IMG/VR virus record: IMGVR_UViG_3300020042_009788
Coordinates: 1 to 25,712 of that record
DNA from: a virus
Lineage: Duplodnaviria > Caudoviricetes
DNA length: 25,712 bases
Reading direction: 5' to 3' (one strand)
Shown here: positions 1 through 25,712 of the stretch, piece by piece
Layout of the letters: every line of letters begins with the position of its first letter
How positions within the stretch are numbered: the stretch's first letter is position 1
Position numbers and translations under genes: made by a program
Notes under the pieces: generated by a model
Seen by the model: the letters and a program-made list of their open reading frames with translations, nothing else
Database searches by the model: none
Told to the model about the DNA's origin: nothing

Positions 1-1485
1 ATCAAAAGCATAAGATAGTTTTCCATCACTTGTGTCCAAAACAAAACGAATAATAGTTCCATCAGGCATATATTTTGTGAACGTAAAACCATCTCCCGCT
101 ACACCATGATAAACCCATGAAGTTAAATCGTTGGTCACATTTGTTTCAGGAAAGCCTCTCATAGTTCCTTCAAAACTTGGATGGTCTGTATGAGTGATAG
201 TTAAGTTTCTACTTTTCCTATCCAACTTATCAATAATGATTCTGTCATCAACTCTCCACTTATCTTTCTCACGCGTTTCAATAATTTGTTGTAAACGTTT
301 CTTTGTTTCCGCTGTTAACTTGAAACGAAACTCTGTTGATTCAACACCGTTTACATAAACCTTATTTGTTCTTATCTGAAAGTCTTCAATACCTGATGAG
401 TCGTAAGCAAAATAAGAACCCTTGTCCGCATTACCAAACGATTCGTCTATTGCTGTTTCCGCTGTTTTAAATCCTTCTGGAACGTCTGTTTTAATTTGAG
501 GAATAGGAGTAGAAAGAACTGGAGCAGACGCTATTGGAATTGAACCCAAAGGCTTAAAGTCTGGTGGTAAGCCAACAAGTGAATCTCTTGGGTCTAACAT
601 AACAGCGGTGCAACGACAATTAGGATGAGCAGGTGGCATTATGAAACCATTAGGGAACTCTTGATTCCATAAAACTGAATAACCACGTAATGGAGAACAA
701 TCAGGACAAGCGGCGTTTGCAACAACCCAACGTTTAACAGAATCGCTTGGTGAGTAACCTTGTTCAACTGCTTGTTGGAAACCAAGATAGCGTCCATTGT
801 TTTGAGCCATTTGTATTTCTGTTCGAGCAATAGTTCTTGCTCTGGATTTAATTAACTTATCTCGATACTTTTGGGCTAATGACATGGCTTTTCTTTCCGC
901 ATCACCGATATTCATACCTTCACTTACAAAACGATTAACGTTGTTTCTATTGAACTTAAGCATTGTTGATTCTTGTCGTCTTGTTAAACCAATAAAACTT
1001 TGAACTGCTTGAGCGGTCTGGTCCACAGTTCTTTGTTGAGAGAAAGCGTTTGCAATAACTGAGCGAATAACTTCTTTCTGTTCAGTTGAAATGTTAGTTA
1101 TAAGTCTTGCTGATTGTTCTTGCGCCCATTGTAACGCTCGTGGGTCTGTTCTGTTAAAAGTTGGTTTGAACCCAACTCTTGTAGGTAATCCTTTACCTGC
1201 TGCAACTAAACCATCAACCAAAGTATCATTCAAAGGTTTTGCTAAAGCATCAACGTTAGATAAAATGTTATCAAAAGGTAAAGCATCTACCGCTCTCCTA
1301 ATACTTTTCTCATACAAAGCATTTTGGAAAGCACTTAAATTAGTTCCATCAATAATTTCTTCGTTAATGTTCATTATTGTGTTACCAATAACTCTCATGC
1401 GAACAGCGTCAGCATCAGGAATAGTACTAAAACCACTTTGCGAAGGAGTTCCAGAACGAGGGACTGCTTTTAGAACAAGAGGCAT
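1..1485 (-). CDS. MuF / SPP1 gp7-like head morphogenesis protein with a long C-terminal extension (partial, runs off the left edge)
   Basis: Not in the ORF track. ATG at 1485 abuts the portal TAA and the frame is open for 495 codons. Hand translation MPLVLKAVPRSG... contains RARTIARTE, KRWVVANAACPDC and PPAHPNCRC, the MuF signature motifs. Confidence 0.88.
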   Translation of the reverse strand, partial: MPLVLKAVPRSGTPSQSGFSTIPDADAVRMRVIGNTIMNINEEIIDGTNLSAFQNALYEKSIRRAVDALPFDNILSNVDALAKPLNDTLVDGLVAAGKGLPTRVGFKPTFNRTDPRALQWAQEQSARLITNISTEQKEVIRSVIANAFSQQRTVDQTAQAVQSFIGLTRRQESTMLKFNRNNVNRFVSEGMNIGDAERKAMSLAQKYRDKLIKSRARTIARTEIQMAQNNGRYLGFQQAVEQGYSPSDSVKRWVVANAACPDCSPLRGYSVLWNQEFPNGFIMPPAHPNCRCTAVMLDPRDSLVGLPPDFKPLGSIPIASAPVLSTPIPQIKTDVPEGFKTAETAIDESFGNADKGSYFAYDSSGIEDFQIRTNKVYVNGVESTEFRFKLTAETKKRLQQIIETREKDKWRVDDRIIIDKLDRKSRNLTITHTDHPSFEGTMRGFPETNVTNDLTSWVYHGVAGDGFTFTKYMPDGTIIRFVLDTSDGKLSYAFD

Positions 1486-2757
1486 TTATACCTCAGGTAA
1501 CTCACTTGGAGGCAAACCTGAAATGTCTCGAAGATACTGTTCAAGTCTTTCATCTGGAGTGATTGCTCCGCTCGCTGTAAGTTTTTGAACAAAGTCCGCA
1601 ATTTCGGTTAAGTCAACACTTGCAACATCACCATAAGCCAAACGCGGTGCGTTCTCTCTAGTCATTCCATTATATTTTAGTAAACGTGGGATAGCGTATT
1701 GGTTAAAAGTTTCAGCGATAGAGTTAGCGATAGCATCAACACTCATTGTCCACAAATCCATTTTGGTTGAACCAAGAGCAAAAGAACCAACTCTTTCATG
1801 ACCCAATAAAATAAAGTCTGAAAGAACTGTCATAGCAATTCTTTGGTCGTATCTTGAAATAACTTTATCAGTGTCAAACTGTCTATTGCCACCGCTCGAA
1901 AGAAGTGTTAGTTCAAACATTCTGTTACCGTGTTCGTCGAACATTTGTGGGAAGATAACGCCTTCTTGTTCATTACGTTTAATGTTTTGTACAATGTCTG
2001 TGATTGTGTTTCTTACACTTGTTTGTGCTGCGTTAGCATCACTTGAAAGATATTCTGGTGGCATGTAGGCAACAGGTAATCCTGCTAAGTCTCTTTCAAT
2101 TCCTATTGCTTCAATTTCTTCAATACGACGTTTGAACCACCAAGAACGATAAGCGTTACGAAGAAGTGAACGTCCCTCTGGATTGTTTTTATTTGTTGTT
2201 GTTCTAAATAATAAACCTTTATCAATTGGAATAGTTCTCATTCCACCACCAGAAGGGTCCATTTGAACCATTCCTTGAATACCACCGTCGTTATCTAAAA
2301 GCCAATTGTTTAATGATTCTTGGGAACGTATTGGGAACTTTCTCCAGCCAATCTTTCCATCATTAAACTTAGAGTTACGTTTGCCATCATTACTTTCACC
2401 GCCACGTATTTTATAAACAATTTCATGATAACTGAAACCATAAACAAGCATTGAAGAAATACTTGAAAGAGTTGAGTCCCAAGTTTCAGACATATCATAT
2501 AAACAAGATTCAATGAATTCTTTTTGTTCAATTGCTTCAGGTGTTTCGTTTGCTGGGTCAACGCGCCATTCTAAACGAACAATAACTTTTTCTATTGCAT
2601 AAAGTATTGCACCAATAACAGGGTCGTTGTCTGCCATTTCACGATAAACTCTTAAACCGCGAGTACCGCGAAGATTAGTTAAGAACTCTTCAGTTATCCA
2701 ACCACCAGCACGTCTAAGTCCGCTGGTACCTAATTCTGCAAAATCTGGTCTTGCCAT
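1486..2757 (-). CDS. Phage portal protein (DUF935 / Mu gp29-like)
   Basis: 423 aa with ELGTSG, NPEGRSLLRNAY, IGIERDLAGLP and GSFALG motifs; immediately upstream of MuF. Confidence 0.88.
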   Translation of the reverse strand: MARPDFAELGTSGLRRAGGWITEEFLTNLRGTRGLRVYREMADNDPVIGAILYAIEKVIVRLEWRVDPANETPEAIEQKEFIESCLYDMSETWDSTLSSISSMLVYGFSYHEIVYKIRGGESNDGKRNSKFNDGKIGWRKFPIRSQESLNNWLLDNDGGIQGMVQMDPSGGGMRTIPIDKGLLFRTTTNKNNPEGRSLLRNAYRSWWFKRRIEEIEAIGIERDLAGLPVAYMPPEYLSSDANAAQTSVRNTITDIVQNIKRNEQEGVIFPQMFDEHGNRMFELTLLSSGGNRQFDTDKVISRYDQRIAMTVLSDFILLGHERVGSFALGSTKMDLWTMSVDAIANSIAETFNQYAIPRLLKYNGMTRENAPRLAYGDVASVDLTEIADFVQKLTASGAITPDERLEQYLRDISGLPPSELPEV

Positions 2758-2970
2758 TTAGTTTGCCTTATCCTGATTGGAAATTGACTTCTGTATCAAT
2801 GTTAATGCTTGGTTCTCTGAAAACCCCGCTTTAAGTAATGCCTTAAAGATTTCATTTAATCTTATCGCACTTTCCACTAACGGGGTCATCATAAGATTCT
2901 CAGACTCAACAGGATTGTTTTTAGACATTGTTCTAAAAGGATAGCGTGTTTGTCCAGAGAATAACATCAT
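2758..2970 (-). CDS. Hypothetical phage protein
   Basis: Stop abuts the portal start; helical AGFSENQAL segment; true start uncertain. Confidence 0.65.
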   Translation of the reverse strand: MMLFSGQTRYPFRTMSKNNPVESENLMMTPLVESAIRLNEIFKALLKAGFSENQALTLIQKSISNQDKAN

Positions 2971-2976
2971 CCACGC

Positions 2977-3435
2977 TTAGAACGGTGGAATATCGTTTGG
3001 AAACGGTTGTGTGAAAGCATCAACTGGTGTTGCCCATGGGTCGTTTCTATCGACGCTTTGACTTGAACTAATTCTTTCTACTCGTCTGATAGTTGCAGTG
3101 GCTTTACTTAAATCAGGACCAATAGAATAACAAGTTACATCTATCCTATTTCTTTTCTGTCCTGTTTGTTTATCATCCCAACTAACTGATGCTGCTTTCC
3201 CGTATGCAATAACTTTGTCACCTTTATCTAAAGATGAACAAATGTTTTCTGCTAACTCAGCCCAAGCAGAACAATTCCAATAGGTAACATCTTTACTTTC
3301 CCATTGACCTGTTTGTTCATTCTTTGAACGAGCACTTGTAACTATTGTGAAAGACGTAACTGATTTGCCTGTTCCAGTTAACTTTAATTCTGGTTTAGCG
3401 GCAAGGTTGCCTTGTAATGTAATGAACTGACTCAT
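2977..3435 (-). CDS. ssb: Single-stranded DNA-binding protein (actinobacterial type)
   Basis: OB-fold pattern ITLQGNL..PELK.T..GKSV.SF, CSAW..LAEN...SL.KGD.V, IGPDL, DPW and acidic C-terminal DIPPF. Confidence 0.93.
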   Translation of the reverse strand: MSQFITLQGNLAAKPELKLTGTGKSVTSFTIVTSARSKNEQTGQWESKDVTYWNCSAWAELAENICSSLDKGDKVIAYGKAASVSWDDKQTGQKRNRIDVTCYSIGPDLSKATATIRRVERISSSQSVDRNDPWATPVDAFTQPFPNDIPPF

Positions 3436-3463
3436 TTTTCACTCTGCTTTCTTTTTGTTTGTT

Positions 3464-3751
3464 TTAGTGGTTGTTGTTTTGGTTAAAGAGTGAGAACCTA
3501 AAAGGTTCTATTTCATTTTGTTTCCTAGCCTCCATTCTTTCTTGCGGAGTTGTTCCGCCCCAGACACCATCAAGGTCTCTATGTAAAGCGTACTGGTAAC
3601 ACTCTAATTGAAACACACAACTCTGACAAAGTTTTCTTGCAGCACGTAACGCTATTTCGTATTGGTTAGCGCGAACTGGAAAGAACAACTCTGGGTCTGT
3701 TTGAGCACAAGGTTGTGAACCATCCACGTTTGGATAAGGAGGTCTTTTCAT
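3464..3751 (-). CDS. whiB: WhiB-family Fe-S transcription factor
   Basis: Four conserved Cys (CAQTDPELFFP, C..C, EC) and the GVWGG turn. Confidence 0.95.
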   Translation of the reverse strand: MKRPPYPNVDGSQPCAQTDPELFFPVRANQYEIALRAARKLCQSCVFQLECYQYALHRDLDGVWGGTTPQERMEARKQNEIEPFRFSLFNQNNNH

Positions 3752-3754
3752 TTA

Positions 3755-3910
3755 TCAGCGAAAGTAATTAACAATCACGAAGCCAATATAAATTCCAACT
3801 ACTCCAAGTATTCCCGCTAAAGCGCTTGGTGCTGGTATTGGAAGCCTAAATAAACTAAATAAACAACCCACCGCTAATCCTGTTAGTAAAGGTAATAATA
3901 GTTCTTTCAT
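3755..3910 (-). CDS. XapX / DUF1427-like small membrane protein (51 aa)
   Basis: Not in the ORF track. MKELLLPLLTGLAVGCLFSLFRLPIPAPSALAGILGVVGIYIGFVIVNYFR: two hydrophobic helices linked by LPIPAP..LAG; TAATG overlap with the upstream gene. Confidence 0.8.
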   Translation of the reverse strand: MKELLLPLLTGLAVGCLFSLFRLPIPAPSALAGILGVVGIYIGFVIVNYFR

Positions 3911-4182
3911 TAGAAATCCTCATCTCCGTCGTCTTCTTCTTCTAAAGCAAAATCTTCTGATACTTGACTAAGAGCATAGGAGAGAAGTCCTTCAACTCTC
4001 CAAGGGGGTATTCCTTCGTCTCCATGAGTGGATAACCAGAAGTCTCCATTGGAGTCAACCCATTCGGCAACAAGAACAAAGTTGGTACACATAGCACCTT
4101 TTTTATCAAGGTGGGTCGCAAGTTCAGTGAGCATGTTTTTTATTTTGTGTGTTGCTTCAACGTTTTCAGACATACGAACCAC
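3910..4182 (-). CDS. Hypothetical protein with an acidic tail
   Basis: FVLVAEW.DS.G..W...PPWRVEGLL pattern; start may be the ATG at 4173. Confidence 0.75.
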   Translation of the reverse strand: MVRMSENVEATHKIKNMLTELATHLDKKGAMCTNFVLVAEWVDSNGDFWLSTHGDEGIPPWRVEGLLSYALSQVSEDFALEEEDDGDEDF

Positions 4183-4268
4183 CTTCCCTTTTAATGTATC
4201 GAAAAAAGTCTAAACCTATTGATTATTTGATTACAATGGGGGTCTTTTGGCGAGTCTTAACTATTCCC

Positions 4269-4973
4269 TTAGTTGTATTCTTTTCTATTCCAGTAGTTGT
4301 CTTTATAGTAATTTTTGAACTTTCGTCCAAACTCTGCATTCTTTTTAATACTACTTTTCAAATCAAACTCATTAACATTAGATTCCCAACTCTCTCTCTT
4401 TATTGGAACAAATTGCATAATTGGAGTCCCTGCTGGAATTAAGCCCTCAAAACTTTTATGTAAATAAAATGGAACATTTGCACCGTCTTTTGCAACAAGG
4501 TCTGAAGAATCGGTGTCCATAATTCCAGTGCAAGTCATAAATGGTAAGTCGTATCTATTAAATGGGTGGGTGACTAACAGACTAAAACCTTTTGGTAATT
4601 TGACTCCCCAATGCTTTTTCCAAACAAATTCTAGATTGTCGTAAGAGTTGTTTACAGGCAGAGACGATTTCTCTCTTGTTGATAACAATTCGGGTTGTCC
4701 AGAATAAAAGTATTCGACTTCTTCACCATACCTTTTAATGTACAGGTCACACCAAGTTGTTAAAATATATCCCGAAGTTAAAGCATCAAAAAAAGGAATA
4801 CAAGATTTAAGATTTAGATTTGTTATTCCTCCTAAATTGTTAAACTCAGGATTTTTATGATTATGCCCTGGTATGTCCTTAAACCATTGTGGAATATGTT
4901 TTTTAGCAGGTTGAGGTGGTGTTGTTCCTAGAGACACAAATTCACTTCTGGGAATAAATTGAATCTCTAACAT
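4269..4973 (-). CDS. DUF6065-like phage protein (possible dUTPase-like beta fold)
   Basis: IPQWFK, KSCIPFFDALTSGY, HPFNR, GIMDTD and GTPIMQFVPIKR motifs; this kind of protein often sits next to phage 2OG oxygenases. Confidence 0.55.
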   Translation of the reverse strand: MLEIQFIPRSEFVSLGTTPPQPAKKHIPQWFKDIPGHNHKNPEFNNLGGITNLNLKSCIPFFDALTSGYILTTWCDLYIKRYGEEVEYFYSGQPELLSTREKSSLPVNNSYDNLEFVWKKHWGVKLPKGFSLLVTHPFNRYDLPFMTCTGIMDTDSSDLVAKDGANVPFYLHKSFEGLIPAGTPIMQFVPIKRESWESNVNEFDLKSSIKKNAEFGRKFKNYYKDNYWNRKEYN

Positions 4974-4982
4974 TAGATAGTT

Positions 4983-5600
4983 TTATTCACTGTCTTTAAT
5001 CCATGTAACAATTGCGTATTTTGTTCCTTTAGTAACAGGGTGAGCGATATGAGTGTAAGCGTAGTTGGCTGGAAATATCATTAAAGTATTTGCTTTTGGT
5101 TTTATTTTTAGACCAAAATTAACAAACTCTATCTCTCCACCCTCATAGTCGTCATTGAGATACAAAATTGGTGACATGTATCTTTTAGTTGAAGGACCGC
5201 CATCATAATGGGCTTTGTATTCTTGTCCACCAGAGTATTTAATAACATTGTAGCCTTCAAAAAATATCTCTTGTTCAATACCAAATTGTTGATTATAGCC
5301 AATACATGTTTCTAGTAACAATGTATGGTATGAATTATGTATTTTTTGTAGTATTGGATTACCAGTATTTGAGGTTTCAGTAGATAAAGGGATTGTTAAA
5401 TTCGTTCGTTTGAAATTAACAATTTGGGCTTTTGTTGTTGCTCTAAGCCACCTGACGCTTGAGTTTAAGTCTGTTGTTACTTCTTCTAAATCAGTTATGA
5501 TTTGTTTTGGGTTGTCTATTGCATTTTCATAAATGTTAATTGCTCCAGCAACCGTCTTTGTTGGTTCTTTTAGTGTTACATGAAAGCCGTTTACATACAT
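4983..5600 (-). CDS. 2OG-Fe(II) oxygenase (prolyl-4-hydroxylase-like)
   Basis: HYD (HxD), YLNDDYEGGEIEF, distal H in THIAHPV, and GTKY; AAGGAG SD upstream. Confidence 0.92.
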   Translation of the reverse strand: MYVNGFHVTLKEPTKTVAGAINIYENAIDNPKQIITDLEEVTTDLNSSVRWLRATTKAQIVNFKRTNLTIPLSTETSNTGNPILQKIHNSYHTLLLETCIGYNQQFGIEQEIFFEGYNVIKYSGGQEYKAHYDGGPSTKRYMSPILYLNDDYEGGEIEFVNFGLKIKPKANTLMIFPANYAYTHIAHPVTKGTKYAIVTWIKDSE

Positions 5601-5638
5601 TTGAACTCCTTTTTACTTCCTACTTCAGATACTACTCG

Positions 5639-5943
5639 TGGTATCTATGTGGTTACTACAGGATACCTGTGGGGTATTTCATTGGTAACTGGGTGGTAAC
5701 TATGAGATACCAATGCGGTAACTCAAAGATACCAAGTAGATACCAACAAGATACCAACACAATACCAACAAGATACCAATGGAATACCGAGCAGATACCG
5801 ACATGGTTACTAAGAGATACCAACGTGGTATTTGACAGATACCAACGAGATACCAGCGTGGTTACTGTGTGGTATTTGTTTGGTAACTTGAAGATACCAG
5901 CGTGGTATTTGAGTGGTAACTGTGTTTTGTTCTCCAGGTATCT
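5639..5943. repeat. Array of 8-mers (AGATACCA or reverse-type TGGTWWYT) at an exact 11-bp period
   Basis: Units start at 5639, 5650, 5661 and so on to 5914 (26 consecutive), then one mismatched slot (5925) and an in-phase AGGTATCT at 5936. 13 forward and 13 reverse units with variable 3-nt spacers. Confidence 0.93.
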
Positions 5944-6017
5944 ATTGCTTTACAATATGAACACGTTTTGTTGTCCATAACCCATGCACCACATAAACAT
6001 CTTATTATTTTTCCCAT
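5862..6017 (-). CDS. Small Cys-rich protein (CxCG...CxxC) whose 3' end reads into the array
   Basis: Hand translation MGKIIRCLCGAWVMDNKTCSYCKAIDTWRTKH..., 51 aa; AGGA just upstream. Confidence 0.5.
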   Translation of the reverse strand: MGKIIRCLCGAWVMDNKTCSYCKAIDTWRTKHSYHSNTTLVSSSYQTNTTQ

Positions 6018-6091
6018 TGTCCTGCTTCTAACCATATTGCAACAATGGCAAGGATTATTAAACCAGCGCCCATAGAAATTATTATGTTCAC
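6005..6091 (-). CDS. Small single-pass membrane peptide (28 aa)
   Basis: GTG abuts the upstream TAA; MNIIISMGAGLIILAIVAIWLEAGQWEK. Confidence 0.5.
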   Translation of the reverse strand: MNIIISMGAGLIILAIVAIWLEAGQWEK

Positions 6092-6376
6092 TTATAAACC
6101 TTTTTTGTGTTTATGAACTGTTGGGTCAATATGGTCGGCGAAGCCTTTGAGAGTCATTTCAATAATTTCCTTTGCATGCTCATCAGCCTCAACTGGAACT
6201 CTGGTTGAAAGGAAACGAGCGTAATCTGCAATTGTTATTAAACAGGACTCTGCTTCCTCAATGTAACTTATTTGAACTGTTGGTGCCAAAGTATCAAAAG
6301 GTGGGAGTTCATCTGAACCCATATAGTTGTAGACCGCTTCTGCTGTTATCTTAATCAGTCCTGTTGCAAGTTCCAT
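6092..6376 (-). CDS. Hypothetical protein
   Basis: Start moved to the ATG at 6376 (TAATG overlap with the transglycosylase stop). Confidence 0.7.
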   Translation of the reverse strand: MELATGLIKITAEAVYNYMGSDELPPFDTLAPTVQISYIEEAESCLITIADYARFLSTRVPVEADEHAKEIIEMTLKGFADHIDPTVHKHKKGL

Positions 6377-6840
6377 TAGTACCAATTCTTTTTGTTATGG
6401 AAAGATAAAGCACCGCAAGGACTCAAATGCCTGTTGTCAATATATTTTAACCCTAATTCTATTTGAATATCGGGTGGTGTTTTTGGGTCAAGTCTGAGCA
6501 TTTGCGGAATACCAAAAGCGGAAGATGTTGGGTTGTCTGCAAGATAATTCCAATTACTTTCCCTATCCCAAAGTTCAACCAAACACTTAAACTCTTGTTC
6601 GCCCCAACCATATTTGCTTATCTTTGTTCTAGCGTATTGTCTTGAAACCTCTGGTGTCCAATGTTGGTACTTAAAACGTCTTTCAGTTTCGAGTCTTTCC
6701 ATAATTAGACGAGGCGTAGGTTTCTGTTCGTCCATAACCTGAACTGGTTCAGCGTGTACTTGAACAACTGTAATAACTAAAACCAAAACTAAAACCAAAT
6801 GAACTATTAGTCTTAATCTTGTTATTTGCTTTAAGGACAT
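6376..6840 (-). CDS. Secreted or membrane-anchored lytic transglycosylase (SLT-like, actinobacterial type)
   Basis: N-terminal hydrophobic segment; CL..LW.RESNWN..A.NPTSSAFGIPQ, QI..GL.YI..R and C-terminal NWY. Confidence 0.85.
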   Translation of the reverse strand: MSLKQITRLRLIVHLVLVLVLVITVVQVHAEPVQVMDEQKPTPRLIMERLETERRFKYQHWTPEVSRQYARTKISKYGWGEQEFKCLVELWDRESNWNYLADNPTSSAFGIPQMLRLDPKTPPDIQIELGLKYIDNRHLSPCGALSFHNKKNWY

Positions 6841-6990
6841 TTAAGCCTCCTGAGTATCACCGTTTGATTGACAAAGATATTCGTTACAACATGAGCAACG
6901 CCATACAGTATTATTTTCCTCGTGATAGGCGAGATATTGCTCTCTGCTAATTGTATCGGAATTAAAATAAGATTTCTTTACTTCATTCAT
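6841..6990 (-). CDS. Small hypothetical protein (49 aa)
   Basis: Fills the gap exactly (ATGA overlap; TAA abuts the next ATG); MNEVKKSYF...WRCSCCNEYLC... Confidence 0.6.
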   Translation of the reverse strand: MNEVKKSYFNSDTISREQYLAYHEENNTVWRCSCCNEYLCQSNGDTQEA

Positions 6991-7259
6991 AAAAACTCCC
7001 TAACCGTGTCGACAACAGAATCAATTTCAGCACCATGATAAACGCTGTAATCATTCCACCAGTCCTCCCGACGATACACTCTTAAAACGCATTCAAAGGG
7101 CTTTTTAGCGTCTTCTGCATAAACTATTAGAACATTGTTACCAATATCAAAACTGAGGCTTCTGCCGTCGTTTGATTTAGGGACAGATATTTCTTCATCT
7201 ATTAAACGTTCAACTAATTTTGTTAATGACTGAGTAAAGGTTATTTGTTCTTTTAACAT
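6987..7259 (-). CDS. Hypothetical protein
   Basis: CCAAGGAG SD; 90 aa. Confidence 0.75.
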   Translation of the reverse strand: MLKEQITFTQSLTKLVERLIDEEISVPKSNDGRSLSFDIGNNVLIVYAEDAKKPFECVLRVYRREDWWNDYSVYHGAEIDSVVDTVREFL

Positions 7260-7285
7260 TTATGCTCCTTGGTAAGCAGTTGTTG

Positions 7286-7654
7286 TTAACTATTTGACCA
7301 TTCTTTTGCTGGGTAAAGTGGAACATTGTGTTTTGTTCTCACTTCATGTTTGGCATCTGTGAGTGTTTCTTCGGCAGTTACTTTGACGTTGAAGTCTTGT
7401 AACTTTTTTTGTTGAGCATCTCTCACAACGTTTACTAAATGTTCATTAGAAGCATACACATCAAGTATTGCAACTAATTCAAGATTAAGGTTATCCCAAC
7501 CAAAAGTGTTAATTTGAACATTATCAAATAAAAGGTTGTTAAGAGTGTCTCTACCCGACAAAGCATCCAAAGAAGGCACGGAGACTGTTAAAAAGGTTTT
7601 CACTAACTTTTCACCCCCTTGAGGTGTTGAGTTCGTTCCTCTCAACTGTATCAC
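7286..7654 (-). CDS. Hypothetical protein
   Basis: Open frame; start is either GTG 7654 (after TAGAGT-N6) or GTG 7603 (after GGGGGTGA). Confidence 0.65.
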   Translation of the reverse strand: MIQLRGTNSTPQGGEKLVKTFLTVSVPSLDALSGRDTLNNLLFDNVQINTFGWDNLNLELVAILDVYASNEHLVNVVRDAQQKKLQDFNVKVTAEETLTDAKHEVRTKHNVPLYPAKEWSNS

Positions 7655-7675
7655 CTTTCAACTCTAGTTGCACGT

Positions 7676-8515
7676 CTATTGTTTAACAACTTTTCTTTTC
7701 TTTTTCTTCTTTTTTAAGTTGAACAGTTCAGGGTTGAATTCAGAACCTGATAAAATGGCCATAGAAATAAGTCCAGCCAAACGATTAGTTCTTTTCATCT
7801 GTTTCCCAATTAACGACTGCACTTCAGCGTTATTGCCAGCAGACCAATAAAGCATCATAGTTATACCCAAAACCATGTCTGCTCTTTCCTTATCCCTTTC
7901 AGCGTTAATTTCAAGATAATGGCTCAAAGTGTTCGCAAGAGTGTTCAACTCCACGTCCGTTTTTTCTTCATACATTTTAGCCAACCATTTATCTCTTATC
8001 TCAAAATCAGGAGAGTTAATCGTTAAATCAACAAGACCCAAAACTTCCTCGATTATTTCTTGACTCATATTTTTCTCCTCAATAAAAAACTTTTTTCCTT
8101 CTTCTGGACAACACAAATTGTCTTGACAGATAAAAGAAGCCCATGTGTTCTCTTTAACCCATAGAACATCTCTTACATGTAAGTTGTGTGTTGTTTGTAA
8201 CTTCTCATATATTTCAAGAGCCTCGTCTTTTATGTTAGTCATAGAGGCTTGAAATTGGAAACCTTCGTTCAAATAAAAAACGAGAACAGCCCCATCACAG
8301 ACTTGATATAACTTATTTTGAAACATATCCAAAACAAGGTTAGGGTTTTCCTCTAATTCAATTAAAGGCACAACCAAAGTTTTAATCAACTTGTCATTTG
8401 GAGAGTTTGTTCCAACAACAACTAAACTATTTTCAGGTGTAAAACCTAAAATAGTTGGAATCTTAGTAACTAAACCTACAGGACCATCAATAATAACTTC
8501 TTTATTCATTTGCAT
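7676..8515 (-). CDS. DUF4192-like protein
   Basis: IP.ILGFTPENSLVVV and VRDVLWV...WAS..C...CCP.EG motifs of the actinobacterial DUF4192 family; Lys-rich C-terminus. Confidence 0.75.
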   Translation of the reverse strand: MQMNKEVIIDGPVGLVTKIPTILGFTPENSLVVVGTNSPNDKLIKTLVVPLIELEENPNLVLDMFQNKLYQVCDGAVLVFYLNEGFQFQASMTNIKDEALEIYEKLQTTHNLHVRDVLWVKENTWASFICQDNLCCPEEGKKFFIEEKNMSQEIIEEVLGLVDLTINSPDFEIRDKWLAKMYEEKTDVELNTLANTLSHYLEINAERDKERADMVLGITMMLYWSAGNNAEVQSLIGKQMKRTNRLAGLISMAILSGSEFNPELFNLKKKKKKRKVVKQ

Positions 8516-8777
8516 CCTCTCTTAGGTGTTGACATAATTCTTCTAATTGTTGAACAGAAGCAATAGAAGAAAGCAAACCAACTAACTCTTCAACTCCGTT
8601 TTCCCTTTTATTCATAATTAAAGCAAGTTCGTTCTCTCTTTCAACTCTACGTTCAATTAAAGGTTTTAAGACATTTTCTGTAAAATCATTACCCTTAGTT
8701 GAACATTCTTTGCAACCACAATTCTCTCTGCAAATAGTACAATCATTTTCATGGTCACCCATGTGAACGTTATGCAT
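8502..8777 (-). CDS. Small Cys/His-rich hypothetical protein
   Basis: HMGDH..DC..C...CGC..C N-terminus; abuts both neighbours. Confidence 0.65.
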   Translation of the reverse strand: MHNVHMGDHENDCTICRENCGCKECSTKGNDFTENVLKPLIERRVERENELALIMNKRENGVEELVGLLSSIASVQQLEELCQHLREDANE

Positions 8778-9218
8778 TTATTGTTCTCCCTTTTCGCTAA
8801 TAATCCAAACAATTGCATCATTACCTTGGTTAGTTTTTCTCCTACTACCACTATCAACTATCCAACCATCTTTCATCAACGAGTTCCTTGAAGCAGAAGC
8901 AGACTGATGCAACCAACCAGTACGTTGTTCAATTTCGTGGTCACATAAACCAAACATTCCTTCTGATTTAATTAACTCATAAATCTTTCTACGTTTAGTA
9001 CCACTTTTAGGAAACGCTTTACCCATAGCGTTCAAAGAAGTATCTCTAGCGTTCCTAGAAACAGAAACAACATTACGGTCAATACTTTTACGACCAGTTG
9101 TTAAAGCGTATCCAGGTTTTCCTCCGTTAGCGAACCTGCAATTAGCACAATAATTCTCGCCTCTAGGATTACCATGTTCACACTCAACAACTAACGAATC
9201 AAATAAAGGGTCACTCAT
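8778..9218 (-). CDS. Winged-helix DNA-binding protein with an N-terminal Cys motif
   Basis: Start moved to ATG 9218 (GAGGAG SD). CEHG...C..C, then IYELIK..G..GL.D.EI...GW..SASA.R..L...GWI.DSG.RR.T..G..AIVW, a phage wHTH pattern. Confidence 0.65.
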   Translation of the reverse strand: MSDPLFDSLVVECEHGNPRGENYCANCRFANGGKPGYALTTGRKSIDRNVVSVSRNARDTSLNAMGKAFPKSGTKRRKIYELIKSEGMFGLCDHEIEQRTGWLHQSASASRNSLMKDGWIVDSGSRRKTNQGNDAIVWIISEKGEQ

Positions 9219-9363
9219 TTGATTTCTCCTCGCCATCAAACCATTCATTTTCATCCTCCCCGTTGCACCTCTTACATAAAAGCGTCCAGCCTCTTGCCAC
9301 CTTTGCACCTGACATTCCACATCTTTCACAAAAAACTCGTACAAAACCTTGGTCTGTTTCCAT
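9211..9363 (-). CDS. Small zinc-ribbon protein (50 aa)
   Basis: Hand translation METDQGFVRVFCERCG...LLCKRCNGEDENEW...; two CxxC; TAATG overlap. Confidence 0.65.
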   Translation of the reverse strand: METDQGFVRVFCERCGMSGAKVARGWTLLCKRCNGEDENEWFDGEEKSNE

Positions 9364-9440
9364 TAGTTTTTTAATCTAACAAGTAAATAAAAGAAACAAA
9401 ACATTATTGTGTACATTAATCCTGTTTCAATTAAACTCAT
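9363..9440 (-). CDS. Small membrane peptide (25 aa)
   Basis: MSLIETGLMYTIMFCFFYLLVRLKN; TGATG and TAATG overlaps at both ends. Confidence 0.55.
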   Translation of the reverse strand: MSLIETGLMYTIMFCFFYLLVRLKN

Positions 9441-9805
9441 CATTTGCCTTTCTTTTGTTCTGGACCAAAAGGTGAACGCCTGCGTCTAACTTCACTCATA
9501 GGAATAACAAACCCATCACAAAGTTCACATAAAGTCATACCAGTAACAGATTTAGATTTCATGTTCCCTATTTTCCCACAACCATGACAAACGCCTGCAT
9601 TTTTATCATTAAGAGGAACAGCAATAGGAATTAAATCTTTTACATCACCAGAAATAATTTTTATCAACCCTCCAGAGATTTCATCAGTTGTTGCAATTGT
9701 GTCCCAAAGCAAACCATGAATTGGAACATCAGTTATGTTACGTTCTTTTGCAATATCGTCATCCAAAACGAACGTAACATTCACAACTGCTCGAAAGGCT
9801 CTCAT
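9440..9805 (-). CDS. Hypothetical protein with a C-terminal CxxC...CxxC
   Basis: CHGC and CELC; abuts both neighbours. Confidence 0.7.
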   Translation of the reverse strand: MRAFRAVVNVTFVLDDDIAKERNITDVPIHGLLWDTIATTDEISGGLIKIISGDVKDLIPIAVPLNDKNAGVCHGCGKIGNMKSKSVTGMTLCELCDGFVIPMSEVRRRRSPFGPEQKKGK

Positions 9806-10015
9806 TTATTTATCTGAAACCTTAACCCAAAGAGTTCCACCTTTAATTGAAGTGGAAACCTTTTTATTGTTCTTTGTTGCAAAATGCCACAAGCGACCAC
9901 GAAGCCGAGCAATTTCTGCTTTACTTGTTGGCAATTGAAACTCTTTCTCAAATGATGCAATTGATTGAGTTGTTGCAAAACGCATTTCGTCACCATTTAA
10001 TTCAGGTAAAGACAT
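9806..10015 (-). CDS. Small basic hypothetical protein
   Basis: AAGGAG SD; 69 aa. Confidence 0.7.
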   Translation of the reverse strand: MSLPELNGDEMRFATTQSIASFEKEFQLPTSKAEIARLRGRLWHFATKNNKKVSTSIKGGTLWVKVSDK

Positions 10016-10040
10016 TTACTTCTCCTTAGTTAGTTGTTAG

Positions 10041-10117
10041 TGCTCCGAAGATGGGTACGGCTCGGAACAACACCGTTACCAGAAGGAAGTGGCGAACCAC
10101 TATCTCTCTACCCAAAC
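10041..10117 (-). ncRNA. Candidate structured intergenic RNA (UUCG hairpin plus H-type pseudoknot)
   Basis: Minus strand: AGUGG-UUCG-CCACU hairpin; GGUA(A)CGGU/GCCGUACC stem whose loop UGUUCCGA can pair with downstream UCGGAGCA. Confidence 0.4.
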
Positions 10118-10351
10118 CTAACTTTCATCTTTTATCTTTGGATAAAATAGAAAGGACTGATAGATTTTTTTATAAACCTTTTCTACATCTACAATCCTTT
10201 TATTCACTTCACTGAATTCATTTGGCCAAGAGGTTTCATTTTTCTTTAAGTGTTGTTTATGAAAACTTAAAGCAAGCAAAACCTCTTGAACTTCGTTTGG
10301 TGAAAGTTCTAACTCAGTGTTTTGATTCCTTAAATCAGAAACAGACGACAT
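10118..10351 (-). CDS. Hypothetical protein
   Basis: TAATG overlap with the upstream gene. Confidence 0.7.
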   Translation of the reverse strand: MSSVSDLRNQNTELELSPNEVQEVLLALSFHKQHLKKNETSWPNEFSEVNKRIVDVEKVYKKIYQSFLFYPKIKDES

Positions 10352-10875
10352 TAGAACCCCTCTCCAAAATTAACTTGCTTTTGAGCCTTGAGAAGTGATT
10401 CTCTACGCCTTTGCCAAGGTGAATCATAGCCTTCCCAAACTTTACTTCTATTTTGGCTTTGAAGTAAATCAAGACTTTTGTTGAAGTCTTCTGCTTTTAC
10501 TAATTGTTGCCAAAAAACATCTAACACATCAACATATCCACAAGTGGCACTAGGATTAGAACCTGTGTTTATTGCGATAGCGACTTCGCAACGGTGATAC
10601 ATTGGCATGTTTTCTTTATCCTCATATCCTTTATGATTCCAAACTTTCAACGTTAAAGTTGAAAAATGAACTCTTGATAAAGGAATTGGTCTAGGAACCT
10701 TATACGTCAAATCATAAACGTAACCAGATTCACTAATTTTGTCCATAAGTTCATGACCAGCGACACGCGTTTCACCATAAAACTCTAAACCCTGACTAAA
10801 AGAGTGTTGCAAGAGTTTCTCAAACGCTTCCTTCTGGTCGTTCGTTAGTTCCAGTTCTTGACTTATTTGCTCCAT
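10351..10875 (-). CDS. Hypothetical protein
   Basis: AAGGAGG SD; 174 aa. Confidence 0.8.
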   Translation of the reverse strand: MEQISQELELTNDQKEAFEKLLQHSFSQGLEFYGETRVAGHELMDKISESGYVYDLTYKVPRPIPLSRVHFSTLTLKVWNHKGYEDKENMPMYHRCEVAIAINTGSNPSATCGYVDVLDVFWQQLVKAEDFNKSLDLLQSQNRSKVWEGYDSPWQRRRESLLKAQKQVNFGEGF

Positions 10876-11060
10876 GTTGCCTCCTTAGTTTTTGTCAACT
10901 TCCACTTTGCTTTACCTTCTACTATTTCCAGCGAACCATCAACGACATGTGCCATTAAATGGTTTTCAGGTTGTAGAAACCTTTTTTCTCCTTTTGTAAC
11001 TATGTCCAAAGTCAAACCACAAGAAGGACACATTATTTGGTCTTGGCTTTTATTTATCAT
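10863..11060 (-). CDS. Small putative zinc-binding protein
   Basis: CPSC...H...H pattern. Confidence 0.6.
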   Translation of the reverse strand: MINKSQDQIMCPSCGLTLDIVTKGEKRFLQPENHLMAHVVDGSLEIVEGKAKWKLTKTKEATWSK

Positions 11061-11214
11061 GTTTCACCATTTTCCCAAGTGAACGAATTCTTGCCAAACG
11101 TAGTTGCTCTTTAGAGTCTTCGTATCGTCCAGCCATATAAAGACCAACCAAATAGCCAACAATTGTTCCAAAAACAAATATCAGCAACGCTCCTTGAATA
11201 ATTAAACTATTCAT
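11050..11214 (-). CDS. Small membrane protein
   Basis: Start moved to ATG 11214 (AGGAGGAG SD); one hydrophobic helix followed by a basic tail. Confidence 0.7.
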   Translation of the reverse strand: MNSLIIQGALLIFVFGTIVGYLVGLYMAGRYEDSKEQLRLARIRSLGKMVKHDK

Positions 11215-11608
11215 TAACTCCTCCTGTGTTTTTGATAATACGCATTCCAACATGAACAACTTCACCATATGTACTAATTGGGCGTCCACTTAGAAATTCA
11301 TACTTTAGATTGTTCTTCAAACAATAAAGTTCAATCTTTAAGAAGAACACTTCTCTTTCATAACGTAAAGCCATATTTTTTGTATAATCATTGTTACCAT
11401 AAACGTCAATTCCACCAGCAAATTGAATTAAGGTTTTGTCATTACGACTTCTAGTAAAACCTCTACCATAATTACGACTGTAGCGGTCTTTTTCTTTATA
11501 GTAACGAACATCAATTGCCTTTGCTAACTTCTCAATTGCTTGCCAAGTGAATTCTTGGTATTGAACTTCTTCTTGACTTACTGTTCTTTCTAATGTTGCG
11601 TTTGTCAT
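11207..11608 (-). CDS. Hypothetical protein, first gene after the bipartite motif
   Basis: AAGGAG SD; 133 aa. Confidence 0.8.
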   Translation of the reverse strand: MTNATLERTVSQEEVQYQEFTWQAIEKLAKAIDVRYYKEKDRYSRNYGRGFTRSRNDKTLIQFAGGIDVYGNNDYTKNMALRYEREVFFLKIELYCLKNNLKYEFLSGRPISTYGEVVHVGMRIIKNTGGVNE

Positions 11609-11644
11609 TTCTTTCTCCTTCTGGTAGGTACTTCCTTGATACTT

Positions 11645-11700
11645 TAATTATCCAGGAATTGCAACCAAAGGTGCACAACATTTGACCTGCAAGTATATGC
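11645..11700 (-). promoter_or_regulatory. Bipartite promoter/operator motif, copy 1
   Basis: Minus strand GCAT-NN-ACTTGCAGGTCAA-N24-TCCTGGATAATTA; matches 23297-23352. Confidence 0.7.
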
Positions 11701-11711
11701 AGGGATTATGC

Positions 11712-11870
11712 TTAAAAACGTCTAATACGGCCTTTGACGGCCTCTAAAGCCTGTTGCCCTGTCCATTCAGGTGTTACGTCAATTTTATCTATTTCACGTA
11801 AAATATCGTTTTTGTATTCAGACATAATTGCAATACGAATTGAATCATAGTTTGACCAATCCGTATCCAT
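11712..11870 (-). CDS. Hypothetical protein (52 aa)
   Basis: Start moved to ATG 11870 (MDTDWSNY...) because the upstream part overlaps a better ORF. Confidence 0.6.
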   Translation of the reverse strand: MDTDWSNYDSIRIAIMSEYKNDILREIDKIDVTPEWTGQQALEAVKGRIRRF

Positions 11871-11878
11871 AACTGTTC

Positions 11879-12040
11879 CTATTCTTTGTTCCTTATAGAG
11901 AACGTTACAGCCCATAAAATTAAAGTCAAGACTATTGAGTAACCAACAACAGTTTTTGCGGAACCGTCTAAAACAACCCAGGCAATAAACATACCAAGTA
12001 GAGTCCAAGCCTGATTAAGTATGTCGCTTATAATTTTCAT
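11879..12040 (-). CDS. Small two-helix membrane protein (53 aa)
   Basis: Not in the ORF track. MKIISDILNQAWTLLGMFIAWVVLDGSAKTVVGYSIVLTLILWAVTFSIRNKE; ATGA overlap with the upstream gene. Confidence 0.8.
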   Translation of the reverse strand: MKIISDILNQAWTLLGMFIAWVVLDGSAKTVVGYSIVLTLILWAVTFSIRNKE

Positions 12041-13227
12041 TTCAACCTCCTTCTAATAGTTCCAGATGAACCACTTGCACCGCCACCAGCGCTTGAAGTT
12101 CCAGTTCCACTTATCATTGTGACAGATGTTGCTAAAGTTATCTGTCCAACAATCACGGAAGCGATAATAACTTTTTCAGATTCTTCTCTTTCAACTAAAG
12201 TCATATCAGCACCAACTTGTAGAAACGCTTCAACTGCTTGTCCAGGGTCAGAAAAGATTTCACCAATTAAAGCAACTGGGTTGTCTAAAAGTTCAAAAAC
12301 AATAACAACACCAACTTCAAGAACAACACCATCTGTGTATTCAACAAGTTGATTTGAGTCCAAGGTTTCTAGAAGTTCTAATGTTTCCTCTTCTGAAAGG
12401 TCTTCAAACACTTCCTCTAAAGGAATAATCTCATCCAATTGATATTCATAATCGGGGTTATACTGTTCTAAAGCCTCTTCTTGTATTAGTTCAATTAAGG
12501 ACTGTGGTGAATCCGTTACTTCTTCCACATTTAATTCTGTGTCAACAAATTCGTCTTCTATGTTTATTTGTTCAATTAACTCCTCTACAACCACCTGTGC
12601 TTCAACAGGTTCGGATAAAGTTATTGGTGGCTCTATTGGCTCTGGATTGTTATACTCTGGCAAAGTTGGTTCAGTTTCGACAACCGTTGGAGATGGAGTA
12701 GGAGAAGATGACGGACTTTCAATTGGTGTTGGTGTTGGCGTTGGGGTTGGTGTTAATGTCTCTTGGATATTTGTTGGTGATGGGCTTGGTGTTGGCAGGA
12801 TTAAATTAGTTTGTAGTAAAAAAGAACCAACAGGAAACTGTGTACCATTACTTACCACGTAGTTCCAAGAAGTTGCACGAATAAAATATTCTCCAGCCTG
12901 TAATGGAATAGAAATAATAGATGCTAAAACGTTTGTATTGGAATGAAGGCTGTCGTCATCATAAGCAAGACGAGTTGCGTTCTGCCAAACCTCAACCCAA
13001 GAATCAATCCAAGTACCACTATTAGATAAACCATTTACTGTTGTGATGGTTGCTTCTACGGGTTCTGTAATAGTTACTGGTAAATCAATGTAAGGAGTTG
13101 AAGAATCTAAGTTAACAGTTACTTCATCACCAAAAGCAGGAATAACCCAAATAAATAAAAATAAAAGAACACAAAAAATAATAGACAGTTTTCTCATCTG
13201 AGTCCCAAATAGGGACACAATGGTCAC
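12037..13227 (-). CDS. Secreted or membrane-anchored protein: signal peptide, PPC-like beta domain, Pro/Thr linker, acidic region, C-terminal hydrophobic segment
   Basis: MRKLSIIFCVLLFLF..AFG signal (start may be the ATG at 13197); DDDS...GEYFIRATS; (TP)n; VIIASVIVGQI...RRRLK. Confidence 0.7.
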   Translation of the reverse strand: MTIVSLFGTQMRKLSIIFCVLLFLFIWVIPAFGDEVTVNLDSSTPYIDLPVTITEPVEATITTVNGLSNSGTWIDSWVEVWQNATRLAYDDDSLHSNTNVLASIISIPLQAGEYFIRATSWNYVVSNGTQFPVGSFLLQTNLILPTPSPSPTNIQETLTPTPTPTPTPIESPSSSPTPSPTVVETEPTLPEYNNPEPIEPPITLSEPVEAQVVVEELIEQINIEDEFVDTELNVEEVTDSPQSLIELIQEEALEQYNPDYEYQLDEIIPLEEVFEDLSEEETLELLETLDSNQLVEYTDGVVLEVGVVIVFELLDNPVALIGEIFSDPGQAVEAFLQVGADMTLVEREESEKVIIASVIVGQITLATSVTMISGTGTSSAGGGASGSSGTIRRRLK

Positions 13228-13242
13228 TTATTCTATTTTAAC

Positions 13243-14856
13243 TTAAAAAGTCCATTGATTAGGTTGCGACAAACTAATAGGTGCAACCATTTCACCTTTG
13301 TAGTTTGGTGGTTCATATAACGCTAACAAAATTGCTTCTGCTCTATCAGGTGAGTTCATTCCTCTACGTTTCATATCTTTTTTACTTTCAATAACAATAC
13401 GACCAGTTGAGTCCGCTCGATAAGTTGGTGCACTCAATTGAGCCATAGCCTTTCTGTCAATATCTAATTTAATATCTTGTCTAACTTCTTCTGTTGTAAC
13501 AATTGGTTGAATAAGAGTTCTTGCGTTCCACCACATCTCTGCTCTTTGGTTTGAAAACTTTCCAGCCTCTCTTGCTCTCTGAGCAACGTTAACTGGAATA
13601 ATTATTGCTTTATGTCTTTCCTCATCACCCCAACGTTTCAAGATACCTGCAACACCCCAACCAACACCAATCGAATCTATTTTAATTATTGGTGGCTTAG
13701 AAAGATTTCTTTCCCTATGTTTGAACTCTGCTTCCCTAATGTGTTCTAAAATAACTCCAGCGACATCAACTGGATTACTATTTGCTTGACCGCTAGAACG
13801 GTGAACAATTGAAACAGTGAAACCATCAACTCTTGCTATAACAAATTCGTCTCCACCGTCTGCTGCAACGTCAACACCTAATTTTATATGTAAGTCCTCT
13901 GTTGGGGTTTCGTTGTCTACTGCTTGTTCAATCCAACTTAAAGGAATTACTTTGTTAGCAGTTATTCTTGGGAAACGAGCATGAACTCTTGCTTCAACAA
14001 AAGCACTATCGTCACCAAATTCATTAACAACATCATTAACCCAACTTTGGTCAACTAAGTGAGTACCAACAGAATGTCTTTCAACTTCTACTGGACATGC
14101 TTTACAAAACCCTGCGTTCTCTCCAGTAAAGTTAGGTGTATCAAAAGCACCAATTGTTATTACATTATAAAGTTCATTGTTACAAACTTTTTCAAACCAA
14201 GAATCTTCATTATCTGTTGGTGGGTTACCTAAAACTAAAAGTCTTGTATGTCCACCAGTCATTAACGCTTCAAGTGCTCGACCCATTGTTGAACTAATAC
14301 CACCTGCTTCATCAACAACAACAAGTAAATGTGGAGCGTGAACACCTTGTACTGCTGTTTCATCATGGTGCGCTGGTGAAAAACCAAATGCTGCTAATTC
14401 GTTACCAATTTTCCATTCAACTGTAAAAACTTCTCCAGGAAGATTATGTCGAATTGCTGTACGTCTAATATGAGGCCAAAGAACGTTTCGTACTTGTCTG
14501 AAAGTAGTTGCAGTTGTAACAACTTGAGCGGTTCCAGGAGGATGAACTGAAACCCACCACGCAACAAGTCTTGAAGCGATATGAGATTTTCCTGGAGCAT
14601 GACAAGCGGGAACAACTGTACGTTTATTATCTCTAACAGATAAAACTATTTCTTTTTGTTTAGACCAAAGGGTTTCACCTAAACCGTTCTCAATGAAACC
14701 AACAGGGTCGTCTTCATATTTAAGCCAAGGGTTCTTGAACTGGTTTTCTAAAAGTTGATTAACATATTTTTGTTCGTCAGGAGATAAACCAAGAGTAACT
14801 TTAGATAATTGGTCAGGTGGTAGTTCCAGTATCGCTTTCAATACTTGGTTGTTCAT
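13243..14856 (-). CDS. terL: Terminase large subunit
   Basis: Walker A CHAPGKS, Walker B VVVDEAG, LGNP coupling motif, nuclease motifs LGVDVA..G.D and SPDRAEA. Confidence 0.95.
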   Translation of the reverse strand: MNNQVLKAILELPPDQLSKVTLGLSPDEQKYVNQLLENQFKNPWLKYEDDPVGFIENGLGETLWSKQKEIVLSVRDNKRTVVPACHAPGKSHIASRLVAWWVSVHPPGTAQVVTTATTFRQVRNVLWPHIRRTAIRHNLPGEVFTVEWKIGNELAAFGFSPAHHDETAVQGVHAPHLLVVVDEAGGISSTMGRALEALMTGGHTRLLVLGNPPTDNEDSWFEKVCNNELYNVITIGAFDTPNFTGENAGFCKACPVEVERHSVGTHLVDQSWVNDVVNEFGDDSAFVEARVHARFPRITANKVIPLSWIEQAVDNETPTEDLHIKLGVDVAADGGDEFVIARVDGFTVSIVHRSSGQANSNPVDVAGVILEHIREAEFKHRERNLSKPPIIKIDSIGVGWGVAGILKRWGDEERHKAIIIPVNVAQRAREAGKFSNQRAEMWWNARTLIQPIVTTEEVRQDIKLDIDRKAMAQLSAPTYRADSTGRIVIESKKDMKRRGMNSPDRAEAILLALYEPPNYKGEMVAPISLSQPNQWTF

Positions 14857-15307
14857 ACGCTTCCTTCAGTCTTCTAATTTTAGCGGCTAATTGTTCTGGG
14901 TCTATTGTTAGATTAACATTAACAGGCGCTCCATTTATTCCTGTTAACTCAACTCGCGGTGACCAAGTATCAGGATAACGACGAGCCAAAAATTCTTTAA
15001 TCGCTCTCCAGTCCTTTTCCATACTGTTCTGCCAAAAAGCAACCGCTCTAATTTCAGCATGAACGGAAGCCCTTTCGACTTCTTCAAAAAAAGTTAAGTA
15101 CTGCTTTTCTGCCTTATTTGGTTTTGCATCAATGTCTAAACTTAAACGTTCAAACTCAAACTTGCCTCTACTTAACCAGTTGTAAATTGTTTGCTCAGTT
15201 AAACCAACATACTTTGCCACAGCGTTAATATAGTTACCTGCTTTTAATAGTTTAAGAATATCTGATTGCAATTCAGGGGTTAGTTTGGTTTTACGTCCAA
15301 CACTCAT
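14813..15307 (-). CDS. terS: Probable terminase small subunit (HTH)
   Basis: GRKTKLTPE, HTH with TIYNWL, DWRA...LARR.P..W and ELTG.NG.PV; directly upstream of terL. Confidence 0.8.
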   Translation of the reverse strand: MSVGRKTKLTPELQSDILKLLKAGNYINAVAKYVGLTEQTIYNWLSRGKFEFERLSLDIDAKPNKAEKQYLTFFEEVERASVHAEIRAVAFWQNSMEKDWRAIKEFLARRYPDTWSPRVELTGINGAPVNVNLTIDPEQLAAKIRRLKEAYEQPSIESDTGTTT

Positions 15308-16201
15308 TTAATTCCCTGTTAGTTGTAAGAACTCTGTTCTTGCTGCTAAGTCTGTTCTCATTAAACCAAGAGTCACACTTGTAACCATTGTACCGTTCTT
15401 TTTGATACCTCTGTAACACATGCAAGTATGACGTGATTTAATAATAACTCCAACACCTGCCGCTTCAACATGAGTATCAATAGCACTAGCAATTTCTTGA
15501 GTTAAACGTTCTTGAACTTGTAAACGTTTAGCAAAAGTATCAACAACGCGAGCAAGTTTAGATAAACCCACAACTCTTCCTTTTGGAATATAAGCAACTG
15601 ACGCTGTTCCCTCAAAAGGTAACATGTGATGCTCACACATACTAACAAATGGAACATCTCTTAAAACAATCATTTGGTCGTAAGGAACATCAAAAGTGAC
15701 ACCAAGAATAAGTGAAGGGTCCTCAAAATATCCTTCTGTCATTTCTTTCAACGCTTTAGTAACTCTGTGAGGTGTTTTAATTAAACCATCTCTATCGGGG
15801 TTCTCGCCAATGAATTGTAATAATCTTCTAACTGCGTCTTGAGGACTTCCATCATCTTTTTCCCAAGGGAAAGATAACCAGCCTTCTAATTCTTTTGCTT
15901 CAGGTGCTAAATCTTTTGGTGACTTTGGTTTACGATAAAAAGCGTCAACATAAAAGCCTTTATCTTTGAACTCTTGTAAAGTTTTTCCACTATCAACTAA
16001 ATCGTCAATAATTAAAGTTTCACCAACAACAGGGTCGTTTGTTACATTTACACCTAAATAGTTTGCTAATAAAACTGCTGGAACAGTTCCACCTTGTAGA
16101 ACACCATGAATACTCTTAAAAGAAGTACCGTCTAATCTTTCAGCAACCTTTTCAGCCTCTTGCCAAATATCGTCCCAAGAAATGTTTATTATGTTAGCCA
16201 T
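15308..16201 (-). CDS. folE: Phosphoribosyltransferase (Gpt-like) / GTP cyclohydrolase I fusion
   Basis: Start moved to ATG 16201 (TGATG overlap). N-domain ISWDD, LIIDDLVDSGKTL (PRPP loop), WLSFPWE; C-domain TPHRV, SMCEHH.LPF.G, GLSKLAR, RLQVQERLT, HTCMCYRG. Confidence 0.92.
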   Translation of the reverse strand: MANIINISWDDIWQEAEKVAERLDGTSFKSIHGVLQGGTVPAVLLANYLGVNVTNDPVVGETLIIDDLVDSGKTLQEFKDKGFYVDAFYRKPKSPKDLAPEAKELEGWLSFPWEKDDGSPQDAVRRLLQFIGENPDRDGLIKTPHRVTKALKEMTEGYFEDPSLILGVTFDVPYDQMIVLRDVPFVSMCEHHMLPFEGTASVAYIPKGRVVGLSKLARVVDTFAKRLQVQERLTQEIASAIDTHVEAAGVGVIIKSRHTCMCYRGIKKNGTMVTSVTLGLMRTDLAARTEFLQLTGN

Positions 16202-16911
16202 CAGTGTCCTCGTTTCGCTCCCCAAGTTAAAACTTGAAGTCTTGTAGTTAGATTCCAACCTCTTGCAATTACTTCATCAGCGATACTAACAAGATGTTTG
16301 TTTAATTCTTCAACTGAGCGACCTTCAGGCATAATCCAAATGTTGTTATGACTTAAAGAAGCCTCAGTAATAATATCTTCAACCTCATCTAAATCAGAAG
16401 GCTGTTGAACAACGAACTTGAAAATTGCTTTATCTGTTAACTCTAAAGTTCTAAGAACTGCTGGTTTGAAACGTTTATTTTTTATCACACCAGAATGTTC
16501 AAGTTTAGGCGAGCAGTTAAACATTGAAACAAAAGGAACTAAACCTGCTGGAGGACTAACTGTTCCGTTAGTTTCAATTTCAATATCAATGTTATGTTCT
16601 GTTAACTGTCCACATAAACTAATAAGGTTAGGTCCTTGCATTAAAGGCTCTCCACCGCTAATAACAAGACGAGGAACATTATTTTTAATTAAATAATCTA
16701 GTACTTCTGTTTCAGATATATGGGACTGTTCATCTTCTTTTTTGTAAGACTTACCGTTTGCCCCGTTCCAATCCCAAGTGTAAGGAGTGTCGCACCATTT
16801 ACAAGTGAGATTACAATTACTTAAACGAAGGAAGCAACAAAGGCGACCTGCTGTTGGTCCTTCGCCTTGAACTGTTGGTCCAAAGATTTCTGAGATTATT
16901 AAACTACTCAT
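16201..16911 (-). CDS. queE: 7-carboxy-7-deazaguanine synthase (radical SAM)
   Basis: EIFGPTVQGEG, CNLTCKWCDT (CxxxCxxC), SGGEP, IETNGT, CSPK. Confidence 0.95.
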   Translation of the reverse strand: MSSLIISEIFGPTVQGEGPTAGRLCCFLRLSNCNLTCKWCDTPYTWDWNGANGKSYKKEDEQSHISETEVLDYLIKNNVPRLVISGGEPLMQGPNLISLCGQLTEHNIDIEIETNGTVSPPAGLVPFVSMFNCSPKLEHSGVIKNKRFKPAVLRTLELTDKAIFKFVVQQPSDLDEVEDIITEASLSHNNIWIMPEGRSVEELNKHLVSIADEVIARGWNLTTRLQVLTWGAKRGH

Positions 16912-17351
16912 TTTGAGTATCCAGCCGAGTTTGCACCATGTTCACGGACTTCAACATAATCTAAACTAATCCTTGGAGATAAAGATTCTCTTTCAAGAAA
17001 TTCTTCAACTAAGTCCCAAACAGTTTTTGCAAATGCTTCACATCCAACATTTTCTAGAACAACTAAATCAAGATAGCCTGCTTTTGAACCTTGAAGAAAC
17101 CAATCCAATGCTGGGTCGTCTTCTGAAATAACAGTTTTGTGGTCAAACAAATCTTCTAATTGTTGCTTAATTGGTTTCAGGCCACCAAAGTCCATAACCC
17201 AATTACGATAATCTAATTCTTCTGCCTTAAACCTTAAATAAACACTTAAAGAATAACCATGTAAAAATCTACAATGTGAAGGGGCTTTGTATTGCCTGAA
17301 ACAAGCAGACAAACCTATTTCATGACCATATGTTTTACTTGAAAAATACAT
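16908..17351 (-). CDS. queD: 6-carboxy-5,6,7,8-tetrahydropterin synthase
   Basis: C..LHGY, WVMDFGGLK, FDH, GCE..A, VEVRE...NSA. Confidence 0.9.
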   Translation of the reverse strand: MYFSSKTYGHEIGLSACFRQYKAPSHCRFLHGYSLSVYLRFKAEELDYRNWVMDFGGLKPIKQQLEDLFDHKTVISEDDPALDWFLQGSKAGYLDLVVLENVGCEAFAKTVWDLVEEFLERESLSPRISLDYVEVREHGANSAGYSK

Positions 17352-17702
17352 TTAGAACTGTTCCCATCTTATTGTTGCTCCAACTTCATTATCTTCCCAA
17401 ACAGTACAAATCATATTACGTTCGGGGTACCTTTGATTAACATATTCCAAAACTTCGTTAGCCATATCTTCACAACTCTTTCGACCAAAATCTTCTCCAC
17501 TTGTATGAAGACCTCTAGCATAATTTAACAAGTCATGAAACTCAACTTCTCTATCGTTGTGTTTAACTTCAACCGATAGTTCAACATAGAACAAATGTCT
17601 GTGACTATCGGCTAAATAATTTCTTTCTATATGAGCCTCAGGCCATTTATGCCAACCCTCGTAAGTCCAACGAACTGTTATGGAACGGGTAATGTTTCTC
17701 AT
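17352..17702 (-). CDS. QueD-paralogous T-fold protein, DpdL-like (candidate CDG decarboxylase)
   Basis: LADSHRHLF fits the LxxxHRHxF motif I recall for DpdL; also DREVEF, SCEDMA, VWEDNE; located inside the que/dpd cluster. Confidence 0.65.
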   Translation of the reverse strand: MRNITRSITVRWTYEGWHKWPEAHIERNYLADSHRHLFYVELSVEVKHNDREVEFHDLLNYARGLHTSGEDFGRKSCEDMANEVLEYVNQRYPERNMICTVWEDNEVGATIRWEQF

Positions 17703-17703
17703 T

Positions 17704-18417
17704 TTAGTTACTCAACTTTCTTTTCTTTTTTTCGTCTCGTTCATTTTGTAATTCACCAAAAGTTCTTCCAGCCATTTTTTTGTTATAGTGTTTAATGTTG
17801 TTTGCAGGAATACCAATTTTGTTACTTGGTAAAGTTATTGCTAACAAATCACTTGCATCTTGATTGGAATAACCAGCGTCAAGAATGGCTGCATCATCAG
17901 GAAACACTTCAGCGTGACGGTCCAACTCTAAGTTAATTAAATGGTCTTGTTTGCCACCTAAAGAATAAAGGTATCTAAAGTTTTCAGGACAATTAGGTTC
18001 AACAAAAGTTTTGAACATTTCTACTTCTTTTGTGTAACAATAAAAAGTAACTTGAGGAACTGCTCTAGCAATATCCAACCAAAGTTCTAAATACTCTTTA
18101 GAATAAAAATCTCCTGCGTCATGAATACGAACATACTTACCGACCATTTTCTTTTGAGAACACTCTGCAATCATTTGTTCCTTAAACTGCTTTGGTTGAT
18201 TAAGTGTGTACTCTAAGTTAGCAACATGTCTTCTTTTAACATTACTAAAGTTGTATGTTCCGCTTCTTGCATAACAAAAGGAAGCACAAGCGTCAGCGTT
18301 AGGACAAACGTTCATGTGACTTCCATCAGTTAATTCAACAACGAAAGCAGGCAAAGACCAATTAAAAATACCGTCAGGTCTAAGTTCACTGTTTTGTGTT
18401 AAAAGTTTTGGAATCAT
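17704..18417 (-). CDS. GP88-like protein (putative Fe-S / radical-SAM-like)
   Basis: WSLPA, CP....C...CYA, VRIHDAGDFYS..Y...W..IA, FYCYTK. Confidence 0.7.
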   Translation of the reverse strand: MIPKLLTQNSELRPDGIFNWSLPAFVVELTDGSHMNVCPNADACASFCYARSGTYNFSNVKRRHVANLEYTLNQPKQFKEQMIAECSQKKMVGKYVRIHDAGDFYSKEYLELWLDIARAVPQVTFYCYTKEVEMFKTFVEPNCPENFRYLYSLGGKQDHLINLELDRHAEVFPDDAAILDAGYSNQDASDLLAITLPSNKIGIPANNIKHYNKKMAGRTFGELQNERDEKKKRKLSN

Positions 18418-18419
18418 TA

Positions 18420-19343
18420 TTAAAAACCATCTTTCAATGGTGGATACATACTCAAACCTAACTCTTCCTCTAAACGTTTAGAATAATGTCGCCAGCCTAA
18501 TTGAGCGTGACTTAAACTTAAAGCCGACATGGTAAGAATTTTTGTGTCATCATTAACGCCAACTTCTAAAGTTGGGTCCGAAGCATAAACACTTCTTTGG
18601 TCCATTGGCATGTGGTCTAAATCTGGGTCCAACATTGACTGATGTGGAAAAGAACCCCAACGAACAGGACTTAACCAAGTTGAAGCATCAGCACTATCGG
18701 CACCTAAAGCATGAAACCATTCATTAGCGTTCATACCAAGTAAATGAACCCAAAGGTCAGGATACTTTCTGTGCTTCTCACTTAACGCATGTAACAATCT
18801 TAAACGTGTTGGGTTGTTTGCTTGAACAATGTTTCCCATACAGATACGGTCATAGTTATCTGCTAACTCATAAAAGTATTCCATACCATCATTAAGAGGA
18901 TGCCAAATAGGAATTGGATTGAAACCTAAATCGTGAAGTTTTTGTCTTGTAATTCTTTTATTTTTTGCTCCGCCTTGGTCAAGTTCCATATAACCCCACG
19001 CTTGACTTCCAAGACGTTTCATAACCTTTATGTACTTATCCCATAACTTATCAAAACCATCTATTTCGTTTGGTGCTAAAGATAATGCTTGGTCCATTGT
19101 TATTCCATGTGACCGCATGTGTTTATTTGTTAACCAAAAAACACCAGAATCTAAAACAACTTTAATTCCTCTATCAATCATTTCTTCAACTTTTATCATA
19201 TCTTTTTCAGAGTTCAAATCATTTATTGCAAACAAAACCCAATCGTGAGGCAAAGTTTCCATGCGTTCAAAAGTACCAGGATTAGATGCTAAGAAAATTA
19301 CATTTCTATCTTTAGGGTTCCACTTGCCATGTGTTTTAATCAT
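18420..19343 (-). CDS. dpdA: DpdA-like DNA 7-deazaguanine transglycosylase (TGT fold)
   Basis: LDSGVF, ELD, PIPIWH, VHLLG and DSADASTW motifs of TGT/DpdA barrels; clustered with queD, queE and folE. Confidence 0.75.
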   Translation of the reverse strand: MIKTHGKWNPKDRNVIFLASNPGTFERMETLPHDWVLFAINDLNSEKDMIKVEEMIDRGIKVVLDSGVFWLTNKHMRSHGITMDQALSLAPNEIDGFDKLWDKYIKVMKRLGSQAWGYMELDQGGAKNKRITRQKLHDLGFNPIPIWHPLNDGMEYFYELADNYDRICMGNIVQANNPTRLRLLHALSEKHRKYPDLWVHLLGMNANEWFHALGADSADASTWLSPVRWGSFPHQSMLDPDLDHMPMDQRSVYASDPTLEVGVNDDTKILTMSALSLSHAQLGWRHYSKRLEEELGLSMYPPLKDGF

Positions 19344-20116
19344 AGAACTCTCTTAATTGAATCCTCACCAAAAATTGCAGACCATTTATCTAAAATGTGT
19401 CCCGCTAAATATAAATCTGGTTGAACAAGTACTGCTTTTTTTTCTTTTAACTTAGAACTGATAGCAACATAAGGTCCTGCGTAAGGCATAAACAATCCTT
19501 TAGGTCCTTGTTTTTCTAAATAATGTATGAACATATTCCAGTCACGCATTACATCACAAACAATTAAATAATGTTCGCTTATTTCATAAACTGATTTGTT
19601 TTCAACTTTATGATTAGGCTCACCAATAGTTACATTTGCTAAAGCCAGCAACGCTCCACGTTCTTGTGATTTCATTTCTTCAGGTGACATATTTTCAGGA
19701 GCGTTCAACTGAATACGTGTTAACAATTCATCTAAGTATTCATTTGAATAACCTGTTGCAGAATAAAGTTCTTTATCAGTTTCATTTAATTCGTTTAACA
19801 AATCTGCTAAAGAATTATCATCATACGTACCCAAATCGTGTGTTCTATTATCTGCTAAAGCAAAAGCCTTAGAAGTTTTTTCATCTTCATCAACAAACAC
19901 AACCGCAATTTCAGTCCAACCTAATTGTTTCGCTGCCTCTAGTTGATGATTACCAGCAATAACAGTTCCGTCTTTGCGAGCAACAATTGGTTTACGTTGA
20001 CCAAAAGTTTCATACGATTTCATTACACTTTGAACATCACCTTTTCTAGGGTTTCCTGGAAGTGGGGTTAGTTGTTCAATTGGTGTTGATAAACTTTTTA
20101 ATCCTTCAATAATCAT
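19340..20116 (-). CDS. ParB/Srx-like N-terminal domain protein
   Basis: NPR.GD...S...FGQRKPIV, VIAGNH...AAK.LGW, ALADNR. Confidence 0.85.
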   Translation of the reverse strand: MIIEGLKSLSTPIEQLTPLPGNPRKGDVQSVMKSYETFGQRKPIVARKDGTVIAGNHQLEAAKQLGWTEIAVVFVDEDEKTSKAFALADNRTHDLGTYDDNSLADLLNELNETDKELYSATGYSNEYLDELLTRIQLNAPENMSPEEMKSQERGALLALANVTIGEPNHKVENKSVYEISEHYLIVCDVMRDWNMFIHYLEKQGPKGLFMPYAGPYVAISSKLKEKKAVLVQPDLYLAGHILDKWSAIFGEDSIKRVL

Positions 20117-21328
20117 TTAATAACTCATCTCCCTTGCTGTCCAACTTTCGTTTGGCAGTTTCAATCTGCTTGCTATCTTGCCACAAGCCTTATGTGGGTC
20201 ACTAGGTAAGGCGCTTTGCCATACTTGGAAAGTCGCTCGGTCTATCTTGAACGACCAATCACATAACTGAAACTTAACCTGTTTAGGTAAAGGAGTTCCT
20301 TCTCCCCCGCCAATAATTGAATCTATATCATCACCATCAAAACCTGTCCCATCAAAACTATCAATTGATAATAAAAGTTGTTTTAACTTTTCGTCGTCAT
20401 AAGCGGCAAGGTCGGCTGTTCGATTATCGGCAACCAAAATTCTTAACGCCGCTTGGTCGTCAACATCAACCCAAGTAACAGCAATATGTTTCCAATCCAA
20501 ATCCCTTGCCGCAAACCAAGTATGATTGCCAACTAAAATAATGTTATCTTTTTTGTTAACAACGATTGGACGGTATTGACCAAACGCTTTTAGACTTTCA
20601 CATATCGCACCAATATCTCCTTGCCTTGGATTCAATGGATGAGGTTTAACAGAACTAATGTCCACAATGTCTGTTTTTGTAACATTAACTTGTTCAGGTG
20701 ATTGTTCCTCTGACTCAAAAATTCTTTCTGGGATAGCCAATATAGTTTTCAAATAACTTATAGTTTTACTTTTAACACCAGCACCTTCATAAATAATTTG
20801 TTGCCATGTTTCAACAAAGTCTGGGTCAATATCAATTTTGTAGTGAGCGATAACAATAGAATTAGAACCAGTTTTCTTTTCTTTTTCTTCTTCTGTACTG
20901 ACTCTTTCTGTTTCTGTATTGTCTTTTGGTTCTTTGAATAATCCATCTAAGTTATCTAAATCACCAACATTGAAACCTGTACCCTCTAAACTATCAAAAC
21001 TTTCTAAAATATCTAACAAAGCCTCATCATCATAAAAACTTAAATCACTTGTACGATTATCTGCTAACACAATTCTTTTTGCTGTTTGAGAATCAACTTC
21101 AATAAAAGTGACTGCGATATTAGACCAACCTAAAATCTTTGCTGCCTGCCAAGTATGATTGCCAGCCAGAATCTCTCTCGTTTTAATATCAACAACAATT
21201 GGTCTGTATTGTCCGTTCACTTTCAACGACTCTGCAATTGCACCCAAATTGCCTTTACGAGCATTTGCTTTGAAAGGTTTAATTGAATCAACGCTAACAA
21301 TTGAAGCATTGATTTGTATGTTCTCCAC
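20117..21328 (-). CDS. Protein with two tandem ParB/Srx-like domains
   Basis: Two copies of N.R.G..GAI.ESLK..GQYRPIVV...IL.GNHTW.AA..L.W..IAVT...RI..ADNRT.DL..YDDE.L...GTGF. Confidence 0.88.
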   Translation of the reverse strand: MENIQINASIVSVDSIKPFKANARKGNLGAIAESLKVNGQYRPIVVDIKTREILAGNHTWQAAKILGWSNIAVTFIEVDSQTAKRIVLADNRTSDLSFYDDEALLDILESFDSLEGTGFNVGDLDNLDGLFKEPKDNTETERVSTEEEKEKKTGSNSIVIAHYKIDIDPDFVETWQQIIYEGAGVKSKTISYLKTILAIPERIFESEEQSPEQVNVTKTDIVDISSVKPHPLNPRQGDIGAICESLKAFGQYRPIVVNKKDNIILVGNHTWFAARDLDWKHIAVTWVDVDDQAALRILVADNRTADLAAYDDEKLKQLLLSIDSFDGTGFDGDDIDSIIGGGEGTPLPKQVKFQLCDWSFKIDRATFQVWQSALPSDPHKACGKIASRLKLPNESWTAREMSY

Positions 21329-21379
21329 ATTGACATCTTAATCATATTTCTTAAGTTTCAATTAACTACGACATAGGAA

Positions 21380-21407
21380 AGTCCCCTACTTTTTCAAGTA
21401 AGGGACT
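21380..21407 (-). terminator. Probable intrinsic terminator hairpin after the GATase gene
   Basis: Minus strand AGTCCCTTACT-6 nt loop-AGTAGGGGACT (11-bp stem with one G-U), followed by a weak U tract. Confidence 0.55.
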
Positions 21408-21421
21408 AAACCTGTTGAAGA

Positions 21422-22231
21422 CTATTCAGCCAATTTTAATTGACCCCAAGCCTCACTTTTTAACATTCCGTATTCGTCGCTATCAAAAGTTGACCAATCA
21501 ATATCAACTTTAGGTTTAACATGGCTTGGTGTAAAGGACTCGTATTGTTGAACACGTCCGTTACGAACAGTCATAAGTTCGTATTCGTTCATGTTAACAA
21601 CCCATTCCAATTCCAAGTTAACATTATCGCAAGCCTTAACCAATAAAGATTCAGTACTTGCAAATATGAAAGAACCTGCAACTGTTTGAGCAACAGCCAA
21701 AGGACTTGAAGTAACTCTCGCAACAGTTAAAGTTCTTGGCTTACGTCTGTCAATCCAAGCAACTGCGGCGCGACCATCAAGTTCCAATAAACTATCGGAA
21801 GCAGGAACTTCATCATATTTATTCAACAAAGCAAATATCGCTTCGCTGTCGACTTGTCCTTTACGAAACATTTTATGTGACTTAAAGATTTCTTTGTCGT
21901 TAGAAATATGTCCGTTGTGAACTCCAACGATATTCTTACAAACAATTGGATGATTGTTGTCCATATTTTTAGGACTTCCTTGAGTTGCATAACGAGTATG
22001 CAAAATACAGTTCTTAGTATTAGAAGCCATATTTTGCAAACGAGTTGCAACAAACAAAGGTGCAGGTTTATTCCAACGGCTGTATTTAACTTTATTCTCT
22101 TTCTTGTCAAACCAAGCCATTCCAGTTGCATCAGTTCCTCTTTCAACAATCTGATGCAACAAAGAACCTGCTAATGCTCTTGCGTCAATATGTTCTTTCT
22201 CGTTTATACAGAACCCTGCTATTCCACACAT
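21422..22231 (-). CDS. Class II (Ntn) glutamine amidotransferase
   Basis: N-terminal MCGIAG, RG.DATG, HTRYATQG, NNHP, HNGHISN, VDSE. Confidence 0.93.
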   Translation of the reverse strand: MCGIAGFCINEKEHIDARALAGSLLHQIVERGTDATGMAWFDKKENKVKYSRWNKPAPLFVATRLQNMASNTKNCILHTRYATQGSPKNMDNNHPIVCKNIVGVHNGHISNDKEIFKSHKMFRKGQVDSEAIFALLNKYDEVPASDSLLELDGRAAVAWIDRRKPRTLTVARVTSSPLAVAQTVAGSFIFASTESLLVKACDNVNLELEWVVNMNEYELMTVRNGRVQQYESFTPSHVKPKVDIDWSTFDSDEYGMLKSEAWGQLKLAE

Positions 22232-22262
22232 AATCTTTTCTCCTTGGTTAGTAGTTAATTAC

Positions 22263-23249
22263 TTACGCTGCAACTGAATTAAATAAGTAACCACTTGCTC
22301 TCATGTTTGCATGAGCACGCTTCAATAAGAATGAGCGAGTAGCAGTTGGTAATCCGTATTGAACAGCCTTATCTAAAACTTGTTCAATTGTTAATTGACC
22401 TAATTCGTCAACGTTTGAAAGAACTGCTGAATCAACTTCCATATTTGATTTAGCCCAATTTGCTAATGCTTGTTGTAATTGAACCCAAGCAGTAACTTTT
22501 TTAGAATTAACAGAACCGTTCATCATTCTTAATTCAACAGTTCCATGTTTCAAGATTGACATAATGTTGAAGTGGTTGTAACGACTCAAATTAAATTCGT
22601 TACGTGTATCTCCAACAAAAAGAGTATCTTGAATATGAGTTAAAGAAGAACGTCTCATTGGACTGCAATAGTTATTTCTACCACCACGACGTGATTTAGA
22701 AACTAACCATTCCAATTGAGTTTGGATACCAAAATAAATGCCAGCAAATTCTGCAACCATTTTATTTGATTCGCGTCTCATATCTAAGTGAACATGAATT
22801 CCACAAGTTACATTAACTCTTGCACCAGCACTCTTAAGAGCGTCGATTGCAAGTTTAAGTTCTTTGGAACCTTTCTTACCAGTACGGATTGGTGAAACTA
22901 ATTCAAGTCCTGAACCACAACCAGTGTTAGTTGAAGATACTGAACCATCAGTAGTAATTTTCCATTCAGTTGCATTTGCATCTCTGCGACCAGCAATCAC
23001 AACTGGAAGTGAAACTGATTGTAAAGCCATTTCAGCCATTTCTCTTGTGATACCAAAAAATTCTATTTCAACTCCGAAAGAACGGTCACCAGTTGTGTTA
23101 ACTGAATTGTTATCTTTAAGAGCAGACATAACTGCGTAACGTGCGGCACTTGGATAAGGACCGTAACCTAAACGTGTTGCAATTTGTCCGTAAGACAAAC
23201 CTTGATTTCTTAAAACTAATGCTTCTTGATGTCTTGAATTTGTAGGCAT
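22263..23249 (-). CDS. Putative amidoligase (COOH-NH2 ligase type 2) with an N-terminal HTH
   Basis: FGVEIEF, DGSV, ELVSP, CGIHVH, RY..FN, TVELR; N-terminal ALVLRNQGLSYGQIATRLGY. Confidence 0.88.
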   Translation of the reverse strand: MPTNSRHQEALVLRNQGLSYGQIATRLGYGPYPSAARYAVMSALKDNNSVNTTGDRSFGVEIEFFGITREMAEMALQSVSLPVVIAGRRDANATEWKITTDGSVSSTNTGCGSGLELVSPIRTGKKGSKELKLAIDALKSAGARVNVTCGIHVHLDMRRESNKMVAEFAGIYFGIQTQLEWLVSKSRRGGRNNYCSPMRRSSLTHIQDTLFVGDTRNEFNLSRYNHFNIMSILKHGTVELRMMNGSVNSKKVTAWVQLQQALANWAKSNMEVDSAVLSNVDELGQLTIEQVLDKAVQYGLPTATRSFLLKRAHANMRASGYLFNSVAA

Positions 23250-23296
23250 TTTCTGTTCTCCTTGGTTAAGTGGGTTCTGGTTAAACCCTCTTAAAA

Positions 23297-23352
23297 TAAT
23301 TATCCAGGATTTTACGAGTACGGGCTACGAGCGTTCACCTGCAAGTTCATGC
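23297..23352 (-). promoter_or_regulatory. Bipartite promoter/operator motif, copy 2
   Basis: Minus strand GCAT-NN-ACTTGCAGGTGAA-N24-TCCTGGATAATTA upstream of the amidoligase SD. Confidence 0.7.
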
Positions 23353-23373
23353 GTCCAAAACGGTGTTTTTGCG

Positions 23374-23811
23374 TTAAACAGCGTGAATTTTGTTTTTAAC
23401 TGTCCATTCCTTGAATTCAACCCAGTCATCACAATTTATTGGTGAAACTAAAAAGACCTTTTCTAAATCACAAAAAAAAGTGACGGCGTTCATTCCAAGA
23501 TTTGTTTCAATTGTTTCCATTTTATATCCTGCGCTAATTTCCATGTCAACCAAATCAGCAAACTTTTGATTATTTTTAACAAAAAACAATTCGCCTCTTG
23601 TTGCTGAGCCTTCTTCTTTAACCAAATATGGAAAGAATAAATGCTGCGATACATACAACTTTGCATTAAAGCCATAAACATTTGTATGGCGTTCAATGAT
23701 TAAGTCTTCAACCCAATCATGTAAAGGTTGATAGGTTCTTAAAGTTCCGTAGGCAAAAAGTGGCACCAATTCAAATTCGTTATAATTTTGTAAATGACTT
23801 GACGCCTTCAT
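23374..23811 (-). CDS. Gamma-glutamylcyclotransferase (AIG2-like)
   Basis: LFAYGTLR, FP.L, GELF.V and D.E...GY motifs. Confidence 0.85.
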   Translation of the reverse strand: MKASSHLQNYNEFELVPLFAYGTLRTYQPLHDWVEDLIIERHTNVYGFNAKLYVSQHLFFPYLVKEEGSATRGELFFVKNNQKFADLVDMEISAGYKMETIETNLGMNAVTFFCDLEKVFLVSPINCDDWVEFKEWTVKNKIHAV

Positions 23812-23824
23812 TGACTCTCCTTGT

Positions 23825-25474
23825 TCAACTTTTCTCCTTATCTAATGCTCTCTTAGTTAAACGAATAAGTAAATCTGAAACAACGTTTGCTGTACTCGTC
23901 TTTTCTAAACCTTCCGTTGTAGCGTTCACAACAATACGTTTCTCATCTATAAGTTTTTTAATATCTTCATCTATTGTGTTCTCCAATAGAAGCCACCAAC
24001 CTGTAACAGAATCTTTTTGACCAATACGGTGACATCTATCTATTGCTTGGTCCATATCTGCTGGAGTCCAACCAGACTCAACAAAAAGAACATTTGACGC
24101 TGAAGTCAAAGTTATTCCAACACCACCCGCTTTAATTGTACAAACAATAAGATTAACTAAATCATTGAACTGAAAATTCTCAATAGCGTCTGCTCTTTGT
24201 TGTTCAGTTGACTCTCCTGTTATGTGAACACAATTAAACTCTTCAATTATTTCTTTAGCAATATCTTTATGCCAAGTGAAAACAACAAGTTTCTGACCGC
24301 TTTCCAAAAAGTCTGTAATCCATTGTTTAGTTGAAACCATTTTTGCTTTAGCACTTAACTGTCTTAAAGTATTAAGTGCAATCAGGTGTTGAGCCGATTG
24401 TGCTTTAACTGCTGTTTGCCAAGCAACATCTCTAACGTTTAGTCCTTGCTCTTTGGCATTAGTTGTTGCAATTTCTACTAAGTAAGAAATTAAATCATTC
24501 TCTGCTTTAACATATTCACTTAAATCAGAAGGCTCAACATAAACTGAACTCCAACGTTTAGAAGGCAAATCAACCAACACATCACATTTCTTTCTACGAA
24601 TATACATAGAACGTCTTAACAAACTATTCAATGCTGGAAGTTTTCTTAACTCCACATACTCTTTCCTAAACGCAGAGGCCCCACCAAATTGTTTAAGTTG
24701 CCGTAAAACTCTTAACTGTCCAATAAGTTCTGTTGGATTATTCAAAATGGGTGTACCTGTTAAACAAAGAATTAAACCATCATCTTGAACTTTATCTGAT
24801 AAAGAGAAACAAGACTTAGTTCGTTTTGCTATTGGATTCTTTGCATAATGGCTTTCATCAAAAATAGCAGACTTGATACTATGGAACTTTGGTTCCCAAT
24901 GAATTAAAACATCATAGTTAACAATATAAACATCAGCGTGAACAAGAGTCCCTTTTGTACCTTTTAATACTTTAACTTTCCACTCAGGAACCCATTTGTT
25001 TATTTCTTTCAACCAATTCAACTTAACGCTTGCTGGACAAACAATTACAGCAGGCAAACTATTCAAATGTTTAATAGCAGCAATTGCTTGAACGGTTTTA
25101 CCCAAACCCATTTCATCAGCAATAAAACTTCTTCTAGTTTCAACAACGTATTCAACACCTGCCTTTTGAAAAGGCATAAGAGTTCCAGATAAACCTTCAA
25201 CCTCGAAATTACTTCTAGTCGCTCTACTCTTTTTCAACAATAAAGTTTCTCTTTCAACTTCTTTGAATATCGCTTCACAATTTACACTCACAGGAATATT
25301 TTGTTGATAGGCAAACAAAGCAACCTCGGCAGCAGATTGTTTAGGAGCAACCCAACATTTTTTAATTGGTGACCAATACGCTTTAGGTATTTCTAAGACA
25401 CGTTCAATAACTTCCTCTGAGTAATCAATTTGTAATTCAAACTCAAAGGTGTCAAAGTTAATCCATTTATTCAA
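23825..25474 (-). CDS. SNF2-family (HARP-like) helicase
   Basis: DEMGLGKT, DESH, LTGTP, GVGITLT, QAIDRCHRIGQ. Start moved to TTG 25474 (GGAG upstream; avoids a long overlap with the sulfotransferase). Confidence 0.92.
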   Translation of the reverse strand: MNKWINFDTFEFELQIDYSEEVIERVLEIPKAYWSPIKKCWVAPKQSAAEVALFAYQQNIPVSVNCEAIFKEVERETLLLKKSRATRSNFEVEGLSGTLMPFQKAGVEYVVETRRSFIADEMGLGKTVQAIAAIKHLNSLPAVIVCPASVKLNWLKEINKWVPEWKVKVLKGTKGTLVHADVYIVNYDVLIHWEPKFHSIKSAIFDESHYAKNPIAKRTKSCFSLSDKVQDDGLILCLTGTPILNNPTELIGQLRVLRQLKQFGGASAFRKEYVELRKLPALNSLLRRSMYIRRKKCDVLVDLPSKRWSSVYVEPSDLSEYVKAENDLISYLVEIATTNAKEQGLNVRDVAWQTAVKAQSAQHLIALNTLRQLSAKAKMVSTKQWITDFLESGQKLVVFTWHKDIAKEIIEEFNCVHITGESTEQQRADAIENFQFNDLVNLIVCTIKAGGVGITLTSASNVLFVESGWTPADMDQAIDRCHRIGQKDSVTGWWLLLENTIDEDIKKLIDEKRIVVNATTEGLEKTSTANVVSDLLIRLTKRALDKEKS

Positions 25475-25712
25475 CTTTATTATTTCTCCAGAATTCGTAA
25501 TTTGAATACTTAGATAAAACATAATCACTTAAAACGTCTTGAGGTTTTTTAGATACCTTTTTGACAGGTTTTCTTATAGTGTGCATATCTTTAATCCCAT
25601 AAACATCATCCCTAATAACTAACGTGTTCTGTAAGGTATCAAAAGTATGTTCAAATTCTTCCAGTTCTAAAAAATTGTAGATTTTTGATAACGTATCTTT
25701 TGGTTCGTGAAC
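25467..25712 (-). CDS. Sulfotransferase-family protein, C-terminal fragment (partial)
   Basis: Not in the ORF track. ...VHEPKDTLSKIYNFLELEEFEHTFD...DDVYGIKDMHTIR...PQDVLS...YEFWR fits the P..TL..IY.FL C-terminal pattern; PAPS motifs would lie outside the window. Confidence 0.65.
   Translation of the reverse strand, partial: VHEPKDTLSKIYNFLELEEFEHTFDTLQNTLVIRDDVYGIKDMHTIRKPVKKVSKKPQDVLSDYVLSKYSNYEFWRNNKVE

Follow-up and report, generated by a model that had tools for sequence, protein, structure and literature searches.

What is a row of 26 short, pseudo-palindromic DNA sites, set exactly 11 bp apart, doing in the genome of a bacteriophage? Phased site arrays are known in replication origins, centromeres and operators, where they lie beside the gene of the protein which uses them. 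The array described here belongs to this class of phased binding arrays in a novel form. No report of such an array was found among the titles and opening lines of abstracts of the open-licence literature.

The phage and its probable host

The array lies in a window of 25,712 nucleotides (the whole stretch of DNA which was analysed), a linear virus record estimated by CheckV to be about 40% complete, with about 60% of the genome absent. All long ORFs of the window are on the minus strand, and the genes of this strand include an SNF2 helicase, an amidoligase, ParB_N proteins, 7-deazaguanine genes, a terminase, a transglycosylase, WhiB, SSB and a portal. The large terminase shares 52-55% identity with its counterparts in Arthrobacter phages including Kovu and Laroye, and the gene order of the window was also found in phage Kovu. 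The WhiB gene and the related Arthrobacter phages together suggest an actinobacterial host. The sequencing runs which hold the stretch best are freshwater or riverine. blastn of the array and the window against INPHARED and PLSDB gave no match.

Other features of the genome were also observed. The 4-base palindromes AGCT (0 against 76 expected), GATC (0 against 51) and CCGG (0 against 10) are wholly lost from the window. AGCT is missing from every relative checked (G001-G004) while the other avoided words vary by genome, and palindrome loss co-occurs with the 7-deazaguanine genes in these phages. A leader of the form ACC(A/AC)-AAGGAG recurs ahead of several genes (7259-7275, 10015-10040, 11608-11630, 22231-22262 and 23249-23275), and AACCACGAAGGAG is the most enriched intergenic word among the relatives. 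At the end of the window, upstream of SNF2 and in the position of HNH in relatives, an open-ended minus-strand ORF (25467-25712) has no Pfam match; we take it to resemble a sulfotransferase tail.

Organization of the array

The elements of the array are as follows (F and R denote units in forward and reverse orientation).

5639..5921, the array itself, 26 pseudo-palindromic 8-mers (13 in each orientation) with starts exactly 11 bp apart and the oriented consensus A-G/A-A/T-T/A-A-C-C-A
5936..5943, a 27th unit, AGGTATCT, in phase after one empty slot, inside the coding tail of a small Cys-rich ORF
5627..5634, a further F-like unit outside the grid (12 bp off), which overlaps a -10-like TAGTAT (5634-5629, minus strand) of putative promoter role

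The sequence-only reading had proposed an 11-bp phase without indels and a mixed order of units, and both were reproduced. Unit starts run from 5639 to 5914 with zero indels, the slot at 5925 is empty and the unit at 5936 is again in phase, while the order of the 13 F and 13 R units is RRFRRRFRFFFFFFFRFRFFRRRFRR. Autocorrelation gave a self-identity of 0.48-0.59 at lags 11, 22 and onwards to 66 against 0.19-0.30 at other lags, and the longest phased run was 26 in the array against 1-2 in 200 of 200 window shuffles. ACC at positions 5-7 is invariant in all 26 oriented units. The core GATACC was observed in 11 of 13 F units and in only one of 13 R units (Fisher p=2e-4); R units are not inverted F units. 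The fully symmetric core GGTACC has zero occurrences among the array units. Restriction avoidance was rejected as the cause of this absence, with GTAC found 46 times in the window against 47 expected.

Spacers had been described as varying freely, which is mostly so (15 distinct among 26) but not wholly, with 0.07-0.52 bits per position. The order of orientations is random by a runs test (13 runs against 14.0 expected), and the junction types are evenly spread (FF 7, RR 6, RF 6, FR 6). Two block duplications are visible, of units 5-9 with 15-19 and of units 0-4 with 21-25, about 77% alike, with the partners 10 and 21 units off. The earlier argument that mixed orientation kept in register reveals selection stands in part. 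Mismatches against the class consensus fall on 35 of 75 spacer positions and on none of the 78 ACC positions, which supports selection on the cores, but the register argument alone is insufficient because an inversion with its ends in an F and an R unit would leave the grid unchanged. The array is real and, judged from these patterns, probably selected.

Contigs from four independent studies (2019-2024) carry the array with a stable unit order, and an assembly artefact was therefore rejected. Run X1 extends without a gap over 5473-6465 and differs by 12 substitutions, and runs X2, X3 and X4 span parts of the array with 1, 2 and 0 differences, respectively. Variant density in X1 is alike in the array (3 in 305 bp) and the flanks (9 in 688 bp). 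Of the three array variants, two are at spacer bases and one at an outer base, a number too small for a test of constraint, as the chance of none in a core hexamer is about 0.1.

Insertion of the array with a two-gene cassette

The surroundings of the array comprise the following features, all on the minus strand.

4983..5600, minus, 2OG-Fe(II) oxygenase gene (PF13640, E 1.5e-15; phrog_61), first in the cassette, 39 nt downstream of the array, absent here in relatives
4269..4973, minus, phrog_7084 gene of unassigned function, second in the cassette, with the relatives' homologues elsewhere in the genome
5606..5611, minus, Shine-Dalgarno-like AAGGAG, by sequence, ahead of the start codon at 5600
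5862..6017, minus, small Cys-rich ORF conserved in relatives, with a tail of about 27 codons inside the array, which marks the upstream insertion junction
6092..6385, minus, conserved upstream flanking gene o6092
3910..4182, minus, conserved downstream flanking gene o3910, which heads the o3910-WhiB-SSB-portal run

The array occupies the space between the tail of the Cys-rich ORF and the leader of the oxygenase gene. The -10-like TAGTAT was not among the predictions of a sigma-70 scan. Both flanking genes are present in 22 of 80 portal-related loci, where they are 358-441 nt apart against about 2,200 in the window. None of these 22 syntenic relatives has the cassette genes between the flanking genes, and a block of about 1.8 kb, representing the array and the two genes, is missing in all of them. 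A motif-free 11-bp detector, by which the window scores 10/10, was run on 94 related stretches including four near-complete genomes. A comparable array was absent from all 94, the best mixed 11-bp score being 5/10 and higher scores appearing only at periods 9 or 12. The lack of the array in relatives, which the sequence-only reading had named as grounds for refutation, is seen at 63-76% portal identity, while near-identical populations keep the array. The array is an accessory insertion.

One AAGTTAC(C/T)-like motif was found in the same gap in 22 of 22 syntenic relatives, on the strand where R units read AGTTACCA, by a pattern written after seeing the relatives' gaps. It is possible that this word was the seed of the array. 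The cassette genes are lower in GC than the flanks and show no skew. A locus search with phrog_7084 gave no confirmed relative, and at none of 79 loci with related 2OG oxygenases did a top score of at least 5 belong to period 11. Three RNA runs contain 7-10% of the words of 3400-7300, which gives no evidence on transcription of the array. Elsewhere in the window an acidic, Pro/Thr-rich ORF with a membrane anchor (12037-13227) was observed, and many genes of related 2OG oxygenases likewise have Pro-rich repeats next to them; on these two observations prolyl hydroxylation is a possible role of the cassette.

Look-alike arrays in other sequences

Searches with exact patterns of 3 to 7 units yielded 13 and 10 viral loci, 26 genome loci and 30 metagenome loci; they were built from the array's own words and are therefore biased toward its motif, and part of the loci were scanned for neighbours. 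Viral look-alikes are mostly iterons within initiator genes. Among the loci with scanned neighbours, arrays adjoin ParA at L235, L242, L252/L373/L377 and L385. At L385, 40 units of the same motif, with an 11-bp step and mixed orientation, lie in blocks between a ParA gene and an ORF whose resemblance to ribbon-helix-helix (RHH) proteins is a lead only. Taken as a whole, L385:5244-7030, with ParA, the RHH-like ORF and 45 GGTATC/GATACC units at 11-bp steps, looks like a type Ib partition locus whose centromere is large. A look-alike array was also found between hxlR and FMN reductase genes (L240), and at L206/L230 and L243 arrays stand ahead of an Arc-like or MazE-like gene, both under the cut-off (4 units before the Arc-like gene in L206, E 0.0055). 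Some look-alike contigs have no family match at all. Similar words also form 11- and 22-bp repeats in unrelated metagenome contigs, one of which adjoins an insect cuticle gene.

The design of phased sites in mixed orientation is therefore already known, from phage-initiator iterons, ParA-linked arrays and HxlR or Arc-like operators. The array differs in its extent and diversity. It has 15 distinct spacers among 26, whereas seven metagenome arrays with an 11-bp step and 13-22 units have 2-7, and no look-alike showed 26 units in one aperiodic grid without a break and with varied spacers. Matches to a looser pattern of 7 units in IMG/VR were mostly same-strand or plain tandem repeats, and none of the 120 loci examined resembled the array. 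The three-unit pattern RFR was found in 2 of 401 Actinomycetia genomes, one being the source of the query. Going by these sequences, the motif, the 11-bp period and the mixed orientation are a common code of several protein folds. Because several folds use them, motif and period cannot name the binder.

Alternative explanations for the array

A neutral or selfish minisatellite, arising from slippage, block duplication and inversion at the insertion junction, would leave block duplications of the kind seen here and would be absent from relatives. Similar-word repeats of 11 and 22 bp in unrelated metagenome contigs and the flank-like variant density of X1 are consistent with it, and since F/R inversion preserves the register a neutral origin keeps some likelihood. 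It is decidedly unlikely all the same, as the spacers are saturated around an invariant ACC without indel while those of the comparator arrays are uniform, R cores differ from inverted F cores, and unit order was stable across the four studies. Much less probable still is a centromere of type Ib or II at work in the partition of an extrachromosomal prophage. The repeats of the array lie on a regular grid as those of a centromere do, and motif and architecture match the ParA-linked arrays L385, L235 and L242. About one site per turn is also a feature of type II parC/ParR of plasmid R1; parC reportedly has an 11-bp period and ten direct repeats split by a promoter, and is said to need ParM, whereas the array is of mixed orientation and the window has no ParM gene. 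Actinobacteriophages with parABS exist, according to the excerpted text of PMC7157519. The absence of a ParA gene noted in the sequence-only reading was confirmed among the window ORFs scanned and extends to all five related records, of which three are 90% complete or more; this tells against the centromere which that reading had proposed. No par gene adjoins the array, and the ParB-like proteins have ParB_N domains only, lie within the 7-deazaguanine cluster and are present in array-less relatives. A structured RNA, a single-stranded DNA element or a plus-strand coding sequence (5540-5980) is hardly plausible. The fold of the array is stronger than that of dinucleotide shuffles (z -6.0 plus, -4.5 minus), but unit/spacer shuffles fold as well (plus 26, 43 and 44 of 60; minus 42, 56 and 59 of 60), and no Rfam match was found at the array. 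The 146-codon plus-strand frame which is open across it has no Pfam match, and 2 of 4 variants in it fall at second codon positions against 6 of 6 at third positions in the neighbouring real gene; a conserved coding sequence was rejected for want of coding constraint in this frame. Least credible of all is the earlier proposal that the array is a platform for DNA packaging (pac). The window does encode TerS, which has an HTH domain, but it lies 9 kb off and is common to array-less relatives, and packaging is essential whereas the array is accessory.

Two further explanations carry more weight. The array may represent extra iterons for a winged-helix phage initiator, as a second origin like SPP1 oriR or for titration of the phage's own or a competing initiator; this is unlikely, though a serious candidate. 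Its unit motif and 11-bp step match initiator iterons of known type. In the first pattern set 10 of 13 viral loci lie inside HTH_36 genes (4 Pfam-tested, 6 near-copies of L202), and in the second set 9 of 10 lie in O-like, DUF1376 or replisome-organiser-like genes (3 Pfam-named, 5 resembling L335 and L338 by reading). L211 and L382 have units and mixed order in common with the window. Phage iterons associated with HTH_36/PF13730, Phage_rep_O/PF04492 and DUF1376, and those of SPP1 oriL/oriR, resemble the array in words, step and mixed orientation (L202, L204, L209, L211, L382, L335), and the excerpts of PMC5737612 state that SPP1 G38P binds both oriL and oriR. The phage family of the window uses an HTH_36-G39P module; HTH_36-G39P-HNH stands just upstream of SNF2 in seven of 28 loci of relatives with the same SNF2 module, as in phage Kovu, so the phage's own initiator probably lies beyond the window's end. 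However, iteron sets found have 3-10 units inside the gene while the array has 26 in an intergenic position, far from the expected initiator gene, and the family's own iterons differ. None of 80 loci with family initiators has at least four phased units of the array motif and 2 have three; the repeats in their linkers are of other kinds, and their recognition helices are unlike those of GATACC-type initiators. PF13730 was not found in G000, the array is neither inside nor beside an initiator gene, and an HTH_36 initiator is present in 1 of 4 near-complete relatives. The window has no skew switch, and the nearest AT-rich patch (78% AT, 6071-6110), found after the fact, is 128 bp off. DnaA-box-like words, by a consensus which we take to be that of the box, are scattered in the window and none is telling. 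The origin suggested by the sequence-only reading is unlikely, at least as the primary one, because family initiators sit elsewhere and use other iterons, with four phased units at 0 of 80 loci. The other explanation is that the units are boxes for the host OmpR-family regulators MtrA or GlnR, draining the regulator from host promoters or subjecting the cassette to it. This reading competes seriously but does not lead, and is improbable. Excerpts of PMC6265350 and PMC13718301 give the MtrA motif as c-G-T/A-n-A-C/T-c in an 11-bp repeat, those of PMC5650626 give the same motif and period, and the motif of C. glutamicum MtrA is an 8-bp repeat with a 3-bp linker in those of PMC3353115. According to the excerpted PMC11825685, OmpR-type MtrA and GlnR bind head to tail, and tandem dimers up to hexamers load at promoters. 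The array shares the spacing of 8 bp plus 3 bp and the core G-W-n-A-Y-c, G-W-n-A-Y-C fitting 20 of 26 units, and has 5 perfect direct pairs against 0 elsewhere in the window. In small Actinomycetia genomes, MtrA was over the cut-off in 2 of 2 rhodopsin-bearing genomes tested, 11-bp GTAAC pairs precede amtB in 15 of 24 loci, a GACAC-n6-GATACC pair, to which the array corresponds in part, precedes one NlpC/P60 gene in 6 of 12 readable stretches (of 18), and array-type direct pairs in 18 genomes are intergenic in 10 of 27 cases against a background of 12.6%. This excess fades against 10- and 13-bp spacing (10/27 vs 8/46, p=0.09), and array-type pairs are rarer than reversed controls (27 vs 81, 10 vs 39, 111 vs 161). 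Known MtrA and GlnR boxes are direct repeats of 2-6 half-sites, whereas the orientation in the array is random; inverted junctions make up 12 of the 25, and direct pairs do not exceed the number seen in shuffles (5 vs 7.0). By an amtB-box matrix 3 of 28 slots score well, with the commonest unit at -1.4 bits. As the host group is itself deduced, the genomes compared for regulators may not be those of the host.

The small Actinomycetia genomes are of 1.3-1.5 Mb, have rhodopsin in 24 of 26 and are presumably Nanopelagicales-like. They encode 4-5 OmpR-type regulators including MtrA; one of the regulators, which no model names, we take to be GlnR. Three direct units were found in 0 of 18 small genomes, and the dnaA-dnaN regions of 16 have no array-type pairs. 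A matrix including pairs picked for array-like cores scored 18 of 26 units but was circular and was set aside. Upstream of one amtB group in small freshwater-type Actinomycetia (L532-L549), two conserved 11-bp pairs and a single half-site were observed; the 11-bp pairs upstream of amtB are likely GlnR boxes.

Observations were also made on initiators and candidate origins of other phages. HTH_36 initiators with GATACC/GGTATC iterons (L202, L204, L209, L211, L382) share a recognition-helix start S/K-R-x-T/S, which is absent from the initiators of the window family and is possibly a code of iteron specificity. In three relatives an ORF-free, hairpin-rich stretch of about 390 nt, 75-83% conserved, lies between the ERF and HNH genes (L215:8290-8682 in G001, L222:6613-6959 in G003, L217:13106-13377 in G002). 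G004 has an HTH_36 initiator and a G39P-like gene at this position, and L215 has no Rfam match. The stretch is a candidate for an initiator-free origin or a non-coding RNA, for which the RNA-based phage origins in the excerpts of PMC7157519 offer a comparison.

An amplified operator as the favoured reading

The reading we favour, tentatively and at somewhat less than even confidence, is that the array serves the cassette promoter as an amplified operator. Its binder would be a dimer indifferent to orientation, predicted to be of the ribbon-helix-helix type, for which the array may also be a sink. Direct and inverted junctions are equally common, which suggests that each 8-mer would be one whole site for a pseudo-symmetric dimer, bound in either orientation and touching its neighbour one turn away. 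Dimers would line up along one face of the DNA, one site per helical turn. Block duplication may have built the row at its present site, with the lone similar motif of the relatives as a possible starting point. It would control the cassette promoter and soak up the bound protein, encoded in the missing 60% or so of the genome, in the host or in a co-resident element. We infer binding from the grid, the RHH type from binding and regulation from position.

The earlier proposal of a protein-binding row is supported so far as sequence can tell, by double-stranded sites at one per turn and by the selection on cores; the mixed orientation points to recognition of double-stranded DNA. Its likeness to centromeres and iterons was borne out, as the array motif itself occurs there. 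Operator and sink would be the simplest role because the row ends 4 bp before the -10-like hexamer, which the extra unit overlaps. Such an end is the geometry of a repressor, with the promoter guessed from one hexamer. According to the excerpted text of PMC5016525, omega binds direct and inverted repeats alike through the pseudo-symmetry of its dimer, and pSM19035 parS/omega and TP228 parH/ParG resemble the array in having short direct and inverted units, which in those systems are bound in this way; the period of omega is 7 (heptads) against 11 in the array. The type Ib locus L385 shares GGTATC/GATACC units at 11 bp, but type Ib centromeres differ from the array, which is one unbroken 26-unit grid rather than blocks and has no ParA or RHH gene near it or in relatives. 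HxlR-family and Arc-like operators (L240, L206) also carry this motif in a promoter region, as 3-4 units with an 11-bp step; these units alternate strictly and lie next to a regulator gene, whereas the array has 26 units in random order and no regulator gene.

Some findings stand against the operator. The look-alike searches found initiator genes more often than RHH genes, a symmetric binder doesn't predict the F/R core difference or the absent GGTACC, and 26 sites far exceed the need of a promoter. The binders named in the sequence-only reading (wHTH, TerS and ParB-like proteins) are not supported, all being common to array-less relatives. RHH_1 and Arc were each over the cut-off in 0 of 5 records (the window and four relatives), though short RHH genes can escape Pfam, and 26 small ORFs of the window gave no RHH or Arc match. 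Two candidates inside the window were rejected: the wHTH (8778-9344), with a model pLDDT of 78.5 and weak winged-helix matches, none at E<=0.001, and ORF 9806-10015, with no family match.

Significance of the array for phage biology

The array stands alone as an accessory insert without ParA in the related records, and exceeds the iteron and operator sets found three- to six-fold in length. Were its binder a phage repressor, the array would be a curiosity of operator amplification. A more doubtful possibility is that it works as a DNA sponge, its 26 boxes being copied with the phage genome and draining host MtrA or GlnR, or the initiator of a rival phage, from their own sites. If true, this would be a protein-free takeover of cell-wall, division or nitrogen control in streamlined freshwater Actinomycetota with their 4-5 OmpR-type regulators. 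Binding by a host regulator or a rival initiator would mean that phages can use naked DNA as a decoy.
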